From: Candidatus Saccharibacteria bacterium UBA1944 | GTDB lineage: Bacteria > Patescibacteriota > Saccharimonadia > Saccharimonadales > Saccharimonadaceae | Length of the DNA stretch: 64,000 bases | Direction: 5' to 3' | Assembly (NCBI GenBank): GCA_002336935.1 | Contig: DDEW01000002.1 | Span: forward strand, 8,910 to 72,909 | Shown here: piece after piece, positions 1-64,000 of the stretch | Layout: each line of letters opens with the position of its first letter | Position numbering within the stretch: the first letter of the stretch is position 1 | Made by a program: the position numbers and the translations under genes | The notes under the pieces: model-generated | Seen by the model: only the letters and a program-made list of their open reading frames with translations | The model's database searches: none | Told to the model about the DNA's origin: nothing

Positions 1-514
1 CTGCCAGCGAGGCACGGGGTGGCGCGGTTTAGCAGTATTTGATACGCCAGGGATTGAACGTCCACTGCTGGGCATGACAAAATCGTTTTTGTATGAATAC
101 GCAGCGCGCCATCGCCTAGAGTGGGTGGAAGACGTCACTAATAGTACCGACGCGTACCAGCGCAACCGCGTGCGTCGCCAGCTGCACCGAAAGCTGTTGC
201 CGCGCGAGCAAAACGATATTGTGATGCGGCGCACCGAGCAGCTACAACTGAAGCACGATATTGTGCGGGAAACGACGCGACTTTTGGCTCGTCATGCCGG
301 CTCGCGTCATTTTTACACGCAAATCGATACGGTTGCTGCAGGTGAACTGCTTGGTGCGCAAATTGAGAAGGAGGGTGTACAGCGCCCAACCCGCCCGCAG
401 CTCATGCGTGCGGTACAGGCTATCAAAACGGCATTACCGGGCAGTATATACCAAGTTGGTAGTGGCGTAGAGCTGCATTTTACCTCTCGTAAGTTCACTG
501 TTTCCGTAGTATAA
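1..514 (+). CDS. tilS: tRNA(Ile)-lysidine synthase, C-terminal part (5' end outside window)
   Basis: Frame is open from base 2: RGTGWRGL...RPLL..K..L..YA....WVEDVTN....YQRNRVR, typical TilS motifs. Sits directly upstream of ftsH, a common synteny. Confidence 0.8.
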   Translation, partial: CQRGTGWRGLAVFDTPGIERPLLGMTKSFLYEYAARHRLEWVEDVTNSTDAYQRNRVRRQLHRKLLPREQNDIVMRRTEQLQLKHDIVRETTRLLARHAGSRHFYTQIDTVAAGELLGAQIEKEGVQRPTRPQLMRAVQAIKTALPGSIYQVGSGVELHFTSRKFTVSVV

Positions 515-572
515 TTACTAGAGTAATTTTTGCTTACGATATAGATGATAGAGACAGAAAGGATTTTGATTC

Positions 573-2420
573 ATGGTGAAACGACCAAAAGGAACTATCG
601 GCAATACGCTTCGCCTCAGTTTATTCTGGGCGATTTTGGTACTCTCGACGCTCGCAGTTCTGGCGATTATGATGCCACACACACCGCTAAAAGAAGTACC
701 AATTAGCGAGGTAATTAAACGCGCTAATGACGGACAAATCGCCAAGCTTGAAATTGAGGGCAATAACGTTAAGGTAACGCCAAAGGGCCAAAAAGATCCA
801 ACCGAAAAGACGGTTAAAGAGAACGGAACGATTTACGATCAAGGGCTCGAAAAAGGAAAGACCAACGTGAGCGTACAGCAGCCGAGCGAAACAAACGCTG
901 CGCTGTGGAACCTTGCGTCGATTCTTATTCCCGTATTGCTGATTGCTGCGTTCTTTATGTTTATGATGCGTCAAGCGCAGGGGCAAAATAACCAAGCTAT
1001 GGGCTTTGGCAAGAGTAAAGCCAAGCTATACGGGCTCGACAAGGAGCGCATTACGTTTCAAGACATTGCGGGTAATGACAATGCCAAGCAGGACCTTGAA
1101 GAAGTCGTCGACTTTTTGAAACACCCCAAGAAGTACGAAACACTCGGCGCAAAAATTCCCAAAGGCGTGCTGCTCGTGGGCAACCCAGGTACTGGTAAAA
1201 CCATGCTGGCGCGTGCCGTAGCAGGGGAAGCTAATGTACCGTTCTTCAGTATTTCTGGTTCTGAGTTTGTTGAAATGTTCGTTGGCGTTGGCGCGAGTCG
1301 TGTGCGCGACTTGTTTGCGAAGGCCAAAAAGAATGCGCCCGCAATCATTTTTATTGATGAGATTGACGCCGTAGGCCGTAAACGTGGGAGTGGTATGGGC
1401 GGTGGCCATGATGAGCGCGAGCAAACATTGAACCAAATTTTGGTAGAAATGGACGGCTTTGAAACCGGGACAAACGTGATTGTGCTTGCGGCGACGAACC
1501 GCGCAGATGTGCTTGACCCAGCCTTGCTGCGCCCGGGTCGTTTTGACCGCCATACAACCATTAGTTTGCCCGAGCGCAAAGACCGTGAAGCAATTTTGCA
1601 AGTCCACTTCAAGAACAAGCCAACTGATGATTCAGTTAACCTTGATAAATTAGCAGCAAAAACAGCGGGGAGTAGTGGTGCAGATTTGGCCAATATTGCC
1701 AACGAAGCGGCAATCATTGCTGCCCGACGAAACGCCAAGCGTATTACGGGCAAAGATCTTACGGAAGCATTCGAAAAAGTAGCCATTGGCCCAGAACGCA
1801 AAGCCAAGGTGATGAGCGAGCGCGAAAAGGAAATGACGGCGTACCACGAGGCAGGTCATGCCATTGTGGGACACGTATTGCCCGATAGCGATCCTGTACA
1901 TAAAGTGACTATCATTCCGCGTGGTGGCACTGGTGGTGTTACCTGGTTCCTGCCGCCCGAAGACAAGAGTTACACCAATGTCTATGAGTTCAAGGATATT
2001 CTGGCTCGCGCCATGGGTGGTCGCATTGCCGAAAAAATCATTTACGGCGCTGATGGTATTACTACTGGTGCTGGTAGCGATCTTCGCAAAGCCACCGAAA
2101 TCGCCCGTGATATGGTGATTGAGCAGGGAATGGGCACGAAGCTGCGCGATCAAGTATTCCACGAAGATAGCGGCGGCATGGTATTCGACAAGATTACTCA
2201 TGAACGTCCTTACAGCGACGCTACTGCACAAGAAATTGACAAAGAAGTCGAAGCGCTCATTAAGGAAGCGGGCCGTCGCGCCGAAGCAGTCATTACCAAG
2301 AACCGAGCTGTACTAGAAAAATTGAAGGATGCACTTTTGAAAGAAGAAACGCTTGAAGAAGAGCAGGCGGTAGCGGTAATGCAAGGTACTGTTCTTCCTG
2401 CGGAGGCAAAACTCCACTAG
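573..2420 (+). CDS. ftsH: ATP-dependent zinc metalloprotease FtsH
   Basis: Two N-terminal TM segments, Walker A GNPGTGKT, Walker [37 protein letters not shown] zinc motif. Confidence 0.97.
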
Positions 2421-2435
2421 GAGTAAGGAATAGCC

Positions 2436-4064
2436 ATGGCGACACAGGGAAGGGTCCGATCGGCAGTTGCACGCGCCAATAGCAAGTTAAGTGTCCAGTG
2501 GGCCGCTATCTTGTTGGCAAGTTCAACGCTGATTGCTTCTTTGTTGGGTATTTACCGAGATAGGCTCCTCAACAGCTTGTACCTTGATAGCTATCCTGTA
2601 GGGATTGACGCGTATACAGTCGCCTTTACCATTCCTGACTTCATGTTCTTCATATTGGTGTCGGGCGCGCTCAGTGTTACATTTATTCCTGTTTTTAACC
2701 AGCGGCTTGCAGCTGGTAATCGTAAATCTGCTTGGGTGCTGAGTTCGAGCATGGTTAACTTCATGGCGCTAGTGACATTGGTGGCGAGCGTGTTGATTAT
2801 CATTTTTGCTGATCCGCTCGTTCGCTATATTGTTGGACCGGGGCTCGATGAGAGTGGCCGTGCACTGGCAATTAGCATGATGCGTATTATCGCGGTTAAC
2901 CCGTTCTTGTTTGCTGTGGCCACGGTAATCGCAAGCATGCAACAAGCGGTAGGCCGGTTTACGTTCTATGCACTTGCGCCGACAATTTATAACATCGGCA
3001 TCATTATTGGTGCGAAGTTCTTCACTAACGGTATCGATATTTTTGGCTGGCATGTGTTTGATGGGGGAATCATGGGCGTGGCGCTCGGCGTGGTACTGGG
3101 GTCTATGATGCAGCTGGTGGTCAGTTCTATTGGACTACTGGGCCTTGGTTTTGATTATCAAATGAAGATCACGTGGCGTAACAAGGGTTTCCGCCAAGTA
3201 TTACACCTACTGCCAGCTCGCTCGCTTGACCAGGGTATTGATTATTTCAATGGACTCGTCGAAACTAACCTTGCCTCGCACATGGCTGACGGTACCATTC
3301 GTGCTTACCAGCAAGCATCTGCATTGAGCTTGATGCCCGTTAATCTCATTGGTGTGGCCATTAGTAATGCCGCGTTTCCGCGTATGACCGAGCGGTTGAG
3401 CGAGGGCAAGGACGAATTATTCCGTAGCGAGTTGCGCACAGTGCTGCGCTGGATTGTGTGGCTTGCGCTGCCGATTGCTACCATTACCTACTTTACGCGG
3501 GGCTTTGTGGTGGCGTTCATTAAAAACGGCGGAAACGTACTGATTGCTGGTTTGCTTGGTGCATTAGTTGTGGCAATTTTGTTCCGCACGATTTATCACA
3601 TTGCTGCACGAATATTCTATGCCCAACAGGACACAAAAACACCCCTCTATATATCGATTTTTTCCATTGCGCTCAACATTTTCCTCGCCGTGACATTTAC
3701 CAATTCGTTTGGCTGGGGTGTGTATGGGCTGGCATGGGCACAGTCAATTGTCGCCTTTGTTGAGGTTGTCATTTTGTTCGTCATACTGCGCCTTCGCATC
3801 CCGCAATTGTTTACGGCAAGTTTTTGGCACGCGATTTTGCGCATGGTAGCAGCGAGCGCTCTCATGGCATTGGTGACCTATGCTACTGTGCAGCTTTTCC
3901 AGCTGCAAAGTAATGACATGAGTTTCCTGGCGACGTTTCCAAAGTTTGGCATTATCGTCGCAGTGAGCTTTGTGACGTATGTATGGTTGAGTCATATTCT
4001 TCGGCTAAGAGAAGCGACGCCTGTGATTACAAAGGCTCGTTCAATCCTGTTCGGGAGGAAATAG
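2436..4064 (+). CDS. murJ: Lipid II flippase MurJ/MviN
   Basis: Multi-TM protein with DAYTVAFTIPD, GALSVTFIPVF, LMPVNLIGVAISNAAFP and FYAQQDTKTP motifs. Confidence 0.9.
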   Translation: MATQGRVRSAVARANSKLSVQWAAILLASSTLIASLLGIYRDRLLNSLYLDSYPVGIDAYTVAFTIPDFMFFILVSGALSVTFIPVFNQRLAAGNRKSAWVLSSSMVNFMALVTLVASVLIIIFADPLVRYIVGPGLDESGRALAISMMRIIAVNPFLFAVATVIASMQQAVGRFTFYALAPTIYNIGIIIGAKFFTNGIDIFGWHVFDGGIMGVALGVVLGSMMQLVVSSIGLLGLGFDYQMKITWRNKGFRQVLHLLPARSLDQGIDYFNGLVETNLASHMADGTIRAYQQASALSLMPVNLIGVAISNAAFPRMTERLSEGKDELFRSELRTVLRWIVWLALPIATITYFTRGFVVAFIKNGGNVLIAGLLGALVVAILFRTIYHIAARIFYAQQDTKTPLYISIFSIALNIFLAVTFTNSFGWGVYGLAWAQSIVAFVEVVILFVILRLRIPQLFTASFWHAILRMVAASALMALVTYATVQLFQLQSNDMSFLATFPKFGIIVAVSFVTYVWLSHILRLREATPVITKARSILFGRK

Positions 4065-4066
4065 CC

Positions 4067-5845
4067 GTGAGTCAGTCGAACATCCGTAATTTCTGCATTA
4101 TTGCTCATATCGATCATGGCAAGAGTACGTTGGCTGATCGTATGATGGAAATTACCCATACGGTTGAAAAGCGCGATATGAAGTCGCAGCTACTTGATAG
4201 CATGGACTTGGAGCGTGAAAAGGGCATTACGATTAAGCTGGCACCAGTAAGAATGCACCATAAGGGTGTTGACCTTAACCTCATTGATACGCCTGGCCAT
4301 GTGGATTTTAGTTATGAAGTCAGTCGTAGCCTTGAAGCATGTGAGGGGGCGGTACTCGTTGTTGATGCCAGCCAAGGTATCCAGGCGCAAACACTCGCCA
4401 ATGTGTATCTAGCACTGGCAGCAGACCTAACGATTATTCCCGTGCTTAACAAAATTGATTTACCAGCAGCCGATGTGCCACGAGTGAGTGCAGAAATTAT
4501 TAACCTACTGGGTTGTGCTGAGCAAGATATTTTGAAAATTAGCGCAAAGACTGGCGAAGGTGTGGAGACAGTCCTCGATACAATTGTCGAACGTGTCGTG
4601 CCGCCAATGGGTGACGCCAATAGCCCAACTCGGGCGCTTATTTTTGATAGTTACTACGACGATTATCGCGGTGTGATTTTGTACACGCGAGTGGTTGACG
4701 GTGCAATTAAAAAAGGCGATACCATTGCAATGCTTGCGACTGGCGCGCATGGCTTGGCGCTCGAAGTGGGTGCACTCAGCCCTGCCATGAAGGAAGAGCC
4801 AGATATTGGTACGGGAGAAATCGGCTATATTGTGACAAACCTCAAAACCACGCGCGATGCCAAAGTGGGTGACACGGTAACGGTACGCCGTAGCCATAGT
4901 GATCAAGCGCTGCCAGGGTATCAAAACGTAAAGCCATTTGTGTATGCAGGGTTTTTCCCGGTGAGCAATGAAGATTACCAGGATCTCAAAGATGCAGTTG
5001 AAAAACTGAGCCTCAGTGACTCTGCCCTGCAGTTTGAGCCAGAGAACTCGCCGGTGCTGGGTTTTGGGGTGCGGATTGGCTTTTTGGGGTTGCTGCACAT
5101 GGATATCATTCGCGAACGGCTTGAGCGTGAATACGACTTAGATCTTGTGGTAACTAACCCGAGCACAGATTACCAGGTGTCACTGACAAGTGGCGAGGAA
5201 CTTGATATAAAAAGTGCGAGTGATTTACCAAATGTCGCAACGGTCAAAGAAATACGCGAGCCGTGGATTAAGGGCGAGATTGTGGTGCCGCAGGAATATA
5301 TTGGTGCAGTGATTCAACTCATTGTTGCTAAACGCGGTCGCCAGAGTAACTTGAGCTACATTGACGAGCGTGCGTTGATTAGTTTTGAGGCGCCGCTTGC
5401 AAACTTGTTAACGGATTTTTATGATCAACTCAAAAGCGTCACCAGCGGCTACGGCAGTTTCAACTACGAGCTTTCTGCCTATAGGGCAGAGGACTTGGTG
5501 CGCGTTGATTTTTATGTTGGCGGTGAGATGGTAGATGCGCTGAGTGTCATGTGCCATCGAAGTGAAAGTATGGCGCTGGGCCGTGACGTAACGAAGAAGC
5601 TTAAAGAAGTCGTGCCACGGCAAAGCTTCGAAGTAAGCTTACAGGCTGCAATTGGCGGTAAGTTTATTGCACGCGAAAACATTGGGGCATATCGCAAAGA
5701 CGTTACCGGCTATTTGTACGGCGGGGATGTTAGTCGCAAGAAAAAGTTGCTGGCAAAACAGGCGAAAGGCAAAAAGCGTATGAAGCGTTTTGGCAAAGTG
5801 GACATTCCCAGTGAGGCGTTTACTGTGATGCTCAAGCGTGATTAG
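4067..5845 (+). CDS. lepA: Elongation factor 4 (LepA)
   Basis: NIRNFCIIAHIDHGKSTLADR, LIDTPGHVDF, GFLGLLHM, C-terminal KKKLL.KQ..GKKRMK. Likely start is GTG 4067; the ORF-track extension overlaps murJ. Confidence 0.97.
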   Translation: MSQSNIRNFCIIAHIDHGKSTLADRMMEITHTVEKRDMKSQLLDSMDLEREKGITIKLAPVRMHHKGVDLNLIDTPGHVDFSYEVSRSLEACEGAVLVVDASQGIQAQTLANVYLALAADLTIIPVLNKIDLPAADVPRVSAEIINLLGCAEQDILKISAKTGEGVETVLDTIVERVVPPMGDANSPTRALIFDSYYDDYRGVILYTRVVDGAIKKGDTIAMLATGAHGLALEVGALSPAMKEEPDIGTGEIGYIVTNLKTTRDAKVGDTVTVRRSHSDQALPGYQNVKPFVYAGFFPVSNEDYQDLKDAVEKLSLSDSALQFEPENSPVLGFGVRIGFLGLLHMDIIRERLEREYDLDLVVTNPSTDYQVSLTSGEELDIKSASDLPNVATVKEIREPWIKGEIVVPQEYIGAVIQLIVAKRGRQSNLSYIDERALISFEAPLANLLTDFYDQLKSVTSGYGSFNYELSAYRAEDLVRVDFYVGGEMVDALSVMCHRSESMALGRDVTKKLKEVVPRQSFEVSLQAAIGGKFIARENIGAYRKDVTGYLYGGDVSRKKKLLAKQAKGKKRMKRFGKVDIPSEAFTVMLKRD

Positions 5846-5859
5846 CGTATAATCAATCT

Positions 5860-6597
5860 ATGGAAGTATCACTTACACATAAACAGGAATTTATCGATGC
5901 CCTTACTGGGTATCAACCTTCGGCCGAAGCGGTAGCGACGCTTGCACAAATGCCTCTTGTGATTTTGCTCAGCGTTACTGGTGGTGGACGCAACACGATT
6001 ATCAATGAACTCGTTGCAACGGGTCGCTATCATTTTATTGTGTCGGACACTACGCGCCCACCCAAGGTCCGCAATGGTGAACTTGAGCAGGATGGAGTTG
6101 TATACCACTTTAGGAGTGAGGAAGATGTCCTGCATGATATTCGTGAAGGAACCTACTTAGAAGCTGAACTGATTCACAATCAGCAGGTAAGCGGCACCAG
6201 TGTACGTGAGCTTGTGAAGGCGCATGACAGTGGCAAAATTCCTATTAATGAAGTCGACTTAGGCGGCACCGATGCAATTGCTGCAGTCAAGCCCGATACG
6301 GTGTTTTTGTTCGTTGTTCCACCCTCATTCGATGAATGGATGCGCAGGCTTCGCACCCGTGAGAACATGAGCGAAGACGAGTTGCGTAACCGCTTGCAAA
6401 CCGCGGTGCATATGCTTCGTAGGGTACTCGCCAGTGAGAGGTTCGTGTTTGTTATCAACGACGACTTAGCTGAAGTTGTCAGCACAGTTGACGATTATGT
6501 GCGGGGTGAGCATCACCATACGCACAACGACCAAGCACGCCAAGTGGCGCAAGTACTTCTTGACGATACGCTGCGCCATTATCCGGAACTTAGCTAA
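5860..6597 (+). CDS. gmk: Guanylate kinase-like protein (degenerate P-loop)
   Basis: VSDTTRPP...E.DGVVYHF, YLEAE..H...SGT and FVVPPSF.EWMRRL..R motifs. P-loop reads SVTGGGRNT. TATAAT lies 6 nt upstream of the ATG. Confidence 0.7.
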   Translation: MEVSLTHKQEFIDALTGYQPSAEAVATLAQMPLVILLSVTGGGRNTIINELVATGRYHFIVSDTTRPPKVRNGELEQDGVVYHFRSEEDVLHDIREGTYLEAELIHNQQVSGTSVRELVKAHDSGKIPINEVDLGGTDAIAAVKPDTVFLFVVPPSFDEWMRRLRTRENMSEDELRNRLQTAVHMLRRVLASERFVFVINDDLAEVVSTVDDYVRGEHHHTHNDQARQVAQVLLDDTLRHYPELS

Positions 6598-6842
6598 CGG
6601 CGCTTTGAATGCCGGTTACGGCCCTTGAAAAGAATAATAAGAGCAATAACAATCAGGACAATGCCCACTCCGACGCCAATGATCATATTGGTACCAGTGC
6701 TGGGTAATGCTCCCGAATCTGTAGACGTGCAGGCCTGCTGGGAATTATACGTTCCTGCACCATATGCGCTACAGTCGTAGTCTGCAGTGGCTCCAAACGT
6801 TGTTGAAACGCGCACAATAGGGGAGCTTGCATTTATAACCAT
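6594..6842 (-). CDS. Small LPXTG-type cell-wall sorting protein (82 aa)
   Basis: LPSTG (6693-6707), then a hydrophobic helix and a KGRNRHSKRR tail. Two Cys flank YGAGTY. A -10-like element lies immediately upstream. Confidence 0.6.
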   Translation of the reverse strand: MVINASSPIVRVSTTFGATADYDCSAYGAGTYNSQQACTSTDSGALPSTGTNMIIGVGVGIVLIVIALIILFKGRNRHSKRR

Positions 6843-6875
6843 TGCCAGTATAATAACCTTTAGAACTATAACGTA

Positions 6876-6899
6876 CAGGATACCCCGAAGTAGGACACT
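6876..6899. repeat. IS terminal inverted repeat (transposase 3' side)
   Basis: CAGGATACCCCGAAGTAGGACACT versus the reverse complement of 7927-7950, CAGGTCCCTTTGAAGTAGGACACT: 18/24 identical, inner 13 bp perfect. Confidence 0.85.
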
Positions 6900-7848
6900 A
6901 AGCCTGTATTGTTAAGTACTCTAAGTATACCTCATTTGCTGTTTTGTAGCCCAAGACTTGTCTTGGGCGTTCGTTTAGGTACGTTAGTACCGTAACGATC
7001 GTTTCTTTTGTGACCGTGCTAAGATCTGTCTTCTTCGGGATAAAGTGACGGATCCATTTGTTCGTGTTCTCAACCAGCCCCTTCTCCCAGCTATGGTAGG
7101 GATGGGTGAAATAGAACGGCGCACCCAGTAGTTGTTCGAAATACGTCCAGTACGTAAAGGCAATGTCGTTGTCAGTGAGGATAGTTTTGACGGCAACGCC
7201 GTCAAACATCTTCCGTAGAGCTCGCGAGAGCTCTTGTTTGGTTCGGTTGGGGAGTAGTTCTATGAGGGCTCGTTTGCTGAGTGTATCGACGGCCACGAGC
7301 AGCACAGTCTTGCTCCCATTCGTCCCGTCACGGTTCTTTGTCGGGCTGACGATGAAGTCGAGCTCCCAGTGGCCAATCTCATCACATAGGATACGCTCTT
7401 CAATCCACTTCCGTTCACCGATGAGCCCACGGCGATACATCGCTTTGCGTCGCTTTGGTTTGCCTCGAAAGTACAGCTTGTGCTGTAGTGCATAGATCGT
7501 GACGTAGCGATAGATAGTCCGTTTTGAAACAGGACAGTCACGGCTACCCGCAATCTCGCCCGGAGACCAACTCTTGTCGAGGCTGTCGTCGACATATTGG
7601 CGCAACGCTTTGTCGCGAGCAACTTTGTTACTAGACGTTCTCGCATAGTAGCGCTTCTGGTAAGCCTTGATGCTCGCTTTGCGAGCGACGTATTCGCCAG
7701 AAACCGCCAGGTGCTTCAGTTCATAGCTGATGGTATTGGGGCTGCGCCCCAACTCACCAGCTATGTAACGAATGCTTTTACCGTTCTTATGCCAATGCTC
7801 TATCTTAACTCGATCTTCATAGCTTAAGTGATCGTACTTCTGACCCAT
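6898..7848 (-). CDS. IS30-family DDE transposase
   Basis: N-terminal HTH HLSYEDR..IE......SIR.IA..LGRSPNTISYEL; catalytic region GHWELD, ILTDND..F, HPYHSWEKGLVENTN..IR.F.PK.TDL. Start may be 7848 or 7905. Confidence 0.92.
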   Translation of the reverse strand: MGQKYDHLSYEDRVKIEHWHKNGKSIRYIAGELGRSPNTISYELKHLAVSGEYVARKASIKAYQKRYYARTSSNKVARDKALRQYVDDSLDKSWSPGEIAGSRDCPVSKRTIYRYVTIYALQHKLYFRGKPKRRKAMYRRGLIGERKWIEERILCDEIGHWELDFIVSPTKNRDGTNGSKTVLLVAVDTLSKRALIELLPNRTKQELSRALRKMFDGVAVKTILTDNDIAFTYWTYFEQLLGAPFYFTHPYHSWEKGLVENTNKWIRHFIPKKTDLSTVTKETIVTVLTYLNERPRQVLGYKTANEVYLEYLTIQA

Positions 7849-7926
7849 AGCTACTATTGTAGATTTTGATCTGCTTGTTTTTCTAACTTTTCTATACCGT
7901 TTCATACATCCTCGCCTTTCTTGGCG

Positions 7927-7950
7927 AGTGTCCTACTTCAAAGGGACCTG
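7927..7950. repeat. IS terminal inverted repeat (transposase 5' side)
   Basis: AGTGTCCTACTTCAAAGGGACCTG, partner of 6876-6899. Confidence 0.85.
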
Positions 7951-7979
7951 GAGGTAAAAATCAAGGGAGAGCTACCGCT

Positions 7980-8159
7980 ATGCCGAACATCGGAGTACCA
8001 GAACTAATCGTTATTCTTGTCATTCTCCTCCTTCTTTTTGGAGCCAGGAAATTACCAGAACTTGCACGCAGCATTGGTTCTTCAGCCAAAGAGCTGAAAG
8101 GTGCAATGAAAGACGACGAGCCCGCAAGTGGCAAAAAGAGCGACAAAGACAAAGACTAG
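7980..8159 (+). CDS. tatA: Twin-arginine translocase subunit TatA (59 aa, below the ORF-track cutoff)
   Basis: Manual translation [59 protein letters not shown]: TM helix, FG hinge, KLPEL.RS.G amphipathic helix. SD-like AAGGGAG upstream. Confidence 0.92.
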
Positions 8160-9168
8160 TTTTAAGCATCGTGACGAGTCGGTTCTGCCAACTTTCTTGG
8201 ACCACGTCCACGAGTTGCAGGGCCGACTCTTTGCCATTTTGCTTGCCTTTCTTGTAGTAGGTGGTGCAGCCTATCCATTTTTTGATAAGATAGTAACCCT
8301 GATTGTCGCGCCGCTTGGTAACAGCCAGCAACTTGTGTACCTGACACCCGGTGGCGCCTTTAGCTTCATTATTAAGGTTTGTCTTTATGTAGGGGTCATC
8401 GGTGCATTACCGGTTATTATTTATCATTTATATCGGTTTTTAATGCCCGCAGTGAAAAAAGTACACTTGAGGACCGTATTGGCTTATATGCTTGCATCAT
8501 TTGTATTTGCCATTGCGGGCGTCGCATTTGCCTATGTTGTGAGCCTGCCAGCAGCGCTGCACTTTTTGACGAGCTTTGAGTTGTATCACATCAGCCCCAT
8601 GCTTACTATTGACTCCTATTTTTCTTTCGTTATGACGTATTTGCTAGCGGGGGCACTTCTGTTTCAGCTTCCCATTGTCATGCTTATTATTAACTCTGCA
8701 ACACCGTTGACGCCGAGTAAACTCATGGGTGCTCAAAAAGGAATCATTGTTGGATCATTCGTAGCTGCAGCTATTATTTCTCCTACACCAGACGCGCTCA
8801 ACCAGACACTTCTTGCTTCGCCGATTATCATTATGTATCAGCTGGGTATTGTGATTGTGTGGCTACGAAACCGTCGCTTGCAGCCAGAGAGGCAACGCGA
8901 GGCTGTCCCGCGGCACCAAGAATCAACTCACGACATGGTTTCTAGCCAGGTGGCGTTACTACCGGAGCGATCTGCAGCGGTACTGCTGGATCATAGGGTG
9001 CGTACGCTTGATGGGTTTACAGTACGGCAGCGCCAACATGGTGAGCCAGGGCATCCTAGAATGTCGCTTAGCGTACCTACTCGGCAAACAGCCCAGCCTT
9101 CCCTCGCTTCTGTGTCACATCGTCCGCGGCAGACCATCGATGGTTTTTTTGCCCCCGCTCGCTCGTAA
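8128..9168 (+). CDS. tatC: Twin-arginine translocase subunit TatC with long C-terminal tail
   Basis: [31 protein letters not shown] and [15 protein letters not shown] motifs; six TM segments; directly downstream of tatA. The GTG start overlaps tatA. Confidence 0.88.
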
Positions 9169-9172
9169 ATGC

Positions 9173-9201
9173 TTGTGCTTTTATATAGCTGAGTGTATAA
9201 T
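9173..9201 (+). promoter_or_regulatory. sigma70-type promoter for the 73-aa ORF
   Basis: TTGTGC-17 nt-TATAAT. Confidence 0.55.
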
Positions 9202-9234
9202 TGCTGGCATAAACCATATAAAAATCAAAAAAAT

Positions 9235-9456
9235 ATGAAAACACCACAGCATCTAACAGAGTTAATGAACAAGCGTATGGATCGCCAGGAGTTTTTGAAG
9301 CACCTTGCGGTTGGTACACTATTGGTATTCGGTGGCGGTGCTATTGCTAACGCACTTGGACTATCGCAGCGGTTAGGCATCGATGCGCCGGGTAATGGCG
9401 GCTCTGCACAATATGGTTATGGCGCCAGTGTCTACGGTGGCATAAAACGTTCATAG
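9235..9456 (+). CDS. Small protein (73 aa) consisting of a Tat-like signal/anchor and a Gly/Tyr tail
   Basis: MDRQEFLK followed by the hydrophobic HLAVGTLLVFGGGAIANAL and a C-terminal YGYGASVYGG; has its own promoter. Confidence 0.65.
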   Translation: MKTPQHLTELMNKRMDRQEFLKHLAVGTLLVFGGGAIANALGLSQRLGIDAPGNGGSAQYGYGASVYGGIKRS

Positions 9457-9475
9457 AATCCTACCATCGTAACAA

Positions 9476-9504
9476 TAGACACTACTACCCAAATAGGTTA
9501 TGCT
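9476..9504 (+). promoter_or_regulatory. sigma70-type promoter for the tail-fibre-like gene pair
   Basis: TAGACA-17 nt-TATGCT. Confidence 0.5.
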
Positions 9505-9538
9505 ATAGGTATATAGTTTAGTGGTATAGGGGATAATT

Positions 9539-10653
9539 ATGGCACGATTACCGCAACCGGGTGGTGACGCAGGAAACTGGGGCGAGATACTAAATGAGTA
9601 TTTGTCGCAAGTTCACAATACAGATGGTACCCTTAGCCGTCTATTATTCAGTCATCAAACCTAGCCACCGATGCAGTAAGCACCAATGCTCTTGCAAATA
9701 ACTCTGTGACAACGAGCGTACTTGCAGTAAGTGGGGGTACGGACGGCCAAGTTCTCACAAAAGACAGCCTGCAACCTGGGGGGCTGGCGTGGCAGTCGGT
9801 AAGCGTTACTGGGGGCGTATCGAGCGTTAATACCCGCACCGGTGTGGTGACGCTAACGGCATCAGATGTTGGCTTAGCAAATGTTAATAACACCGCAGAC
9901 ACCGATAAACCGGTGTCCTCCGCCGTTCAAACTGAGCTCAACAAAAAAATTGATACGACGGATAAGGGTGTCGCAAATGGTGTTGCTACCCTTGACTCGT
10001 CGGGCAAGGTGACCTCATCGCAGATGCCCGTGACGAGTCAGGTGAATAGCGATTGGGATGCAACAAGTGGTGTGGCGCAGATACTGAATAAGCCCACGAT
10101 TCCTGCACAGCTCAATGCAGCTGCAGGCGCCAACATGACAATCACTGGCACATATCCAAACCTTACGTTTGTCGCTGCTTCAAGCGCGACAGATCTTTCT
10201 TTCACGTCGACTGCTACGAACGCGACGATTGCTAGTAGTACTGGCGTTGATGCAACGATGACGGGTGCTTCTGCAACCAACGCGGGTGTAATGGTTGCGG
10301 CTGACAAAACAAAGCTAGATGGTGTTGCAGCCGGAGCTACTGCCAATGCGACCGACGCGCAGCTTCGTGATCGCGCTACGCATACTGGTACGCAGGCTAT
10401 CGCAACGGTTACTGGATTGCAAACCGCCCTTGACCTTAAGCTTGACTCCGCAAATGTAGACATTGACACTGGATTAGTTGCAAATAGTGATACCAAAGTT
10501 GCATCACAGAAGGCAACAAAAACATATGTAGATACGCATCTTGCTACAAAAGCCGATGCCACAATGGTAGGTGCTAAAGTTTTATTAATTGATAACGCCG
10601 CAGCACTTCCCGCGGGCACTCCGGCAGGCGTAGTCGTTGTTGTAAAGGTCTAG
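9539..10653 (+). pseudogene. MARLP-type phage-tail-fibre-like surface protein with an apparent 1-bp deletion near 9635
   Basis: ATG 9539 gives MARLPQPGGDAGNWGEILNEYLSQVHNTDGTL and stops at 9664. The -1 frame from 9637 continues PSIIQSSNLATDAVSTNALANNSVTTS into ORF 9706-10653. Tail-fibre-like motifs: SVNTRTGVVTL...DVGL.NVNNT.D.DKPVS, KGVANGVATLD, QVNSDW.A.SGVAQILNKP, DKTKLDG. Confidence 0.7.
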
Positions 10654-10657
10654 CCCT

Positions 10658-13000
10658 ATGGCCCAATTGCTATTTGGACCGGGAAACAGCGTTACGTTCG
10701 GGTCACTCAATGGGAGCGGCCTCGGCTCTTCAAAGAGTTTTGCCAAGACTTCTCTATCGAATATGGCAGTAGGCGACTTGCTCGTGATGTGGTTCGGCTC
10801 GCAAGATAACTCCACTACCAGTGTTATCACACCTCCGGCTGGCTGGACAAGATACGGCGCTCCTGAGGGTTCACCAAGCTATTCCACATCTCGTCGCTCG
10901 GGAATCTTCTATTACCCGCTTCGCACACAAGCTGACGTGGATAACTTTCCAGCCACATCAACCTGGACATTTGACGCCACGGCCGCAAATGCCCGCGGGG
11001 GATTTGTCGTTGCTCGAGCTGTAGGCATCGATCTCAATAATATTGAGGATAGTGCGGCAACGGCATTTAGTGGTGGTTCGAATGCAACCAGCTTGAGCGT
11101 TACGGGCATTACGACCCAGAATACCTACACGCTTCTGGTTGGTGGCGTTTATCAACACAACTCGGTGGGTATCACCGTACCAACCGCAACAAGTTTTATG
11201 ACCGGCTTTGACCAATATAACTCGACGGCAGTGGGGAGTACTGCCTATGCAAACACTGCCGCAATTATGGGGTATAAAGACCTCAGTGCGAGCGGTGCGA
11301 CAGGCAACCAAACGGCAACGTTCAACTCATTATGTACCGCGCTAGGTGGGGAGTTGGTAGCCTTTAAGGCACTCCCGCCCTCATCATATGTTCGTCCTAC
11401 AGTCATTGCAGGCAGCGTGCTCACGGCAACGGCATCAAGCGGCACGACATTTACTATAAATAAACCAACCGGTGCTGAAGATGGTGATCTATTAGTTGTG
11501 GCTATTTCTGCACAGTCTGCGACTTCTACGACGGACTTTACGTCAAGCGGATGGATGCGGGTTAGTGCCGATTACGTACCAACTAGCGCTACGTATCGCA
11601 TTACTGGTTTTTATGCTCTGCCTGTTCCGATTGCAGCTAACCTTACGTCAACGTCATTCACTTTTACTTCAACAGACCCAGCGGGTGGGCGTATTGCGGC
11701 ATCCATCTTTATTGTTCGACACGCCGATCTTACTCACATTACCGCTGGCAAGCCATCTATGGCGGGCACTGCTAGCTCGGCGACCATTACTCAAACCATG
11801 GGGACTCCAATGGCAAATATGTCGCTGCTCCTTAGTGTTTATAATGGCCAGTTCACAGTCGGTAACAGCTATGCTGTGTCTACGTCGCCTTCGGGCATGG
11901 CACTGGTTTCATCTACACATGTCGCAAGTGCAAATAGTACAGAAACGCCCAATGTGGTTTACTGCCAAGATGTTGAAGCAGTGAGCCAAGGAACACGGTC
12001 ATTAACGTGGGCGAGTGTTCCGGCTCAGACCAGCGTAGCATCGGTGTATATTCGCAACCTGAGCCAACCGGACGCGGTCACTGAGCCAACGGGTGCAATA
12101 ATCAAGTACACCTCGGCACCTGATACACTATCTGACGCAGTGGTCCGCTACACTTCCGCCGTCGATACACTGGCAATACCAAAAGAAGTCCGACCCTTTC
12201 CAACAGGGTACGCTTCGGTAACTGACATGCTTTCAAAAACCATGTTTTACTGTGCGCACCGTGGTGGTTCGCGAGAATGGCCAGAAATGAGCCTATATGC
12301 GTATACGCAAGCCGGCTTTTGGGGGGTTGGCGCGCTTGAGGTTTCTTTGGCGCGTACATCTGACGGCGTATGGTTTGGGCTGCACGACGCAGACATTAAT
12401 CGCACCTCCGGGACAACCGGTTTGCCCAATGCATCGGCAATGACATGGGCGCAGGTTCAGTCATATCAAATACTTGGCTCAACTGCTTTTAACAACCCAG
12501 CTCAGGCAAATCAGCCTTACATGCGCTGGGAAGAGATTGTTGCAACGTATTATTCCACCCACGTGCTGTTTGTGGACATTAAATACGCAGGTAGCTATAT
12601 CGCTGAGTTTATGACCATGATTAATGCCCTTCCCGGTAACCCCAAAGAGCGGATTGTTGGTAAATCCTACGGAGTTGGATCATCCTTCTCGGACACCATG
12701 CGTGCTGCAGGGTATAAAACTTGGGGCTATTACTATGAAACAGACTTCACGCCAACTAACAATATGGCAACCTACCAATCTCACTATGACATTTTAGGAA
12801 TGGACTACAACGCATCTCAGGCGACCTGGGATGCTGTACTAGCATTTGGTAAGCCGGTGATGGCTCACATTCTTCCGACAAGCGCCTCGTACACAACGGT
12901 GCAAACAAAGGTCAACGCAACCTCTCCCGGGGCAAATGCTGCCAACTGGAAAGGTTGCATGGTGTCTGGGGTAATGAGTGTGATACCACGAACACCGTAG
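10658..13000 (+). CDS. Ser/Thr-rich repeat-domain protein with C-terminal glycerophosphodiester phosphodiesterase (GDPD)-like domain
   Basis: Two homologous domains beginning GDLLV(M/V)...GW. C-terminal AHRGGS.EWPEMS..AY...ALEVSLARTSDGVWFGLHD..INRT. No obvious signal peptide. Confidence 0.7.
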   Translation: MAQLLFGPGNSVTFGSLNGSGLGSSKSFAKTSLSNMAVGDLLVMWFGSQDNSTTSVITPPAGWTRYGAPEGSPSYSTSRRSGIFYYPLRTQADVDNFPATSTWTFDATAANARGGFVVARAVGIDLNNIEDSAATAFSGGSNATSLSVTGITTQNTYTLLVGGVYQHNSVGITVPTATSFMTGFDQYNSTAVGSTAYANTAAIMGYKDLSASGATGNQTATFNSLCTALGGELVAFKALPPSSYVRPTVIAGSVLTATASSGTTFTINKPTGAEDGDLLVVAISAQSATSTTDFTSSGWMRVSADYVPTSATYRITGFYALPVPIAANLTSTSFTFTSTDPAGGRIAASIFIVRHADLTHITAGKPSMAGTASSATITQTMGTPMANMSLLLSVYNGQFTVGNSYAVSTSPSGMALVSSTHVASANSTETPNVVYCQDVEAVSQGTRSLTWASVPAQTSVASVYIRNLSQPDAVTEPTGAIIKYTSAPDTLSDAVVRYTSAVDTLAIPKEVRPFPTGYASVTDMLSKTMFYCAHRGGSREWPEMSLYAYTQAGFWGVGALEVSLARTSDGVWFGLHDADINRTSGTTGLPNASAMTWAQVQSYQILGSTAFNNPAQANQPYMRWEEIVATYYSTHVLFVDIKYAGSYIAEFMTMINALPGNPKERIVGKSYGVGSSFSDTMRAAGYKTWGYYYETDFTPTNNMATYQSHYDILGMDYNASQATWDAVLAFGKPVMAHILPTSASYTTVQTKVNATSPGANAANWKGCMVSGVMSVIPRTP

Positions 13001-13027
13001 TTGGCACTCATATTGCATGAGTGCCAA
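13001..13027 (+). promoter_or_regulatory. CIRCE operator overlapping the hrcA promoter
   Basis: TTGGCACTC-N9-GAGTGCCAA, with TTGCAT (13013-13018)-17 nt-TATAAT (13036-13041). Confidence 0.9.
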
Positions 13028-13047
13028 CCTTGGCGTATAATGAAGCT

Positions 13048-13764
13048 ATGAATATTACGGATAGGCAACGGGCAATCCTCGGCGCCATAGTGGAACAGCA
13101 TGCAGAGATAGCCGCACCAGTAGGAAGTGTCACGCTTGCAAAGCTTTTTGGTGTTAGTAGCGCCACCATTCGTAGTGAGATGGCGAAACTTGAGGAGATG
13201 GGACTGATTGCTGCGCCGCATACCAGTGCGGGACGGATACCAACCGACAAAGGGTACCGTTCTTATGTAAATGGTATTACTGATGCGCAAATGTCAGAGT
13301 TGCCAAGTGGCGTTGATCGTAGCGCTCGAGCAATTGAAGCACACGTCAATTCCTATAAAGATAAAGGCGATCGAGCAATTCGTAGTGCAGTTGATAGCCT
13401 TGTTGAGCTCACGGGTAACTTAGGGTTTGCAACCATCGGTACGCAGCTGTATATGAACGGTATCGGTAACCTATTTAGCCAGCCTGAGTTTATGGAGGGC
13501 CATCATGTGCAGGCCATAGCTCGTCTTCTCGATAATATAGAACCATGGCTTCGTGAAGCGGCGCCAAACCAGCCGCTCAACGTCTATATCGGTAGTGAGA
13601 ATCCCATAGGTAAAAGTAGCGGCGCAACACTCATTATTAGCAAGTTCCGTTCACCCTTTAGCGATAAAAGCTATATAGGTGTGATTGGTCCAACAAGGCA
13701 GAACTATGCACGAACGATGCAACTGGTGCGCCGCACTGGTGCGATGTTGGAGGATGTGCTATAG
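13048..13764 (+). CDS. hrcA: Heat-inducible transcription repressor HrcA (short form)
   Basis: RQ..IL.AIVE.H...A.PVGS, SSATIRSEM.KLE.MGLI..PHTSAGRIPTDKGYR, IGVIGPTRQNY. ATG 13048 is 6 nt after the -10. Confidence 0.92.
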   Translation: MNITDRQRAILGAIVEQHAEIAAPVGSVTLAKLFGVSSATIRSEMAKLEEMGLIAAPHTSAGRIPTDKGYRSYVNGITDAQMSELPSGVDRSARAIEAHVNSYKDKGDRAIRSAVDSLVELTGNLGFATIGTQLYMNGIGNLFSQPEFMEGHHVQAIARLLDNIEPWLREAAPNQPLNVYIGSENPIGKSSGATLIISKFRSPFSDKSYIGVIGPTRQNYARTMQLVRRTGAMLEDVL

Positions 13765-14039
13765 AAAGTCGCCGTAATCGCGCCTATGTCTCTTTAGGCC
13801 TCGCGACTCTTGCAGGCCTTACCGTCCTGCACTTCGCTGGTAGGGCATCGAGCGGCGATACGACAATTTTCCCTAGCCTACTAACAGCTACGGGCGTATT
13901 TGGAGTAGCGGCGCCCTATGCAGTGTATGCTATGCACCGCTATTGCCACGGTACGCACGAAACACCTGATGAGTTATTGAGGCGGGAACAAATGATGCAA
14001 AAGATGAAGGAGGTACATGATGACGAAAAAAAAGCTTGA
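13761..14039 (+). CDS. Possible two-TM small protein with non-canonical ATA start
   Basis: 92-codon open frame filling the hrcA-grpE gap, GGAGGA 6 nt upstream of the ATA, two hydrophobic stretches. Confidence 0.3.
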   Translation: MESRRNRAYVSLGLATLAGLTVLHFAGRASSGDTTIFPSLLTATGVFGVAAPYAVYAMHRYCHGTHETPDELLRREQMMQKMKEVHDDEKKA

Positions 14040-14481
14040 TGAACGTGAACAGCACATTGTTGACTTAACTGCTGATTTGCAGCGGACACGCGCAGACTTT
14101 GAAAACTTTCGTAAGCGTGTTGATGGTGAAAAACAACAGGCAATGGAGCGTGGCGAAGCCAAGACTGCTCTCAAATTGTTGCCAGTTATTGACACGATAG
14201 AGCGGGCTATACTTCATACTCCTCATGATATTGCCGAGCATTCGTGGGTACAGGGTGTAGCGGGCTTGATTAAGCAGCTCGATAAATCGCTTGCAGACAT
14301 GGGAGTCGCTCGTATTGATGCTAAACCGGGCACATTATTTGACCCTGAACTACACCAGGCGGTACACATGGATGAGGCAGCTGAGGGCCCGGAAGAAGTT
14401 ATCGCCGAAGAGCTACAGAGCGGCTATACACTTGCGGGTGTACCTATTCGCCACGCGATGGTAAAAGTTACCCGGAGGTAA
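14017..14481 (+). CDS. grpE: Nucleotide exchange factor GrpE
   Basis: LQRTRADFENFRKR, LLPVIDTIERA, FDPELHQAV, LQSGY.L.G..IRHAMVKV. AGGAGG SD upstream. Confidence 0.95.
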   Translation: MMTKKKLDEREQHIVDLTADLQRTRADFENFRKRVDGEKQQAMERGEAKTALKLLPVIDTIERAILHTPHDIAEHSWVQGVAGLIKQLDKSLADMGVARIDAKPGTLFDPELHQAVHMDEAAEGPEEVIAEELQSGYTLAGVPIRHAMVKVTRR

Positions 14482-15223
14482 TTACTGGGGGTAGGCAATG
14501 ACGCGCCCTTCATTGTGACGCCAGGCGTAGAGCGGTGCGCCATGATGGACCTTTGATCCAATGCGTACGCGCTGCTTGCTGATTCGAGTTTCAGCCGAAG
14601 CATCTACATGATCGTGGCCAGTAATAAATAATCTATGGTCAACGTGAAGTGGAATCTCTCGCATTCTGGCAAGTTCTATTGAAAAAAACTTGTGACGGTT
14701 CGGCAGCGAGCCTGTTTTCGTCGCTCGCGTTGTATTCGTCGAGTTGGGCAGCTTGCGTATTCCAGTCTTGCTTGAGGTGCGGGCCAGCATGAACAACAAT
14801 AAACTCATCGTTGCTGTAATACGGAGGCAAATGGTTAAGCCATGCAAGGTGTTCGTTATCTTCAAGTGATTCACGCAGCAGAGTGGCATTGTCACGCCAC
14901 TCTCTTGTCGGCTCAATGCCATACGATTGCATAGTTTTATAGTGGTAGCGTGCCCATACCTCATCTCGCCATGCACCAGCAAATGCGTGCCTACTGAGTG
15001 CATTTCGTAGAACCCATTCATGGTTACCGGCGATACAAATTACCTTATCTCCGAGTGAGCGGAGGTAGTTAATTACTCGTTTTGTATCGGGCCCGTCAAC
15101 AATATCACCAGCAATTATCACGGCGTCGCTATGCGCTAACTCTGATTCAACAGCTCGCATTGAGACATCGTAGTAACTGTGTATATCGGAAAGAATAGAG
15201 AAACTACCATGTTCTGTTGACAT
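14482..15223 (-). pseudogene. Calcineurin-like metallophosphoesterase with a frameshift in a T7 run (14682-14688)
   Basis: SDIH, GDIVD, GNHE and VHAG motifs in one frame; the final GHDH motif is in another frame after the homopolymer. TATAAT lies 6 nt upstream of ATG 15223. Confidence 0.75.
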
Positions 15224-15261
15224 GTTTTTATTATACTTAAAAAAATGTGACAAAATCTTTG

Positions 15262-15299
15262 TTAGCACTCTTGACATGCGAGTGCCAACTATATATTAT
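15262..15299 (+). promoter_or_regulatory. CIRCE operator 1 and promoter of dnaK
   Basis: TTAGCACTC-TTGACATGC-GAGTGCCAA (15262-15288); TTGACA-17 nt-TATTAT. Confidence 0.9.
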
Positions 15300-15309
15300 G
15301 GATACAGAA

Positions 15310-15336
15310 TTAGCACTATCCTGCGAGGAGTGCTAA
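15310..15336 (+). promoter_or_regulatory. CIRCE operator 2 of dnaK
   Basis: TTAGCACTA-N9-GAGTGCTAA. Confidence 0.85.
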
Positions 15337-15383
15337 TCCCGGATCAAGATAATCAATAGAGAATGAAACAAAGGAGAATAGAT

Positions 15384-17276
15384 ATGGGTAAAATTATCGG
15401 TATTGACCTCGGAACAACGAACTCAGCGTTTGCTTACCTTGTGGCAGGCAAGCCCGAAGTGATTGCAAATGCAGAAGGTAACCGCACGACGCCAAGTGTC
15501 GTAGCCGTCAACAAGAGTGGTGAGCGCTTGGTGGGGCAGGTTGCACAACGCCAACGTGTCACTAATGCTAAAAACACTATATATGGCATTAAGCGTTTGA
15601 TTGGCCGTAAATTTAGCGACAAAGAAGTGCAAAAAGACATCGATATTATGCCATTTGAAATTGTGAAGCACCAAAGCGGTGTTGGTGTGAAAATGGGTGA
15701 TAAAGAGTATACGCCAGAAGAAGTCTCGGCCATGATCTTGAGCAAAATTAAGGCAGATGCCGAAGCGTTCTTGGGTGAAAAAGTTACCGAAGCAGTCATT
15801 ACTGTCCCTGCGTATTTTGATGACAGTCAGCGCCAGGCAACCAAAGATGCTGGTAAAATTGCTGGCCTAGAAGTGAAGCGTATCATTAATGAGCCAACCG
15901 CGGCTGCGCTTGCCTATGGTCTCGAAAAAGGTAAAGAAGAGAAAATCGTTGTCTTTGACCTTGGGGGTGGTACCTTCGACGTATCAATCCTTGAGCTTGG
16001 CGACGGTGTATTTGAAGTAAAAAGTACGAACGGTGACACGCATCTTGGTGGTGAGGACTTTGACAACGCAATCGTTAATTACTTCATTGATGAATTTAAA
16101 AAGACTGATGGCATTGATCTACGTAAAGACAACGCGGCGATGCAACGACTAAAGGATGAAGCCGAAAAAGCTAAAAAGGAACTTTCTACCACGACTGAGT
16201 ACGAAGTGAATATTCCTTTCATCACAGCCGACGCTGATGGTCCAAAACACTTCGAATTGAAACTTTCTCGTGCAAAACTGGAAGAACTTGTAGCCGAGTT
16301 ATTGAATCGGCTCGATGGTCCAGTTGAAAAGGCACTAAAAGATGCAAAACTTGCCAAGACGGACATTGATAATGTTGTATTAGTAGGTGGTATGACGCGT
16401 ATGCCAGCCGTGGTTGAGCGTGTCAAGAAGCTGTTTGGTAAAGATCCAATGCAAGGGGTGAACCCTGACGAAGTTGTGGCAATTGGTGCAGCGATTCAAG
16501 GTGGTGTGCTGTCGGGTGATGTCAAAGACGTGCTACTCCTCGATGTCACGCCATTAAGCCTTGGTATTGAAACGATGGGTGGCGTAAGTACAAAACTCAT
16601 TGAGCGCAACACCACAGTTCCAACAAGCAAGTCCGAAACGTTTAGTACCGCCAGTGATAACCAGCCACAAGTCGAGATTCATGTGCTGCAGGGTGAGCGT
16701 GAGTTTGCCACTGACAACAAGAGTTTAGGCCGATTTGTGCTCGATGGTATTGCCCCTGCCCCTCGTGGTGTACCGCAAATTGAAGTCACTTTTAACATTG
16801 ACGCCAATGGTATTTTGAATGTGACCGCTAAAGACAAGGGGACTGGCAAAGAGCAGTCAATTACTATCCAAAACTCTGGAAACATGAGCAAGGACGATAT
16901 TGAAAAGGCACAAAAAGAGGCTGAGATGCACGCTGATGAAGACAAGAAAAAGCGTGAAGCAGTCGATGCTAAGAACCAGCTAGAAAATGCTATTTACCAA
17001 GCCAAGAAAATGCCTGATGAATTCAAGGATAAGATTTCTGACGAAGACAAGAAGGCAATTGAGGCGGCTGTTGAAGAAGCAGAAAAGCACAAGGATGCAA
17101 CCGATAAAGATGAACTTGAAGCTGCAGTAAAGGCACTCAATGACGCAATTATGCCGATTGGTGCCAAGATGTATCAGCAAGCAAGCGAAGAGGCTGCAGC
17201 GAACGAATCAGCTGATGATAAAAAGAAGTCGGACAAAGACGAACCCGTTGAGGGCGAAGTAGTCGACGAAAAGTAG
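15384..17276 (+). CDS. dnaK: Chaperone DnaK
   Basis: [59 protein letters not shown] before ATG 15384. Confidence 0.98.
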
Positions 17277-17290
17277 TGGAAGACGTGACA

Positions 17291-17330
17291 CTACAAATAA
17301 CACCTCCTCATTTAGGGGTGTTATTTGTAG
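17291..17330. terminator. Bidirectional hairpin terminator between convergent genes
   Basis: 14-bp perfect stem CTACAAATAACACC / GGTGTTATTTGTAG. Confidence 0.8.
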
Positions 17331-18449
17331 TTAATCAGGCATAGGTAGTTCAAGAAACAGTGCCACCCACACCATGCCAGGGTCGCTTTTATACACCAGC
17401 GAGTGAAACCATGTGCCATCCACATCCAGCATTTCGGGGAAGTTCCCATGGCGCTCAATCATGCGGCTAAAGCTCTTATACTGCTCTTTGTATTCGCGTC
17501 GCTTATATCGTTTAAGTAAGTGTAGGTAATACTCGCCATGCCAACTCCAAATTGCTTCACCTTGATAATTACTCATGAAGATACCGCTCATCCACCAACG
17601 GTACTTAAAGCGCTTTGGCGTATCGGTGTACTTTAGCGGGTAGGGGTAATTCAGCCGGTGTTCATCAATGTACTTGAATGTCGCATCCATTTTCTTTTCG
17701 TCGTGAATGCCACCCAGCCAAAATGGAAATAGCGCGCATTCGGCGCTAAAGGCACCATTCCAATAATCGGCGTTAAAGTAGTTGCCGTTCCAGTAGTGGT
17801 TGAGTAGCTCTTCACGGTATAGTTGTGGACGGCGTGGAAACGCATGCTGCATGCCAAGGTATTCCACACACTCTGCCATTCGGGCGACAAGGGAGTATGA
17901 ATAGGCACTACGATCATAAATAACGGCGTCGCGCATCTCGGCGTACACCATGTCTTTAATTAGCCCGGTTTTTTTGTCGAGAAACACTTTGCTATATTTA
18001 CGCAGCTGCCGCTCTATAAAGTAACGCTCACCTTCTTTGAGCGGATAGTCGCTTGCAACAATACTATGGAGCAGCCAAGGGAGCGCATCGATACTTCGGG
18101 CAGGTGCATTAAAAGTATTACCCGATTTATCGATGCAAAGTGTGACCGTACCCGCACGGCGATAGTAGCGAAGTGCCCAGTGAAGCGTGTGGTGCACGCG
18201 GTCTTTGTGGCCAAGCCGCACAAGAGATTGGGCAACAGTACCAAAATCACGCATCCAAAAAAAGTCGAAGTGGCCAAGGCTTGTTCGGTAGAAGTCGCCC
18301 TCCCATAATCGGTCCAAGATTTGCTGGCAGATCGCACGGGCATCACCGTCAAAACGTTCAACTTTACCAAAATAGCGGTTGGCAATTTGGCGGTACTCTG
18401 CACGTAATGTTCCAAGAATATTGCCAACGTGGCGAAAGAAATGTTCCAT
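17331..18449 (-). CDS. Six-hairpin glycosidase-like protein (GH15/GH63/amylo-1,6-glucosidase-like)
   Basis: FDFFWMRDF motif, Trp/Tyr-rich, late IWSWHG and FPE motifs typical of (alpha/alpha)6 glycosidases. Family uncertain. Confidence 0.5.
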   Translation of the reverse strand: MEHFFRHVGNILGTLRAEYRQIANRYFGKVERFDGDARAICQQILDRLWEGDFYRTSLGHFDFFWMRDFGTVAQSLVRLGHKDRVHHTLHWALRYYRRAGTVTLCIDKSGNTFNAPARSIDALPWLLHSIVASDYPLKEGERYFIERQLRKYSKVFLDKKTGLIKDMVYAEMRDAVIYDRSAYSYSLVARMAECVEYLGMQHAFPRRPQLYREELLNHYWNGNYFNADYWNGAFSAECALFPFWLGGIHDEKKMDATFKYIDEHRLNYPYPLKYTDTPKRFKYRWWMSGIFMSNYQGEAIWSWHGEYYLHLLKRYKRREYKEQYKSFSRMIERHGNFPEMLDVDGTWFHSLVYKSDPGMVWVALFLELPMPD

Positions 18450-18534
18450 TGCCACCTAGTATACTCCCAAACTGCTTACGCTGCTATGGGCATGCTACAA
18501 TAAGTACACTTGGCGTGGGGAAGGAGATAGGTGC

Positions 18535-19140
18535 ATGAGTAAACATGAGCAAAATACCTCGCGAGAATCTTTTACGACACAACGCTTTGAAACATGGCTT
18601 GATTCTTTAGATGATGCAAACGGCTCTGCTGTACAGCGATTTTTGGCCGTGCCAGCACATCAAGCTGCAATTAACAATGCACCCGGTTCGCGCGACGCTC
18701 ACCACGGTTGGCAAGGTGGCTATAGGGAACATTTGCGCCAGACGTTTGTGCATGTTCACGCACTCTATGAACTATGGGAGCAAATGGGTGTGCAGCAACA
18801 GTTGCCGCCAGATGAGCACTTCACTGAGAGTGACGCGCTTACCGTCATGTTCCTGCATGACATAGAGAAGCCATTTATTTATGATATAGATGAGACAGGT
18901 AACGTGCGGCGCTTGATGACAATGACAAAGCAAGAACGAAAAGCCTTTCGTGCAGAGGTGATAGGCAAGTACGGATTTGTGATAACTCCTAGTATGCAAA
19001 ACGCCCTCCAGTTCGTAGAGGGCGTTCGCGACGAAGATTATGTACCGGGTAAGCGCGCCGATTGGCCGCTCGCAGCGCTTTGCCATGCGGCAGATAACTT
19101 GAGTGCGCGCGGACTCTACGCGTATCGTGGCGAAATCTAG
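18535..19140 (+). CDS. HD-domain phosphohydrolase
   Basis: AHHGWQGGYREHL, FLHDIEK, LCHAADNLSA (H...HD...D). Confidence 0.7.
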   Translation: MSKHEQNTSRESFTTQRFETWLDSLDDANGSAVQRFLAVPAHQAAINNAPGSRDAHHGWQGGYREHLRQTFVHVHALYELWEQMGVQQQLPPDEHFTESDALTVMFLHDIEKPFIYDIDETGNVRRLMTMTKQERKAFRAEVIGKYGFVITPSMQNALQFVEGVRDEDYVPGKRADWPLAALCHAADNLSARGLYAYRGEI

Positions 19141-19341
19141 CTACTTTCGCTTCTTACGCACGGCGCGAACTGGTGTTTCTGTGTCGAGCAGCGACATTCC
19201 AATACAGCTCATACCAATACCGAGCAGAATAATGCCCGTGTTGGCATCAAGCGCTTTAAGAATAGACAGCACAACAACTGCGACGCCCATAGCGAGTGCT
19301 ACGGCACACAGTATGAAATCAACCATTTTACCTACATTCAT
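19141..19341 (-). CDS. Small two-TM membrane protein (66 aa)
   Basis: TAAGGAG SD before ATG 19341; AVALAMGVAVVVLSIL and ILLGIGMSCIGMSLL helices. Confidence 0.65.
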   Translation of the reverse strand: MNVGKMVDFILCAVALAMGVAVVVLSILKALDANTGIILLGIGMSCIGMSLLDTETPVRAVRKKRK

Positions 19342-19360
19342 TTTTTGCTCCTTACTTTTA

Positions 19361-19735
19361 TTAACGAATAGCAACCAACTCAATATCAAATACAAGGTCA
19401 CTGTTGGGTGGAATATTGCTCGCAGCTCGCGCGGATCCATACGCCATTTCACTAGGGATAATCAATCGGCGCATGCCACCAACTTTCATGCCAGGCACTC
19501 CCTCGGTCCAGCCGCGAATGACTTGGTCAAGGCCAAAGGTAATGGCTTTTCCAAAGTCGTGGCTGCTTTGGAAAATGATACCGTTTTTGCACAGTGCACC
19601 CGTGTAGTGAGCGGTGATGGTTGCTCCAGGCTGCACCTCGTCACCTGTTCCCAGGCTGATATCAATGATCTGTAATGACTCGACCTTTTCAATAGGTGTG
19701 AAGTCTGCTAATTTGGTTCCTTCATATTTCATCAT
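19361..19735 (-). CDS. FKBP-type peptidyl-prolyl cis-trans isomerase
   Basis: HYTG.L...G.IFQSS, FGLDQVIRGWTEG..GMKVGG.RRLIIP.EMAYG, IPPNSDLVFDIEL. Confidence 0.92.
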   Translation of the reverse strand: MMKYEGTKLADFTPIEKVESLQIIDISLGTGDEVQPGATITAHYTGALCKNGIIFQSSHDFGKAITFGLDQVIRGWTEGVPGMKVGGMRRLIIPSEMAYGSARAASNIPPNSDLVFDIELVAIR

Positions 19736-19807
19736 ACTCCCAGTATATACGATACGAATGGTGGTTATGATTGGGAACAGGGGCGCACCTCAGTATACTA
19801 GAGTGAG

Positions 19808-20650
19808 ATGAAGGAGCGTCTATCACCACAGCGCGAACAAAAACCTGGGCGTATTGGTCGTGCCACCCTAAGCTTGCTCAGAAAGCTTGAATGGGTAGGG
19901 GAAGAAGATTCTGTATTGGATCATGAGAGAGGAATTGAATTTTTAAAAACATTCATGCTACTACTGGCTATTAATGGATCGGCGGTTTCAATTAATGCAG
20001 TGAACCAAATGGCCAATGGTAACAGAGAATTGCTTGATTCCCAGAAGTGGATGGACGGCTGGGATGTTTTCTTCCCTGCTTTTTTTGTTGCATCGCGTAC
20101 TGCCGATGCAAAAGGTGATCATTACAAAGCTTCAGCGCTGCGTATCATCGCGTATACCGGGCATGCGGCCGTTGCATACTTGGGTGGTACGCAAACCTAC
20201 GGTGCCATGATTGCAGGAGTTGGTGAGACAGATAGCAGTCTTTTGCTATCTGGCGCAACTGGCGTGGCAAATGCTGCTCTGTTTGTGAGGGAACTTAAAC
20301 ACGAAGATGATCATGCCGCTGATGAGCATGATATTCGTAATCGCGTTGGGCTTGGTGTGTCGGTGGCCTCTAACTTAGCTGAGAGTGCCGGAGGCATTGG
20401 CGGCGCAATTGCTGAGTTTGTCGCGCCGCCAGGAGTTCATGCAAGTGCGATTGCCGGCATGGGGATGAGCGCTGTGGTAGGAACGGGAATGCTTGCAGCA
20501 ACGGGTGTCGAGATTGCACACCTGCGTCGATTACACAAAGCAAAAAAGACAAAGCGGAATCTACCTGTGCAGATTCCGCTCGATCGTGATGGCGTACCTA
20601 TTTTGAAACGAGACCTAATGCCTGACTATAGTGAGTATCTAGACTATTAG
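19808..20650 (+). CDS. Hypothetical membrane protein
   Basis: 280-aa ORF with several Ala/Gly-rich hydrophobic segments; TATACT 8 nt upstream. Confidence 0.55.
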   Translation: MKERLSPQREQKPGRIGRATLSLLRKLEWVGEEDSVLDHERGIEFLKTFMLLLAINGSAVSINAVNQMANGNRELLDSQKWMDGWDVFFPAFFVASRTADAKGDHYKASALRIIAYTGHAAVAYLGGTQTYGAMIAGVGETDSSLLLSGATGVANAALFVRELKHEDDHAADEHDIRNRVGLGVSVASNLAESAGGIGGAIAEFVAPPGVHASAIAGMGMSAVVGTGMLAATGVEIAHLRRLHKAKKTKRNLPVQIPLDRDGVPILKRDLMPDYSEYLDY

Positions 20651-21966
20651 GTGCGCTTTTTCTTTTTGACGCTAGCCTTCTTTTTTGCGGGTGGCTTTTC
20701 CTCGTATAACTCTACTTTGGCCCGCTTGTTAATCGCGTGCATTAGGTGGTAGCTAGCAATTGCAGCGATGGTGCCGAGTGCGATTCCTTCAAAGGTAAAA
20801 TCCTTACTCGCAACCCAAGTATAGTTGCCGGCTCCCACAATCAGGGCAATCGCTGCAGGCATCAGGTTTTCGCTCCGATGAAAGTCGACTTTGCTTTCAA
20901 CCCATATGCGCGCGCCGAGTACAGCAATAAGCCCATAAAGTACCGTTGTCACACCTCCAAGCACACTCACCGGCATTGTCAAAATGAGCGCACCAAACTT
21001 TGGTGATAAACCAAGCAGAATCGCAAACCCGCCCGCTACCGCATATGCAGCAGTCGAGTAAACGCGCGTTGCTGCCATCACACCAATATTTTCAGCATAG
21101 GTTGTGGTGCCTGAACCGCCAAAGAATCCAGCTAGCATGGTTGCTGCACCATCGCCCATATATCCCTTGCCCAATGATTTATCGAGGTTCTGGCCGGTCA
21201 TTTCGGCAACCGCTTTAATGTGCCCAGTGTTTTCGGCAATCAACACGAGCACAACTGGCAGCATAAGCAGCACAACGCTCCAGCTAAACTGGGGACTCGT
21301 GAATACCGGCAGTCCAAACCATGCTGCGTCATTGAACGCGGCTACTGCTTTGGCATCAAGCCCACCGGTCACAGCGGCGATTGCCCAGCCGACGATGACG
21401 CCGAGGAATATTGAGATGCGTCCCGCAAAGCCCTTAAAGAGCACAGAGATGAGCAGAATGCTCACAACGGTGACGAGTGCATATGCTGGTTGCGTGAAAA
21501 AGTTTTTGCCCGCCACACCGGCAAGGTTGAGCCCAATGAGCGCTACAATGGCACCCGTAAGAACGGGTGGCATGAGCCGGTTAATCCAGTCATGCCCAAC
21601 TTTGTTGACGAGCAGCCCAATGGCGAATAATAGTGCACCCACCGCTACAATACCGCCTAGCGCCAGGCCAATGTTTTTACCTGCACCCATCGCTGCAATG
21701 ACTGGGCTGATGAATGCAAAGCTCGAACCTAAATAGCTCGGAATTTTATTTTTTGTGACGATTAAAAAAACGAGCGTTCCGACGCCCGAGAAGAAAATCG
21801 TTGTTGTTGGGGGGAACCCCGTAAGTAAGGGCACTAAAAAAGTCGCCCCAAACATGGCGACCACGTGCTGCATTCCTACTCCGATTGTTTGCAACCACGG
21901 CAATCTTTCACCTGGTGCAACGACTCCCCCTGCAGGTATTTGCTCCCGCAAGGTCCATATCCTCAT
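20647..21966 (-). CDS. NCS2-family uracil/xanthine permease
   Basis: QHVVAMFGAT, PSYLGSSFAF, NCS2 signature TTYAENIGVMAATRVYS. GGGAGG SD before ATG 21966. Confidence 0.92.
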   Translation of the reverse strand: MRIWTLREQIPAGGVVAPGERLPWLQTIGVGMQHVVAMFGATFLVPLLTGFPPTTTIFFSGVGTLVFLIVTKNKIPSYLGSSFAFISPVIAAMGAGKNIGLALGGIVAVGALLFAIGLLVNKVGHDWINRLMPPVLTGAIVALIGLNLAGVAGKNFFTQPAYALVTVVSILLISVLFKGFAGRISIFLGVIVGWAIAAVTGGLDAKAVAAFNDAAWFGLPVFTSPQFSWSVVLLMLPVVLVLIAENTGHIKAVAEMTGQNLDKSLGKGYMGDGAATMLAGFFGGSGTTTYAENIGVMAATRVYSTAAYAVAGGFAILLGLSPKFGALILTMPVSVLGGVTTVLYGLIAVLGARIWVESKVDFHRSENLMPAAIALIVGAGNYTWVASKDFTFEGIALGTIAAIASYHLMHAINKRAKVELYEEKPPAKKKASVKKKKRT

Positions 21967-22082
21967 ACTACCCTCCCTTGTATGAATTAGTGATATCTCA
22001 CGTAGTCTATCACGTCTATCCCAGCTACGGCAAGTGCCATTTTGCTTGTGCTTTTTTGCAATAATGAGTACCATAGAATCAT

Positions 22083-23729
22083 ATGGATCTGCAGGGTGAG
22101 CTTAGTGCAATTATTGAAGGTGACGTTGATACAAGTGACGCCACGCGGGAGTTCTATAGCCACGATGCGAGCCTGTTTGAAATGAAGCCTCAGGCCGTTG
22201 CGTTTCCGAAGAGTAGCCAAGACATCCAAGCGCTTGTGCGCTTTGTGAACGAACATAAGAAGGACATTCCAAACCTCAGTTTGACCGCTCGCTCGCGTGG
22301 TACCGATATGTCAGGCGCTGCCATTAATGACTCGATTATTATGGATACCAGTAAGTATATGACGGCAATTCGTGATGTATCAGCAACGTCGGCGACAGCC
22401 CAGCCTGGCATGATGTACAAGGACTTTGAGAAAGAAACCCTGGTGCATGGCAGTATTTTGCCGAGTTACCCAGCGAGCCGCGAACTATGCGGTATCGGCG
22501 GTATCGTAGCCAACAATAGTGGCGGTGAAAAATCGCTTCAGTTTGGCAAGACCGATAAGTATGTCACCAATCTCAAAATGGTACTGAGTGACGGCAATGA
22601 GTACGAAGTGAAGCCACTTACGCGTGATGAAGTGAATGCAAAGATGGGGCAGGATACATTCGAAGGAAATCTTTATCGACGCACCTTTGAGTTGCTGGAT
22701 CAAAATTATGACGAAATTAAAAAAGCCGCACCAAATGTCACCAAAGATTCAACCGGCTACCATTTGTGGAACGTGTGGAACCGCGAAACGGGTATATTTG
22801 ACTTGACCAAGTTGTTTGTTGGCGCCCAAGGCACATTAGGTATTAACACCGAAGCTACCTTGGCGCTCGTGCCAAAACCAAAGTACAGTGGTACATTGGT
22901 GTGCTATATGCGCAGCATCGATAACCTTGGTGAAGTGATTCCATCGGTACTTGCTGAAAAGCCGGCAACTTTTGAGTGCTTTGATGACAATACGCTGTGG
23001 CTTAGCTTCAAATTTATTTTTGCCTTTATTAAGCGGCTCGGATTTATTACTTGGCTGATGATGTGCCTACAGCTTATTCCAGATGGTTTGGCACTGCTGC
23101 GTGGGGTACCTAAGCTCATTTTACTTATTGAGTTTACCGGTGAAAGTGTCGAAGAAGTGCAAACGAAGATTCATACCGCCAAGCAAAACTTAAGTAAGTA
23201 TAACTTTAGCTATATGGAAGAGGACGAAACAGAGGCAAAAAGTCGGAAATTCTGGTTAATGCGCCGTGAGAGCTTCAACTTGCTCCGCAGTAAGGTAAAG
23301 GAAAAGCATACAGCGCCATTCATTGATGATTTAGTGGTTCCGCCAGCGCGTCTGAGTGAGTTTTTGCCACAGTTGCGTGAAATCATTAAGAAATATAAGC
23401 TGCTCGCGACCATTGCAGGACACCTAGGCGACGGCAACTTCCATGTAATTCCTCTTATGAAAATTGAAGACCCAGCTGAGCGCGCAAAGTTTGAACCTGC
23501 CATGAAAGAAGTGAATACCTTGGTTATCAAGTATGGCGGTAGCGTATCAGGCGAGCACAACGACGGGATGATTCGCGGGCCTTGGCTTAAAGAGATGTAT
23601 AGTCCATCTGTGCTTGGCTATATGAAAGAAATCAAAGAACTGTATGATCCGCTCAATATCTTTAACCCACATAAGAAAACCGATGCTACTTGGGAGTACA
23701 GTTTCAGGCATATTCGGGAGCATTTCTAG
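22083..23729 (+). CDS. FAD-binding oxidoreductase (GlcD/D-lactate dehydrogenase-like)
   Basis: RSRGTDMSG, PAS...C.IGG.VANNSGG, GAQGTLGI, GHLGDGNFH, GEHNDG, DP.NIFNP.K. Confidence 0.85.
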   Translation: MDLQGELSAIIEGDVDTSDATREFYSHDASLFEMKPQAVAFPKSSQDIQALVRFVNEHKKDIPNLSLTARSRGTDMSGAAINDSIIMDTSKYMTAIRDVSATSATAQPGMMYKDFEKETLVHGSILPSYPASRELCGIGGIVANNSGGEKSLQFGKTDKYVTNLKMVLSDGNEYEVKPLTRDEVNAKMGQDTFEGNLYRRTFELLDQNYDEIKKAAPNVTKDSTGYHLWNVWNRETGIFDLTKLFVGAQGTLGINTEATLALVPKPKYSGTLVCYMRSIDNLGEVIPSVLAEKPATFECFDDNTLWLSFKFIFAFIKRLGFITWLMMCLQLIPDGLALLRGVPKLILLIEFTGESVEEVQTKIHTAKQNLSKYNFSYMEEDETEAKSRKFWLMRRESFNLLRSKVKEKHTAPFIDDLVVPPARLSEFLPQLREIIKKYKLLATIAGHLGDGNFHVIPLMKIEDPAERAKFEPAMKEVNTLVIKYGGSVSGEHNDGMIRGPWLKEMYSPSVLGYMKEIKELYDPLNIFNPHKKTDATWEYSFRHIREHF

Positions 23730-23732
23730 AGT

Positions 23733-23993
23733 ATGTTCATAGTGAAGAAGAAAAGAATAGTCATTGGAGCGCTGCTTGTAACAACTATTCTTGCTGGCGT
23801 AGTAGTGGCGGTATGGTCGCTTAGTCGCGTAAGTGGTGACGCTGAAAAATACCAGACACTTAAGCGGCAATGTATCGAAAAATATAATCAAGATGTTGAA
23901 AAGGGTGTTCGTTTTATACAGTATCCCTGTTCTGACGACATAATCAAGTCGGAATTTCAGACACGTTACGGCCATCCATACCGCGAAGGATAG
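23733..23993 (+). CDS. Small membrane-anchored hypothetical protein
   Basis: KKKR followed by a hydrophobic helix, then a soluble part with two Cys. Confidence 0.5.
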   Translation: MFIVKKKRIVIGALLVTTILAGVVVAVWSLSRVSGDAEKYQTLKRQCIEKYNQDVEKGVRFIQYPCSDDIIKSEFQTRYGHPYREG

Positions 23994-24012
23994 TGGGTTA
24001 CAAACGCTGCCA

Positions 24013-24050
24013 CTAGCACTCTTGCATATTGAGTGCTAGTTGTCTATACT
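24013..24050 (+). promoter_or_regulatory. CIRCE operator and promoter of dnaJ
   Basis: CTAGCACTC-N9-GAGTGCTAG (24013-24039); TTGCAT-17 nt-TATACT. Confidence 0.88.
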
Positions 24051-24060
24051 GGTAACAGAT

Positions 24061-25167
24061 ATGACCAAACGCGATTACTATGAAATCCTTGGCGTTACCA
24101 AAACTGCCAGCGATGATGAAATAAAGAAGGCCTTTCGTAAGCTTGCCGTCAAATACCATCCAGATAAAGAGGGGGGTGATGAGACGAAGTTCAAAGAAGC
24201 GAATGAGGCGTATGAAGTGCTCAAAGACAAGCAAAAACGCCAGCGCTATGACCAGTTTGGTCATGCTGGAGTTGGTGGGGCTAGTGGCGCTGGCGCTGGA
24301 GGTAATCCGTTTGAAGGCTTCAACTTTAACGGCCAAGATATTCATTTTGATTTTGGTGGTGGCGGTGGTTTCGGTGATATATTTAGCCAGTTCTTTGGGG
24401 GTGGCCCTCAGCAGACGTACGGTCCAACTCGTGGGCGAGATGTTGAAACGAGTATAACACTGAGCTTTGAGGATGCAGTATTTGGTAGAGAAGTGGACTT
24501 GTCGCTTAATCTTGACGACGAGTGCACACACTGTAAGGGCACGACAGTTGAACCCGGCTACAGTACAAAGACTTGTGAAACATGTAAGGGTGCTGGTCAG
24601 CAAGTTCGATTGATGAACACGATGTTTGGGCAAATTCAGCAAGCGGTGACCTGTGAAACATGCCGGGGCAAAGGAAAGATTCCTGAGAAGCTTTGTACGC
24701 GATGCAACGGTAAGGGCACGGAGCGACGCCAACAAACGATAACAGTGAAAATTCCTGCCGGCATCGATGATGGCGCGACGATTCGCTTGCGCGAGCGCGG
24801 TGAGGCAATTGGGGGTGGCGCGAAGGGCGATTTGTATGTGCATATCAAAGTCAAAGCGCACAAAAAGTTTACCCGTGAAGGCGATTTATTGCTGAGCGAG
24901 GAGCATATCGACATGGTGCAGGCGGCTCTTGGCACGGAGATCGATGTCGAAACAGTAGACGGCATCATTACCATGAAGATTCCAGCTGGCACGCAGAGCG
25001 GTACCGATTTTAAGCTGAGCGGGCACGGAGTGCCGCATCTACGCAGCGAAACGCGCGGTGCGCACATTGTAAGTGTGGTTGTCGATACTCCAACGAAGCT
25101 TAGCAAAAAGCAACGCGAATTACTTGAGCAGTTCAGCAGCAGCAAAAAGCACGGTTTATTCTCGTAG
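24061..25167 (+). CDS. dnaJ: Chaperone DnaJ
   Basis: J-domain with HPD, G/F-rich region, four CxxCxGxG repeats. Confidence 0.97.
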
Positions 25168-25231
25168 CGATTACTGCACGGGGTGGTATACTAAAACCAT
25201 AATGGTTTTAGCTAAGGGGTAGCAAACAAAC

Positions 25232-28200
25232 ATGACGTTCTTATTGTTTATCGCAGTAGTCGTGCTCGCCATAGTGCTTGGCACTCAGAGCAGCAATGCA
25301 AAGAAAAAAGTAGACTATTATAGTATGTCGTATCGGCAAGGCTACTGGGATGGGGTGCGCGCAAGTGAGCAAAAACAAGTATCGTCGAACGACGCATTGC
25401 AGCAGCCAGCACCTGAGCAGGCGGTAGTAACAGATGAACTTCCTCAAACCGCTAATACAGTAGAGTATACCGATGTCCCACTTGTGCAAGATGCTGATGG
25501 CTATATGACGGCACTTGAACAGACGACCCCTGCAGCGAGCTACGCTGCGCAGCCAGTTCTTTCACATGAATCAGCAGAAGAGCGTCACGAGCGTAACCGT
25601 AGTCATACAGTGAATATCGCACTGTATGTTGCCAGCCTTTTGCTGGTTTCGGGTATTATACTACTAGCTCAAACGATTGGACTTCCGAGTGAAGTCAAAT
25701 TTGCTATTGTGTGGCTGCTCGTACTTACCTTTTATATTGCTGGGTTTGTGATTCACGCACATGTGCCAATCCTTAAGCCTGCTGCCGTTGCCTTCATTGG
25801 TACCGCACTCGCAGCAGTGCCAGTGGCAGGCATCACTATGTATTACCTCATCACGCGTGACGCTGCACTATGTTGGCTTGTGACCTCACTCATTGCTACG
25901 GGCATGTACGTGTACGCCACGGTAACAATGAAAAGCCAGCTACTCGCGTACGTTTCCATTCTCTCCCTCTTCATTTTTTCGTGTACACTCCCCGCCGTCG
26001 CTCATGCGCAAATTATGTGGTACTACGTCGTCATGATTCTCTTCGGATCGCTCCTAACGATGTTGGCCCACTATAGGTATGCATGGATCCCTGCCACCTT
26101 TGCCGCGCCGGTGACCCAGGCGAGCCCTGTTGCAGTGCCACTAGCACTCATTGGTTCGGTATTTTCCTTTGCATTTATGACACCCTGGGAATACGCTGCG
26201 GTGTTTGGCGCAGCAATGGTGTACTATGCGGCCCAGGCGATGGTGTCGGTAATCTCATCGTTGCGAGCGACCTACTGGATCGTGGCGCGTTGCTTGTTCA
26301 TGGTAGTGGTTGTTATGGTGGCGGCAGCGCTTACCGACAAGTCGTGGGTTATGATGAGCTATGCCTTAGCCGCTGCAGGTGCGGTGAATATGGCTGTTTC
26401 GACCAGCCTGCTTCAACCACATCAACGTATGGGTGGTGTGCAGCACGAGGTCATGTTTTGGGTAGGCTACGCAGCCGCACTTGTTGCTTCGGTTATGGTG
26501 GCCAATGTTAGTGAACCAGGTAATGCCTTTATTATGGCGGTAGAGCACGTCGCGATTGTCGTGGCTGCGCTGTATGCATTATTGCGACTTCGTCGAGCAG
26601 AGTTTGGTTGGCCGGTTTTGCTGAGCATGACGGTACTGCCGCTTGTTGCTGGGTATCACCTCGCCAGCCCACCAGTCGAGACAAAATGGATGTTTGTATT
26701 GTTCATGGCGTATAGCCTAGCGGCGCTCGGACTACGCTGGGTAAGGCCGGGCAGGGCGCTTGAAGCATCCCTGCTCTACACATTTGTGGGACTGTGGTTC
26801 ATGATTACGGGCACGATGACCTTTACGCTTGGTACCATTTGGGCGATTGCGTGGTGGCTTGCAGTGGCGATTGTTAGCTACTTTGTCGTATGGCGTGAGC
26901 GCGTGGACGGCATGATGATACTTGGGAATAATGCGCTGCTGGTAGCGCTTGCGGTGGCCGGTAGCTATTATAAATGGACTGATGATACAACCGTTACAGT
27001 TATCGCTTGGGTGAACGCTGCTGGTTCCTTGACACTGACTGAGTATTTGCGAACGAAAGGCGAGCGGGGCATGCTACTGGCGACTATTGTGCAAATGAGC
27101 ACTGTTGCAGCTGCGGGTGTACTTGGCGCATTGACGCTCCTGTTGATTGGTGATGAGGCGATGCGAGCGGCTACATGGATGACGCTTGTGGGCGCACTGT
27201 ATTATACGGCATGGCGACAGCGCAGCACTACTGCATTGGTATTTGCAAATATCGCCGTCGTCGTCGAACTGCTTCTCATTGCCGCAATGCTCCACCTATC
27301 ATGGCTTGCAACCATGGCGTTGGTTGTTTGGCTTCCATTAGTTGGATTTGTTGGTGTGGCTGAGTTTATGCGATCTTCAAACTACCGTTCTTCACTGATC
27401 CAGACTATGTGGTCCTCTGGGGTTGCAAGCGCCTTGCTTTTTGGACTGCTCGCACTACTCGCAGGTATTGGCTCTCATGAGCATGATGCAATGTGGCGTA
27501 CGGTTGCGTGGTTCGGTGCGGTGAGCGCCCTGTATTATTCGGCGTATCGTGCGGTGAGTGTATCGCTGCTCTACGCGGCGAACGTGAGCATTGTGATACT
27601 AGTTGGTTTACTTGGCAATTGGGCCGGTCTTTCGGCCTACCAGATTAGCGCGTGTATGGCGTGGTTTGGGCTCGTTGGTTTTTATGGTGCCGCGTGGTTC
27701 TACAAGCAGAACCGAGGCGGGGGAAGAGTATGGTCTGCTTTCTATCTTTCGGCTATTGCAACAACCGTGATTACTGGATTGTTTGCCTTGCTATCGGACA
27801 GCACTACCGATGTGCTTGCCGCTGGGACCGCACTGCTCGGTATTGGGGCAATACTCGCCAAGGATGGCTTTGAAAGTCAGCGACTATGGATGGTCGATAG
27901 CGGTGCCATTATTGCAATGATTGGCTTCCAGCGAATGATTGGCAGCTATTTTCCCGATGCTCACAGCTTGCTCTATACACACCTTTGGGCATTTTTGGCC
28001 TTTGCAATCGCATATCTTTACCGCACGCGTGGACAGCGTGGACAAGCACGCGGCAGGTTAGTTGTCGGTTTAGCCGCCTTAAGTTTTCCGACACTCGGTA
28101 CGGCGCTTTCCGAAGGTGGCGGGGCGCAGGTACTCTTCTTAGTTGAGCATGTTTTGCTAGTTATTGCTGGACTGGTATACGCTTACCGGGTGGCTACTTG

Positions 28201-28357
28201 GTGGGGCGCAGCGGGGGTAACGATGGCAGTTCTGTATATGCTCAAAGGCTACACCTCGCTCCTCACCATTGCGATTGGTCTTGTCGTGATTGGGGCAGTT
28301 GTCTACGTGATTATTCACGCCGACAAGAAGAACCGCCCACAGCCGCCTACTGTATAA
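25232..28357 (+). CDS. Very large polytopic membrane protein (DUF2157/DUF2339-like)
   Basis: 1041 aa; after a polar N-terminal linker it is almost entirely hydrophobic helices with internal repeats. Confidence 0.6.
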   Translation: MTFLLFIAVVVLAIVLGTQSSNAKKKVDYYSMSYRQGYWDGVRASEQKQVSSNDALQQPAPEQAVVTDELPQTANTVEYTDVPLVQDADGYMTALEQTTPAASYAAQPVLSHESAEERHERNRSHTVNIALYVASLLLVSGIILLAQTIGLPSEVKFAIVWLLVLTFYIAGFVIHAHVPILKPAAVAFIGTALAAVPVAGITMYYLITRDAALCWLVTSLIATGMYVYATVTMKSQLLAYVSILSLFIFSCTLPAVAHAQIMWYYVVMILFGSLLTMLAHYRYAWIPATFAAPVTQASPVAVPLALIGSVFSFAFMTPWEYAAVFGAAMVYYAAQAMVSVISSLRATYWIVARCLFMVVVVMVAAALTDKSWVMMSYALAAAGAVNMAVSTSLLQPHQRMGGVQHEVMFWVGYAAALVASVMVANVSEPGNAFIMAVEHVAIVVAALYALLRLRRAEFGWPVLLSMTVLPLVAGYHLASPPVETKWMFVLFMAYSLAALGLRWVRPGRALEASLLYTFVGLWFMITGTMTFTLGTIWAIAWWLAVAIVSYFVVWRERVDGMMILGNNALLVALAVAGSYYKWTDDTTVTVIAWVNAAGSLTLTEYLRTKGERGMLLATIVQMSTVAAAGVLGALTLLLIGDEAMRAATWMTLVGALYYTAWRQRSTTALVFANIAVVVELLLIAAMLHLSWLATMALVVWLPLVGFVGVAEFMRSSNYRSSLIQTMWSSGVASALLFGLLALLAGIGSHEHDAMWRTVAWFGAVSALYYSAYRAVSVSLLYAANVSIVILVGLLGNWAGLSAYQISACMAWFGLVGFYGAAWFYKQNRGGGRVWSAFYLSAIATTVITGLFALLSDSTTDVLAAGTALLGIGAILAKDGFESQRLWMVDSGAIIAMIGFQRMIGSYFPDAHSLLYTHLWAFLAFAIAYLYRTRGQRGQARGRLVVGLAALSFPTLGTALSEGGGAQVLFLVEHVLLVIAGLVYAYRVATWWGAAGVTMAVLYMLKGYTSLLTIAIGLVVIGAVVYVIIHADKKNRPQPPTV

Positions 28358-28400
28358 CTATATTGACTTTCTATCCAGTTTATGCTAATATTAAGCTGGT

Positions 28401-29720
28401 ATGACTGCCAAAATAAACACTGCTTCTGAATCGCTCATCACCTTGCGTCCTGATATTATTGGCGCGATGGTGCCGCGTAATGCTAAAGAGCAACGCGAAT
28501 TATTCTTGGCAGGTGCGGTCCGTAACCCACGTCACAGCTACGACAAACTTGCATACGACTACGCCGCACCGATGAAAACAATCCTCGAGACGGGCGAGCA
28601 GGTCACCGAGGAAATCGGTCCCGAGTCGAAGCACCGTGCTATTTATGATGAAACTGTCGAAACCTACATCGACACGAACGAGCTAATGTACTTTATGAAT
28701 GAGTACAATCAGACAGCCGACTCTGCAAAGAAGCAGCAATACCGTGACGAGATTATGAAGTTGAACGTCGAGTTGCACGGCGCGCCTGTAGAGCGCGAGT
28801 ACCATCATGTACTGGCGAGTTTTTTGGACAAGATTGACACCAAAAGTCTTACGGGTAGAGCACTTGCTATTTATCAAGAGCTGCTCGGTGCAATGCCAAT
28901 TGCCGATACGCTTGAAGACCCGGGCGGCTACGAGCCTAAGCCTGAAACGATGGCGTGGATGCAGCAGATGGTAGAATCGCTCTATGGCGGTATGTTGGCA
29001 CACGTTGAGGATGGTCGCATTTATACTGCCGAGCAGCTTCGCCATGTATTCGAACAGGTAATTCGCAGTGAGTTCGAGGAGGTTGCCGTCGATTGGCAGG
29101 TGGTGATTGAACCTGCAAAGTCAATCGTAGTGAAAGCTCGGGATAAAAAAATCGTGATTCCTGAAGACCGAGCCGACGTAACGAGCGAACAAGCAAAAGA
29201 CTTGGTAGTGCATGAAATTGGAGTACATATGCTTCGTGCTATATATGGCTACGATTCCGATGTTGCGCCGCTGGCTGTTGGGCTGACCGGTGCGGGCGAC
29301 TCCGAAGAAGGTTTGGCGATGGCAACTCAGCAAGCACGGACGGGTGCCTATGTGGAGGCTGGCCACGGTCTTTACTTGGTAGCGAGTCTGGCCTACTTTG
29401 AGCAAACTGATTTCCGCGATACCTTTGAACTCGTGTGGCGCATCGGTGCCTTAGCCGGTAGCAAAGACGGCACGCTTTCCGAGGAACAAATTGAGAAGGC
29501 GCGTAGCACTGCTTACAATCAGTGTATGCGCATATTTCGTGGTACTGATGACATTCCGTGGTTCAAGGACTTGCAGTACTACAACGGCACCGCGAATGTA
29601 TGGAAGCAGCTAGATGCCATCTGTGGTGATGACTTTCAATACCAGCTGATGTTGATGGGAAAAATCGACGTGACGAACCCTGTACATCGGCGTACCGTTC
29701 TTGAGTCGCATTCTTCATAA
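28401..29720 (+). CDS. DUF1704/MATCAP-like zinc metallocarboxypeptidase
   Basis: HEIGVH (HExxxH) followed by SEEGLA, and late R.FRG and KDL.YYNG motifs. TTGACT-17 nt-TAATAT promoter. Confidence 0.75.
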   Translation: MTAKINTASESLITLRPDIIGAMVPRNAKEQRELFLAGAVRNPRHSYDKLAYDYAAPMKTILETGEQVTEEIGPESKHRAIYDETVETYIDTNELMYFMNEYNQTADSAKKQQYRDEIMKLNVELHGAPVEREYHHVLASFLDKIDTKSLTGRALAIYQELLGAMPIADTLEDPGGYEPKPETMAWMQQMVESLYGGMLAHVEDGRIYTAEQLRHVFEQVIRSEFEEVAVDWQVVIEPAKSIVVKARDKKIVIPEDRADVTSEQAKDLVVHEIGVHMLRAIYGYDSDVAPLAVGLTGAGDSEEGLAMATQQARTGAYVEAGHGLYLVASLAYFEQTDFRDTFELVWRIGALAGSKDGTLSEEQIEKARSTAYNQCMRIFRGTDDIPWFKDLQYYNGTANVWKQLDAICGDDFQYQLMLMGKIDVTNPVHRRTVLESHSS

Positions 29721-29738
29721 ACCGTGTATACTATGGGC

Positions 29739-30245
29739 ATGAAACTGCGCTTTGCCACACCCAACGATATACCAACATTGTTTGCGATGTCCTGCCGGAT
29801 TCATCGTTTGGAGCCCTATACGTCATTGATACCCGCCCATGAACGTGAGCGGTTTTTGCGTGCCTACGCGCCTGGCTCAAAACTCGAAAAAAAGTTCACC
29901 GATAAACTAGCAAGGTTCATCGCAACACCCGAGCATTGGGTGTATATTGCGGAAGTCGACGGCGAGATTGCCGGCTATCGACTGGCCGAGCGACAAGGCA
30001 CCGATATTTATATGCACGGCCTGTTCGTAGACCCTGATTACCAGGGCAGAGGAATCGGCCGAGCGCTCTTTACCGAGCCACTATTGGCAGCAAAAGTGGG
30101 CGACACCATTCACTTGACGGTACTGAAAGGTAACGATCGGGCTCGTCAATTGTACGAGAGTGAAGGCTTTGTTGTAGTGAACGAAAACCCCAAAACATTC
30201 TACGGTGCCATGCAGGAAGACATGGTAAAAACCATTCCGGTTTAG
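29739..30245 (+). CDS. GNAT-family N-acetyltransferase
   Basis: LFVDPDYQGRGIGRAL acetyl-CoA motif and V..GNDRARQLYESEGF. TATACT lies 6 nt upstream of ATG 29739. Confidence 0.88.
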   Translation: MKLRFATPNDIPTLFAMSCRIHRLEPYTSLIPAHERERFLRAYAPGSKLEKKFTDKLARFIATPEHWVYIAEVDGEIAGYRLAERQGTDIYMHGLFVDPDYQGRGIGRALFTEPLLAAKVGDTIHLTVLKGNDRARQLYESEGFVVVNENPKTFYGAMQEDMVKTIPV

Positions 30246-30246
30246 A

Positions 30247-30275
30247 TTGACAAAAATATATAAAACTGATAAAAT
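30247..30275 (+). promoter_or_regulatory. sigma70 promoter of the ATP-grasp/protease/rimK operon
   Basis: TTGACA-17 nt-TAAAAT. Confidence 0.7.
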
Positions 30276-30312
30276 ATGGACTAATAACACGTAGCCCAGA
30301 AAAACACACGCA

Positions 30313-31287
30313 ATGGCAGGATTTATGGTAACAGCACGTATGATCATGAGCGAGCTTGAAGCTCGTGATATTGTCGTTGATGCCGCTATGCCCGAGCGAG
30401 TGTCGGTATTGTCCTTTGAATACAACGGGAAACCTCGACTGATTATCGGCTGCACACCGGATTTTTCATCGGCACTTACTATCCCTGTCTGTCGGAGCAA
30501 AATGATGACCCAGTGGCTCCTGTCGCGAACTACCAGTGTGCCACTCCCCGCGACGCTGGTTTATACTACCGACGCTGAGGCAGAGGCCTTTTTGCACCGG
30601 TATGGTGTGTTGGTAGTAAAACCGCAAGACGGTGCTCATGGCAACGGAGTGACGGTGGGCGTAGACACTATGGACAAGCTGTTACCGGCTGTTGCGCTTG
30701 CACGGCAATACAGTGCTACGGGTAGGGTGCTGTTGCAGCAAATGGTGAGTGGCCGTGATGTTCGGGTACTAGTGGTTGACGGTGCGGTTGTAGCGGCGAC
30801 ATACCGGATACCTGCCTCAGTGGTGGGGGACGGCACCAGCACGATTCGCCAATTGATTGATACAGAGAACCAAACCAATCCCGATAGGGGCGAAAAGCCG
30901 TACGACAAGCGTATGAATCGTATTGATGTTGCAGCGGCCACTCGCTTTTTGGGCGAGGCAATGGAGGTCGTTCCGGCAGGTGGCGAGAAAGTCACGGTGG
31001 TTGGTACAGCCAACATTGGTACGGGTGGCGAATCGCACGAATGCCTAGACGAATTGCCCGAGGTGCTGACGCGTCACGCCCTTGACGCCGCTACGGCTGC
31101 TCGAAGCTTTATTTGCGGGGTCGACTTCGTGTATGATTCGACCACAGGAGCATACTATTTGATTGAGCTTAATAGCTCGCCAAGTTTTGGGCTCCACGCT
31201 TTTCCGTCTGTAGGCAAGCCAACTGATATTGCGCCGCTTTATGTGACGGCGCTGTTGAAGCGGTATGATAGTGAGGGGGATAAATAA
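30313..31287 (+). CDS. Stand-alone ATP-grasp ligase of the cyanophycin-synthetase/GshAB type
   Basis: VVKP.DG.HGNGV, QQMV.GRDVRVLVV, PA.VVGDG.STI..LI...N insertion, ANIGTGG, GVDF, IELNSSP. Confidence 0.8.
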   Translation: MAGFMVTARMIMSELEARDIVVDAAMPERVSVLSFEYNGKPRLIIGCTPDFSSALTIPVCRSKMMTQWLLSRTTSVPLPATLVYTTDAEAEAFLHRYGVLVVKPQDGAHGNGVTVGVDTMDKLLPAVALARQYSATGRVLLQQMVSGRDVRVLVVDGAVVAATYRIPASVVGDGTSTIRQLIDTENQTNPDRGEKPYDKRMNRIDVAAATRFLGEAMEVVPAGGEKVTVVGTANIGTGGESHECLDELPEVLTRHALDAATAARSFICGVDFVYDSTTGAYYLIELNSSPSFGLHAFPSVGKPTDIAPLYVTALLKRYDSEGDK

Positions 31288-31718
31288 TGAGCGCATCTGT
31301 GATTGGTTGTATTGAAACGGTAAGTTTTCCTGAGCTGAACGTGTTTGATGTGCAGGCGAAAGTTGATACCGGTGCCTATTCAGGTGCCCTGCACTGCACC
31401 GATATTAAGGTGGTGAGACGAGGGGTATTGCGCACGCGCGTGCTGAAGTTTTCGCCACTCGGTGGCACGCCCCAAGATACTACCGAGTTTATGAGCACTT
31501 ACATTCGCTCGGCAACTGGTCATAGGGCCCGTCGGCACGTTGTGGATACACAAATAATCGTGAATGGTAAAAGTTACCCTATACGCATTGGGTTATCGGA
31601 TCGGTCCGATATGAAACGCCCGGTATTGCTCGGAAGACGCTTCCTAAGAGAAAACGACATACTGGTCGATGTGCGAATTAACGAAGAACTTGATGATGAA
31701 GGAGAAAACACGAGATGA
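31287..31718 (+). CDS. RimK-associated retropepsin-like protease (RimB/PF05618-like)
   Basis: AKVDTGAYSGALH, IRSATG...R, LSDRSDMKRPVLLGRRFL. Translationally coupled on both sides (TAATG and ATGA overlaps). Confidence 0.82.
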   Translation: MSASVIGCIETVSFPELNVFDVQAKVDTGAYSGALHCTDIKVVRRGVLRTRVLKFSPLGGTPQDTTEFMSTYIRSATGHRARRHVVDTQIIVNGKSYPIRIGLSDRSDMKRPVLLGRRFLRENDILVDVRINEELDDEGENTR

Positions 31719-32626
31719 AAATAGCGATTCTCAGTAACGGAAATGGTAATTATTCTACCAAGCGGCTCAAAGAGGTTGCGATTGCTCGTGGGCACGAAGT
31801 AAAGGTCATCAAATATCGTGAGTGTTATGCGAGTATTGAACGCAATAACCCAACGGTGAGCTACCGCGGGGAAGATCTTGCAACGTTTGACGCGGTGATT
31901 CCGCGTATTGCGAGCTATATGACGAAGTATGGTACAGCAATTGTCCGTCAGTTGGAAATGCAGGGTGTATACACAATTTCGAGTTCTATTGCGATCACGC
32001 GTAGCCGCGACAAGCTGCGCAGTATGCAGCTGCTTGCTAAGGCTGGGGTGGGTATTCCAAAAACCGTGTTTAGCCGTAATTCAACCGACATTGATGATTT
32101 GATTGAAAAGTTAGGCGGTACCCCGGTGATTATCAAGCTTGCGCGTGGTACGCATGGCAATGGCGTCGTGTTGGCTGAGAGCAAAAAGGCCGCCAAAAGC
32201 GTACTACAGGCATTTTATTTGACTAATGACGATGGCACTAACGTGCTGTTGCAGGAATTTGTGAAAGAAAGTGCCGGTACGGACATTCGTGCGTTTGTCG
32301 TTGGCGGTCGTGTTGTAGCCAGTATGAAACGTCAAAGTCTCGACGACGACTTTAGAAGCAACCTCCACAAAGGCGGCGAAGGGGTCACAATTAAGCTAAC
32401 AGAAGAAGAACGAAAAATGGCCATTAAAGCCGCTCGCGCAATGGGGCTTAATATCGCCGGTGTTGATATGATGCGTAGTGACCGTGGCCCACTTATTTTG
32501 GAAGTAAACGCCAGCCCTGGGTTTGGCATTGAAAAGGTGACTGGCCGTGATGTTGCAACGCCAATTATTGAGTATCTTGAGCAAAATGCAAAACGCGGTC
32601 ACAAAAAAGACAAAGTTGGCGCATAG
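31715..32626 (+). CDS. rimK: RimK alpha-L-glutamate ligase
   Basis: MKIAILS...YST.RL, DAVIPRI, RSRDKLRSMQLLA..G, DIRAFVVG, DDFRSNLHKGG, GVDMMRS, EVNASPG. Confidence 0.93.
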   Translation: MKIAILSNGNGNYSTKRLKEVAIARGHEVKVIKYRECYASIERNNPTVSYRGEDLATFDAVIPRIASYMTKYGTAIVRQLEMQGVYTISSSIAITRSRDKLRSMQLLAKAGVGIPKTVFSRNSTDIDDLIEKLGGTPVIIKLARGTHGNGVVLAESKKAAKSVLQAFYLTNDDGTNVLLQEFVKESAGTDIRAFVVGGRVVASMKRQSLDDDFRSNLHKGGEGVTIKLTEEERKMAIKAARAMGLNIAGVDMMRSDRGPLILEVNASPGFGIEKVTGRDVATPIIEYLEQNAKRGHKKDKVGA

Positions 32627-32658
32627 CTCCATTATTTCGCTAGTGCTATACTAGAGCC

Positions 32659-33141
32659 ATGACCTTCTTGATTGTTCTCGCGCTCTATGTGGGTATACTT
32701 TTCGTCATTGGCTATGCAAGTCGACGGAGTATGGGAGTACCATCGCTTGCGCTCGCGGCGGGGGCAATTCTTGCTAAGCTATGGACCGATAGCTTGACAC
32801 CGCTCGTAGCGAGCACCGGTGTCATTATTGTGCGGCCACCACTAAGCAGTTTGGTGGCGGTAGCACTGACACTTATTCCGGCACTAATTGTGATGATTCG
32901 TGCCAATAAAGTAGCAGCGCATCACCACAGTATATTTGGGAGCATTATATTTGCGGTACTTGCTGCCATGTTGACTTACGGCGCATTTGCTAATGCAGTG
33001 GTACTCGATGAGTCAAGCAAGCAATATGTTATGCAACTTCTTGCCTACGACAAAATTATTATAACCGCGGCAATTACATTAGCGATTGGTGACGTGTTGT
33101 TCTACAAAAAACCCTATCAACACGACAAACATAGAAAATAG
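32659..33141 (+). CDS. Hypothetical membrane protein
   Basis: 160 aa with about five TM helices; TATACT 6 nt upstream. Confidence 0.6.
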   Translation: MTFLIVLALYVGILFVIGYASRRSMGVPSLALAAGAILAKLWTDSLTPLVASTGVIIVRPPLSSLVAVALTLIPALIVMIRANKVAAHHHSIFGSIIFAVLAAMLTYGAFANAVVLDESSKQYVMQLLAYDKIIITAAITLAIGDVLFYKKPYQHDKHRK

Positions 33142-33175
33142 AAAAACACTCACTTCTACAGTGAGTGTTTTTCTA
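33139..33175. terminator. Bidirectional hairpin terminator
   Basis: 16-bp perfect stem TAGAAAAACACTCACT / AGTGAGTGTTTTTCTA. Confidence 0.8.
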
Positions 33176-33196
33176 TGGAGGGCCCAGTGAGGCTTG
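33176..33196 (-). repeat. 21-bp direct repeat of the tRNA-Lys 3' end (att-like)
   Basis: TGGAGGGCCCAGTGAGGCTTG is identical to 33369-33389. Confidence 0.9.
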
Positions 33197-33328
33197 GTTA
33201 CGTTCCGCAACCCCGAAAGTCATGCAAATGAGCATAGCTCATTTGTGACATTTCCTTGCGGACTGCCGCCACGGCAGCCCTCACTCACTCCACCCCACGG
33301 GTGTCTTGAATTCAAGCTCGCTTCATCT

Positions 33329-33372
33329 TCCAAAGAATATGCCCCGTCAGAAGACGAGGCATATTCTTTGGA
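33329..33372 (-). terminator. Hairpin directly after tRNA-Lys whose stem includes the tRNA UCCA end
   Basis: 15-bp stem TCCAAAGAATATGCC / GGCATATTCTTTGGA. Confidence 0.65.
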
Positions 33373-33445
33373 GGGCCCAGTGAGGCTTGAACTCACGACA
33401 CCCTGCTTAAAAGGCAGGTGCTCTAACCGGCTGAGCTATGGGCCC
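33369..33445 (-). tRNA. tRNA-Lys (UUU)
   Basis: GGGCCCA acceptor stem, anticodon arm CCTGC-CTTTTAA-GCAGG, T arm GTGAG-TTCAAGC-CTCAC, encoded CCA; 77 nt. Confidence 0.96.
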
Positions 33446-33504
33446 GAACGACTACCGTAATATAGCACTTGTAAGGTGTTTCTGTCAATGTTACAGTACG
33501 GCGT

Positions 33505-34947
33505 ATGTATTGGCTTATGGCGCGGGTTCATCCTACGTGGCATTTTACCGCTGTGTGTATGGGAATAGTAGTGGGTGTTGCCGCCGCGCAGTGGCTTACT
33601 GTGAGCTACTACGGCGTACTCTTTATTGCCGGGCTTGCCCTACTGCTTAGTTTTGCGCAGCCACGAAGAATGATGCTTGTTGCAGCCATAGTTGCTGGCG
33701 CACTCTTGGGGGTGTATCGCGGTAGTGTCATTCACGGTCAGGGCGATACCATGGCGCCCTACATAGGTGGAGTCGTCACAGTGCAGGGCATGGTAGCGGG
33801 GGACGTGAGTGAGGCGGCACGGGGAGTATCACTAAAATTAAAAGATGTTCAGGTAGACAAACAGCATGTGTCGGGAGAAATTTGGATTAGCGGCGGCGAA
33901 CAGCTTGCCGTGCTTAAGCGCAGCGACACGACCACCGTAAAAGGTCGTTTGTCCCCAGGATTTGGAACATTTATTGCTACGATGCCGCGGGCACAGCTTG
34001 TGCGGGTGGAGCGTGAGGCGAGTCGTGATCCTGCTTTGCTCGTTCGCGATACAGCAAGTGAAGCGGTACGAACATCTATTGCTGAGCCAGCAGCAAGCCT
34101 AGGTATTGGGTATTTGCTTGGGCAAAAAAGTGCACTACCTATGGATTTAAACAACGATCTTGTGGTGGTTGGATTAACGCACATAGTTGTGGCAAGTGGT
34201 TACAACCTGATGGTTTTAGTTCGTTTTGCGCGCCGGTTATTTGCGCCCATATCCAAATACTTGGCCGTTATGAGCAGCGGATTGATGGTGGCTGGATTCA
34301 TTATGGTTGCTGGAGCAAGTCCAAGCATGGTGCGTGCGGGAATTGTGGCGGCATTGGGGCTATGGGCGTGGTACCATGGGCGCAAGTTTCACCCGGTTAC
34401 ATTAATCATGTTTGTTGCTGCGATAACTGTGCTCATCAACCCGTATTATGCATGGGGTGATTTAGGATGGCAGCTGAGTTTTGCCGCCTTTATTGGCGTA
34501 ATGATTGTCGCGCCGTTGTTGTATGCGTATTTCTTGAGTGATCGCCCAAAAAGCACCGTATCGCAGCTTCTTATTGAAGCGGTGGCAGCCCAAGCTATGA
34601 CGGCGCCTATCATCATGATGGCATTTGGACAGTTTAGTGCTATTGCTATCGTGGGCAACCTTATCGTTCTCCCTTTCGTGCCGCTGGCTATGGTGCTTGT
34701 TGCCGTAGCGGGTGTTGGCGGATGGCTTGTGCCTGCCATGGGGCACGTGGTGGGGTGGCCAGCAGAAACACTGCTTAACACCATGATCGCTGTCATTCAT
34801 CGACTGGCTGAAGTTGAATGGGCGCAGGTTCCTGTAACATTGAACGGCTGGGGAGTCATAGCGTGGTATGCGCTTATTGCGACAGCTTGCTGGTATATAA
34901 AATACAAAACGAAGTACCAGCTTTATCAGGCCTCCATAGTGGAATAA
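33505..34947 (+). CDS. comEC: ComEC/Rec2 competence channel (no beta-lactamase domain)
   Basis: GLTHIVVASGYNL, GASPSMVRAG, NPYYAWGDLGWQLSFAA, TAPII...FG.FS...IVGNLIVLP. Confidence 0.9.
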   Translation: MYWLMARVHPTWHFTAVCMGIVVGVAAAQWLTVSYYGVLFIAGLALLLSFAQPRRMMLVAAIVAGALLGVYRGSVIHGQGDTMAPYIGGVVTVQGMVAGDVSEAARGVSLKLKDVQVDKQHVSGEIWISGGEQLAVLKRSDTTTVKGRLSPGFGTFIATMPRAQLVRVEREASRDPALLVRDTASEAVRTSIAEPAASLGIGYLLGQKSALPMDLNNDLVVVGLTHIVVASGYNLMVLVRFARRLFAPISKYLAVMSSGLMVAGFIMVAGASPSMVRAGIVAALGLWAWYHGRKFHPVTLIMFVAAITVLINPYYAWGDLGWQLSFAAFIGVMIVAPLLYAYFLSDRPKSTVSQLLIEAVAAQAMTAPIIMMAFGQFSAIAIVGNLIVLPFVPLAMVLVAVAGVGGWLVPAMGHVVGWPAETLLNTMIAVIHRLAEVEWAQVPVTLNGWGVIAWYALIATACWYIKYKTKYQLYQASIVE

Positions 34948-35006
34948 CAGATAAGAATCTGCTATACTAGACGTAAATCGATAGTGACATAACAAGCGGA
35001 GAACAT

Positions 35007-35729
35007 ATGGCAGGACATAATAAATGGTCAAAAATTAAACGTGATAAGGGCGTTAATGATGCAAAGCGTGGCGCGATATTCACCAAAATTGGGAACCAAA
35101 TTGCTATTGCTGCGCGGCAAGGAGCTGATCCTGCCATGAATTCGGCGCTTGCGCTCGCCATCGAGAAAGCCAAGGCCGCCAATATGCCAGTGGCAAATAT
35201 CCAGCGCGCCATTGATAGGGTGGCCGACAAGAATGCTGCGGCTCTTGAGGAGGCTACATATGAGGGTTATGGGCCTGGCGGAGTGGGGATAATCGTTGAA
35301 ACTGCCACCGATAATCGTAATCGCACCTATCCGGAAGTCCGCACTGCGTTGACGAAGAACGGTGGCACCATGGCAGACGCGGGGAGTGTGATGTTCCAAT
35401 TTACGCGCAAGGGAGTGATTCGGGTTGCTGCAACGGGTGAAGAGGCACTGCTTGCGGTGCTTGATGCTGGTGCTGAAGATGCGCTGGAAGAAGATGGTGA
35501 GATCGTGGTGTACACCGATATGAAAGATTTAGCTAAGGTGCGCACAGTGATTTCCGACAGCGGCCTCAAGATTGAAGAAGCAGAATTGCAATATGTTGCG
35601 AACAATCTTGTGCCAGTAGATGACGAGGAAACTGCTCGTAAGATTATGAAAGTAATGGATGCACTGGATGATTTGGATGATGTCGTGGCAGTGCACACCA
35701 ATGCTGATATCATGATCGATGTTGAATAA
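35007..35729 (+). CDS. yebC: YebC/PmpR-family protein
   Basis: MAGHNKWSKIKR.KG, YEGYGPGG, TDNRNRT, LDDLDDV.AVHTN. Confidence 0.95.
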   Translation: MAGHNKWSKIKRDKGVNDAKRGAIFTKIGNQIAIAARQGADPAMNSALALAIEKAKAANMPVANIQRAIDRVADKNAAALEEATYEGYGPGGVGIIVETATDNRNRTYPEVRTALTKNGGTMADAGSVMFQFTRKGVIRVAATGEEALLAVLDAGAEDALEEDGEIVVYTDMKDLAKVRTVISDSGLKIEEAELQYVANNLVPVDDEETARKIMKVMDALDDLDDVVAVHTNADIMIDVE

Positions 35730-35830
35730 ATCACATGACAAACGTTGTTAAATTTTATGTACCGTATTGACACGGTAGGGTCCCCGCGCTATACCTGAGG
35801 GTAATACAAATTACCTAGAGGAGCGAGGGA

Positions 35831-37318
35831 ATGCGGCCAAGACTTTTGGTTTGTTTTGCATGGATAATTCTAGGGTGGGGAATGGTGATACAGATAAATA
35901 CGGCGTACGCGCTGCCAGTTGAGCAAACTGTCATGAAGCCTACATCACCTCTTATTATCACCGCCTATAGCACGTGGCGTGGTGGCAAGGATATTGACTT
36001 TGTCGAAGTGTACAACGACAGTTCTCGGCCGCTGCTGCTAGAAGATTGGACGATTCATGATGCTACGAACAGCCGCGACTTGACTATACGTCGTCATAGT
36101 AGCGGGAGTTATATTGAGCCAAAGCGGCATGCGCTCGTTGCATACTCAGATCTCTTTGATGCATACGCATATGAGATAGAAGGCTGGAGTCGTTCGGTAG
36201 AAACTGAGCAAAGAATCACCAAGATTTCGCTACTTCACAACAACTATCGACCCCATGAAGTAATGGTCGACCCTGCGAAATACTTAGACCAACCGATGAT
36301 ACGGAGTATGGGTGTAGATGGATATGTGAGTAGCTTTAAAAATGAAATCTACCGTAGTTTTTTCAATGACCCGCTCTACTCGGCACCCGCTTGGCCAGAT
36401 TACCTTGAAATAACAGAAGTATTTGCTTCGGCAAAAGGTGAGTGTAGTCCACTTGAAAACCAAGTAACGTGCGGTGATTATGTGAAGCTTCACAACAAAG
36501 GGCAAACCGAAATTGTTCTCGACAACCTCGTGCTTCGGAGTGATAGCTATTCATCGACGCGAACTGATTCCAACACCATTCTTCTTGGTGGTGTCTTGGC
36601 GGTAGGAGGGTATAAAGCAGTTTATTTAACAGATAGCGACAGGCGGCTCTCATTGAATAATGGTGGGTATGTGTGGCTGGAGGACAAGTGGGAAACGGGC
36701 CCAGTTTATTCACCATCACTTACATACTATGCTAGCGCCGACACACTACGTTTGGGATTGGCGTATTCGCACGACATGGGTGAGTGGGGATGGGCGGAGC
36801 CAAATCCATTTGGTACGAGCAAGCTAGTGCCACTGGAGATGACTATTGAGGAGTGTCCGGTGGGTAAGTATCGCAACCCTGAAACCGGTCGGTGCCGTGC
36901 TATTGAGGAGGCGGTAAATTCACTCGCACTCTGTGCTGAAGGTGAGGAACGCAACCCTGCCACGAATCGGTGTCGCAAAGTTGTAGCAAAGACATCCACA
37001 CTACTCCCTTGTGGTGAGGGCCAGGAACGTAACCCCACCACCAACCGTTGTCGAAGCATTGCAAGTGCAATTGCGGAGTTGCTACCTTGTGACGAAGGCT
37101 ACGAGCGTAATCCAACAACGAATCGATGTCGGAAAATGCAAACGTTAACCATCCCCAAGGCGGACTTTCCCATCGAAGGACTGCCTACTTCTAAGGGCAC
37201 GGCAGCGGTATGGGGAGCTGCAGGTGTCGTGACGAGTTTACTATTGGTGTATGCTGGGTGGGAGTGGCGGTACGAACTGGCAAGCTTTGCAAAGCGTCTT
37301 CTGCATAAAGGTGCGTAG
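35831..37318 (+). CDS. Lamin-tail-domain-like surface protein with four Cys-paired RNPxTxRC repeats and C-terminal TM anchor
   Basis: Signal-like N-terminus, two LTD-like segments (DFVEVYN...EDWTI; DYVKLHN...NLVL), four C..G.ERNP.T.RCR repeats, TM segment then GWEWRYE. TTGACA-17 nt-TATACC promoter. Confidence 0.65.
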   Translation: MRPRLLVCFAWIILGWGMVIQINTAYALPVEQTVMKPTSPLIITAYSTWRGGKDIDFVEVYNDSSRPLLLEDWTIHDATNSRDLTIRRHSSGSYIEPKRHALVAYSDLFDAYAYEIEGWSRSVETEQRITKISLLHNNYRPHEVMVDPAKYLDQPMIRSMGVDGYVSSFKNEIYRSFFNDPLYSAPAWPDYLEITEVFASAKGECSPLENQVTCGDYVKLHNKGQTEIVLDNLVLRSDSYSSTRTDSNTILLGGVLAVGGYKAVYLTDSDRRLSLNNGGYVWLEDKWETGPVYSPSLTYYASADTLRLGLAYSHDMGEWGWAEPNPFGTSKLVPLEMTIEECPVGKYRNPETGRCRAIEEAVNSLALCAEGEERNPATNRCRKVVAKTSTLLPCGEGQERNPTTNRCRSIASAIAELLPCDEGYERNPTTNRCRKMQTLTIPKADFPIEGLPTSKGTAAVWGAAGVVTSLLLVYAGWEWRYELASFAKRLLHKGA

Positions 37319-37337
37319 CGTATCGTATACTAGAAGC

Positions 37338-37970
37338 ATGAGTGAACTCGCTGCATCACAGGTTGCTACCTACTGTTCGCGCGCGCAGGCCTTTTATACT
37401 CAGCAGGGTGAGCAAGGGGCACTGCCTTACCATCATTGGGGGCATGCACTTGATGTGTGTAAAAACGCCAAAGAATTGGCAGAAAAAGCTATTGAAGGAA
37501 CCGTCGATGCATCGCTACTGGAAGTGGCGGCTGCATGGCATGACGCGGCGTATCATGAACCGTTGGCAGGCTATTCCAGCAAAGAGGAGCGCTCAGCGGC
37601 ATTAGTGGAGCAGTATCTTGTGGAGTTAACGTCTGCGCAGTTGCAGCGAGTTCAACGCGCAATTATTGATACCACCGTCAGCCTCCATCCAAAATCTGGC
37701 CCCGAGGGCATTGCACTTCACTTTGCTGATATAGGGTATCTTGCATCCCTCGAATATTCCTCCTTTTATGAGCGACTTGCTGCAATGCGCGCAGAGTGGG
37801 GAGGCCCTTCGTGGCAAGAGACAGTGAAGCGCACTGAGACATTTGCGCAGCAAGTGATGGCTGAGGCGGCAATCGATCTTGTGCAAGTTTTGCCTGCATC
37901 GGAGGCACACGCATGGATAGAGCGGGTTAAGCGTAATGTGCAAAATTTAGCAGCGGGGAAGGGCAAGTAA
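37338..37970 (+). CDS. HD-superfamily phosphohydrolase
   Basis: PYHHWGHALDV, AAAWHDA, E.RSA, LHFADI. TATACT lies 6 nt upstream of ATG 37338; TAATG overlap with ruvC. Confidence 0.72.
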   Translation: MSELAASQVATYCSRAQAFYTQQGEQGALPYHHWGHALDVCKNAKELAEKAIEGTVDASLLEVAAAWHDAAYHEPLAGYSSKEERSAALVEQYLVELTSAQLQRVQRAIIDTTVSLHPKSGPEGIALHFADIGYLASLEYSSFYERLAAMRAEWGGPSWQETVKRTETFAQQVMAEAAIDLVQVLPASEAHAWIERVKRNVQNLAAGKGK

Positions 37971-38446
37971 TGCGAATTATTGGCATTGATCCTGGAACGG
38001 GCATCTTGGGGTTTGGCGTGATTGATGCGACAAAAGGGAAGACAAAACTAGTGACAGCAGGGGTGATCACTACCCCACCCCATACTCCCCTTCCCGATCG
38101 ACTGGAAGAAATTTATGATGGATTAACGCAGATTATTGCCGAAACGAACCCTGAAGTTATGGCGATTGAGAAACTCTTCTTTAATCAAAATATTACTACT
38201 GCTATGAGCGTTTCGCATGCACGCGGCGTGGCAATGTTAACAGGACAGCAGGCGAAATTGCGAATCGAGGAGTACACCCCGCTACAAATTAAGCAGACCA
38301 TGACGGGGTATGGACGCGCCGATAAGAAGCAAATGCAGGAAATGGTACGTATGCAGCTTGGGCTTTCAGAGGCACCGAAGCCCGATGACTGTGCCGATGC
38401 ACTAGCTGCTGCTATTATGGCTGCGTTTACGCTGCGAGGCCAATAG
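37970..38446 (+). CDS. ruvC: Holliday junction resolvase RuvC
   Basis: IIGIDPG...GFGVI, AIEKLFF.QN, EYTPLQIK...TGYG.ADK.Q, DDCADALA. Confidence 0.96.
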   Translation: MRIIGIDPGTGILGFGVIDATKGKTKLVTAGVITTPPHTPLPDRLEEIYDGLTQIIAETNPEVMAIEKLFFNQNITTAMSVSHARGVAMLTGQQAKLRIEEYTPLQIKQTMTGYGRADKKQMQEMVRMQLGLSEAPKPDDCADALAAAIMAAFTLRGQ

Positions 38447-38462
38447 GGGTATAATGATACGT

Positions 38463-40850
38463 ATGAAACGTATCAAACAGCCAGCACGCTTGAACCGCTA
38501 TACTAACTTGGCGGGTAGCAAGCCAGCTGCCCGAAAACGGCCCGTTCGTAAGAGACGACTAGCTTGGTTTAAGAAGTTAAGCCGTAAAAAGAAGATAATG
38601 GTGATAGCGGCACCACTCCTGGCCTTTTTGATCCTGACACCGATTGTGACGTACTTGGTATACGCTCGCGATATTTCTGATCAAGAACGACTGATGAACC
38701 GCAATAACACAGGAATTGTCCTTAAAGACAAAGACGGTAAGGCGTTTTATACCATTGGGCGAGCCGAACATCGGACGATGGTTCCATTGACAGATATTTC
38801 ACCAAGCGTCAAAGAAGCGCTGATTGCCACCGAAGACAAAGACTTTTACAAGCATGGCGGGTTTAGCATCTTCAGTATTTTCCGAGCGCTCTTCACTCGA
38901 GTTGGTGGCGGTTCAACCATTACTCAGCAGTTGGCAAAAAATACCGTGCTCAGTGATGAGCGCAGTGTGCTTCGCAAGTATCAAGAACTCGCAGTGGCAA
39001 TTGCTATTGAGCAAAACTATTCAAAGGATGAGATACTAGCGATGTATCTAAACTCTGTGTACTATGGCGAGAATGCTTTTGGAATTGATGAGGCTGCCAG
39101 AGTATATTTCAAAAAATCACCAAAAGATCTGACACTGGGTGAAAGTTCGATGCTGATAGGAATTTTGCCAGCACCAAGCGCCTACTCACCAATCAGCGGC
39201 AATGTTGAGTATGCCAAACAGCGCCAAAATACGGTTTTAACGCGCATGGTTAATAATGGTTACATTACTGAAGAACAAAAGAAAGCCGCACAAGCAGAAG
39301 AATTGGTCTATGGTGAAGGCGCAAAAACTGAAAAATCAATTGCCCCGCACTTTGTCGAAATGGTCATCAATGAATTGAGTGAAAAGTACGGCTACGAGAA
39401 AGTAATGCGCTCAGGGTTTCAGGTAACAACCACACTGGATAGTAGTGCCCAAACAATCCTAAACGATAATGTTGCCAATCAGGTTGCCTACGTGAATGCT
39501 AATGGTGGTTCAAACATCAGTGCGGTAGTAGTTGACCCAAAGAGTGGCGAGGTTCGTGCACTCGTAGGAAGTGCTGATTACCAGAACGAAAAGTGGGGCA
39601 AGGTCAACATGGTGACGACACCACGCCAGCCAGGCAGTAGTTTTAAACCAATTTATTATTCACAGGCACTCGCGGATGGGGTGATTACACCAGCAACGGT
39701 ATTTATGGATGAAGAGACCGATTTTGGCGGGGGGTATAAGCCAAAGAACGCAAGCCGCCAGTGGTATGGTAATGTATCCGTGCGCAAGGCGCTCAACTGG
39801 TCCCTGAATATTCCAAGTATAAAAGTAATGCAGAAATATAGTATTGATAAGTCGGTGGCGGGCGCTAAGAAGCTTGGCATTGTGCTTGATGAAAAACGTG
39901 ATCATAACTTGACGCTTGCACTCGGCTCAGAAGAAGTTCCTTTAATGACAATGACAAATGCCTATGCCGCCTTTGCAAACGAGGGCCAGCAATACACCAA
40001 CACAGTGATTAAACAAGTGAATGATAAGTTTAATAAAACTGTTATGAAAGCAAATGCAGTTGCTAAGCAAGCTATTAACAAAGAGGGTGCTTACCTCATA
40101 TCCAACATTCTGTCTGATAACCAAGCTCGTTCAGGGGTATTTGGTGCTTCGCTGACGGTGTACGGACATACGGCTGCTGTCAAGACTGGAACGACCGATG
40201 ATTCACGTGACGCGTGGACAATCGGCTATAACCCTGATTACGCGATTGGAGTGTGGGTGGGCAACAATGACAACACTGCAATGAACAATGGTGGTGCAGG
40301 CATGGCAGGTCCAGTATGGCGCAAGACGATGCAGCAGCTTCTGCAGGGGCAATCGGACAAGAAATTTACGATGCCAGGTAGCATTGTGCAGCGCAGCGTG
40401 TGCATAAAGAACGGTGGGCTCGCGACCAAAAGCGGCTCTGGAACATACAATGAATATTTTATGGCGGGCGCCTTGCCGACTGAGAGTTGCACACCTGAGC
40501 CAGTTATGATTACTGTGTGTAATTTGTCAACTAAAAAGACTGAGTCAATTGATGAGGCAGACTACAATGACACGGCGTACTCAAAGAATCTCGACGAGTG
40601 TAAGCCAAAAGAAATATCTGTCTGTGATTTGACAACAGGCAAGGTAGTGAGCATCGATGAATCGGCGTATGATGCAACAAAATATTCGCGGGACACGGCT
40701 AATTGCAAAAAGTCTACGACAACCAACAAAGTTGAGGCATGCGATACCACAACGGGTAACGTTGTGATGGTTGATCCGTCACAAATTGATGGTGAACGTT
40801 ACACAAACAACGTGAACAATTGTCAAAAGGCAACATCCACAACACCGTAA
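38463..40850 (+). CDS. Class A penicillin-binding protein with C-terminal Cys repeats
   Basis: Transglycosylase ATEDKDFYKH, GGSTITQQLAKN, YLNSVYYG; transpeptidase SSFK, SLN, KTGT. Three ~33-aa VC.L.T...V.ID repeats at the C-terminus. Confidence 0.92.
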   Translation: MKRIKQPARLNRYTNLAGSKPAARKRPVRKRRLAWFKKLSRKKKIMVIAAPLLAFLILTPIVTYLVYARDISDQERLMNRNNTGIVLKDKDGKAFYTIGRAEHRTMVPLTDISPSVKEALIATEDKDFYKHGGFSIFSIFRALFTRVGGGSTITQQLAKNTVLSDERSVLRKYQELAVAIAIEQNYSKDEILAMYLNSVYYGENAFGIDEAARVYFKKSPKDLTLGESSMLIGILPAPSAYSPISGNVEYAKQRQNTVLTRMVNNGYITEEQKKAAQAEELVYGEGAKTEKSIAPHFVEMVINELSEKYGYEKVMRSGFQVTTTLDSSAQTILNDNVANQVAYVNANGGSNISAVVVDPKSGEVRALVGSADYQNEKWGKVNMVTTPRQPGSSFKPIYYSQALADGVITPATVFMDEETDFGGGYKPKNASRQWYGNVSVRKALNWSLNIPSIKVMQKYSIDKSVAGAKKLGIVLDEKRDHNLTLALGSEEVPLMTMTNAYAAFANEGQQYTNTVIKQVNDKFNKTVMKANAVAKQAINKEGAYLISNILSDNQARSGVFGASLTVYGHTAAVKTGTTDDSRDAWTIGYNPDYAIGVWVGNNDNTAMNNGGAGMAGPVWRKTMQQLLQGQSDKKFTMPGSIVQRSVCIKNGGLATKSGSGTYNEYFMAGALPTESCTPEPVMITVCNLSTKKTESIDEADYNDTAYSKNLDECKPKEISVCDLTTGKVVSIDESAYDATKYSRDTANCKKSTTTNKVEACDTTTGNVVMVDPSQIDGERYTNNVNNCQKATSTTP

Positions 40851-40877
40851 AGCAACGCAGTATGCGATAATAGGATT

Positions 40878-41450
40878 ATGATTGCGCATATATTCGGAAA
40901 TGTGGCTGAAAAGTTTGGTAGCACAATAATTGTTGATGTGGGTGGTGTAGGCTACGAAGTGAATGTAGCGGCCAATGACTATGATGCGGTAAAGTACGGT
41001 GATGCAGCGAAGTTCTACACCTATCATCATATACGCGAACAGAGTCAAGAGCTGTTTGGATTCAGCTCGCTTGCTGCAAAAAAACTTTTTGAGCTACTTA
41101 TTACAGTGCAGGGTGTCGGCCCAAAAGTTGCCCTCGCAATACTGAGCCTTGACCAAGCGGAACATGTGCGTAACGCCATTGCAAATGCCGACAGTGCGTT
41201 TATTGGCAAGGCAAGTGGTGTTGGCAAAAAAACTGCGGAACGAGTGGTAGTAGATTTGAGTGATAAAGTTGGCATGCCAGTGATATACAAAAAATCAGGT
41301 CCAGTACAAACGGGGCTCGACACGACCGACGAAGCACTAGAGGCACTGATTGCTCTTGGCTACAGTTTGACGGATGCCTCAAAAGCGCTTGAGGGAGTTG
41401 ATGCTACCCTCACGACGAGTGAGCGCGTAAGACAGGCACTCAAGGGGTAG
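40878..41450 (+). CDS. ruvA: Holliday junction branch migration protein RuvA
   Basis: MIAHI.G, DVGGVGYEV, LITVQGVGPKVAL, GVGKKTAERVVVDL, EALEALIALGY. Confidence 0.96.
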   Translation: MIAHIFGNVAEKFGSTIIVDVGGVGYEVNVAANDYDAVKYGDAAKFYTYHHIREQSQELFGFSSLAAKKLFELLITVQGVGPKVALAILSLDQAEHVRNAIANADSAFIGKASGVGKKTAERVVVDLSDKVGMPVIYKKSGPVQTGLDTTDEALEALIALGYSLTDASKALEGVDATLTTSERVRQALKG

Positions 41451-41453
41451 TAT

Positions 41454-42467
41454 ATGGCTATTGAACGGATCGTCGACACAAGCAATCATGATGACGGTGA
41501 AGAACAGCAAATTGAGGTGACGCTGCGGCCCCAAACATTTGCTGAATATGTAGGCCAAGAGCGATTAAAGAAAAATTTGAAGCTCAGCATTGATGCCGCT
41601 AAAAAGCGCGGCGAGCCAATTGACCATGTGCTGCTGTATGGACCTCCTGGTTTGGGCAAAACTACAATGGCAACCGTTATTGCAAATGAAATGGGCAAGG
41701 CAGTGCGCGTAACGGCAGGCCCTGCTATTGAACGTGCCGGAGATTTGGCAAGCATTCTCACTAACCTGGGCGACGGTGATATATTGTTTATCGACGAAAT
41801 TCACCGGTTGAGTCGTGCCGTAGAAGAAGTCTTATATAGTGCGATGGAGGATTTCAAGCTCGATATTGTCATTGGCAAAGGACCGGCTGCTCGGAGCGTG
41901 CGGCTTGATTTACCAAAGTTTACCGTGATTGGCGCAACGACACGCACAGGCGCACTTGCCGCGCCGCTTCGTGATAGATTTGGACATATTTATCGGCTGG
42001 AGTTTTATACTCCTGAGGAAATTGCGCGCATTATCACTCGAAGTGCCGCTATCCTTGAGAGCAAAATTGATGCGAGTAGCGCAAGACTTCTCTCAACACG
42101 AGCACGGTTGACTCCCCGTATCGCCAATCGTCTTCTCAAGCGCGTTCGCGACTACGCTGACGTTAATGGTGATGGTATTATTGATACGCAAACAACGGTA
42201 AAAGCGCTGGATATGCTTGAAATTGACTCGCTAGGGCTTGATCCGGCTGATCGACTGCTCTTAACGAGCATGATTGATAACTATGGTATGAACCCGATTG
42301 GGCTTACGACGCTCGCAGCGCTCACGGGTGATGAGACGACGACAATTGAAGATTTTTACGAACCTTACCTACTACAGATTGGGTTTATTGAGCGTACGCC
42401 TCGGGGTCGCCGGGCAACACCAAAAGCCTACAAACACCTTGGTAAGGCCTATACAGATGAAGAATAG
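41454..42467 (+). CDS. ruvB: Holliday junction helicase RuvB
   Basis: [49 protein letters not shown]. Confidence 0.97.
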
Positions 42468-42481
42468 AGTATAATAAAGGC

Positions 42482-43336
42482 ATGGTATCGCCATTAGTAA
42501 AGAAGTGGGAGCATAGAGAACGATCCATGAGTGAGCGAGAGCACGAAAATATTCGACAAAAACGAGAAGAACTAGCTGAGCGTGAGGCCGAACAGGCTGC
42601 TCAACGTCCAGTTGCATATGATGCAGATGGCCAGCCGTTGTATGCAGCCCCAACTGATCAAGTGCCACCTGCTACAAGCATGCCGCATCAGGTAGTGCAT
42701 GTCGCGCGCGCCACTGAACCTGTTCCTGTGGAAGTATCAGAAGAAACGCGTAAACGTCATGAGGATTCGAAAAAACACTTCCCGTGGCTCAACCTGAGTG
42801 AGCACGAATATATCATTAGTGCAATTCGACGTCATCCCATTGGTATGTGGGGGCCATTGCTAGCAACGGGCTTGTCGGTTTCAATGATGTTCATTCTCAT
42901 TCTTAATTACCCATACTTTAGCGATACGATAGGTTTGCCTGCTGAATCATTTGGCTTAATTCTGCTTATTGGTGTATTGCTTGCTATTTTATTCTTGATT
43001 GGCGGTTATTTAGCTATTTGGGTATATATGAATAATCGTTTTTTCCTTACGAATGAGAGTGTGATTCAGGAGATACAGGCGAGCGTATTTTCTCGCCGTG
43101 AACAAACGGTGAGCCTGATGAATGTCGAAGATGCGAGCTTTAGCCAGCGCGGACCGCTGCAGACAATTCTCAACTACGGCTCCATTCGTTTGAGTACAGA
43201 AGGCGAGGAAACTACCTATCGCTTTGATTACGTTGCCGATCCAAAGGAGCAAATTGCTATTTTGAACAACGCCGTTGAAGCATTCAAAAACGGCCGACCC
43301 GTAGAGGGTCCGGCCGCCGAGAATGACAAGAATTAA
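42482..43336 (+). CDS. Membrane protein with bacterial PH (bPH_2) domain
   Basis: Two TM helices, then FFLTNE.VIQ..Q.S.F.R....VSL.NVED.S..Q.GPLQ.ILNYGSI.LST.G. Confidence 0.7.
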   Translation: MVSPLVKKWEHRERSMSEREHENIRQKREELAEREAEQAAQRPVAYDADGQPLYAAPTDQVPPATSMPHQVVHVARATEPVPVEVSEETRKRHEDSKKHFPWLNLSEHEYIISAIRRHPIGMWGPLLATGLSVSMMFILILNYPYFSDTIGLPAESFGLILLIGVLLAILFLIGGYLAIWVYMNNRFFLTNESVIQEIQASVFSRREQTVSLMNVEDASFSQRGPLQTILNYGSIRLSTEGEETTYRFDYVADPKEQIAILNNAVEAFKNGRPVEGPAAENDKN

Positions 43337-43729
43337 TTATTTATTTCGATTGGTTTTGACAAAGTCGCCTTCACGTTCCATGGTGCTGCGTAGTTCATAC
43401 GCCTTACACTGTCCTTCGGTGCCACAATCTTTCCCTATATAGCGGTAATCGCTCTCACTTTCACCGAGCTTGGTGCCGTAGGGGTCGCTGAAGAGTGATG
43501 CATCCATGGCACGAAGTGTTTTGCTGTCAATACTGGCAGGGTAAAATTTGTTCTTTTCATAGTAAACTTCTTCGAGATTGTAATACATGGCGTTGATGGC
43601 AATCTTGCGTGCGGCGTCGCGCTGGACCGCATCCACGCGCTCTTTCTCGCTAAAAAATAGCCATGTCCCTACGCCTAACAGAACAATCACAACAACGAGT
43701 TCTATAACAGTAAAACCTTTACGCTTCAT
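43337..43729 (-). CDS. Type IV pilin-like protein
   Basis: Class III signal KRKG/FTVIELVVVIV; RDAARK.AI...LE.YY..N.FYP; C-terminal Cys pair. TATAAT 7 nt upstream. Confidence 0.85.
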   Translation of the reverse strand: MKRKGFTVIELVVVIVLLGVGTWLFFSEKERVDAVQRDAARKIAINAMYYNLEEVYYEKNKFYPASIDSKTLRAMDASLFSDPYGTKLGESESDYRYIGKDCGTEGQCKAYELRSTMEREGDFVKTNRNK

Positions 43730-43821
43730 TAGCAGTATTATAGCACGATGCATGAGCAATCAGCTAGCCGCGGAGCAAGAAAATGCGGTATACTAAGGCA
43801 TAGTAAGTAAAGGGGAAAATA

Positions 43822-44859
43822 ATGGCAAAAAAGACTGAAAGTAAGACACTAGCCGAAAAACCGACTGCCGATGAAGGAAAGCTCAAAGCCCTAGGCCTTG
43901 CGATGGATCAAATCACTAAGCAGTTTGGCGATGGATCAATCATGAAGTTGGGCGAGGCAAAAAAAGTAGATGTAGAACTACTGCCTAGCGGCAGCCTCAG
44001 CCTTGATATTGCATTGGGTGGTGGATACCCTAAGGGACGAATTATTGAAATTTATGGACCAGAGAGTTCCGGCAAAACAACACTCACTCTCCACGCGATT
44101 GCAGAGATGCAGAAACAGGGCGGTACGGCAGCATTTATCGATGCTGAGCATGCGCTGGACCCAGCTTACGCCAAGCGCCTTGGTGTTGACACCGATAACC
44201 TACTTGTAAGCCAACCAGATAACGGTGAGCAAGCACTGGAAATTGTAGAAACGCTCGTGCGTAGCAACGCGGTTGACCTGATTGTTGTCGACTCTGTGGC
44301 GGCGCTTGTACCCCAGGCAGAGATTGATGGCGATATGGGTGACAGCCATATGGGCTTGCAGGCTCGGCTTATGAGCCAAGCGTTACGTAAGCTTACTGGT
44401 ATCATCAATAAATCACATGCAACCGTTATTTTCATTAATCAGATTCGCATGAAAATTGGCGTGATGTTTGGTAATCCAGAGACGACCACGGGCGGTAATG
44501 CACTGAAGTTCTACGCCAGCGTGCGAGCGGACATTCGTCGCACCGGTCAGATTAAAGAAGGCGAAGAGATTATCGGTAATCGTACTAAAGTGAAAATTGT
44601 GAAGAACAAAATTGCGCCGCCATTCCGCGTCGCTGAGTTTGACATTATGTATAACGAAGGTATTAGTAAAACGGGCGACGTGCTTGATTTGGCTGTACAA
44701 CATGGTGTTGTGGGCAAAAGTGGCGCATGGTTCGACTATAACGAGGCCAAGATTGGTCAGGGTAGGGAGTCAACCAAGAAGTACTTGAAGGATACCCCAG
44801 ATGTTCTTGCAGAAATTGAAGCGAAAGTTCGCGAAAAAGTTGCTGCCGAAGCAGAGTAA
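43822..44859 (+). CDS. recA: Recombinase RecA
   Basis: [49 protein letters not shown]. Confidence 0.98.
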
Positions 44860-44867
44860 CGACTGCT

Positions 44868-45509
44868 GTGATGAAAATCACCGACATCTCCATTCAGGCT
44901 AAAAATAATGATCGGGTGAACATCAGTGTTGATGGCGTATACCGGTTTAGTCTTGATGTCTTCCAACTGGGTGAATTGGGAATTAAACGGGGGAATGAGT
45001 ATACGGAGGAGGAGCTTGAGGCTCTTGAAACCGAAAGCCTATTTGGTAAGCTCTATGCACGTGCAGTGGAATATACAATGCTACGCCCGCATAGCAGCAA
45101 AGAACTCCGTGATTACTTGTGGAAAAAAACTTTAGACAAAAGAGGGAAGGAGGGGAGAATAAAAAAGGGATACTCCCCTGCCCTCACACAACGCGTCTAT
45201 AAGAGGATTTTAGCTAAAGGATATGTAAATGACGAGGCGTTTACTCGGTTTTGGGTGCAAAATCGTCACCAGGCTAAAGGTGCTTCCAGGCGTAAGCTGA
45301 TTTCTGAACTACGTGTCAAAGGTATCGAGAGTAATGTCATAGAGACAGTGTTGGCCGACGTGGGCAGGAATGATCAAGATGAGTTGGCTAAAATGATGGG
45401 CAAAAAACGGGCAAAATACCCCGAAGATGTAAAACTCATGCAGTATCTTGTCCGCCAAGGATTTTCGTATGATGATGTGAAGCGCGCGATAACCAAAGCG
45501 GAGGACTAA
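44868..45509 (+). CDS. recX: Regulatory protein RecX
   Basis: Downstream of recA; RPHS.KEL..YL, GYVNDEAF...WV..R, S.RKL..EL..KGI, YL.RQGF.YD. Start is GTG 44868 or ATG 44871. Confidence 0.88.
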   Translation: MMKITDISIQAKNNDRVNISVDGVYRFSLDVFQLGELGIKRGNEYTEEELEALETESLFGKLYARAVEYTMLRPHSSKELRDYLWKKTLDKRGKEGRIKKGYSPALTQRVYKRILAKGYVNDEAFTRFWVQNRHQAKGASRRKLISELRVKGIESNVIETVLADVGRNDQDELAKMMGKKRAKYPEDVKLMQYLVRQGFSYDDVKRAITKAED

Positions 45510-46090
45510 TGATGATCAGACTGAATCTGCTCATGGGCTGGTTCCGACTTGCGAAACGGATTGACGTAGCTACCAACAACTTCGTGCAACTCTGGTTCGG
45601 GCGTTTCTGCCTGGCTGTGAACAACAATGGCGGTGTCATTGATTTCAATAATTTGTGAACGATGGATTAAGAGTTCGGTGTCGTTAAGACTTTTAAAAAG
45701 TGGGCGCTTTACCGTCAATTGCTGAACAACAAAGCCACCCGTATCAATGGTGTAGTCGATGACCTTTCCTAGTTTCTGCTTCCTTTCGTCGGCAACGTTC
45801 ATGCCAACGAGATGAAAGTTGAGTTTATAAATATCGTTGAGCTTAATAATATCATCCGGTAAGACAAACTCATCAGCCGAATCAACGATCATTCCTACGT
45901 CGCTGAGTTCACGAACGTCAGCTAGCCGGAGGAGCGACGGATGCTCAGAGAGGAGTGGCCCTTCGAGCTCATAGGCAATAATGAATAGATTTGCTGGGTC
46001 AATAATTGCTTGTTTTGTTCGCGCCAGCTCGGCACCGGTTTGCAAACCCATGACAGGGGTGTTGAGGAGTGAGGAGCCAAGAAGCATCAT
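45506..46090 (-). CDS. Tandem PRC-barrel domain protein
   Basis: PVMGLQTG.EL......IIDP..L.I.AY and KLGKV.DY.ID...F.VQQL.VK. TATACT lies 6 nt upstream of ATG 46090. Confidence 0.7.
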   Translation of the reverse strand: MMLLGSSLLNTPVMGLQTGAELARTKQAIIDPANLFIIAYELEGPLLSEHPSLLRLADVRELSDVGMIVDSADEFVLPDDIIKLNDIYKLNFHLVGMNVADERKQKLGKVIDYTIDTGGFVVQQLTVKRPLFKSLNDTELLIHRSQIIEINDTAIVVHSQAETPEPELHEVVGSYVNPFRKSEPAHEQIQSDHH

Positions 46091-46103
46091 ATGACTAGTA
46101 TAC

Positions 46104-46382
46104 CTACATAAATGGGTTAGTTCTACCTGCTGGCAATACGAATGGGGTTGTCTCGGTAGAAGAACGATTAAGTTTGTTAATCTTTTCGATGGTTGCGGTG
46201 TCGAATTTATCGATGCCCGCTGTCGGCTGCTCAACGGCACGTTCGTTGATAGATTGGTTGATCATGAAAGTAGCAAGAGCGAGACCACCAATGACAGACA
46301 AGACAAAAAGAATGATGTGATAACGATGGAGAAAATGCGAAAGAGCTTTGCTAAGCTGTTGGGTGCTGATATCTGTTTTCAT
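46104..46382 (-). CDS. Small pilus-associated membrane protein
   Basis: Last gene of the pil operon; one TM helix; ends GRTNPF, a motif typical of PilP-position proteins. Confidence 0.5.
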   Translation of the reverse strand: MKTDISTQQLSKALSHFLHRYHIILFVLSVIGGLALATFMINQSINERAVEQPTAGIDKFDTATIEKINKLNRSSTETTPFVLPAGRTNPFM

Positions 46383-47029
46383 TATCGTACGTATACCTCA
46401 ATTGTTAGAACATCACTGGTAACTTCATTGCCCTTTGCATCGGCAGGACGAGAAAGAGTAACTTGGGAGATACGCATTTTGAATAAGCTTCCTTCTATTG
46501 AATGAATAAAACGTAGCATAGCATTGTAGTCAACCGGGTTTTTGAGTGTCACGGTGGCGGTCATTGACTTAACCCCACTGGGAACCGCACTGGTGTTCCC
46601 AGTGGCAGCGGCAGATGAGTTATTTGCGGTTGTCGGTGAGCTAGAGGTTGTTGCGCTAGGTGTGGTAGGCGTAACTTTGGCATCAGCGAAGGTAATATTA
46701 GTGACGCTCAGTCCAGCGTTGTTTGCAAAGTTATTGATGTCACGAATAATCTGGTCCTGATAAACGTAACTTTTACTTGCCGCGACTATTTGAGAGGCTC
46801 GCTCTACGGTATCTTGCTTCTCCGCTAATTCGCGCTTAACGACAATAAGGTTCTGTAGACTCGAGTTACTTGCCTGCGCCTCCGCAGCGGTGGTGCGCGC
46901 TTTTGCTGAATAATCGGCCAGCACATTATAGCCAACCATGAATACGCCTCCCCCAGCGCCGACAAGCAACACAAGGCAGGCAATTAAGATGAGGCGAAGC
47001 TTTGCTGGGTTAAGACGAGAATGGTTCAT
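46382..47029 (-). CDS. pilO: Type IV pilus assembly protein, PilO-like
   Basis: N-terminal TM, coiled coil, DINNFA..AGL.V..I, Y.AMLRFIHSIEGS; follows the pilN-like gene. Confidence 0.65.
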   Translation of the reverse strand: MNHSRLNPAKLRLILIACLVLLVGAGGGVFMVGYNVLADYSAKARTTAAEAQASNSSLQNLIVVKRELAEKQDTVERASQIVAASKSYVYQDQIIRDINNFANNAGLSVTNITFADAKVTPTTPSATTSSSPTTANNSSAAATGNTSAVPSGVKSMTATVTLKNPVDYNAMLRFIHSIEGSLFKMRISQVTLSRPADAKGNEVTSDVLTIEVYVR

Positions 47030-47586
47030 TGCTTGAGCGCCTCCCGTGAGAAAGTGACATTGTACACAGCGGTATATTGATAGTCAGATGCTGGTTTTTC
47101 TTCCTTCGTAACTGATTGAAAGCTCACGTCTGAAAACAAAGGAGATTTTTGGAGGCTTGCTTTGATATCAATGGCAAGACCGTATGACTTGGTATGAATA
47201 GTGAGCACGGTAGGCGTACCGAAGCTTTCTGGGTTTAGTGCAAGTGTATCGAGGCGGGCATCTTGTGGCAATGCAGCGGCAACGCCAGTAATGAGCTTTG
47301 TATATGGCACCTGTTTGTCTAGGATTACTTTTGCTGTAGCAAGATCGGATTTAAACTGTGTGGCAAGCTGCTTCGTTTCGGCATAGCCATTGGTTTTTTG
47401 TTCATTCTCTTGGATAACGGCCTCATTGCGAGCCTTATCGTTACCAATGATAAGGTATACACCCACCATCTCGACAATAAGAACGGCGATAACGAGGGCC
47501 ATAAGAAACACATAGCGACGAAGCAAGGTATTGGTTCGTGCTGCGGCAAGCTGGCGTCGGTCGTCGGGTGCGAGAAGGTTTATCAT
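47026..47586 (-). CDS. pilN: Type IV pilus assembly protein, PilN-like
   Basis: MINLL.P start, TM helix, coiled coil, LP.D..L..L, L..SPLFSDV. Confidence 0.75.
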   Translation of the reverse strand: MINLLAPDDRRQLAAARTNTLLRRYVFLMALVIAVLIVEMVGVYLIIGNDKARNEAVIQENEQKTNGYAETKQLATQFKSDLATAKVILDKQVPYTKLITGVAAALPQDARLDTLALNPESFGTPTVLTIHTKSYGLAIDIKASLQKSPLFSDVSFQSVTKEEKPASDYQYTAVYNVTFSREALKQ

Positions 47587-48641
47587 TTCCAGATTGCCTC
47601 ATTTTGGACACTGGCAAGACCGGCCACTGTAATATAACGGGGACGAAACTGCTTGTTTGGTTCTTGAAGGTGACCGAAGTCAAGTTTTTGCCATGGGCTT
47701 GCAACGCGCGCAGGCATCACAAGTTCATTAGTGAAAAATTCCCCGATTCCTGGCACGTTAGCGCCGCCACCGACAATCAGTACTTGTTCAATTTTGCGGT
47801 CATCATTGAGCCGCTCATTGTAGTAGCGAATAACCTTTCGTACCTCGGTGACAATGCGCTGCAGGCTCGGCTTTAACGCTGCTGAAATTTTTGCTTGGCG
47901 TGGTCCTGCGCTCAGCCCGTTGAGAACCTTGAGCTGATGAGCGTTTTCAAGGGCAATGTTGAGCTTTTTGGCAATATCGATGGTGAATGTATTGCCACCC
48001 AGACCCACTCCTCCAGTAACGCGGATAGCCCCCTTGTCAAGAACTGCGATGTCGGTGCTTGCTGGACCAATGTCAACAATAAGGGTAGAAAGATGGCCCT
48101 CCTCGGTTGCTTCAAGCACTCTGGCGACTGCATTGATACTCGGTTCGGCAATAACGGGTAACAGGTCGGCGCCACGAACGGCGTTGATGCAGCTATCGAC
48201 AAGGGTTGACGGTACTGCCGACATGACGACAGTTAACTTATCTTTAGTCCGTTCAATAACCTCGTGATCAACATAGAGTGAATTGAGCGGAATCGGAATA
48301 TACTGATCAACCTCAACCTCAACAGCATTCTGAATGCGTTTTTCTTCGGTGACCGGGAGGCTGAAGGTGCGCGAGAAAGTGCGACCTGTCGGTAGCCCCA
48401 CAACGACATGATCGGAACCTAGTGTGCCAATCACGTTGTCGTGAAGAAGTGAGCGGATACTTTCTGCTAAGTAGGGATCCTCTGGGTTATCTAGAGAGGC
48501 TTGAACTTTAGCAGGATCGAGATCAAGTGAACCATAGCCGAGTACAAGCCACTTTTTAGGGTCAACTGACATCACTTTAATACCAGTCTGGCTGATATCA
48601 AGACCAATCAGGGGTTTATCTTTATAGAATAGTTTTGTCAT
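47583..48641 (-). CDS. pilM: Type IV pilus assembly protein PilM
   Basis: IGLDISQTGIK, EVDQYIP.P, IVDIG..STD, LVGGGA..PGI.E, NPW-like SPW. Confidence 0.9.
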   Translation of the reverse strand: MTKLFYKDKPLIGLDISQTGIKVMSVDPKKWLVLGYGSLDLDPAKVQASLDNPEDPYLAESIRSLLHDNVIGTLGSDHVVVGLPTGRTFSRTFSLPVTEEKRIQNAVEVEVDQYIPIPLNSLYVDHEVIERTKDKLTVVMSAVPSTLVDSCINAVRGADLLPVIAEPSINAVARVLEATEEGHLSTLIVDIGPASTDIAVLDKGAIRVTGGVGLGGNTFTIDIAKKLNIALENAHQLKVLNGLSAGPRQAKISAALKPSLQRIVTEVRKVIRYYNERLNDDRKIEQVLIVGGGANVPGIGEFFTNELVMPARVASPWQKLDFGHLQEPNKQFRPRYITVAGLASVQNEAIWK

Positions 48642-48700
48642 TGGTGCCCACTAATAGAATTTCTCTCTATATAGTATAGCATGAGCGCTTTGAAAATAGA

Positions 48701-49930
48701 CTAGCTTTTTATGTTTTGCGCAAGGCCTGCAATCGGGCCCATAACACTTGCGGCAATCAATCCCACCATGGAGCCCATGATAAGGATCATCACTGGCTCA
48801 ATAATCGAGCTAATTCCATCAATTGCTACGTCTACCTCTTCTTCGTAGAAGTCGGCAACCTTTACAAGCACCGTATCGGTTTGGCCGGTTTCCTCACCTA
48901 CCGCGAGCATTTGTGCCACAATTGGCGGGAAGAGATCGTCTTTCTCGAGAACACTTGAAAGCGTTTTTCCGTTTTTAACTTGCTCGGCTGCATCGACGAG
49001 CGCTTTCTCGTATACAACGTTGCCAACCGCTCGAGCAGTAACATTGAGCGCTTCGAGGACTGCCACACCCGCGCCCATCAGTGCTGAAAATGTGCGAGCA
49101 AAGCGCGCAACGGCCACTTTACGGATGATTGGGTTAATCATGGGAACGCGCAGAACGAACTGGTGAAAGATAGCTTTTCCACGAGGAGTTTTAAGGAAAC
49201 GCAGGAACATCACAACCCCACCAATAACAAGTGGCAGAAGGAACAGGCCATATTTAACCAAAAAATCACTGATAGTCAACATGGCTTGGGTGAGGGCAGG
49301 AAGTTTAGCATCGGGCCCACCAAGATCTTTGAGGATTTTACCAATTTGTGGAATGACGAATAGCATAAGGCCGAAGAAAGCGAGGATAGTAATCACCATG
49401 AGTACTGATGGGTAAGTCATGGCACTCTTGATTTTTTTACGCATGCTGGCATTTTTTTCTTGTTGCATGGCAAGGCGTTTTAGAATGTCGTCAAGGATAC
49501 CTGCTGATTCACCAGCGCGAACCATGTTAACGTAGACATCGTTAAATGTATTAGGGTATTTTACCAGTGCGTCGGCAAGTGTTGCGCCTGCTTCAACGTC
49601 TTTGACAATGCCAGCACTTACCTTCTTGAGCGCGGCGCTATCGGTGTGGTCATGCAGCGATGTAAGCGCTCTGAGGATTGGCACCCCAGCGCTCACCATG
49701 GCGCTTAATTGTCGAGTGAACATGACAAGATCATCACTTTTGACTTTATTGCCACCCAGGAAGTTGAGGAATCCAAATGAGGTCTTTTTTTCACTACCTT
49801 CTTTGAGGCTGATGGGGCTTAGGCCCTGTTTTGAAAGGGTAGAAATGGCAGCAGCTCGGTCATTTGCATCAAAGCCGCCGTTGACGACTTTTCCTTGGGA
49901 GTTGGTTGCAACATAAAGATAGCTCGGCAT
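48701..49930 (-). CDS. pilC: Type IV pilus platform protein PilC (GspF family)
   Basis: FTRQLSAMVSAGVPI, YVNMV.AGE..G.LD, SAMTYP, MLAVGEETG...VL.KVADFYEEEV. Confidence 0.93.
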   Translation of the reverse strand: MPSYLYVATNSQGKVVNGGFDANDRAAAISTLSKQGLSPISLKEGSEKKTSFGFLNFLGGNKVKSDDLVMFTRQLSAMVSAGVPILRALTSLHDHTDSAALKKVSAGIVKDVEAGATLADALVKYPNTFNDVYVNMVRAGESAGILDDILKRLAMQQEKNASMRKKIKSAMTYPSVLMVITILAFFGLMLFVIPQIGKILKDLGGPDAKLPALTQAMLTISDFLVKYGLFLLPLVIGGVVMFLRFLKTPRGKAIFHQFVLRVPMINPIIRKVAVARFARTFSALMGAGVAVLEALNVTARAVGNVVYEKALVDAAEQVKNGKTLSSVLEKDDLFPPIVAQMLAVGEETGQTDTVLVKVADFYEEEVDVAIDGISSIIEPVMILIMGSMVGLIAASVMGPIAGLAQNIKS

Positions 49931-49933
49931 ATA

Positions 49934-51715
49934 TTATTCCCTTGTGACGCGCAGCACTTCCTCAAGGGTCGTATTTCCGCGGAGTGATTTAATAAGGCCA
50001 TCAGTTTGCATCGTTGTCATACCTTCGCTCACTGCCTGGTCTTGAATTTGATTACTGGTAGCATTGGCGACAATCATTTTTTGAACAGGGACACTTACAC
50101 CAAGGACTTCATAGATACCGATTCGTCCTTTGTATCCGGTGTGATTACATTCGTCGCAGCCGTCAGGATGGGCCTTCCATAGGCCCGTCACAGTGCGTTC
50201 GTTTGTGCCGAGAGGAGTCTCGCCACCGACCCCTTGATCGGCAGCTTGTTTTTCTAGACGACGAATATCGGCAAAGTTTTGGCCCTCCCTGAGGTTGAAT
50301 AGCTTGACCATTTCGTCGACTTCAGGTTGGCTGGGAGTATATTGTTCTCGACATGTCATGCAAAGCCGGCGAACCAGGCGCTGGCCCACTACTGCCTTCA
50401 CGGTGCTCGCAATGAGGAACGGCTCGATGCCCATGTCAAGTAAACGGGGGAGACACGTCGCGGCGTTGTTGGTGTGGAGGGTGCTAAACACCAAGTGCCC
50501 CGTTAGGGCAGCCTGTACACCAAGGTTGGCTGTCTCGCTGTCACGAATTTCTCCTACCATGATGATGTTAGGATCCTGGCGTAGCAAAGCGCGTAGCCCA
50601 TTGGCGAATGTCATACCTGCCTTGACGTTGGTTTGTGTCTGGTTGACGCCAGGAATCTTGTATTCGACTGGGTCTTCAATGGTAGAGATGTTCACATCAG
50701 GACGATTGAGGAGGGTGAGGACACTAAAGAGAGAGGTCGACTTACCGCTACCTGTTGGTCCGGTAATCAGTACCATGCCATTAGGCTCTGCGATGGCCTC
50801 GGTGATAATGGCGAGCGAATGCCCCCAGTAGCCGAGATCGGTAAGTGACACGGCCTGGTTGGACTCATCGAGAATACGCATAACGACTTTTTCGCCATCG
50901 GCAATTGGCAATGTTGAAACGCGTAGTGCGTATTGTTTGCCGGCAACCTTTATTTTAAACCGGCCATCTTGCGGCACGCGGCGTTCATCAATCTTAAGAT
51001 TGGATAGAATTTTAATGCGGCTAACAAGTGCCCCAAGCACGTTCCGCGGCAACTGATTGACCTCGCGCAGTACACCATCAATACGGTAGCGAATTTGCAC
51101 GTATTCTTCACGTGGTTCGATGTGGATGTCGGAGGCCTGCGAACGAATAGCGTATTCAAGTAAAAGGTTAACAGTCTGTGCAATAGGAGAATCTTCTGCT
51201 ACCTCCGCTTCGGTTACTTGCTGTGCAGTGCCGTCGTCTTCGCGCTGGATGTCGATGACCTCGTTAAGCTCCTCATTGACGTCGCCACGGTAGTTCTCAA
51301 GGCATTGAAGGATGTTCTCGTGCGGTGCAATGTAAACTTTGGTATTTTCGCCAACTTCTTTCTCGATAAAGCTGACCGCTTGCACGTCATCAGGGTCATC
51401 CATGGCAAGATGGACAAGACCATCTTCATCTACCTGAAAGATAACTGCATTATATTGGCGCGCAATGCGTTCAGGAATTTTGTTGAGCACATCTTGGGGT
51501 ATATCTCGAGGGTCAATCTCTATGTATGGAATCTCTGCGTAATCAGCAAATAACTTCTTGAGTGAAGGCTCGTCAATCACTTGCTTCTCGATGATGATAT
51601 CTTGCAATGGGCGATTCAAACGTGCGCTCTCTTCTTTGAGAACGTCGAGTTGTTCCGCCGTTTGGATGCCACCCTTTACGAGCAGTTTAATAAGTGTATC
51701 ATCTGAAATACGCAT
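49934..51715 (-). CDS. pilB: Type IV pilus extension ATPase PilB (GspE family)
   Basis: ASDIHIEP, LKIDERRVPQDGR, TGPTGSGKST, TIEDPVEY, LRQDP..IMVGEIRD, TGHLVFSTLHTN, GYKGRIGIYE. Confidence 0.95.
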   Translation of the reverse strand: MRISDDTLIKLLVKGGIQTAEQLDVLKEESARLNRPLQDIIIEKQVIDEPSLKKLFADYAEIPYIEIDPRDIPQDVLNKIPERIARQYNAVIFQVDEDGLVHLAMDDPDDVQAVSFIEKEVGENTKVYIAPHENILQCLENYRGDVNEELNEVIDIQREDDGTAQQVTEAEVAEDSPIAQTVNLLLEYAIRSQASDIHIEPREEYVQIRYRIDGVLREVNQLPRNVLGALVSRIKILSNLKIDERRVPQDGRFKIKVAGKQYALRVSTLPIADGEKVVMRILDESNQAVSLTDLGYWGHSLAIITEAIAEPNGMVLITGPTGSGKSTSLFSVLTLLNRPDVNISTIEDPVEYKIPGVNQTQTNVKAGMTFANGLRALLRQDPNIIMVGEIRDSETANLGVQAALTGHLVFSTLHTNNAATCLPRLLDMGIEPFLIASTVKAVVGQRLVRRLCMTCREQYTPSQPEVDEMVKLFNLREGQNFADIRRLEKQAADQGVGGETPLGTNERTVTGLWKAHPDGCDECNHTGYKGRIGIYEVLGVSVPVQKMIVANATSNQIQDQAVSEGMTTMQTDGLIKSLRGNTTLEEVLRVTRE

Positions 51716-51784
51716 ACCGCTTATAGCTATTGTATCTGATTGCAAGCCCCAGCGCTAGTCTAAATATGCTATACTAACACCGAT

Positions 51785-52240
51785 ATGGAACGAGCGGCGA
51801 CCTCTAGTGATGCAATGATGGCACTTGGCGAGAAGCTAGGCCAACTTATGCGTGGTGGCGAGGTGGTTGAGCTGATTGGTGATGTAGGTGCAGGTAAAAC
51901 CACATTTACCAAAGGCGTTGCCAAGGGTCTAGGGGTGGATGAAGACGTGCAGAGCCCGACATTTACGATTAGCCGGGTGTACAATGGGCGTGACGATTTG
52001 CAACTGGCGCACTATGATTTTTATCGTCTTGTTGATGCCGGGATTTTAAGCGCTGAGTTACATGAATCCACGCAGAGCACCGATGTGGTGACTGTAGTAG
52101 AGTGGGGTCAGATTGTTGCGGGGGTTCTGCCCAAGGACACGCTTCATGTTGCGATTACATCGCCTTCAGAAACGGAGCGCCGAGTAGTATTTACGGCTGG
52201 AGGTATTCGAGCAGAAGAATTAATGAGGGCGATACCATGA
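51785..52240 (+). CDS. tsaE: t6A biosynthesis ATPase TsaE
   Basis: GDVGAGKTTF.KG, SPTFTI...Y, HYDFYRL, VVEWG. Confidence 0.93.
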   Translation: MERAATSSDAMMALGEKLGQLMRGGEVVELIGDVGAGKTTFTKGVAKGLGVDEDVQSPTFTISRVYNGRDDLQLAHYDFYRLVDAGILSAELHESTQSTDVVTVVEWGQIVAGVLPKDTLHVAITSPSETERRVVFTAGGIRAEELMRAIP

Positions 52241-52623
52241 TTGTGCTGTGGGATAGCGCAGATATGAATGTATCGCTCACGCTTGTGGCTGGCACCGTAC
52301 GCTACGACTACCAATGGCAAGCAAATCGCTCACTGGCTCGGGACATGCTGGCGTATCTTCGTGATAGACTTGCGGAACACCAGGCAACACTTGATGACGT
52401 GACGGGTATCGGCGTGTATCGTGGTCCCGGTAGTTTTACAGGACTTCGCATTGGCCTCACGGTTCTTAATACACTCGCAGAAACAAACCATGTACCTATT
52501 GTTGGTGCGCTTGGCGACGGTTGGGCGAGTGAATGCGAAGCACGGCTTTCACGGGGAGAAAGCGATCAAGTTGTGCTGCCTGAGTATGGCGGTGAAGCAA
52601 CAATTACAAAACCAAGAAAATAG
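52237..52623 (+). CDS. tsaB: t6A biosynthesis protein TsaB (short form)
   Basis: ATGA overlap with tsaE; GIGV..GPGSFTGLRIG...N.LA; ends P.YG.E..IT. Confidence 0.85.
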   Translation: MIVLWDSADMNVSLTLVAGTVRYDYQWQANRSLARDMLAYLRDRLAEHQATLDDVTGIGVYRGPGSFTGLRIGLTVLNTLAETNHVPIVGALGDGWASECEARLSRGESDQVVLPEYGGEATITKPRK

Positions 52624-52800
52624 CTTGCTCATCTACCCTACCTGGCGCTACAATAAAATCAGCTAGTTTATACTGGCTATCTCGAAAACTTTTATTACTT
52701 AGCTATTTCCAGTTCGCCATTTTGCGATTTCTCAAGCTTTATGAAAACATCTACCGGTCCGAAGATTGCGTCCCCGGTGAACTAGAAGAAAGGACACATT

Positions 52801-54288
52801 ATGATAGAGGTAATTGCCGCTATAATTGGCATTGCTGTTGGTATTGGCGGAAAGTTTGCCTATGACAAGCAACAGGCTACGAGTAGCAAGCATAAGGCAG
52901 AAAAGGAAGTTGCGCGCGCTGAGCGCAAGGCAAGCGATATCATCTTGAAAGCAAAAGACGACGCCCTGCGGCTTGAGCAGGAACGTCGACGCGAAATGCA
53001 GAAAGTCGAAAACCGACTGGTGGATCGCGAGTCGGCTCTTGACCGCAAGCTTGACGAACTTGATAGGCGTAGCGAAAAGCTCCGCGCTGCTGAGGATGAG
53101 GTTGAATCACTAAAAGGTGAGATACGCGACATTCGTAGCAAGCAACAGGAAAAGCTGGAAAAGATTGCTGGCCTGAAAAAGAAGGATGCTGCGGACAAAC
53201 TGATGCAAATGACCGAGCGTGACATCAAAGATGATTTGATGGGCCTGGTTGCTAAACTACAAAAAGATGCGACTGATGATGCAGAAGAGCGCGCCCAAGT
53301 AGTGATACTGAGTGCGATGGAACGCATGGCGAGTGAGGTTACGGCGGAACGTACCGTGACGGCAATTAAACTGGCCGATGAAGAAATGAAGGGCCGAATT
53401 ATTGGTAAAGAAGGCCGCAATATTCAGGCATTGCAGCGCGCAACAGGCGTCGACATCCTTGTTGATGATACTCCTGGTATGATTGTGCTCTCAAGCTTCG
53501 ATCCTGTGCGTCGTCAGGTTGCACGTATGGCACTCGAACTACTTATGAAGGACGGTCGTATCCACCCTGGACGCATTGAAGAAGTAGTCGCTAAGGCCGA
53601 GAAGCAGATCGAAAAAGAAGTAGTAAGAGCAGGCGAAGATGCCGCTCGTGAAGTTGGCGTGACGGGTATTCCTAAAGAGCTACTTCGGTTGGTTGGTGAA
53701 CTGAAGTTTCGTACCAGCTATGGCCAAAATGTGTTGATGCATAGTACCGAAATGGCACATATGGCTGGGCTGATTGCGGAAGAAATTGGTGCCAACGTAC
53801 GCGTCACAAAGATTGCTACGCTCTTGCACGATATGGGTAAGGCAGTCACCCATAAAGTTGAAGGTAAACACCATCATATTGGTGCTGAGTTGGCGCGAAA
53901 GGCAGGACTGAGTGAAGAGATATGCCATGCTATCGAGGCGCACCATGACGATATTGAAGCAACCACGCCTGAGGCATTGGTTGTTCGGGTGTGTGATGCC
54001 GTTAGTGCGGCTCGCCCTGGTGCGCGTAATATTAGTGCTGAAAACTTTGCCGAACGCATGCGCGACCTTGAAAATATTGCAACAAGCTTTAAGGGTATTG
54101 ATAAGGCATATGCCATCAGTGCTGGCCGCGAAGTGCGCGTGATTGTGCGTCCAGAATCTATCGATGATTTGTCGGCGATTAAACTTTCCCGCGATATTGC
54201 CAACAAAATTGAAAGTACCATGCAGTACCCCGGCACCATCAAGGTGAACGTTATTCGTGAAACGCGAGCAATTGAATTTGCTAAATAA
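52801..54288 (+). CDS. rny: Ribonuclease Y
   Basis: N-terminal TM, coiled coil, KH domain KGRIIGKEGRNI, HD domain RTSYGQNVL.HS...LHDMGK, DAVSAARPGAR. Confidence 0.96.
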   Translation: MIEVIAAIIGIAVGIGGKFAYDKQQATSSKHKAEKEVARAERKASDIILKAKDDALRLEQERRREMQKVENRLVDRESALDRKLDELDRRSEKLRAAEDEVESLKGEIRDIRSKQQEKLEKIAGLKKKDAADKLMQMTERDIKDDLMGLVAKLQKDATDDAEERAQVVILSAMERMASEVTAERTVTAIKLADEEMKGRIIGKEGRNIQALQRATGVDILVDDTPGMIVLSSFDPVRRQVARMALELLMKDGRIHPGRIEEVVAKAEKQIEKEVVRAGEDAAREVGVTGIPKELLRLVGELKFRTSYGQNVLMHSTEMAHMAGLIAEEIGANVRVTKIATLLHDMGKAVTHKVEGKHHHIGAELARKAGLSEEICHAIEAHHDDIEATTPEALVVRVCDAVSAARPGARNISAENFAERMRDLENIATSFKGIDKAYAISAGREVRVIVRPESIDDLSAIKLSRDIANKIESTMQYPGTIKVNVIRETRAIEFAK

Positions 54289-54291
54289 TGC

Positions 54292-54786
54292 ATGAAAGAA
54301 TTTAGCCTAGAACAAACAAACGCATGGATGGCCAATCTTGAGAAGCGAATGAGCAGTGGTGCTGTGGCGCTTCGAACGGATGACGATAAAGTGGTTGTCG
54401 TAAAAGCAAACTACAAACGCTACTGGTCCTTCCCCGGTGGTGTTGTTGATCATGGCGAGACACCTCGACAGGCTGCGGCAAGGGAAGCCGAAGAAGAGGT
54501 TGGAATTGCCGTAGATGTCAATAGCCTTACCTTCAAACTAGTAGTTGATAGGGTAAGTGAGATTGCCCAGACCTATCAATTTGTTTTTGAGGCCTCGGTT
54601 CGCCAAGAGGATCTGGAAAACCTATGTGCTGACGAAGCTGAAATAGAAGAAATTGCGGTGGTTTCGCGCCAGCAGATTATCGACCGGGACCGTTACTACT
54701 CGCAATCCACAATACGGTGGGCCGAAGGCCACACTGGGTATGAAGAGCAAATTTTTGGTGCCGGTGCAAAAGCAGCAGATATTTAG
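54292..54786 (+). CDS. NUDIX hydrolase
   Basis: Nudix box GGVVDHGETPRQAAAREAEEEVG. Confidence 0.9.
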   Translation: MKEFSLEQTNAWMANLEKRMSSGAVALRTDDDKVVVVKANYKRYWSFPGGVVDHGETPRQAAAREAEEEVGIAVDVNSLTFKLVVDRVSEIAQTYQFVFEASVRQEDLENLCADEAEIEEIAVVSRQQIIDRDRYYSQSTIRWAEGHTGYEEQIFGAGAKAADI

Positions 54787-55388
54787 TTCTTAACCAGCTG
54801 GACCCTACCAAGTGGCTTGGCTGTAATAACAACGCGTCCTGCATCTGAGCCGCCGAGTTCGCAGCTGTAGAGTGTTAGTTTGCTTTCCTCGGAAGGTGCC
54901 TCGATTTCAACTTGCGTTGGTTTTACATCGAATTTTTTGGTGATTTCATAACCATAGCGGATACCGCTATAGTCGACAACAATTTTGTCACCTGCAATCA
55001 GCTTGTCAATGTTATAGAAGGGTGATTTGGCCACGGTTTCGCCTGGGGTAGGGGCGATGGTAAAGCGGTGGGCTGCAATAATAAAGTTCCCACCGGTTGC
55101 TGGGTTGCCACGATCTGGAAAGCGCCACTGTGCGCCACGGTTGAGCGCTGCCTCGCCTTCGCCATACACAATATTCACACCGATTTTGGGAATGACAATG
55201 CGATTATCTGTTGCAGTAGGCGCAGGAAGGTTGTTGACGTTGATTGGCTTCATAGCTACCATTGGTGCGATGGTTGGCGCTGCCACCAGACTCAGTACGT
55301 AGGCGCCGCTACTAAGAAGAACAATAGCCACAAAAGTGAGGCCACCTGAACGGAGTCGGGAAGTGTGTTTCGTCTTTATTTTTAACAT
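54783..55388 (-). CDS. Sortase
   Basis: N-terminal TM, R.VIPKIGV, GNFIIAAH, LTLYSC, downstream R (H/C/R triad). Confidence 0.88.
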   Translation of the reverse strand: MLKIKTKHTSRLRSGGLTFVAIVLLSSGAYVLSLVAAPTIAPMVAMKPINVNNLPAPTATDNRIVIPKIGVNIVYGEGEAALNRGAQWRFPDRGNPATGGNFIIAAHRFTIAPTPGETVAKSPFYNIDKLIAGDKIVVDYSGIRYGYEITKKFDVKPTQVEIEAPSEESKLTLYSCELGGSDAGRVVITAKPLGRVQLVKN

Positions 55389-55440
55389 ATAACCCCTATG
55401 GTTATAGCCTAGTATAGCTCAAAATAGGTGATGATGCTAG

Positions 55441-57294
55441 CTATTTAAAGAATAGATTGTACACGCCCGACTGATTACTACCTTGAACTGCGCGGACGTC
55501 CCACTCACCTTTTACTAGTACGTTGCCGGGCCATTGCCAGCCAATGCTTCCGGAGGAGCCGGTTAACGTGTACGGAAGATAACGATCATACCCATAAGTA
55601 ACATTATGCATTCGAACAGTGCAGTAGGTAGTAACGGCCGTATTGCAGGCGCTGCTCATAAGGGCAGTATCTGATACGCTATGTTCGGAACGGTGGTCGC
55701 CTGTTTGCGCCAAACTAGGCGTAGGAGATGAGGATTTGAGCGCCATTGTAATGCGGGTGGCTGTATCTGCATTAATCACACCATGTCCATACTGTGGCAC
55801 GTAGACACTCCCATTCATAGCCGAAACCTTAGTCGCTGAAGCATCAAGCAGCGCGGTAATGTCGTCTGGGGTGGCGGTAGGGCGTTCGGAGAGAATCAGT
55901 GAAGCCAAGCTAGTAACGATTGGTGTTGCAAAGGACGTGCCGTAGAGTGATCCCGAGTAGGCAGAACTATAGTTAAAGGTAAGCTGGTCATTTGGTGTCA
56001 TGCCTCGGTCAATGAGTGGTGAAACAATTGCACCAGACCCTGGGGCAAGCACATCGATCGCTGGTCCATAGCTGCTAAAGTCTGCTCGCTTGCCCATAGC
56101 ATCACTTGCGCCAACGGCTATAACGTGATTATAAAGGGCAGGGTAACCCATGGCACCCGGCTTCGTGGGATCACAACCGTATTCTGTACCAGTACCGCAG
56201 TTGCCGGCAGCGGCAACTACAACCACCCCGTGGGCATAGGCGTAGTCAATGGCTGCTTTTAGTGCTGTATCAGGCGAATCACCACCAAGACTGAGACTCA
56301 CAATTTTTGCACCGTTGTCGACTGCATAGTAAATAGCAGCAACAATACGACTCGTCCATCCGCTGCCATCATCACCGAGTGCTTGGAGTGGCATCACTTT
56401 AATATTCCAGTTATAGGTTGCAATCCCTTTGCCATTATTGGTGGCTGCTCCTGCAAGGCCTGCGGTAGAGGTGCCGTGCGAAATCGCAACATACGGATCA
56501 CCCGCATCAGTACCAAAACAATCTTTTGATTCTTGATATAAGATATCATCGCCTGATTGGCCAGCCTGGGGGTTATTGTTGGCTATAAAGGTGCCGAGGC
56601 CATCTGGTGCACATGGGTTGGCGGTGGGAGTGTATCGCCCGTAAAAGTTCCAGCCGCGCCAATCATCAACATAATTGTTACTGTCGTCATCGCATTTATT
56701 TGATACCTTGTTATCAGGTGTACCCGTCCAGCATTTATCACCCGCTGCGGTCATGCCGCTTTCACCAGGGTTAATGTACCATTGACTCGCCAGGTCTTCG
56801 TGTTGCAGTGCAAATCCGGTGTCGATGACGGCTACAACAATGGGCGCCCCTGTAGATTGGTCCCATGCAGCGGGTGCTCCAGTACTGGTAAGTGCCCACG
56901 CAGGGTAGCTTGTGTTGGTGTAATAGGGATCATTGGGGTTCGCAAGCGCACGGTAATGGTGCTCTACTGTGATAGCCGATTCAACAGCCGCCTGCCCAGG
57001 TGCACTAGAGGTATCAGTAGGAACTAAAGTGCCGCTATTGCTCGTACGGGCAGTAGCACCTTGTCCCGAAGGAAGTGTAGGGGTAAGCTGAGGCTTGTCG
57101 GCTTGCAGCTCGGCTACGCCACCGATACCATGTGATGTATCGATGAGCTTAGTAACGATAGGGTCTGGACGGGTAGAAGTAGGTACGAGCCGTTTTTGGT
57201 AATACACAACCAGCCCCGTCATAACAGAGAGTGATAGTATAAGCAGTGCAAAAAGTGATGGAAAACTATTTTTTTGTTTCATGGCAGTAGCCAC
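55441..57294 (-). CDS. Membrane-anchored subtilisin-like (S8) serine protease
   Basis: VAVIDTG, HGTSTAG, AAAGN, GTSFATP catalytic motifs; N-terminal TM segment. Confidence 0.92.
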   Translation of the reverse strand: MATAMKQKNSFPSLFALLILSLSVMTGLVVYYQKRLVPTSTRPDPIVTKLIDTSHGIGGVAELQADKPQLTPTLPSGQGATARTSNSGTLVPTDTSSAPGQAAVESAITVEHHYRALANPNDPYYTNTSYPAWALTSTGAPAAWDQSTGAPIVVAVIDTGFALQHEDLASQWYINPGESGMTAAGDKCWTGTPDNKVSNKCDDDSNNYVDDWRGWNFYGRYTPTANPCAPDGLGTFIANNNPQAGQSGDDILYQESKDCFGTDAGDPYVAISHGTSTAGLAGAATNNGKGIATYNWNIKVMPLQALGDDGSGWTSRIVAAIYYAVDNGAKIVSLSLGGDSPDTALKAAIDYAYAHGVVVVAAAGNCGTGTEYGCDPTKPGAMGYPALYNHVIAVGASDAMGKRADFSSYGPAIDVLAPGSGAIVSPLIDRGMTPNDQLTFNYSSAYSGSLYGTSFATPIVTSLASLILSERPTATPDDITALLDASATKVSAMNGSVYVPQYGHGVINADTATRITMALKSSSPTPSLAQTGDHRSEHSVSDTALMSSACNTAVTTYCTVRMHNVTYGYDRYLPYTLTGSSGSIGWQWPGNVLVKGEWDVRAVQGSNQSGVYNLFFK

Positions 57295-57336
57295 TAGTAG
57301 TATACATCTGCAAACCTTAGTTCGTAAATAGCGGTA

Positions 57337-57918
57337 TCACAGTACGTCTTTCTTGGCTATGCGGCCGAAAAATACGACGGTATATTGTAGCGTAAAGTAG
57401 AGCGCAGAGCCAACAGCGCACAGGCAGCCAAATGCCAGGCTCGCTTGTTGAGGGAGTTGTTCGATAGGTCTGGCAACCAGTAGCAGTAGCAATGGCAGAA
57501 TAACAAGTGCGGCTTTTGTGATGATGACAAATCGGAATGACAGCTGAAGGCGCTGTTTTTTTGTTGCAGGTTTGTGATGAGTAGCAATTGGAATGGCTGC
57601 ATTTGCGGCTGTTTTGGTAATGCGCGCCCCTGCTGAAGCAATTGTTTTTGGTAGTCGAGCAATGACGGTCGCGGTAAATACCAGCACAAGTAGCGTGATG
57701 ACGGCAGCAATAACGAAGACTACGGGGGTGAACACACCTGCATCAATAGGGGTTGGAGCGACTTCTTGGCGCTTGGGAAATAAAAACATATCAAGTTCGC
57801 CACTAATGACGGGGTACGAAAAAATTACGAGCGACCACATCCATTGCAAAACGAGCGATAAATACCCGAGCGTTCCTGCGACGTTGGCTAGTGCTGTTCG
57901 TTTTGTTTTCGTGCTCAT
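57337..57918 (-). CDS. Hypothetical four-TM membrane protein
   Basis: 193 aa with four hydrophobic helices; TATAAT 6 nt upstream. Confidence 0.6.
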   Translation of the reverse strand: MSTKTKRTALANVAGTLGYLSLVLQWMWSLVIFSYPVISGELDMFLFPKRQEVAPTPIDAGVFTPVVFVIAAVITLLVLVFTATVIARLPKTIASAGARITKTAANAAIPIATHHKPATKKQRLQLSFRFVIITKAALVILPLLLLLVARPIEQLPQQASLAFGCLCAVGSALYFTLQYTVVFFGRIAKKDVL

Positions 57919-57987
57919 GGTTTTATTATAGAAAAAACTGCCTCGATATACAAAAAGAGCCTCCCTATGCGAGAGCCTCTGATTGTA

Positions 57988-58063
57988 TGGTCGGGGTGAA
58001 AGGACTCAAACCTTCGACCTCTCGGTCCCAAACCGAGCGCGCTATCAACTGCGCCACACCCCG
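57988..58063 (-). tRNA. tRNA-Pro (UGG)
   Basis: C1:G72 acceptor CGGGGTG/CACCCCG, A73, anticodon arm CTCGG-TTTGGGA-CCGAG, encoded CCA; 76 nt. D-loop GA and T-loop TTTGA are variant. Confidence 0.93.
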
Positions 58064-58156
58064 ATAGGTGTACAACGTGGTATTATAAGGTATTTTAACA
58101 GGGATTACCAGAGTATTTTGCTTGCACGGCAGTGGTGAGCAATCTACAATGAAAAC

Positions 58157-59722
58157 ATGTTAGATAAAATAAAGCGAATATTTTCCCAACGAGAAGCATG
58201 GTCACACAAAGACTGGGCGATTCTCGCTGTGGGGCTTGGTGTATTTGGCGTATTGTCATTAGGAAACATGGCTCGCTGGTCGATATGGTTTGACGAAGCG
58301 TATGGAGTTTACTTAATTCGCCATAGTTTTGCGGAAGTGGCGGCATTTACTGCTGCCGATGTTCACCCGCCGCTCTACTATTGGTTATTGAAAGTGTGGC
58401 AGATGCTATTTGGCAGCAGCGAAATCGCATTACGTTCGCTCAGTATGGTCATGGTAGCGGTTGCAATCGTCTTTATGTATCTTCTTGTTCGTAAATCGTT
58501 CGGCAGGCGAGTGGGTGCGTGGACAATGCTCCTCATGGCGCTCTCGCCCATGCTTATTCGTTACTCAGAAGAAGCGCGTATGTATGGTATGGCAATGGCA
58601 ATTGTCGCAGCTGCTACCTATGTACTTGTGAGCGCCACAGAAAGGCCAAGCCGCCGCAAGTGGATTCTTTATGGCATACTCGTATCGCTTGGCATGTGGA
58701 CGCACTACTATACGGCGATCATGTGGTTGGCGCACTGGGTATGGCGCTATATGACTGTTCGTACAACGACAGCTAAAAAGACCGCCAGGGCCTTTTGGAC
58801 AAAAGAGTGGGTATGGACACACATTCTTGCAGTGGCGTTATTTCTGCCTTGGCTACCGCACATGGTTAAACAAATGGCCAATGTTCAGGGAGGCGGTTTC
58901 TGGATTCATCCCATTACTGCGACGACACCCTTTAACTTTTTGACTAATATCATACTGTATCGAGAAAATCACGAAGTGAGTAGTTGGCTGGCAATTTTGA
59001 TGCTCGCGATTATGACTGGTATAGTGGTAGCGATTGTTTTGGCGTACAAAAAGTTGCGCGCCGGGCAAAAAGAAACTCTGCGATTGTTTATGGTGATGGC
59101 ATTTGTCCCAATGCTTTTGTTGCTTGCGCTGTCACTTCCTCCACTTCGCCCTTCATTTGTTGATCGCTACTTATTGCCGAGTATTCCCTTCTGGTTTGGT
59201 TTATTGGGCATTAGTGTTGCTACGGTGCTAGCAAAACAGAAAGCCCGAGTGGCGCTTCCTGCCACTGTACTTTTGCTTGTAGGACTGAGCCTAGGGGTTG
59301 CGCATGTGTATACCGTAGGCAACTACAACAAGAACGCTAACGACCCTTTGCCTATTCGTCAAACCGTGCGGCAGATGCAGCAGCTTGGTGCTGTGGGCCA
59401 ACCCATCCTTTCCTCATCGTCGTGGCGCTTTTATGAAATGCATTACTACGATACAGAGCGTAACCCGGTGTATTTTGAGGCAACCGATAACTTGACGTGG
59501 GGGTCATACGACATGCTTCGGTATAACCCTTACCGCAAAGTATATGGGGCACCTGATTTTGCAAAGGAGCATGGCGGTACTATATGGTATGTAGGCGACT
59601 GGAAGGCAGGCAGCCCTATACTACCAAGGCAAGGAAGTTGGGAAGTTCTCCGCGAAGTCAAAGTGGACGGTATTCCCGACAATCAATCAACCATTCACGC
59701 TGTTGAAATTCGCCTGAAGTAA
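58157..59722 (+). CDS. GT-C fold glycosyltransferase (PMT/ArnT, GT39/83-like)
   Basis: SIWFDEAY, DVHPPLYY.LLK.W...FG.SE.ALRSLS, SP.LI.YS.EARMY, LGMWTHYY, LFLPWLP. Confidence 0.85.
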   Translation: MLDKIKRIFSQREAWSHKDWAILAVGLGVFGVLSLGNMARWSIWFDEAYGVYLIRHSFAEVAAFTAADVHPPLYYWLLKVWQMLFGSSEIALRSLSMVMVAVAIVFMYLLVRKSFGRRVGAWTMLLMALSPMLIRYSEEARMYGMAMAIVAAATYVLVSATERPSRRKWILYGILVSLGMWTHYYTAIMWLAHWVWRYMTVRTTTAKKTARAFWTKEWVWTHILAVALFLPWLPHMVKQMANVQGGGFWIHPITATTPFNFLTNIILYRENHEVSSWLAILMLAIMTGIVVAIVLAYKKLRAGQKETLRLFMVMAFVPMLLLLALSLPPLRPSFVDRYLLPSIPFWFGLLGISVATVLAKQKARVALPATVLLLVGLSLGVAHVYTVGNYNKNANDPLPIRQTVRQMQQLGAVGQPILSSSSWRFYEMHYYDTERNPVYFEATDNLTWGSYDMLRYNPYRKVYGAPDFAKEHGGTIWYVGDWKAGSPILPRQGSWEVLREVKVDGIPDNQSTIHAVEIRLK

Positions 59723-59723
59723 G

Positions 59724-60818
59724 CTATTTGGGAATAACACGCCGAATGCCAGGCAGTCGTATAAAGAAGTACGTTGCCATAATGGTGGTGAAGCCGAGCA
59801 AAGTGTTGTAGGGAATGGCCAGTGCTTCTGGTACCGCAAAGGTAAAGATATAGTTAACCAAACAGATCATGAAGCCATGCGCGATGTACGCGGTGAGCGA
59901 GTGAGTGCCGAAGTATTCTAATACGCCATAGGTATACTTTTGCAACCACGGCGCAATGCGCTCGAACAAGAACGCAAGTGACACAAACCACAGCCCGGCA
60001 ACGATAACGCGCAGTGGCGAAAAACCTTCTATCGCAAAGGCTGCATTTGTCCAATCAACAAAAGCCGTTGGGAGCGACCAGGGGGCAAAGGCGGCCATGA
60101 CCGACAGAAACAGCAAAACACCAGAAACCCCCCACAGCCCTGAGCGAAGCTGGGCTTGCATGGTTTGCGCCCGCGCTGACCACCAAGTACGCACTTGGTC
60201 AAAGTAAAACCCGACAATACTTGGTAGGAAGAAAATAATTTGCCATTTCATCCACTCTTCGTCAAAAATGAGCCCAAGAAGGTAGGTGAGTAGCGTGGTA
60301 ATGACCAACAACCATGGCTGGCGCCTACGGAGCATGAAGACGGCGCCAATTGCAAGTAATAAGAAGATTGCGTACAGGTACAAGAAATGAATCCACATAT
60401 GGGGTTGGCCGCCAAGAGCGAATTGCGTAAATGCATCAAGGTGGCTCGTGTAATTGCCAGTTGAAATAGGAGTAAACGGCATGTTGGGAACCAGCTTACT
60501 CCACTCCAGCATGATATAGCCCATACTCACAATGACCATCCAGAAGTAAAGCATGGCGGCTCGCCACAACAATTTGCGAGCGATGTCGCTAAACGGCAGC
60601 TTTAGGCCCTTGAAACCACGAATGTAGCCAATCAGGAAGCCACTAATCATCACAAAGCCTTCCGCAGCAGTCACCCATAGCTTAGCCTCGCCAGAAACGA
60701 GTGCCCAGAGACTGGGGTACTTCCATAGGTGGTCTACAATGATGATGATGACAAAGTAGCCGCGAAGATAGTCGAGTGACAGGAGCCGGCCTGCGGGCGT
60801 TGGTTGAATTTTCGACAT
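59724..60818 (-). CDS. OpgC-domain (acyltransferase-3-like) membrane protein
   Basis: R.LSLDYLRG, AAEGFV.ISG.L.G, L.LY, FG.HSL.AY..H. TATAAT 7 nt upstream of ATG 60818. Confidence 0.75.
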   Translation of the reverse strand: MSKIQPTPAGRLLSLDYLRGYFVIIIIVDHLWKYPSLWALVSGEAKLWVTAAEGFVMISGFLIGYIRGFKGLKLPFSDIARKLLWRAAMLYFWMVIVSMGYIMLEWSKLVPNMPFTPISTGNYTSHLDAFTQFALGGQPHMWIHFLYLYAIFLLLAIGAVFMLRRRQPWLLVITTLLTYLLGLIFDEEWMKWQIIFFLPSIVGFYFDQVRTWWSARAQTMQAQLRSGLWGVSGVLLFLSVMAAFAPWSLPTAFVDWTNAAFAIEGFSPLRVIVAGLWFVSLAFLFERIAPWLQKYTYGVLEYFGTHSLTAYIAHGFMICLVNYIFTFAVPEALAIPYNTLLGFTTIMATYFFIRLPGIRRVIPK

Positions 60819-60872
60819 TGCTATAATTATAACAGAACACCGCATAAGGTTCACGTAACAAAGGAGAAGAAC

Positions 60873-61337
60873 ATGATGACACAGCAAGTACCCTACCCGG
60901 CACCAGAGTTTTCTTTGCAAGACAGTAGCGGAAACACGCATACCCTTGCAAGCTACAAAGGAAAGTGGCTCATACTGTATTTCTACCCCAAAGATGATAC
61001 CCCTGGATGCACACTTGAGGCCTGCAGTTTTAGGGATAGCAACGAACTCCTGTTAGCAAAGAAGGCGGTTGTCGTAGGAATATCACGTGACAATGCAAAG
61101 AGCCATGGTGAATTTGCTAGTTCGTATTCACTACCCTTCACGCTGCTAAGCGATACCGATCACGCCGTGATGGATGCTTATGGTGCGTGGGGCAAAAAAA
61201 TGTTTGGCAAAGAAGGTGTGTTGCGAAAAACCTTTATCATCAATCCTGAGGGGCAAGTAGTAAAAGTATACGGTAGAGTCATTCCTACCGGGCATGCACG
61301 CCAAGTGCTCGCCGACCTTGAGGCGCTTCAGGGATAA
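60873..61337 (+). CDS. bcp: Peroxiredoxin, Bcp/PrxQ type
   Basis: APEFSL, LYFYPKDDTPGCTLEACSFRD, GIS.D....H..F, FTLLSD, RKTFII. AAGGAG SD upstream. Confidence 0.92.
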   Translation: MMTQQVPYPAPEFSLQDSSGNTHTLASYKGKWLILYFYPKDDTPGCTLEACSFRDSNELLLAKKAVVVGISRDNAKSHGEFASSYSLPFTLLSDTDHAVMDAYGAWGKKMFGKEGVLRKTFIINPEGQVVKVYGRVIPTGHARQVLADLEALQG

Positions 61338-62060
61338 TTAGCGCGGACGCTTGATAGCGACTTCACGTGCTTTATGAGCGAAGGTATCGTCAATAACTTG
61401 AGGGTGGTATTCGCCATACTTGCGGACCACAGCAGTTTCAATTAAGAAGTCGGCAATGGCTGGATTTTTAGGGAGAAGAGAGCCGTGAAGGTAGGTGCCA
61501 ATTACATTCTTATAGCGGGCGCCTTCTGTGGTATCCTTGCCATTGTTGCCCGCGCCACGCACAACAGAACCGAGTGGTATTGCTTTGGCTCCAAGCGTCG
61601 TTTGCCCGCTATGGTTTTCATATCCGACAATCTGGCCAAAATCTTCACTTGTTGTCACGATGTTACCTATCATTCGCTCGTCCCCACCATAGGTTTCAAT
61701 GTCAAGTAACCCAATTCCTTGAATCACCTCACCGCTTTTGGTTTTAAAAAAGTGACCAAACTGTTGGTAGAGTCCGCATATCATGAGCATTGGTACATTA
61801 TCTTCAGCGAGTTCAATCAGTTTTGGCCCAATTCGTAGTAAGTCTTCGCCAATGCGCGATTGCCCGCTATCCTGACCACCGCCGCCGATAATAATATCGA
61901 CGTCCGATGGGAATGTATCACCTGGATTATATGAGAGTAAATTGACAGAGTAGCCATGCCACTCAAGGCGCCGTTTCAACACCAGCGTATTGCCCCAGTC
62001 GCCGTATATATTCATGTCGCGCGGGTATAATTGCAAAATACTAATAGTTTTTTGGCTCAT
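61338..62060 (-). CDS. gatD: Lipid II isoglutaminyl synthase, glutaminase subunit GatD
   Basis: LYP..MNIYGD.GN..VL, GGGQD..Q, ICG.YQ..G, GYENHSG.T, GTYLHGSLLPKNP. Confidence 0.92.
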   Translation of the reverse strand: MSQKTISILQLYPRDMNIYGDWGNTLVLKRRLEWHGYSVNLLSYNPGDTFPSDVDIIIGGGGQDSGQSRIGEDLLRIGPKLIELAEDNVPMLMICGLYQQFGHFFKTKSGEVIQGIGLLDIETYGGDERMIGNIVTTSEDFGQIVGYENHSGQTTLGAKAIPLGSVVRGAGNNGKDTTEGARYKNVIGTYLHGSLLPKNPAIADFLIETAVVRKYGEYHPQVIDDTFAHKAREVAIKRPR

Positions 62061-63340
62061 CGGACCGTCTCCACTTTTGTACGTTTTGCAAGCTTTTTAC
62101 GGAGTGTGAGCATGGCAGTATAGCTACAGTAAATACGTTTTGGTGTACCGCTTGTTGACGAGAGGAACTCATTCAGTGCGACGGCAAGGTTGGTGTTGAC
62201 GTACTTCATCGCAACTTCATCGTATTGTAAGCGCAGCGCCATGTCATAGGCGCGGATGCCAGACACAACGGCAACGCCAGTACCCTGCAAGCTGTCAAAA
62301 TCGACATCCCACAGCCAGCTCATATCACGACCATCAGCGTAGGCATCGTTAATGGCGATCATGGTTTCATATCCGCTGGGCGAGAAAGAGGCGAGACTGA
62401 GTCGAAAGCCAGCAGGGTTTTTGACAAGCACTAGTTCGCAGGTGTCGCCATTAACTATGATTGATTCACCGCGGCCAAATGCTGGTGTTACGCGCTGTAG
62501 CGAGCTAAGCATTTTAGCTTCGTTTAATTCGGCGCCCATAACCATACGCACAAGGGCGACTGCACCAACGGCGTTCTGCACATTGTAAATGCCTTTGAGT
62601 TGCAGTGTAACGGCATGTGTTTTTTCGTCGTAGCGTATATGAGCGTGTTGACCGTCAATGGATTCGAGTGAAACGTCATCTGAACGAAAGGCGGATGTTT
62701 GGCCCGTTTCTTTCGTTGTAGTACGCATGGCGTCGTCGCTAGGAAACAGTGAAAGAAGAGACGGGGCAACCCCGTAGGATGTAACGGGCTTGGTGAGCGA
62801 AGAAAGAAATGCTTCTGAGCTTAGGCGAGGATCGTCACGATTAATAACGATTCCATCGGTTGTGTGTTCAGCGATGATGTGGAGCAGATCGGCGGTTTTA
62901 TCAATTTCACCAAAGCGGTCAAGCTGGTCGCGCATGACATTGAGAAGCAGGCAGTAGCGCGGCTGAATGGCACGTACAAAGTGCACCGCATGCGCTTCGT
63001 CAAGTTCAAGCACGGCAACATCTGCCTGTAGGCGCCCACGTGAATCGACATCTCCGAGGAGCGCCGCAGCAACACCGCGAGTAAAGTTACTCCCCGTTCG
63101 GTTTGTAAATACTGATAGCCCCTGTCCTTCTAGCAATTCAACTACCATTTTTGTCGTTGTTGTTTTGCCGTTTGTGCCGCTAATTAGTACGACACCACGC
63201 GGCAGTTGCGCCAGGGTGCGCGAAACAAACAGAGGATCAATGCGTTCAACAAACAGTCCGGGAAGCGCAGAGCCTCCACCCCTAAGTTGGGCAATGTGCT
63301 TTACGCCTTTTCCAAGCATTGTAATAAAACGCTGTTGCAT
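62057..63340 (-). CDS. murT: Lipid II isoglutaminyl synthase, ligase subunit MurT
   Basis: GSALPG, SGTNGKTTT, NRTGSN..RG, ELDEA, LLNV.RDQLDRFGE, FGRGE, LVKNPAG, ADGRD.SWLWDVDF. Confidence 0.92.
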   Translation of the reverse strand: MQQRFITMLGKGVKHIAQLRGGGSALPGLFVERIDPLFVSRTLAQLPRGVVLISGTNGKTTTTKMVVELLEGQGLSVFTNRTGSNFTRGVAAALLGDVDSRGRLQADVAVLELDEAHAVHFVRAIQPRYCLLLNVMRDQLDRFGEIDKTADLLHIIAEHTTDGIVINRDDPRLSSEAFLSSLTKPVTSYGVAPSLLSLFPSDDAMRTTTKETGQTSAFRSDDVSLESIDGQHAHIRYDEKTHAVTLQLKGIYNVQNAVGAVALVRMVMGAELNEAKMLSSLQRVTPAFGRGESIIVNGDTCELVLVKNPAGFRLSLASFSPSGYETMIAINDAYADGRDMSWLWDVDFDSLQGTGVAVVSGIRAYDMALRLQYDEVAMKYVNTNLAVALNEFLSSTSGTPKRIYCSYTAMLTLRKKLAKRTKVETVR

Positions 63341-63423
63341 AGTCTTATTATACAGGCATATGACCTGTGAGTAATTGTGACATGCGACTAGTGAATTGGA
63401 CCTACCTGAGGTACAATAGGGTT

Positions 63424-63807
63424 ATGTTTATTGTGGGCTTGTTCACGTGGTGGTATGGTGCCGGCTGGAAGCAGCGTCTTTTGGAAGCCCGTGAGCATAT
63501 GGCGAGTACCTACGACTACTTCTCGATTGATCTGTTGGCACGCACGCTCTTTTCACCCTATCGTCAGATATCTGCAGGTACAGTACGCGGCCCGATTGGG
63601 GTACAAATGCGTGCGTGGTTTGACAGACTTATATCGCGCACAATTGGTGCAATTGTGCGTTCGCTCGTGATTGTTATAGGGGTGGTTACACTCCTAGTGA
63701 CACTAATGGTGAACACTATCGTCATCATAGTCTGGGGGCTTGTGCCTGTTGCGCCGATTATTGGTATGGTATTGATGAGTACGGGGTGGGTACCATGGCA
63801 CATTTAG
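63424..63807 (+). CDS. Hypothetical membrane protein
   Basis: WWYG.GW, YFSI.LL.RTLFSP.RQ, ISR.IGAIVR; TACAAT 6 nt upstream of ATG 63424. Confidence 0.65.
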   Translation: MFIVGLFTWWYGAGWKQRLLEAREHMASTYDYFSIDLLARTLFSPYRQISAGTVRGPIGVQMRAWFDRLISRTIGAIVRSLVIVIGVVTLLVTLMVNTIVIIVWGLVPVAPIIGMVLMSTGWVPWHI

Positions 63808-64000
63808 AGTACAATTATCACTCCATGCGCTCGCAAAAGGCGCGCGTAGGTGCTCGATTGACTGGGGTACCGATTACTGCGATTGCGTGGTTGCTAGGCG
63901 TGATATTGCTGGGCGGAGTGGCGCTCCTTATTGGTGCGGGCACTGCTGTTGGCTGGCTACTGATTGGTCTTGCGGCTGTTCCTTATATGGTGGTTATGTG
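63795..64000 (+). CDS. 5' end of a membrane protein (runs off the window)
   Basis: MAHLEYNYHSMRSQKARVGARL followed by two hydrophobic helices; open to the window end; overlaps the upstream stop. Confidence 0.5.
   Translation, partial: MAHLEYNYHSMRSQKARVGARLTGVPITAIAWLLGVILLGGVALLIGAGTAVGWLLIGLAAVPYMVVM

Follow-up and report, generated by a model that had tools for sequence, protein, structure and literature searches.

The locus between the housekeeping genes gmk and hrcA of Candidatus Saccharibacteria bacterium UBA1944 raises the question of what a pair of twin-arginine translocation (Tat) genes, two mini-proteins with YG motifs, and signal-less proteins resembling phage tail components have to do with one another. 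The window analyzed here is a 64,000-nucleotide stretch of contig DDEW01000002.1. Positions 6594 to 13000 had been read, in the original prediction, as a surface display system comprising a divergent LPSTG micro-protein, tatA-tatC, a 73-amino-acid (aa) Tat-signal-like peptide, a tail fiber-like protein, and a repeat-plus-GDPD protein, all packed between gmk and hrcA. Coordinates and profile matches place every one of these genes at the locus (Table 1); that reading overlooked the IS30 element that separates tatA from the LPSTG gene, and the frameshift in the fiber gene. As it had also stated, neither large protein has a signal, the lack of a hydrophobic N terminus being directly legible in the fiber and GDPD sequences.

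Table 1. Features of the gmk-hrcA locus and the candidate sortase, in window coordinates
Feature	Positions	Strand	Evidence
gmk (guanylate kinase), left housekeeping flank	5860..6597	+	PF00625 E 1e-22
YG/LPSTG micro-protein, 82 aa	6594..6842	-	TIGR01167 25.2 bits vs cut-off 15.9
IS30-family insertion sequence, 1083 bp, LPSTG/tatA intergenic region	6872..7954	-	transposase NF033563 163.6 bits
tatA	7980..8159	+	PF02416 E 3e-16; TIGR01411 65.4 bits vs cut-off 53.9
tatC	8128..9168	+	PF00902 E 1.5e-49; TIGR00945 148.7 bits vs cut-off 132.7
73-aa peptide with lineage-typical Tat-type signal	9235..9456	+	NF038009 E 2e-15, below model cut-off
phage-tail-fiber-like gene with 33-aa MARLP head, frameshifted	9539..10653	+	PHROG minor-tail and tail-fiber matches
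GDPD protein, 780 aa, signal-less	10658..13000	+	PF03009 37.3 bits vs cut-off 23.6; phrog_17803 E 6e-63
hrcA, right housekeeping flank	13021..13764	+	TIGR00331 E 2e-48
sortase, candidate enzyme for the LPSTG micro-protein	54783..55388	-	PF04203 E 9e-17

The copy in this genome is damaged twice over, by the IS30 insertion and by a frameshift in the one MARLP gene that the genome has. The element, single copy in the genome, carries its transposase at 6898 to 7905 (minus strand), has perfect 13-bp inverted repeats (6887 to 6899 and 7927 to 7939) and a 3-bp target duplication, and ends 25 bp short of the tatA start codon, cutting tatA off from its upstream region. The insertion is confined to this strain: the near-identical strains L187-L190 lack it, and comparison with L187 and L190 reveals an overlap of 3 bp at the joint. 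In the fiber gene, a one-base indel near 9634-9637 separates a 41-aa head open reading frame (ORF) from a 338-aa body frame; L187-L190 have undamaged fiber genes, the orthologs being 371 aa long in L190 and 493 aa in L187.

In most relatives, gmk and hrcA lie ∼50 bp apart, and relative to this ancestral junction the 6.4-kb block is an island. The gene order lepA-gmk-LPSTG (minus strand)-tatA-tatC-peptide-fiber-GDPD-hrcA is seen again in independent metagenome contigs and in CAZHVV010000003.1, so the juxtaposition is not due to chance. It could still reflect no shared mechanism, the fiber and GDPD genes being phage-derived cargo or a prophage remnant beside Tat genes, and their co-occurrence stemming from shared ancestry, ecology, or island co-transfer. 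Both large proteins do match phage families, the island contains an IS30 element, and TatC identity is merely 38 to 52% between genomes of the same genus, which suggests mobility. Against this explanation, no capsid, terminase, or tape-measure genes were found at the locus, whose flanks are lepA, gmk, hrcA, grpE, and dnaK.

The distribution of the three families across genomes largely refutes it. Among 301 Saccharimonadia genomes (the class sample), TatC was found in 90, MARLP-head proteins in 87, and the peptide in 86. The check set beforehand for tatC, the peptide, and MARLP revealed a strong association: MARLP proteins occurred in 86 of the 90 TatC-positive genomes and in 1 of the 211 TatC-negative genomes (86/4/1/210; Fisher p 3e-69), and the peptide was confined to TatC-positive genomes (86/86; 86/4/0/211). 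Four TatC-positive genomes had no MARLP protein and four had no peptide, three of the latter being just 62 to 86% complete. All 11 MARLP genomes in the phylum sample (286 Patescibacteria genomes) fell within the 15 TatC-positive ones, with MARLP in 0 of 271 TatC-negative genomes. MARLP proteins are very rare where tatC is missing. The single MARLP-positive, TatC-negative exception among 41 relatives, G017, has a 62-aa relic ORF between gmk and hrcA. Presence and absence are mixed within at least six genera (g1, g18, g20, g22, g28, and g29), with the three families agreeing in every one; the gene set is gained and lost among related bacteria as one unit. A genome carries 1 to 12 MARLP genes, often scattered, so the co-occurrence goes beyond what physical linkage could produce by itself; across many genera, even the scattered copies are found only in genomes with TatC.

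The predicted peptide-MARLP neighborhood was recovered as an adjacent pair, peptide first, that recurs across genomes at tat loci and elsewhere. Mycolicibacterium agri, in a second phylum, carries a conserved micro-protein (minus strand)/peptide/MARLP cassette of 58 to 60% GC, with transposases on its flanks and no dedicated tatC. The module is conserved and horizontally mobile in Saccharibacteria, and is present in some other Patescibacteria and in M. agri; we found no published description of it in the literature. We conclude that its genes very probably serve one process, and that phage-derived cargo sharing no mechanism with the Tat genes is very unlikely.

The peptide, whose ORF is open from 9193, runs from MDRQEFLK through an h-region to a C-terminal YGYGASVYGG. 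Its family shares this architecture ([DS]-R-K/x-x-F-L plus h-region, short linker, C-terminal GYGxSxYGG motif); the YG motif is present in 120/120 members and ends a median of 5 residues from the C terminus (interquartile range 1 to 7, maximum 27). A TATFIND-like regular expression found no S/T-R-R-x-F-L-K signal in the whole genome, which bears out and extends the earlier claim that the window holds no canonical RR signal. When a profile built from the lineage's own Tat signals was run against this genome, the peptide was the sole matching frame (E 2e-15; next best 0.08), and in other genomes ordinary large secreted enzymes begin with the same N-terminal signal. Because the signal is R-K in 73% of family members and R-R in just 7%, we infer Tat targeting from context; the RQ of this peptide is nothing special beside the R-K consensus. 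Nor does the idea of a detachable peptide find support, because there is no conserved AxA cleavage site. The closest named family is NCBIfam NF038009, "twin-arginine translocation system-associated protein," which is likewise ∼70 aa with the same layout and whose matches track TatC in 12/12 relatives; all Saccharibacterial matches, at 21 to 74 bits, differ in falling under its 100-bit cut-off. The family name records an association with Tat only and no function.

The divergent micro-protein consists of a conserved TY[DN]C..YGxGxY..C head (YGAGTY in the window), LPSTG, a transmembrane helix, and a basic tail. Its homologs lie divergently beside tatA/tatC or the peptide gene in ∼30 genomes, a conserved neighborhood. 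Like LPXTG sortase substrates it has a complete sorting signal, and a sortase is encoded in the window, unlinked and ∼48 kb away. It differs from such substrates in having only ∼45 residues before the motif and no N-terminal hydrophobic signal; all six aligned Saccharibacterial homologs and the M. agri homolog are likewise as short ahead of the motif and devoid of a signal peptide. A larger relative in G031 has a Sec-type signal.

The GDPD protein combines two N-terminal domains that weakly resemble each other (internal repeat, E 2e-4) with a C-terminal GDPD phosphodiesterase. Its start codon lies 4 bp past the fiber gene stop, it is 27 to 32% identical to Microbacterium phage "phosphoesterase" gene products, and homologs come after MARLP genes in L139 and L177. 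It had been taken for a MARLP-type passenger; it has no MARLP head and is, judged by sequence, a phage-type phosphoesterase partner of the fiber. The missing signal peptides would fit an intracellular action of the fiber-like proteins, or a phage defense or decoy role. We regard this as exceedingly unlikely, given that fiber bodies hold tailspike, SGNH, esterase, and GDPD domains, which are typical of proteins acting on glycans or walls outside the cell, and that one partner mini-protein is a membrane anchor and the other a sortase substrate.

Phage fibers commonly dock on baseplate or tail proteins through N-terminal adaptor domains, forming branched receptor-binding complexes. The 33-residue MARLP head is borne by 3,776 cluster representatives, starts at residue 1 in almost every one of the 150 top matches listed, and is also present in Streptomyces phages and 37 IMG/VR contigs, beside tape-measure and tail genes; it is a phage tail-fiber module. 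On the viral contigs, genes flanking MARLP-headed fiber genes bear YGxGxYG at the abutting terminus in 15/32 loci, a count that overstates the number of independent cases because the contigs are partly interrelated. The motif is found at the abutting end of 15/57 adjacent genes and 5/436 others (p 1.5e-11). Since both micro-proteins carry this motif, it is probably a docking partner, which lends independent support to the earlier proposal that the YG peptides are docking points. We consider it probable that the MARLP head is a phage-derived docking domain with the terminal YG motif as its ligand, as between neighboring phage tail proteins. AlphaFold2 (AF2) did not dock the two in a natural peptide-linker-MARLP pseudo-fusion, the YG motif being disordered (pLDDT ∼44); as the head is probably a trimer, modeling it as a monomer tests docking only weakly. 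Overall, the original prediction is partly supported: it holds for co-occurrence and synteny, gains support for docking, is plausible for Tat hitch-hiking, is unsupported for detachability, and is wrong about a MARLP head on the GDPD protein.

Alternatively, the head could be an unconventional targeting tag read directly by the lineage's TatC, in which case the peptide would be a small Tat substrate in its own right or a translocase subunit with an accessory or regulatory role. The head is extremely conserved (76% mean column identity across orders), NCBIfam calls the related peptide family only "Tat system-associated," and the polar TatC C-terminal tail, a possible reader, is ∼100 aa long and ends in a DGF motif, its motifs being kept in L111, L139, L141, and L175. 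This makes for a decidedly unlikely tag, as the head has no hydrophobic region and one invariant Arg only, works in phage tails without a Tat context, and is accompanied there by exactly the peptide's YG motif; moreover, the M. agri cassette does without a tatC of its own.

The best overall explanation, which on balance we favor, is that the module mounts signal-less fibers on the cell surface. It would be built from tatA-tatC; the ∼70-aa peptide, barely more than a Tat-type signal or anchor with a free C-terminal GYGxSxYGG; the divergent ∼80-aa micro-protein, whose N-terminal YGxGxY is free and whose C terminus bears an LPxTG sortase signal; at least one signal-less protein of phage tail-fiber or tailspike parts, all with the MARLP head first; and often a signal-less enzyme directly after the fiber, here the GDPD phosphodiesterase. 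To our knowledge, Tat is the only route for pre-folded complexes, and Tat hitch-hiking export of the fibers is plausible. The peptide would bind folded fibers in the cytoplasm, carry them through TatAC as hitch-hikers, and then remain as a membrane anchor, and the sortase-attached micro-protein would offer a second, wall-bound docking site; we advance this complete route tentatively, as possible rather than probable. It is plausible that the displayed fibers and enzymes bind or cut envelope glycopolymers of a putative actinobacterial host.

As Tat cargo, trimeric fibers with chains of 400 to 1400 aa would be very large. The peptide might instead act only as an anchor that Tat inserts into the membrane, and the micro-protein as an anchor in the wall; both would show YG motifs outside, and MARLP fibers would leave by lysis of some cells, vesicles, or an unrecognized exporter and dock from outside. 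Such an arrangement would account for the co-occurrence of all three families (MARLP depending on the peptide, and the peptide on Tat) and fits the size of many fibers, the absence of intramolecular docking in the AF2 model, and the finding that most MARLP genes adjoin neither the peptide nor tatC (peptide upstream in just 8/98). We consider it unlikely: no other export route is evident for the signal-less proteins, and the stop and start codons of peptide-MARLP pairs overlap or abut, a coupling that suggests synthesis and assembly together in the cytoplasm.

Surface display of fibers by this module can be compared with several known systems. In Tat hitch-hiker export, exemplified by Streptomyces MelC1/MelC2 tyrosinase (PMC2758597) and E. 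coli PaoABC and HybO/HybC (PMC4273604), a signal-less protein is likewise encoded beside a small partner bearing a Tat-type signal. In those systems the carrier is a folded subunit or a chaperone, its RR signal is cleavable, and it serves a single fixed passenger, whereas the carrier proposed here is essentially a signal plus a 10-residue motif, mostly R-K and without a conserved AxA site, that would serve a polymorphic family of 1 to 12 passengers. The tailspike-like trimer WceF of Pantoea stewartii, which has a Tat signal (PMC7949094), sets a precedent for routing beta-helix proteins of phage type to Tat, but its signal is in cis and cleavable, and it has no separate carrier, sortase partner, or multigene family. 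Phage tail-fiber attachment modules share the N-terminal MARLP head on viral fibers and spikes and the YG motif at the abutting terminus of neighboring tail proteins; in the cellular module the motif sits on a Tat-signal peptide and a sortase substrate rather than a baseplate protein, with no virion genes. The mosaic adhesive trimer (MAT) fibers of Bdellovibrio bacteriovorus have ordinary signal peptides and an N-domain of ∼130 aa presumed to bind an unidentified surface element (PMC10769870), in contrast to the signal-less MARLP proteins, with their 33-aa head and genomic tie to Tat and two YG mini-proteins. Both are chromosomal multigene families of phage-fiber-like proteins in which the N-terminal domain is invariant and the tips can be swapped, and both belong to bacteria that live on other bacteria.

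The window (C12:8910-72909 of a 0.95-Mb genome that is 97.7% complete and whose closest named relatives are Candidatus Saccharimonas/Saccharibacteria MAGs) carries a conserved, unpublished Tat-linked fibre module in a damaged copy. The original prediction described a surface-display system in which a small peptide acts as a Tat carrier, YG peptides act as docking points, and phage-tail-like proteins are the passengers. All of the genes that it named are real and located where it placed them; an IS30 element and a fibre gene split over two frames, both at this locus, did not form part of it.

Features of the Tat-linked fibre module in the window and of the related cassette in Mycolicibacterium agri
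Feature	Coordinates	Strand	Remarks
lepA-gmk	3983-6597		left flank of block
micro-protein	6594-6842	minus	LPSTG, 82 aa
IS30 transposase	6898-7905	minus
tatA	7980-8159
tatC	8128-9168
peptide	9235-9456		73 aa
tail-fibre-like gene	9539-10653
GDPD protein	10658-13000		780 aa
hrcA-grpE-dnaK	from 13021		right flank of block
sortase	54783-55388		within window
M. agri micro-protein		minus	70 aa; MATYNC..YGAGSYG..APNTG, TM helix, RRRKKS
M. agri peptide			71 aa; ..MDRRDFL..GYGGSAYGG..
M. agri MARLP protein			start codon abuts peptide stop codon

In most relatives across the order, gmk and hrcA lie about 50 bp apart, and the gene block is therefore an island at this site. We rejected the idea of a simple insertion unique to this genome: the same block is found in sister strains and in contig L139, a relic occupies the same site in the genome G017, and the gmk-hrcA adjacency is ancestral in the order. 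No virion genes (capsid, terminase, or tape measure) were found beside the window block, the flanks being lepA, gmk, hrcA, grpE, and dnaK, and a promoter and terminator scan returned chance level only. The gmk gene (5860-6597) is 72% identical to that of genome G014 and only 31 to 37% identical to gmk of most same-genus genomes, unlike hrcA, which shows 80 to 89% identity in the same-genus comparison; at this junction in the window, G014, G020, and other same-genus genomes, there exist either two types of gmk or a replacement. In G020 (locus L031, G020:C5, 11236-19281), inserted genes split lepA into two pieces about 6 kb apart, and the tat-peptide-MARLP-GH5 block comes after the distal piece. 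At its C-terminus, TatC is extended by a polar tail of about 100 aa (window 8900-9168) that ends in a conserved [LI]DG[FM] (RTLDGF, TIDGFF), which is also present in contigs L111, L139, L141, and L175 and could contact cargo.

Alignment of 14 peptide homologues revealed a variable N-terminus, the motif L-x-K-E-M-[SD]-R-x-[ED]-F-L, a hydrophobic segment of some 20 residues that includes Gly, and a variable linker leading to GYGxSxYGG near the C-terminus. The YG motif is present in 120/120 database members, and the distance from its end to the C-terminus has a median of 5 residues (interquartile range, 1 to 7; maximum, 27). The invariant Arg is followed in these 120 members by K (73%), T (11%), R (7%), A (5%), or Q (2.5%), so the R-Q pair of the window lies within the family range; with R-K so prevalent and R-R so infrequent, R-Q as a lesion of an RR signal was ruled out. 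A signal of the same type heads large, conventional-looking secreted enzymes in four other genomes (G332, G234, G024, and G094), and the peptide N-terminus is the predicted Tat-type signal of this lineage. Those large proteins were also considered as "fused" equivalents of MARLP proteins, and this was rejected, their bodies not being homologous to MARLP bodies. When the genome was searched with a profile of the signal, the peptide was the sole match (E value of 2e-15; next best, 0.08), and it is the one recognizable predicted client of TatAC there. No A-x-A site after the signal is conserved among family members. The peptide may be kept as a membrane anchor. Against NF038009 (NCBIfam "Tat system-associated protein"), the peptide scored 56.7 bits with a curated cut-off of 100, and none of 41 genomes had a protein above the cut-off; the window peptide is a relative, not a member, of that family. 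A database profile search recovered 150 proteins, all named "hypothetical protein," while a single-sequence word search recovered 2.

The tail-fibre-like gene encodes the only MARLP head in the genome, a 33-residue N-terminal module with the consensus M-[AP]-R-L-P-x-P-G-x-D-x-G-x-W-G-x-I-L-N-x-[FY]-L-x-x-x-H-N-x-D-G-x-L-K. These first 33 residues, which start at residue 1, have a mean column identity of 76% across orders. A HMMER pass over 1.84 billion representatives found the head in 3,776 clusters (cluster representatives at 50% identity), and among the best 150 of the 3,776, almost every one starts with it at residue 1. As the original prediction had claimed, the large proteins are signal-less: no hydrophobic stretch is seen in the N-termini of the candidate passengers, MARLPQPGGDAGNWGEILNEYL... 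and MAQLLFGPGNSVTFG.... The bodies behind the head are phage-like and varied, including phage tail repeats, BppL_N, endosialidase N-extension, collagen-like, beta-helix, GDSL/SGNH, and esterase types. The head is likewise a genuine phage module, found in Streptomyces phages of the BRock group and in 37 IMG/VR contigs; in the latter the MARLP gene comes after genes for the tape measure or tail, and its body is often of the tailspike type. None of these 39 viral or phage loci (the 37 contigs and two Streptomyces phage loci) has the peptide, TatA, or TatC, and no peptide-like genes lie beside the Streptomyces phage MARLP genes. A PDB sequence search found no solved structure matching the head. 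In the Streptomyces phages BRock and GiJojo (L102 and L103; 112 to 115 kb), the MARLP genes lie within a tRNA gene array outside the tail module, and the annotated start of the BRock gene overlaps a tRNA-Lys gene. In genomes G036 and G027 (L039, 5590-8316, and L040, 11561-13654), large signal-less beta-helix-like proteins encoded between the peptide and MARLP genes share a different N-terminus, ..W..GG.W....P[TS]AADDV/NV...

Co-occurrence of these families, the central result, was assessed at three depths. Among 41 relatives, TatC and the peptide are found in the same 12 genomes, and the MARLP head is found in 11 of the 12 TatC genomes plus G017. In an even sample of the class (301 Saccharimonadia genomes from 160 genera), 90 genomes have TatC, 87 the MARLP head, and 86 the peptide; TatC and MARLP occur together in 86, TatC alone in 4, and MARLP alone in 1 (Fisher p of 3e-69), and 86/86 peptide-bearing genomes also have TatC. 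Six genera are of mixed state, and there the three families are concordant in every listed genome. Among 286 genomes spread over the phylum, 15 have TatC and 11 have MARLP, all 11 inside the 15. Neither a lack of co-occurrence nor an abundance of MARLP proteins without tatC, the outcomes that the original prediction regarded as contrary to it, is seen in the class and phylum counts. MARLP genes number 1 to 12 per genome and are often distant from tatC; of the 98 in the best 80 loci, only 8 are directly preceded by the peptide gene. The co-occurrence therefore cannot be put down to simple physical linkage. MARLP proteins are rare in TatC-negative genomes (1/211 in the class and 0/271 in the phylum), a dependence that these counts show at the genomic level. 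They may leave the cell as Tat hitch-hikers; the strongest rival explanation is that the peptide is an anchor only and the fibres are exported by another route.

The YG motif connects the two small proteins to phage tails. At 8 viral loci the immediate upstream neighbour of the MARLP gene ends in ...YGSGTYGSGTYGG or similar, and at 7 the immediate downstream neighbour begins with ...YGSSLYG.... The motif is present in 15/57 MARLP-adjacent viral genes versus 5/436 others (odds ratio, 31; p of 1.5e-11), where the independent cases number nearer nine, as some viral contigs are mutually related. One of the upstream YG-bearing proteins is a phrog_376 tail protein. This motif at a free terminus of viral proteins is the same as that at the peptide C-terminus and near the micro-protein N-terminus, which suggests that the YG motif binds the head. 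On the simplest reading, a ligand of phage tail assembly has been grafted by cells onto what would be two kinds of envelope anchor. An AF2 model of a naturally in-frame peptide-intergenic-MARLP read-through from L111 (85 sequences; mean pLDDT, 62.6) left the YG motif disordered, which is weak evidence against docking, since it is a monomer model of a probably trimeric head.

Members of the micro-protein family share TY[DN]C..YG[SA]G[ST][YF]N...C, a Thr-rich linker, L[PA]xTG, a TM helix, and a basic tail. The gene divergently adjoins tatA/tatC or the peptide gene in L111, L139, L141, and L175 and in about 30 genomes of the sample, which represent many families. The sorting signal of the window protein (LPXTG, hydrophobic helix, and basic tail) scores 25.2 bits against TIGR01167 (cut-off, 15.9) and 20.3 bits against PF00746 (cut-off, 20), and the micro-protein may dock fibres to the wall as a sortase substrate. 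No N-terminal Sec signal was found in the window micro-protein or in six aligned homologues (L111, L139, L141, L175, G036, and M. agri); the sole bearer of one among its relatives is a 162-aa protein of genome G031.

The GDPD protein has neither a MARLP head nor a signal. Its N-terminal half is a weak internal duplication, and residues ~257 to 777 are 27 to 32% identical to "phosphoesterase" genes of Microbacterium phages (phrog_17803; E value of 6e-63), which lie in the virion-structural block, with the major tail protein gene on one side and head-to-tail adaptor genes on the other. With a PF03009 score of 37.3 bits (cut-off, 23.6) and a core that begins with AHRGG and aligns to GDPD and lysoplasmalogenase structures, the 780-aa protein qualifies as a predicted GDPD phosphodiesterase. 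Homologues directly follow MARLP genes in L139, where synteny is kept to hrcA, and in contig L177, and a GH5 enzyme takes the GDPD position in G020. We infer that these enzymes may ride with the fibre or act beside it.

A three-gene cassette of the same kind is present in the actinobacterium Mycolicibacterium agri (L185, BLKS01000001.1, 9705-10792) between DDE and rve transposase genes, with a GC content of 58 to 60% versus about 64% in the flanks. Its MARLP gene may be truncated, at 191 aa. No tatAC genes lie beside the cassette; mycobacteria possess housekeeping Tat genes. Thus the three-gene core is mobile and is shared, as a conserved unit, by different phyla, and this mobility fits the low TatC identity between same-genus Saccharibacteria (38 to 52%, versus 80 to 89% for HrcA).

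Comparison with close relatives indicates that the lesions are specific to the window strain. Metagenome contigs L187 to L189 (95 to 98% identical to the window across aligned blocks) and L190 (88 to 92%) have the gene order lepA-gmk-LPSTG(-)-tatA-tatC-peptide-fibre-GDPD-hrcA, contain no IS30 element, and include intact fibre genes of 493 aa and 371 aa. Bases 6872-7954 of the window have no counterpart in L187, and the joint shows a 3-bp overlap, as fits IS30 insertion with target duplication. The element (transposase NF033563 score, 163.6 bits; cut-off, 80) is single-copy in the genome and has 13-bp inverted repeats at 6887-6899 and 7927-7939. It has entered the 52 bp between the LPSTG gene and tatA, ends 25 bp before the tatA start codon, and probably separates the tat operon from its promoter. 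The fibre gene is in two frames, the head being an ORF at 9539-9664 and the body a frame that is open from 9637; the responsible indel is the sole gap in a 2.5-kb alignment with L187 from tatA to the fibre gene and is possibly an assembly error. At the fibre tip, a 122-residue block differs between L187 (6085-6564) and L190 or the window (10457-10570), between flanks of 95 to 97% identity (493 aa versus 371 aa). This looks like distal module exchange, the pattern expected of an exchangeable binding tip. In G017, a Tat-less genome of the same genus, the 419-bp gmk-hrcA gap contains, on the opposite strand, a relic ORF of 62 aa that has a MARLP head (L045, G017:C7, 3335-3523) and is the scar of a lost module. 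The damaged window copy, the intact sister copies, and this relic document ongoing loss of the module within one genus.

What the computation shows is the module itself and its joint inheritance, along with the type of signal, a phage origin for the head, and the adjacency of the YG motif. The original interpretation is partly supported, and its export and docking steps stay conditional. We propose tentatively, as a possible but somewhat doubtful scheme, a new secretion-and-display route. The Tat signal/anchor and the phage-baseplate-derived YG docking motif would form a whole micro-carrier, with which pre-folded, interchangeable phage-type fibres and depolymerases would pass TatAC in trans; the sortase-linked YG micro-protein would then retain them on the wall, and horizontal transfer would spread the kit among Saccharibacteria, other Patescibacteria, and the Actinobacteria on which they live. 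The module may serve in host binding or wall attack, and it bears on how Saccharibacteria and other ultrasmall epibionts recognize, hold, and open actinobacterial hosts. Through it, a defined export machine and two defined mini-proteins are tied to a very large family of phage-type fibres and enzymes that lacks annotation. It also exemplifies how cells reuse an interface of phage tail assembly and how genes pass between the phyla of epibiont and host. The parts list is short and testable (33-residue head, 10-residue motif, and TatAC); should the proposed docking pair function, Tat would gain a new means of moving signal-less oligomers, and biotechnology a compact tag for display.

[quoted passage not shown] Among the closest known systems are the Tat hitch-hikers MelC1/MelC2 (PMC2758597) and PaoABC (PMC4273604). 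Like such passengers, MARLP proteins have no signal peptide of their own, and for the Tat signal expected on a carrier, the window peptide has [DS]-R-x-x-F-L and an h-region, its second residue being Q (K in 73% and R in 7% of members). WceF (PMC7949094), also among the closest, is tailspike-like and has a Tat signal. In the Bdellovibrio MAT fibres (PMC10769870), a signal peptide precedes a conserved beta-rich N-domain of about 130 aa, whereas MARLP proteins begin with the 33-aa head and have no signal.

Follow-up and report, generated by a model that had tools for sequence, protein, structure and literature searches.

The two mini-proteins encoded on either side of tatA-tatC in the 64,000-nucleotide stretch of Saccharibacterial DNA analysed here (the window) are motif-bearing parts of one conserved gene module of the Saccharimonadales, a conclusion that we hold with high confidence. 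The module comprises tatA-tatC; a free-standing Tat-type signal with the box [SDNT]-R-K-E-F-L and a tail of ~20-30 residues ending G-Y-G-[SA]-S-x-Y-G-G; an envelope-anchored stalk with an LxxTG or TM anchor, whose exposed N-terminus reads (Y-G-x-x-x)2-Y and often has two cysteines; and 1-13 fibres that lack a signal peptide and share an N-terminal domain (N-domain). The Tyr-Gly (YG) pentad is the only sequence common to the two mini-proteins, and Y-G-x3-Y is the sole invariant sequence in both families besides their targeting signals (R..FL and LxxTG). We tentatively propose that it may serve as a linear tag by which both dock onto a single partner, the fibre N-domain being the likeliest candidate.

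Table 1. Positions in the window of the module genes, their motifs and neighbouring features.
Feature	Position	Strand	Details
LPSTG mini-protein ORF	6594-6842	-	82 aa: short leader, Tyr triad, LPSTG, TM helix, basic tail
LPSTG sortase motif	6693..6707	-	Residues 46-50
Tyr pentad Y22-x4-Y27-G-A-G-T-Y32 (DYDCSAYGAGTY)	6747..6779	-	Within LPSTG mini-protein
IS30-family element	6872-7954	-	Transposase 6898-7905; NF033563 163.6 bits (cut-off 80)
tatA	7980-8159	+	PF02416 E 2.6e-16; TIGR01411 above cut-off
tatC with ~100-aa C-terminal extension	8128-9168	+	PF00902 E 1.5e-49; TIGR00945 148.7 bits (cut-off 132.7)
Tat-signal mini-protein	9235-9456	+	73 aa: N-region, DRQEFLK box, h-region, ~25-aa tail ending YGYGASVYGGIKRS
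Tat-type box R17-Q-E-F-L-K22	9283..9300	+	RQ instead of RR
C-terminal YG motif Y60-G-Y62-G-A-S-V-Y67-G-G	9412..9441	+	Contains YGASVY
Fibre gene without signal peptide, MARLPxPG..WG..LN N-domain	9539-10653	+	Split: 9539-9664, 9706-10653
GDPD-domain protein without signal peptide	10658-13000	+	780 aa; directly 3' of fibre gene; PF03009 E 4.2e-9
Sortase gene (enzyme needed for LPSTG processing)	54783-55388	-	PF04203 E 8.8e-17

The first-pass annotation had picked out the same YGA-x-x-Y motif in the two mini-proteins flanking tatA-tatC, and its coordinates and frames are correct. YGAGTY forms residues 27-32 of the LPSTG protein (6764..6747, minus strand), between Cys24 and Cys38, and YGASVY (9418-9435) forms residues 62-67 of the 73-aa protein, six residues before the C-terminus; the gene for the latter lies downstream of tatC after a gap of 66 nt. 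That the two proteins follow differing targeting routes is likewise borne out. The 82-aa protein has the C-terminus of an LPXTG protein (motif, hydrophobic helix and basic tail), with 25.2 bits against TIGR01167 (cut-off 15.9) and 20.3 bits against PF00746 (cut-off 20), and a sortase is encoded in the window; its scores against the named small families NF053819 (EF0750) and NF058583 (LAXTG_small_WW) are far below their cut-offs. The box of the 73-aa protein, D-R-Q-E-F-L-K, lacks the consecutive arginines of a Tat signal, RQ being a minority form in a family whose 120 best members have RK in 118 cases and RR in 2. The remaining features of a Tat signal are present, namely F-L-(K) after the Arg, a moderately hydrophobic h-region followed by a basic residue, and a TatC in the genome. 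The N-region and RKEFL box also head passengers of 360-1180 aa, among them a GH16-like enzyme, indicating that the signal of the mini-protein genuinely directs export.

A chance likeness of two low-complexity peptides would be favoured by the shortness of the motif, by its definition only once it had been noticed, and by the abundance of Gly, Ser, Ala and Tyr in both. This explanation has next to nothing left to commend it, as it is contradicted by the rarity of the motif, by shuffling, by order-wide invariance in both families and by conserved linkage. When all six frames of the 950-kb genome are read for open frames of 40 aa or more (981,000 aa), YGA..Y turns up only 5 times, 2 of which are the occurrences described here. 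Composition-matched shuffles of the LPSTG ectodomain yield the motif, a pattern defined post hoc, in 0.19% of cases, and those of the Tat tail in 0.45%. Among 60 best-per-genome Tat-type mini-proteins, an exact YGxxxY lies within 30 aa of the C-terminus in 55, and the remaining 5 read [YF][GS]xxxY; the motif is carried near the C-terminus by 120/120 of the best family members, as well as by 73 of 79 matches among 1.84 billion representatives. An alignment of 41 Tat-type mini-proteins (A5) is invariant only at R17, F20, G33 (within the h-region), Y62, G63 and Y67, with L21 and G68 nearly so. For the anchor family, two independent alignments (A1, 18 sequences; A7, 37 sequences) agree that Y22 and Y27 are invariant and that Y32 is invariant or nearly so, as are L46, T49 and G50 of the sortase motif. 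No conservation was found at the other YGxxxY sites of the genome. The first-pass annotation had named, in advance, loss of the motif among homologues or its occurrence at background frequency as grounds against it; homologues of each family keep it and it is rare in the genome, so it stands as a constrained element common to both proteins.

A different account would make the mini-protein an accessory subunit or regulator of TatAC, for instance one that mimics a signal and so occupies TatC or primes it, and would ascribe its likeness to the anchor to convergence of Gly/Tyr/Ser-rich tails with no shared partner. It draws on the name that NCBIfam gives to the nearest family ('TatB_1, twin-arginine translocation system-associated protein'), on the nearly one-to-one pairing and adjacency of the mini-protein with TatC, and on the existence of G/Y-rich termini elsewhere. 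One of these belongs to a 583-aa surface protein (contig C8) that served as a control: its end, GYGWG.GG, is kept in Tat-less relatives but the pentad is not, whereas the spacing Y-G-x3-Y is invariant in both mini-protein families. Moreover, the anchor gene tracks the mini-protein gene through rearrangements, even where tatAC is missing, and large enzymes bear the same signal in an ordinary form that looks cleavable. We therefore give this account little credence.

Across 301 Saccharimonadales genomes, TatC, the Tat-signal mini-protein and the N-domain fibres share their gains and losses and mostly lie side by side. TatC was found in 115 genomes and the mini-protein in 117 (both in 110, the mini-protein only in 7, TatC only in 5, neither in 179), the fibre N-domain in 112, of which 106 also have TatC, and all three together in 104, with at least one of the three families in 125; as these genomes are related and not independent, the statistics overstate the association. 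Anchor matches that cover the motif occur in 68 genomes, 66 of which have TatC and the other 2 the mini-protein, and among the 301 no genome was found with a YG-start anchor but without Tat genes or the mini-protein. Overall the module is present in ~38% of the sampled genomes of the order vs ~2/37 genomes of the window genus, and a complete copy also exists outside the class (L182).

In a scan of genome contigs a single-protein query gave nothing and alignment A5 was too diverse, but a narrower alignment (A6) worked. The mini-protein gene lies no more than 2 kb from tatC in 85 of 95 genomes, frequently with a fibre gene directly after it, and 61 of 71 anchors are within 3 kb of the mini-protein gene or tatC, ~32 of them adjoining the former and ~29 just upstream of tatA. 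At least 3 gene orders hold the mini-protein/anchor pair together. Tandem operons of mini-protein, anchor and fibre occur in G063 and G117; at a second locus of G140, without tatAC, anchor and fibre genes overlap.

The frequent adjacency or tandem arrangement of mini-protein and anchor genes (gaps of 12-25 bp) lends itself to a homotypic interpretation, in which one YG segment pairs with the other in a self-complementary Tyr ladder or beta-zipper. The Tat mini-protein could then escort the anchor, which in most cases has no signal peptide, across the membrane as its hitchhiker, or else the wall-anchored stalk could capture the exported tail and tie membrane to wall. A homotypic contact would call for the same motif on both sides, as is seen here, and 30 of 37 small anchors have short leaders without a hydrophobic signal peptide. 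The window protein is among them, with a 21-residue leader whose Kyte-Doolittle maximum is ~1.1-1.2 over 11-12 residues. Within single genomes a few rare residues also agree (YGQSSY with YGQDAY, YGDSPY with YGDGNY). On the other hand, the variable positions of the motif in mini-protein and anchor of the same genome show 34 identities vs 28.6 expected (p = 0.065), a co-variation that is not significant and that counts against homotypic binding as it does against a docking tag. The remaining 7 of the 37 anchors have Sec signals, and the YG tag is also found on TM-anchored stalk proteins, some of them with Sec signals; these keep the motif yet need no escort. The retention of the tag while the anchoring mode varies (sortase with short leader, Sec signal, TM stalk) argues that it acts after export. 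The exposed part of the anchors is almost free of Lys and Arg, with none in 31/37, and so could cross as an N-tail through YidC/Sec, a route taken by the Pf3 coat protein. Exactly two cysteines are present in 31/37 members, and this conserved pair suggests a disulfide formed outside the cytoplasm. Homotypic binding leaves the strict co-inheritance with the fibre N-domain unexplained, and on balance we consider it unlikely.

In place of contact between two like segments, we favour the reading of the pentad as a docking tag. The first-pass annotation had suggested a shared tag for binding, cross-linking or modification, and this is sustained in part: the shared, constrained motif and its genetic linkage across the order in several gene orders speak for it, and as to the kind of tag, binding is favoured because no modifying enzyme recurs in the gene neighbourhood, the segment is predicted to be unstructured and a co-inherited N-domain family offers an obvious ligand. 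An AF2 model of the anchor (37 sequences) is confident only for the TM helix, residues 49-80, and renders the YG segment as a low-confidence coil; the segment is thus predicted to be unstructured on its own, as expected of a linear motif. Modification sites, too, typically have an invariant Tyr amid small residues (G, S, A) within a stretch that is exposed and unstructured, and both segments end outside the cell. The motif could therefore be a site of tyrosine modification or cross-linking (O-glycosylation, a dityrosine or other oxidative link, or sulfation) by an enzyme encoded elsewhere, as the earlier annotation allowed. We judge this improbable: in 61 neighbourhoods no glycosyltransferase, oxidase or other modifying enzyme family recurs, the recurrent genes being tatA, tatC, fibres, YG proteins and sortase (10 loci), these genomes of <1 Mb have few enzymes to spare, and a modification site by itself does not explain the link to Tat and fibres.

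The candidate ligand is a 35-residue N-domain, M-x-R-L-P-x-P-G-x-D-x3-W-G-x2-L-N (alignment A2), that precedes variable bodies of collagen-like, tail-fibre-like or pectate-lyase-like character. PHROG matches of the fibre are to tail-fibre and minor-tail proteins. Searches of the PDB, Pfam and NCBIfam with the N-domain gave no match, and a search of phages led to proteins of collagen-like character in Streptomyces phages; the gene of one of these, phage BRock, lies among tRNA genes and not in a tail module, and gives no hint of a partner. A single-sequence AF2 model of the intact fibre had a mean pLDDT of 41 and no usable fold.

If the pentad is such a tag, its presence on the Tat mini-protein would let folded, oligomeric, signal-less fibres ride TatAC on a signal peptide supplied in trans, as hitchhikers. 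The tag of the mini-protein would then keep exported fibres at the membrane, and the identical tag on the anchored stalk would receive or hold them at the cell wall. On this model the motif would act first in the cytoplasm, and not solely outside the membrane as the first-pass annotation had supposed. The whole scheme, in which a Tat signal on a separate gene recruits folded phage-type or collagen-like fibres by their N-domain through its 9-residue Tyr-Gly tail, TatAC exports them and a sortase- or TM-anchored stalk with the same tag fixes them on the surface, is offered as a doubtful possibility. In the window genus the h-region ends in AIANA/L, which resembles a signal-peptidase site, so the tail of the mini-protein may be released and not stay anchored. 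Several observations weigh against the docking tag. No fibre N-domain was seen in 9 of the 115 TatC-positive genomes, some of which have other YG-tagged proteins instead (L051), an anchor-type YG protein is found within 3-7 kb at only ~2/3 of loci, a 20-residue tail would be an unusually small hitchhiker adaptor, and other proteins of the genome with RR-type signals, detected in a crude scan, could be ordinary Tat substrates.

The window itself probably holds an impaired or decayed copy of the module, as judged from an insertion in the promoter region and a frameshift in the fibre gene. The IS30-family element, a single copy in this genome, now parts the LPSTG gene from tatA inside their 51-bp divergent promoter region. 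It has the features of its family: a DDE transposase, terminal inverted repeats (imperfect, ~28 bp, with a 13-bp perfect core) and, within the usual 2-3 bp, a 3-bp target duplication, TAA (6869-6871 and 7955-7957), with the empty site preserved in a relative (L103). Since the open frame of the LPSTG protein continues upstream into the element, we considered whether the protein had been truncated by it. This was rejected, as the IS-free relative has the same 82-aa gene 51 bp from tatA, and leaders are just as short in 30 of 37 family members. The break in the fibre gene is a 1-nt deletion near 9636, and the L103 orthologue is intact at 371 aa. The GDPD-domain protein occupies the same position in L103.

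As obligate epibionts, Saccharibacteria live on other bacteria, and to our knowledge the mechanism by which they recognize and hold their hosts is largely unknown. The module, which unites a translocase for folded proteins, a mini-protein consisting of hardly anything but an export signal, a motif-matched envelope anchor and variable phage-type fibres, is possibly a host-recognition apparatus of these epibionts, and its patchy distribution makes it a marker of lifestyle differences among them. Should the pentad prove to be a docking tag, it would explain how signal-less proteins reach and stay at the surface, supply a handle of nine residues for use in pull-downs, in labelling and in the engineering of display, and extend the Tat hitchhiker idea to a signal on a gene of its own; a modular principle of surface display, signal in trans plus matching receptor, would follow if our reading is true.

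The closest named relative of the Tat-type mini-protein is NF038009 ('TatB_1'), whose 70-position profile it matches end to end (positions 4-70; E 1.2e-15), beside tatC, but with 57.5 bits against a curated cut-off of 100 bits. That cut-off is reached in 0/301 genomes of the order and 0/351 of the phylum, the best score in the order being 74 bits. Public sources label these mini-proteins 'hypothetical', and our literature search found no function, motif or partner proteins recorded for those of the NF038009 type and no paper on a Tat/YG/fibre system. The LPSTG protein resembles small sortase substrates (TIGR01167, PF00746) in its tripartite C-terminal signal, its very short displayed part and the sortase in the genome; unlike them, most anchors here start without a signal peptide, display a conserved Tyr pentad together with two cysteines, and are encoded by genes tied to tatAC.

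Co-export of Tat hitchhikers is known from E. coli HybO/HybC, DmsA/DmsB and PaoABC (PMC4273604). As there, signal-less proteins that would be folded or oligomeric are encoded beside a partner that alone has a Tat signal. Their strict co-occurrence with TatAC suggests that they would depend on it. The signal bearer differs in being a protein of 60-75 aa that consists of a signal and a 9-residue Tyr-Gly tail, and not a folded subunit. In place of RR its signal has RK or RQ. The passengers form a polymorphic family whose defining feature is the N-terminal domain, and a second protein displays the same tail on the envelope.

Short N-terminal modules that fix fibrous proteins in place are familiar from the N-terminal domain of BclA, which attaches its collagen-like fibre to the basal layer of the Bacillus exosporium, and from the N-terminal attachment domains of phage tail fibres. 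Collagen-like tip fibrillae are reported to be borne by endospore appendages (bioRxiv 10.1101/2023.10.23.563578). By analogy, the N-domain fibres would share with all of these a variable, often collagen-like body and a short conserved module for fixing it; the sequences appear unrelated, the organism and export route differ, and the anchor here would be a Tyr-Gly-tagged mini-protein. A final parallel is the cohesin-dockerin system on sortase- or SLH-anchored scaffoldins, where many passengers likewise have one docking module and one matching site is anchored. Its modules are folded, Sec-exported domains, whereas the counterpart here is a disordered motif of 9-11 residues that is linked to Tat.

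The first-pass annotation had proposed that YGAGTY and YGASVY, which lie in the two small proteins flanking tatAC, suggest a common tag for binding, cross-linking or modification. Both hexapeptides are present as described, YGAGTY between two cysteines, and the targeting routes of their carriers do differ. The 82-aa LPSTG protein (the anchor) scores above the cut-offs of two LPXTG-anchor models (TIGR01167, 25.2 bits against 15.9; PF00746, 20.3 bits against 20) and a sortase gene lies in the window, while the 73-aa protein beside tatC (the mini-protein) carries a Tat-type signal and is matched end to end by NF038009 ('twin-arginine translocation system-associated protein'; 57.5 bits, below the 100-bit cut-off). 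The motif is also above genome background: in the 950-kb genome, the six-frame open frames of 40 aa or longer (981,000 aa) contain YGA..Y five times, two of these being the anchor and mini-protein sites, 2.7 kb apart, and shuffling each peptide's own residues produced the pattern in 0.19% and 0.45% of shuffles. Since this pattern was picked after it had been seen, conservation is the real test. Elsewhere in the genome (contig C8, 2246-3994, minus strand, outside the window), a membrane-anchored surface protein of 583 aa that has CarboxypepD_reg domains ends in ...YPGYGWGYGGTAY; its relatives in Tat-less genomes retain a C-terminus rich in Gly and Tyr (GYGWGAGG.., GYGYGYGGL) and lack the YGxxxY pentad, and this tail is a separate conserved feature.

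Coordinates of the module and sortase genes in the window, and of large proteins with related signals at loci in other genomes (L handles)
Feature	Position	Strand	Details
Anchor ORF	6594-6842	minus	82 aa: MVINASSPIVRVSTTFGATADYDCSAYGAGTYNSQQACTSTDSGALPSTG, then TM helix, then KGRNRHSKRR
YGAGTY	6764..6747	minus	anchor residues 27-32, Cys24 and Cys38 on either side
IS30 transposase gene	6898-7905	minus	between anchor and mini-protein genes
tatA	7980-8159		between anchor and mini-protein genes
tatC	8128-9168		between anchor and mini-protein genes
Mini-protein ORF	9235-9456	plus	73 aa: MKTPQHLTELMNKRMDRQEFLKHLAVGTLLVFGGGAIANALGLSQRLGIDAPGNGGSAQYGYGASVYGGIKRS
YGASVY	9418-9435	plus	mini-protein residues 62-67
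Fibre gene	9539-10653		broken by 1-nt deletion near 9636
Sortase gene	54783-55388		
Passenger with RKEF[LI] box	L176:418-1908	minus	
Passenger with RKEF[LI] box	L176:4615-5697	plus	
Passenger with RKEF[LI] box	L177:963-2039	minus	
Passenger with REDFL variant of box	L178:760-4305	plus	

Homologues of both peptides keep the motif. Among 301 genomes sampled evenly across the order, 117 have the mini-protein family, and the only invariant columns of a 41-member alignment are R17, F20, G33, Y62, G63 and Y67, with L21 and G68 nearly invariant; the conserved columns amount to a Tat-type box, one h-region glycine and a Y-G-x3-Y-G motif. Among the 60 best-per-genome mini-proteins, whose tail consensus is G-Y-G-[SA]-S-x-Y-G-[GR], 55 have an exact YGxxxY within the last 30 residues and the remaining five have [YF][GS]xxxY. 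A phmmer search of 1.84 billion representative proteins with the window's mini-protein returned 82 matches, of which 79 are 56-108 aa long (73 of the 79 with the exact motif). Searching 5.8 billion proteins with a profile yielded 547 matches; the best 120 of these are 58-81 aa long, with the motif in 120/120 and the RK box in 118/120. Where source names are given, homologues are almost always called 'hypothetical protein'. Pattern scanning of one genome per species (185,579 species) located 72 loci, nearly all labelled Saccharibacteria or Saccharimonadales, a few MAG labels being unspecific or apparently wrong. These loci include the complete genome CP025011 (YM_S32_TM7_50_20), which appears to be the one singled out by Starr et al. 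2018 as the sole Saccharibacterium then known to have a Tat system (PMC6031116). A sample of 351 genomes from across the phylum added five mini-protein carriers from outside the order, one of them (locus L182) with the whole module.

The anchor family was found through motif scans of the DNA surrounding mini-protein genes, where a second small protein recurs. It was aligned twice, with 18 sequences from the genome search and 37 from the related-loci search. Both alignments show full conservation of Y22 and Y27, and full or almost full conservation of Y32 and of L46, T49 and G50, the LxxTG positions; G28 is almost fully conserved in the 18-sequence alignment. The anchor motif is therefore a pentad ladder, Y-x4-Y-G-x3-Y, surrounded by exactly two cysteines in 31 of the 37 members. 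As many members (31/37) lack Lys and Arg in the exposed part. A normal Sec signal peptide is present in 7/37, the other 30, including the window's anchor, having a leader of just 4-21 residues with no hydrophobic core. Some families have an alternative partner of about 230-300 aa, in which YGSGNYGACKYSxGC follows a Sec signal and a Ser/Thr-rich linker then leads to a beta-rich domain, a TM helix and RRRK. Across these varied architectures the mode of anchoring changes but the tag keeps its place at the exposed N-terminal tip. At L051:1625-1987 (minus strand) a YG tag (LTYGSGPYGGGVYG) stands at the head of a secreted protein that has dockerin-like repeats; no fibre N-domain (described below) was detected in that genome, where the tag may serve other passengers or anchors.

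The two families are co-inherited with the Tat system and linked to it. Across the 301 genomes, TatC was found in 115 and the mini-protein in 117, both in 110, just one in 12 and neither in 179; since related genomes are not independent, counts by genus are safer (TatC in 91 and the mini-protein in 94 of 218 genera). Of the 95 genomes with both on one contig, 85 have the mini-protein no more than 2 kb from the TatC domain. The anchor profile gave 71 matches that cover the motif region; they come from 68 genomes, of which 66 have TatC and the other two the mini-protein, and genomes with neither TatC nor the mini-protein yielded no such match. Most anchors (61/71) lie within 3 kb of a mini-protein or tatC, and their arrangement varies. 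The anchor gene is divergent and just upstream of tatA in about 29 genomes, as in the window, and adjoins the mini-protein gene in about 32; genomes G063 and G117 have tandem mini-protein, anchor and fibre operons with gaps of 12-25 bp, and in G140 a second locus lacks tatAC but still groups the anchor, fibre and mini-protein genes. When genes stay linked through rearrangement, functional coupling is the classical explanation. G063 also encodes a third mini-protein, of 74 aa and with no TM segment (L180:4197-4418, minus strand; ...SSYGYSSYGAAD...), between the anchor and fibre genes, so some modules hold three YG-bearing small proteins.

Clustering of ORFs across 61 neighbourhoods of 14 kb identified the recurrent members as TatC (56 loci), the YG proteins, tatA, a fibre family (35 loci) and sortase (10 loci). 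Fibre proteins, often encoded immediately 3' of the mini-protein gene, are alike only at the N-terminus (M-x-R-L-P-x-P-G-x-D-x3-W-G-x2-L-N-x-[FY]-L...H-N-x-D-G); their bodies consist of collagen repeats, pectate-lyase-like beta-helices or phage tail fibre-like segments, and no member has a signal peptide. The N-domain, which had no match in Pfam, NCBIfam or PDB, occurs in 112 of the 301 genomes in 1-13 copies, always at the ORF start. TatC is present in 106 of these 112; 104 genomes have TatC, mini-protein and fibre domain, and 176 have none. The motif, invariant in both small-protein families, thus belongs to a four-family module that is co-inherited and linked. A few large Streptomyces phages (BRock, KX925554.1 100799-100924, and five similar) encode collagen-like proteins whose N-termini share about 50% identity with the N-domain; the BRock gene sits among tRNA genes, outside the tail module.

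In some genomes a mini-protein-like N-region and box (..LLxKEM[ST]RKEF[LI], h-region, basic residue) heads proteins of 360-1180 aa, one of them a GH16-like enzyme, with sites resembling signal-peptidase sites (SKA|S, SHA|A) after the signal. Its presence on such large passengers marks it as a genuine export signal and shows that RK is normal usage in Tat signals of this lineage; the mini-protein is accordingly a lineage Tat-type signal with almost no passenger. Tat serves to move folded or oligomeric proteins, so for a Tat signal followed by 20-30 unstructured residues, cargo riding on the tail makes most sense. It is also possible that the mini-protein is a Tat subunit. TatC in the window (8128-9168) and across the order is longer than its Pfam domain (about 210 aa): most open frames span about 290-430 aa, and the C-terminal extension, expected to be cytoplasmic, could take part in handling substrates.

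We favour reading the YG motif as a linear docking tag, common to both small proteins, that binds the fibre N-domain. The motif is the sole thing that the mini-protein and the anchor have in common, AF2 gives it no fold, and anchors keep it however they are exported or attached, which places its role after export. A fibre protein requires a way out of the cell and a place to attach, and nothing in the family is conserved except the 35-residue N-domain; were the tags of both small proteins to dock there, both needs would be met. The N-domain has a Pro-rich RLPxPG stretch and an invariant Trp, and Tyr-rich surfaces commonly bind segments of this kind. Tyrosine modification at the motif is possible, but no modifying enzyme family recurs beside the module in the 61 neighbourhoods, which favours docking. 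The main rival holds that the mini-protein and anchor tags pair with each other. Such pairing would also account for most anchors being without a signal peptide, but the retention of the tag by Sec-signal anchors speaks against pairing as its only role; co-variation of the two tags within genomes was not significant (p = 0.065).

The window's own copy of the module shows signs of ongoing loss, given an IS30 insertion, a fibre frameshift and rarity in the genus, where 1 of 36 other genomes has the mini-protein. In the IS-free relative L103 (JGI metagenome 3300027924) a gap of 51 bp separates the divergent anchor and tatA genes; alignment to this empty site places the IS30 element (6872-7954), with a TAA target duplication, in that region, 29 bp from the anchor ATG and 25 bp from the tatA ATG. 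The element is single-copy in the assembly. L103 is near-identical across this stretch and has an intact fibre gene (371 aa), the window's 1-nt deletion being a real mutation or an assembly error. Starting 5 nt past the fibre gene end, and in the same position in L103, is a gene for a 780-aa GDPD-domain protein without a signal peptide (10658-13000), which may be a second passenger.

Our literature search found no paper on the motif, on the mini-protein family or its anchor partner, or on the link to the fibres; NF038009 covers the mini-protein loosely, and a 2026 preprint on a CPR pilus merely mentions a 'tail fibre-like protein' near the pilus operon. Genetic work on cultivated Saccharibacteria has been shown to be feasible (bioRxiv 10.1101/2023.05.02.539146). 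The nearest known parallels are Tat hitchhiker export, the anchoring of small proteins by sortase, and fibre docking by a conserved N-terminal module. Against these, the system described here would combine Tat hitchhiking with sortase display, and has real potential to be more than that.

Follow-up and report, generated by a model that had tools for sequence, protein, structure and literature searches.

A tatC-linked Tat-type signal encoded as a separate small protein in Saccharibacteria, with a proposed role as carrier or anchor for phage-like fibres

The stretch of DNA considered here (the window) comprises 64,000 nucleotides of contig DDEW01000002.1 from Candidatus Saccharibacteria bacterium UBA1944 (GCA_002336935.1), whose assembly amounts to 950 kb in 20 contigs. 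It carries a tatA gene whose end is overlapped by the start of tatC (8128 versus 8159) and, 66 nt 3′ of the tatC stop, the ATG of a 73-codon gene whose product, MKTPQHLTELMNKRMDRQEFLKHLAVGTLLVFGGGAIANALGLSQRLGIDAPGNGGSAQYGYGASVYGGIKRS, we refer to as the mini-protein. A gene resembling those of phage tail fibres lies directly 3′ of the mini-protein gene and starts with MARLPQPGGDAGNWGEILNEYLSQVHNTDG; a gene for a GDPD-domain protein follows it, and a divergent gene on the other side of tatA encodes a micro-protein with a sorting signal (Table 1). A preliminary description, made from the letters alone, had singled out the mini-protein as a free-standing Tat-like signal lying directly after tatC, a location that the 66-nt gap bears out.

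Table 1. Features of the tat/mini-protein locus, in window coordinates
Feature	Position	Strand	Remarks
Micro-protein, 82 aa, LPSTG sorting signal and YGAGTY motif	6594..6842	-	Pfam Gram_pos_anchor, 5e-4
IS30-type transposase	6898..7905		Between LPSTG micro-protein and tatA
tatA, 59 aa	7980..8159	+	Pfam TatA_B_E, 2.6e-16; TIGR01411, 65.4 bits, above cut-off
tatC, 346 aa	8128..9168	+	Pfam TatC, 1.5e-49
Promoter-like site	9173..9201	+	TTGTGC (9173-9178), 17 nt, TATAAT (9196-9201); read from sequence
Mini-protein gene (P0001), 73 aa	9235..9456, stop codon included	+	ATG 9235; TAG 9454-9456
Tat-type motif M15-D-R-Q-E-F-L-K22	9277..9300	+	Gln18 at second-Arg position
h-region, His23-Gln45	9301..9369	+	23 uncharged residues, Gly-rich; then basic Arg46 (c-region)
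Disordered polar tail, Arg46-Ser73	9370..9453	+	pLDDT ~50, without secondary structure
C-terminal motif G61-Y-G-A-S-V-Y-G-G69, then basic residues	9415..9441	+	Family conservation
Phage-tail-fibre-like gene, signal-less, MARLPQPGGDAGNWGEILNEYL N-terminal module, frameshifted	9539..10653	+	PHROG minor-tail and tail-fibre matches
Signal-less 780-aa protein with GDPD phosphodiesterase domain	10658..13000	+	Pfam GDPD, 4.2e-9; phrog_17803 phosphodiesterase, 6.4e-63

The mini-protein reading frame is a real gene, judging by its dN/dS of 0.08 against the homologue in a relative (L084, 75% identical) and by the size of the family to which it belongs. How it is transcribed is less clear: the sigma70 promoter that had been ascribed to it does have a perfect −10 element, but its −35 element matches at only three of six positions, the site is missing from the output of a consensus promoter scan, and there is no terminator-like site between tatC and the mini-protein ORF, so that co-transcription with tatAC is equally possible. 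Within the protein, MDRQEFLK falls at residues 15 to 22, in register with the S/T-R-R-x-F-L-K consensus, and the uncharged, Gly-rich stretch follows immediately, just as had been read from the sequence. Structure prediction (AlphaFold2, 95-sequence alignment) places helices at residues 5 to 12 and then 17 to 40 (pLDDT of 85 to 93), with an Asp cap breaking them apart and the motif and hydrophobic region forming a single long helix; the same model assigns the tail, which ends in GYGASVYGG-IKRS, a pLDDT of about 50 and no secondary structure. The tail carries a net positive charge, which on its own does not argue for a location outside the membrane. Residues 38 to 40 (A-N-A) fit a signal-peptidase site, and cleavage of the mini-protein is thus not excluded.

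The mini-protein belongs to a large family: a profile search matches 1138 clusters at 90% identity, all of them unnamed or labelled “hypothetical protein,” and an exhaustive HMM search returns 1380 representatives at 50% identity (386 with E values up to 1e-10). Related loci derive almost entirely from MAGs of Candidatus Saccharibacteria/Saccharimonadales. Among the 150 matches listed of the 1380 representatives, lengths range from 56 to 102 aa and no cargo domain is present, which, together with the disorder predicted for the tail, upholds the earlier view of a Gly/Tyr tail without a folded passenger. Across alignments of 53 and 95 sequences, Arg17, Phe20, Gly33, Tyr62, Gly63, Tyr67, and Gly68 are invariant, and Lys13, Met15, Leu21, Gly61, Ser65, and Gly69 are nearly so (L21, G61, S65, and G69 are each at least 90% conserved). 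The R-x-x-F-L register, whose absence from homologues would have told against a Tat signal, is therefore kept throughout. A five-sequence alignment had picked its loci by the pattern GYG[AS]S[VA]YGG, a choice that builds a bias into the C-terminal conservation of L013–L061; the statistics for the N-terminal motif are unaffected, and the HMM-based sets confirm the conservation of both ends of the protein.

The replacement of the second arginine is real in the window protein (D-R-Q-E-F-L-K, with no two consecutive arginines), but the emphasis that had been placed on RQ needs to be shifted: RQ is a minor variant, and the family norm in these alignments is R-K, not R-R. The residue after the invariant arginine is K in 46 of 54 genome-derived members (Q in three, R in two, and T, A, and G in one each) and K in 104 of 145 scored representatives at 50% identity (R in 23, Q in 9, and others in 9), which amounts overall to 72 to 85% K, 4 to 16% R, and ~6% Q; the canonical RR is found in distant members. 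The rest of the Tat-signal consensus is present, including the register of the first Arg, Phe, Leu, and Lys, a moderately hydrophobic, Gly-rich h-region, and a basic c-region. Family-wide, the median length of the uncharged stretch is 19 residues, with 19% Gly and a mean hydropathy of 1.8, and in 251 of 260 members (97%) the next charged residue is Lys or Arg. In 218 of 260 members, small-x-small patterns are seen toward the end of the h-region, and Leu or Met stands at −1 in many members (e.g., VIKLL and IIRLL). As aligned, the family has no conserved signal-peptidase site, and it is only from this poor conservation that we infer a lack of cleavage.

Standard models recognize these proteins poorly or in part. 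The window mini-protein has no match to TIGR01409 at E values up to 1 (cut-off of 16.7 bits), which RR-type relatives pass narrowly (16.9 to 17.6 bits), and it has no Pfam match above threshold. Its nearest curated model is NCBIfam NF038009 (“TatB_1”), which it matches end to end at 57.5 bits (E value of 1.2e-15; residues 5 to 73 against positions 4 to 70 of 70), and with which it shares its size and its association with tat genes. The curated cut-off of 100 bits is reached neither by the window protein nor in any of 41 related genomes, relatives scoring 30 to 75 bits (75.3 at best; RK-type, 55 to 75; RR-type, 14 to 32); by this measure, the mini-protein is a divergent relative that the NCBI pipeline would leave as a “hypothetical protein,” the label borne by every named database member found. 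The NF038009 name conveys association only and no mechanism, and a literature search found no paper on that name or on the mini-protein. A TatB-like identity was considered and rejected: no model of TatA/B/E (Pfam PF02416, TIGR01410–01411) matches, and the AlphaFold2 model has the TatA/B architecture in reverse, with the polar helix preceding the membrane helix.

A second family invites comparison, namely TIGR02811 (“formate dehydrogenase region TAT target,” 66 positions), whose members are, like the mini-protein, small and consist of little but a Tat signal. TIGR02811 proteins have ~70 residues, with a Tat signal and a short conserved C-terminal segment, and are encoded beside enzymes that they presumably accompany. 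RR-type mini-protein relatives match this model weakly and through the signal only (E values of 1e-3 to 0.06); past the signal, there is no homology, the C-terminal motif and the taxa differ, and the genes adjoin formate dehydrogenase in the one case but tatAC and fibre genes in the other.

The connection of the mini-protein with Tat rests on its distribution and position. Of 41 related genomes, 12 carry both tatC and the mini-protein gene and 29 carry neither; within the genus of the window genome, both are kept in only 3 of 25 genomes. In an evenly sampled set of 251 Patescibacteria genomes, tatC is present in 14, of which 10 also encode the mini-protein, and the 237 genomes without tatC yield only two weak, partial mini-protein matches, which look spurious. 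Among loci found independently of tatC, that gene lies within 3 kb of the mini-protein gene in 47 of 49, despite three different gene orders (tatA–tatC–mini, mini–tatA–tatC, and tatC–mini–tatA). The module is usually flanked by lepA/gmk and by hrcA–grpE or groESL, and from these recurrent flanks it looks ancestral, with repeated loss. The reading of the motif as a Tat signal, first made from the window alone, gains support from this co-occurrence and linkage and from a matching change in TatC described below. A loose, home-made screen (not TatP or SignalP) for other Tat clients revealed no second ORF with R-[RKQ]-x-F-L-K plus an h-region in the 950-kb genome; RR-containing N termini were only pilin-type, Sec-like, or anchor-like, apart from noncoding noise, and the FLK register was absent from all of them.

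A recent structure allows the signal and its receptor to be compared residue by residue. In a 2026 cryo-EM study of Escherichia coli TatBC with substrate, the first Arg of the signal bonds to TatC E15 via water and stacks under F94, the second forms a salt bridge with E103 and packs on Y100, and the Phe occupies a pocket formed by F94, L9, H12, and L13; E103A, which abolishes binding, served there as a negative control (PMC13323110). A 2026 review calls the TatC site inactive when F94 and E103 are absent (PMC13673990). By alignment that includes the Aquifex aeolicus TatC (4b4a), His26 and Glu29 of the window TatC correspond to H12 and E15, and Phe104 corresponds to F94; Y100 is replaced by Lys110, and E103 by His113 (8464-8466). 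The window TatC also has a cytoplasmic C-terminal extension of ~100 aa (8875..9165) that contains RTLDGF and QTIDGFF.

The same binding-site positions were compared in alignments of 54 to 66 TatCs. RK/RQ lineages keep the H12 and E15 equivalents in 54 of 54 TatCs and Phe or Tyr at the F94 position in 54 of 54, and have an acidic residue at the E103 position in at most 1 of 60 (none to one); in 15 of 60 RK-type TatCs, Asp or Glu is found one or two residues before that position. Another family of Patescibacteria, represented by three genomes, encodes mini-protein homologues with RR motifs (TRRDFLK, SRRDFLK, TRRSFLK, and SRRDFLK) that share the C-terminal GYGxxxYG, and the TatCs of these three genomes keep Glu at the E103 position. 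Glu is likewise present in all three aligned TatCs from the four genomes that have tatC but no mini-protein. The exceptions are two RR-type members from Saccharimonadia (L017 and L057), which are paired with Glu-less TatCs. Both proteins, then, keep their side of the contacts made by the first Arg and by the Phe and have lost that of the second Arg, as canonical docking on TatC predicts, although the co-variation of the second motif residue with the state of E103, as read from these alignments, may stem from as few as one or two evolutionary events.

The second candidate partner to emerge from the locus is the fibre-like gene. In the window, a frameshift following codon 33 splits it into 9539..9664 and an open frame at 9645..10653; its body, which has no internal stop, shares 93% identity with the gene of L084, and the gene is intact in both L084 (371 aa) and L086 (493 aa). 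At its N terminus, it has a module for which we built a 35-residue profile, MARLPxPGGDxGxWGxILNxFL (the MARLP module). Proteins that carry this module are ~200 to 1900 aa long, have it from Met1 onward, and lack a hydrophobic signal; their bodies match phage minor-tail/tail-fibre PHROGs or the Pfam phage-tail repeat or consist of collagen-like Gly-x-y runs. Homologues of the fibre body were not found in Tat-negative relatives. The module itself also occurs, at 50 to 55% identity, in a few Streptomyces phages; in one of these, BRock, the MARLP-like module sits in a tRNA-rich region, outside the tail module.

The distribution of the MARLP module follows that of the mini-protein. It is present in 12 of the 41 relatives, namely 11 of the 12 with Tat and 1 of the 29 without, and the two discordant genomes are 87 to 88% complete. 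Across 16 other genera, module and Tat agree in 16 of 16 cases. In the sample of 251 Patescibacteria, the 10 genomes that encode the mini-protein are also the 10 that have the module; it is missing from the remaining 241, among them all four genomes with tatC but no mini-protein. Copies number one to eight per genome and are scattered, such that the coupling to the mini-protein is not merely a matter of physical linkage. The two are also coupled in position: a MARLP-module gene is the next gene after the mini-protein gene in ~16 of 50 loci, and where copies of the mini-protein gene lie away from tatC, a MARLP-module gene still follows within 100 to 150 nt (G039, G032 C14 and C1, and G273). The second copy in G039 is at 230.6 kb, 55 kb from tatC; that in G032 C14 is on a different contig from tatC, and G273 carries a second such copy. 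It could nonetheless be that the co-distribution arises from a gene set shared for ecological reasons and not from a direct partnership. In L028, mini-protein, linker, and fibre are joined by a natural in-frame read-through, and an AlphaFold2 model of this fusion shows the YG tail at a pLDDT of 43 to 47 and without a strand. This model gives no support for docking of the tail on the fibre, but it is a weak test, being a monomer built on a shallow mixed paired alignment for a partner that is probably trimeric.

From these observations, we lean, with modest conviction, toward a reading in which the mini-protein is an uncleaved Tat signal-anchor on TatC that acts for the fibres as an in-trans hitchhiker carrier or as an anchor. 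That it docks on TatC at all seems to us very probable, even though physical docking is an inference from sequence and there are no binding data: the D-R-Q-E-F-L-K n-region would engage canonically with the signal-peptide site of the TatC encoded alongside it, with Arg17 contacting Glu29 and Phe104 (E15 and F94 in E. coli) and Phe20 filling the hydrophobic pocket, while the contact of the second Arg would have been abandoned by both partners (TatC E103 to His113; Arg to Lys or Gln). TatAC would then insert the Gly-rich helix N-in/C-out, so that the ~28-residue tail with its invariant GYGxSxYGG ends up outside the membrane; dependence of the insertion on TatC and the topology are both inferred. 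The mini-protein would further bind the signal-less, pre-folded, and probably trimeric MARLP fibres in the cytoplasm, probably via its invariant YG tail, and the fibres would cross via Tat as its hitchhikers and then stay tethered to the membrane. On this carrier or anchor role, for which binding of tail to fibre and co-export are likewise inferred, we regard the case as evenly poised. Phage fibres fold and trimerise in the cytoplasm; a transporter of folded proteins would be their natural route to display.

Both hitchhiker co-export and uncleaved signal-anchors have established precedents among Tat substrates. In Tat hitchhiking, the signal resides on one polypeptide, and signal-less partners fold, bind to it in the cytoplasm, and are co-exported (PMC4273604, PMC13673990); examples are HybO/HybC, DmsA/DmsB, and PaoABC of E. 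coli and the arsenite oxidase AioAB. Known carriers of this kind (HybO, DmsA, PaoA, and AioB) are folded and usually cofactor-binding subunits, whereas the mini-protein is a signal plus a tail of ~28 residues, and its proposed cargoes, unlike known hitchhikers, are an interchangeable phage-fibre-like family sharing a 35-aa N-terminal module. Class III Tat substrates such as the Rieske Fe-S proteins keep an uncleaved signal as an N-in/C-out anchor (PMC13673990) and resemble the mini-protein in the basic residue after the h-region; Rieske proteins, however, carry a folded cofactor domain, and the mini-protein has none. In Bacillus subtilis, phoD–tatAd–tatCd combines a minimal TatAC in an operon with a dedicated substrate (PMC13673990). 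The likeness here lies in a two-component system sharing an operon with the protein that it handles. The B. subtilis substrate, PhoD, is a large, folded enzyme whose RR signal is cleaved, and the TatC that serves it keeps canonical recognition; the operon partner in Saccharibacteria lacks a cargo, and the receptor site of its TatC is altered. The mini-protein differs from all canonical signals in that its R-K or R-Q motif is matched by an altered receptor.

The reading closest to ours takes the mini-protein to be an ordinary class III substrate, a TatAC-inserted, anchored peptide that carries nothing and whose external GYGxSxYGG tail is itself functional; the tail could bind the wall or a host, or could form an outside dock for fibres that are exported otherwise. 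We think this unlikely, though well short of dismissible, given that the signal-anchor anatomy, the tatC linkage, and the co-variation all fit it equally well, that Tat tolerates small, unstructured, hydrophilic passengers (PMC13673990), that the L028 fusion was modelled without docking, and that surface proteins targeted by sortase or Sec and encoded nearby also bear YG-type motifs. It would, however, leave the signal-less fibre proteins with no export route and offer no reason for a minimal genome to keep a folded-protein translocase for a disordered tail of 28 residues; moreover, among the 251 genomes, the fibre module matches the distribution of the mini-protein exactly, which is tighter than the match with tatC (10 of 14). 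That same comparison weighs against the mini-protein being a translocase subunit, i.e., a signal-peptide mimic residing in the TatC site of a two-component TatAC system, whether to serve as a TatB-like co-receptor, to prime TatA assembly, or to act as a plug, an idea to which we give little credence: the protein is missing from 4 of 14 tatC-positive Patescibacteria, tracks the fibre module more closely than it tracks tatC, is sometimes encoded far from tatC yet adjoining fibre genes, is present in two copies in some genomes, and has no similarity to the TatA/B family, and a subunit role would leave the invariant C-terminal motif with nothing to do. The idea draws its appeal from the naming of NF038009 as a “twin-arginine translocation system-associated protein,” from perfect co-occurrence with tatC within the order, from an n-region that is conserved N-terminal to the motif (L..LL.KEM) beyond what is usual in signal peptides, and from the possibility that R-K in place of R-R would make a poorly transported, long-lived ligand.

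Two remaining readings carry still less weight. Were the mini-protein a precursor whose Tat-type signal is cut off after Ala-Asn-Ala40, freeing a secreted Gly/Tyr peptide of ~33 residues (a pheromone or a bacteriocin-like or modified peptide), the A-x-A at residues 38 to 40 of the window member, the small-x-small patterns noted above in most of the family, and a conserved C-terminal motif as the active part would all find a place; yet with Leu or Met at −1 in so many members, the site is not conserved, the signal part is more conserved than the linker, and the recurrent neighbours include neither a modification enzyme nor an immunity gene or a dedicated protease, all of which makes such a precursor hard to credit. 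Most improbable is the absence of any connection to Tat, with the mini-protein being a small membrane protein, inserted by Sec or YidC, that merely shares the neighbourhood of the tatAC operon. The window protein does lack a twin arginine, a TIGR01409 match, and a Pfam family above threshold, but coincidence would have to account for phyletic co-occurrence across both the 41 and the 251 genomes, for linkage that persists despite changes in gene order, for distant members with canonical RR, and for the parallel change at the signal-binding site of TatC.

The remaining genes of the locus bear on what else might be displayed and on how intact the system is. The GDPD-domain gene is in the same place in L084 and L086, and its product is a possible further passenger. 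The LPSTG micro-protein gene, divergent from tatA, also keeps its place in L084 and L086; a phyletic profile of this micro-protein returned only three weak matches, its sequence being too divergent, two of which adjoin tat loci (those of G034 and G036). The IS30-type transposase is not present in close relatives. The frameshifted fibre gene is the only one in the window genome with the MARLP module, so that either the mini-protein/fibre pair has begun to decay here or the frameshift is an assembly error; decay would fit with the loss of tatC and the mini-protein gene in 22 of 25 congeners.

In a more speculative extension, which we put forward as tentative and rather doubtful, the Patescibacteria would possess a split-signal, four-part Tat pathway that amounts to a surface-display organelle with interchangeable cargoes and with the export signal as a separate gene product. 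Its parts would be a TatC without the second-arginine salt bridge and with a cytoplasmic tail bearing x-h-D-G-F motifs; a free-standing, single-arginine signal-anchor of ~65 to 75 residues, read by this altered TatC; a pre-folded phage-derived fibre, or a collagen-like or enzyme-bearing cargo, carried across the membrane through binding of the GYGxSxYGG tail to the shared 35-residue N-terminal module; and the neighbouring sortase-anchored YG micro-proteins, to which the fibres could then be handed over at the wall.

A Tat signal normally belongs to the protein being exported, and its arginine pair is close to invariant. The mini-proteins are a large natural family whose signal stands as a separate gene. 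The second Arg and the receptor Glu have disappeared jointly, and RR/Glu pairs persist in a sister lineage, such that the RK/RQ and RR/Glu lineages constitute a natural experiment on how TatC reads signals. Engineered export of folded proteins would likewise benefit from a portable “signal in trans.” For the organisms themselves, the family provides a plausible explanation of how ultra-small, epibiotic bacteria might display folded phage-like fibres and enzymes without signal peptides, and it suggests why genomes of ~1 Mb retain Tat even though the single genome scanned shows no conventional Tat substrate.

Most TatC proteins (310 to 440 aa) of lineages whose mini-protein (the Tat-signal-only protein, encoded after tatC in the window) carries an R-K motif have x-[LIVM]-D-G-[FILVM] once or twice, or else Y-[VI]-N-D-F, close to their C-terminal end; the window's TatC bears RTLDGF and QTIDGFF in its extension. 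The TatCs (242 to 306 aa) of R-R-type Patescibacteria and of Patescibacteria without a mini-protein lack these C-terminal motifs. The motif-bearing extension may be a docking site.

Between the window (8128..9456) and the close relative L084 (2950-4278), dS rises from 0.33 for tatC to 1.74 for the mini-protein gene next to it, and close relatives differ in fibre-gene length (371 versus 493 aa). This pattern looks, at the sequence level, like a recombination boundary at which a variable surface cassette begins. Several genomes (L070 on C74 of G169, L074 on C5 of G273, G036, G039, and G032) have a second mini-protein gene; in G169 the two stand in tandem. These extra copies are more often found ahead of additional fibre genes than close to tatC.

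A one-base frameshift following "DGTL," at about window 9632-9645, interrupts the only fibre gene in the window's genome with the 35-aa N-terminal MARLP module. In the fibre genes of L084 (371 aa) and a second relative, L086 (493 aa), DGTLKPSIIQSS is uninterrupted, and the body of the window gene is otherwise intact (93% identity to L084, zero stops). Six Streptomyces phage records also have a MARLP-type N-terminal module (50 to 55% identity), in one case as part of a "collagen triple helix repeat-containing protein." In phage BRock (L089), the annotated start lies 70 codons upstream of the MARLP-like Met and overlaps a tRNA gene; therefore, that Met is probably the true start.

In L084 and L086 to L088, all close relatives, the 82-aa LPSTG micro-protein gene directly abuts tatA, with no intervening transposase, and 13 of 50 loci have a sortase gene just upstream of tatA (Pfam Sortase, 9e-23). 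YG-type motifs recur on surface proteins encoded near tat loci, the LPSTG micro-protein included.

Close relatives keep the gene for the GDPD-domain protein directly 3′ of the fibre gene. This protein strongly matches a phage phosphodiesterase family (phrog_17803, 6.4e-63), as well as a tail-fibre PHROG (phage protein family), and may be a wall-polymer-cutting enzyme likewise in need of an export route.

Positions of features in the window, related loci, and a phage
Feature	Location	Strand	Details
LPSTG micro-protein	window 6594..6842	-	YG-type motif (CSAYGAGTYNSQQAC)
IS30-type transposase	window 6898..7905	-	HTH_38 + rve; between LPSTG micro-protein gene and tatA
TatC cytoplasmic extension	window 8875..9165	+	Pro/Arg/Gln-rich; ~100 aa, residues ~250-346
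MARLP-module fibre gene, frameshifted	window 9539..10653	+	Comparison with relatives
GDPD-domain protein	window 10658..13000	+	780 aa, signal-less; Pfam GDPD; PHROG matches
Sec-signal proteins	L038:838-1602, L054:828-1589		Mature N-terminus STYGSGAYGDCKYSTGC, YG-type motif
MARLP-type module (L089)	Streptomyces phage BRock, KX925554.1 100826-100924
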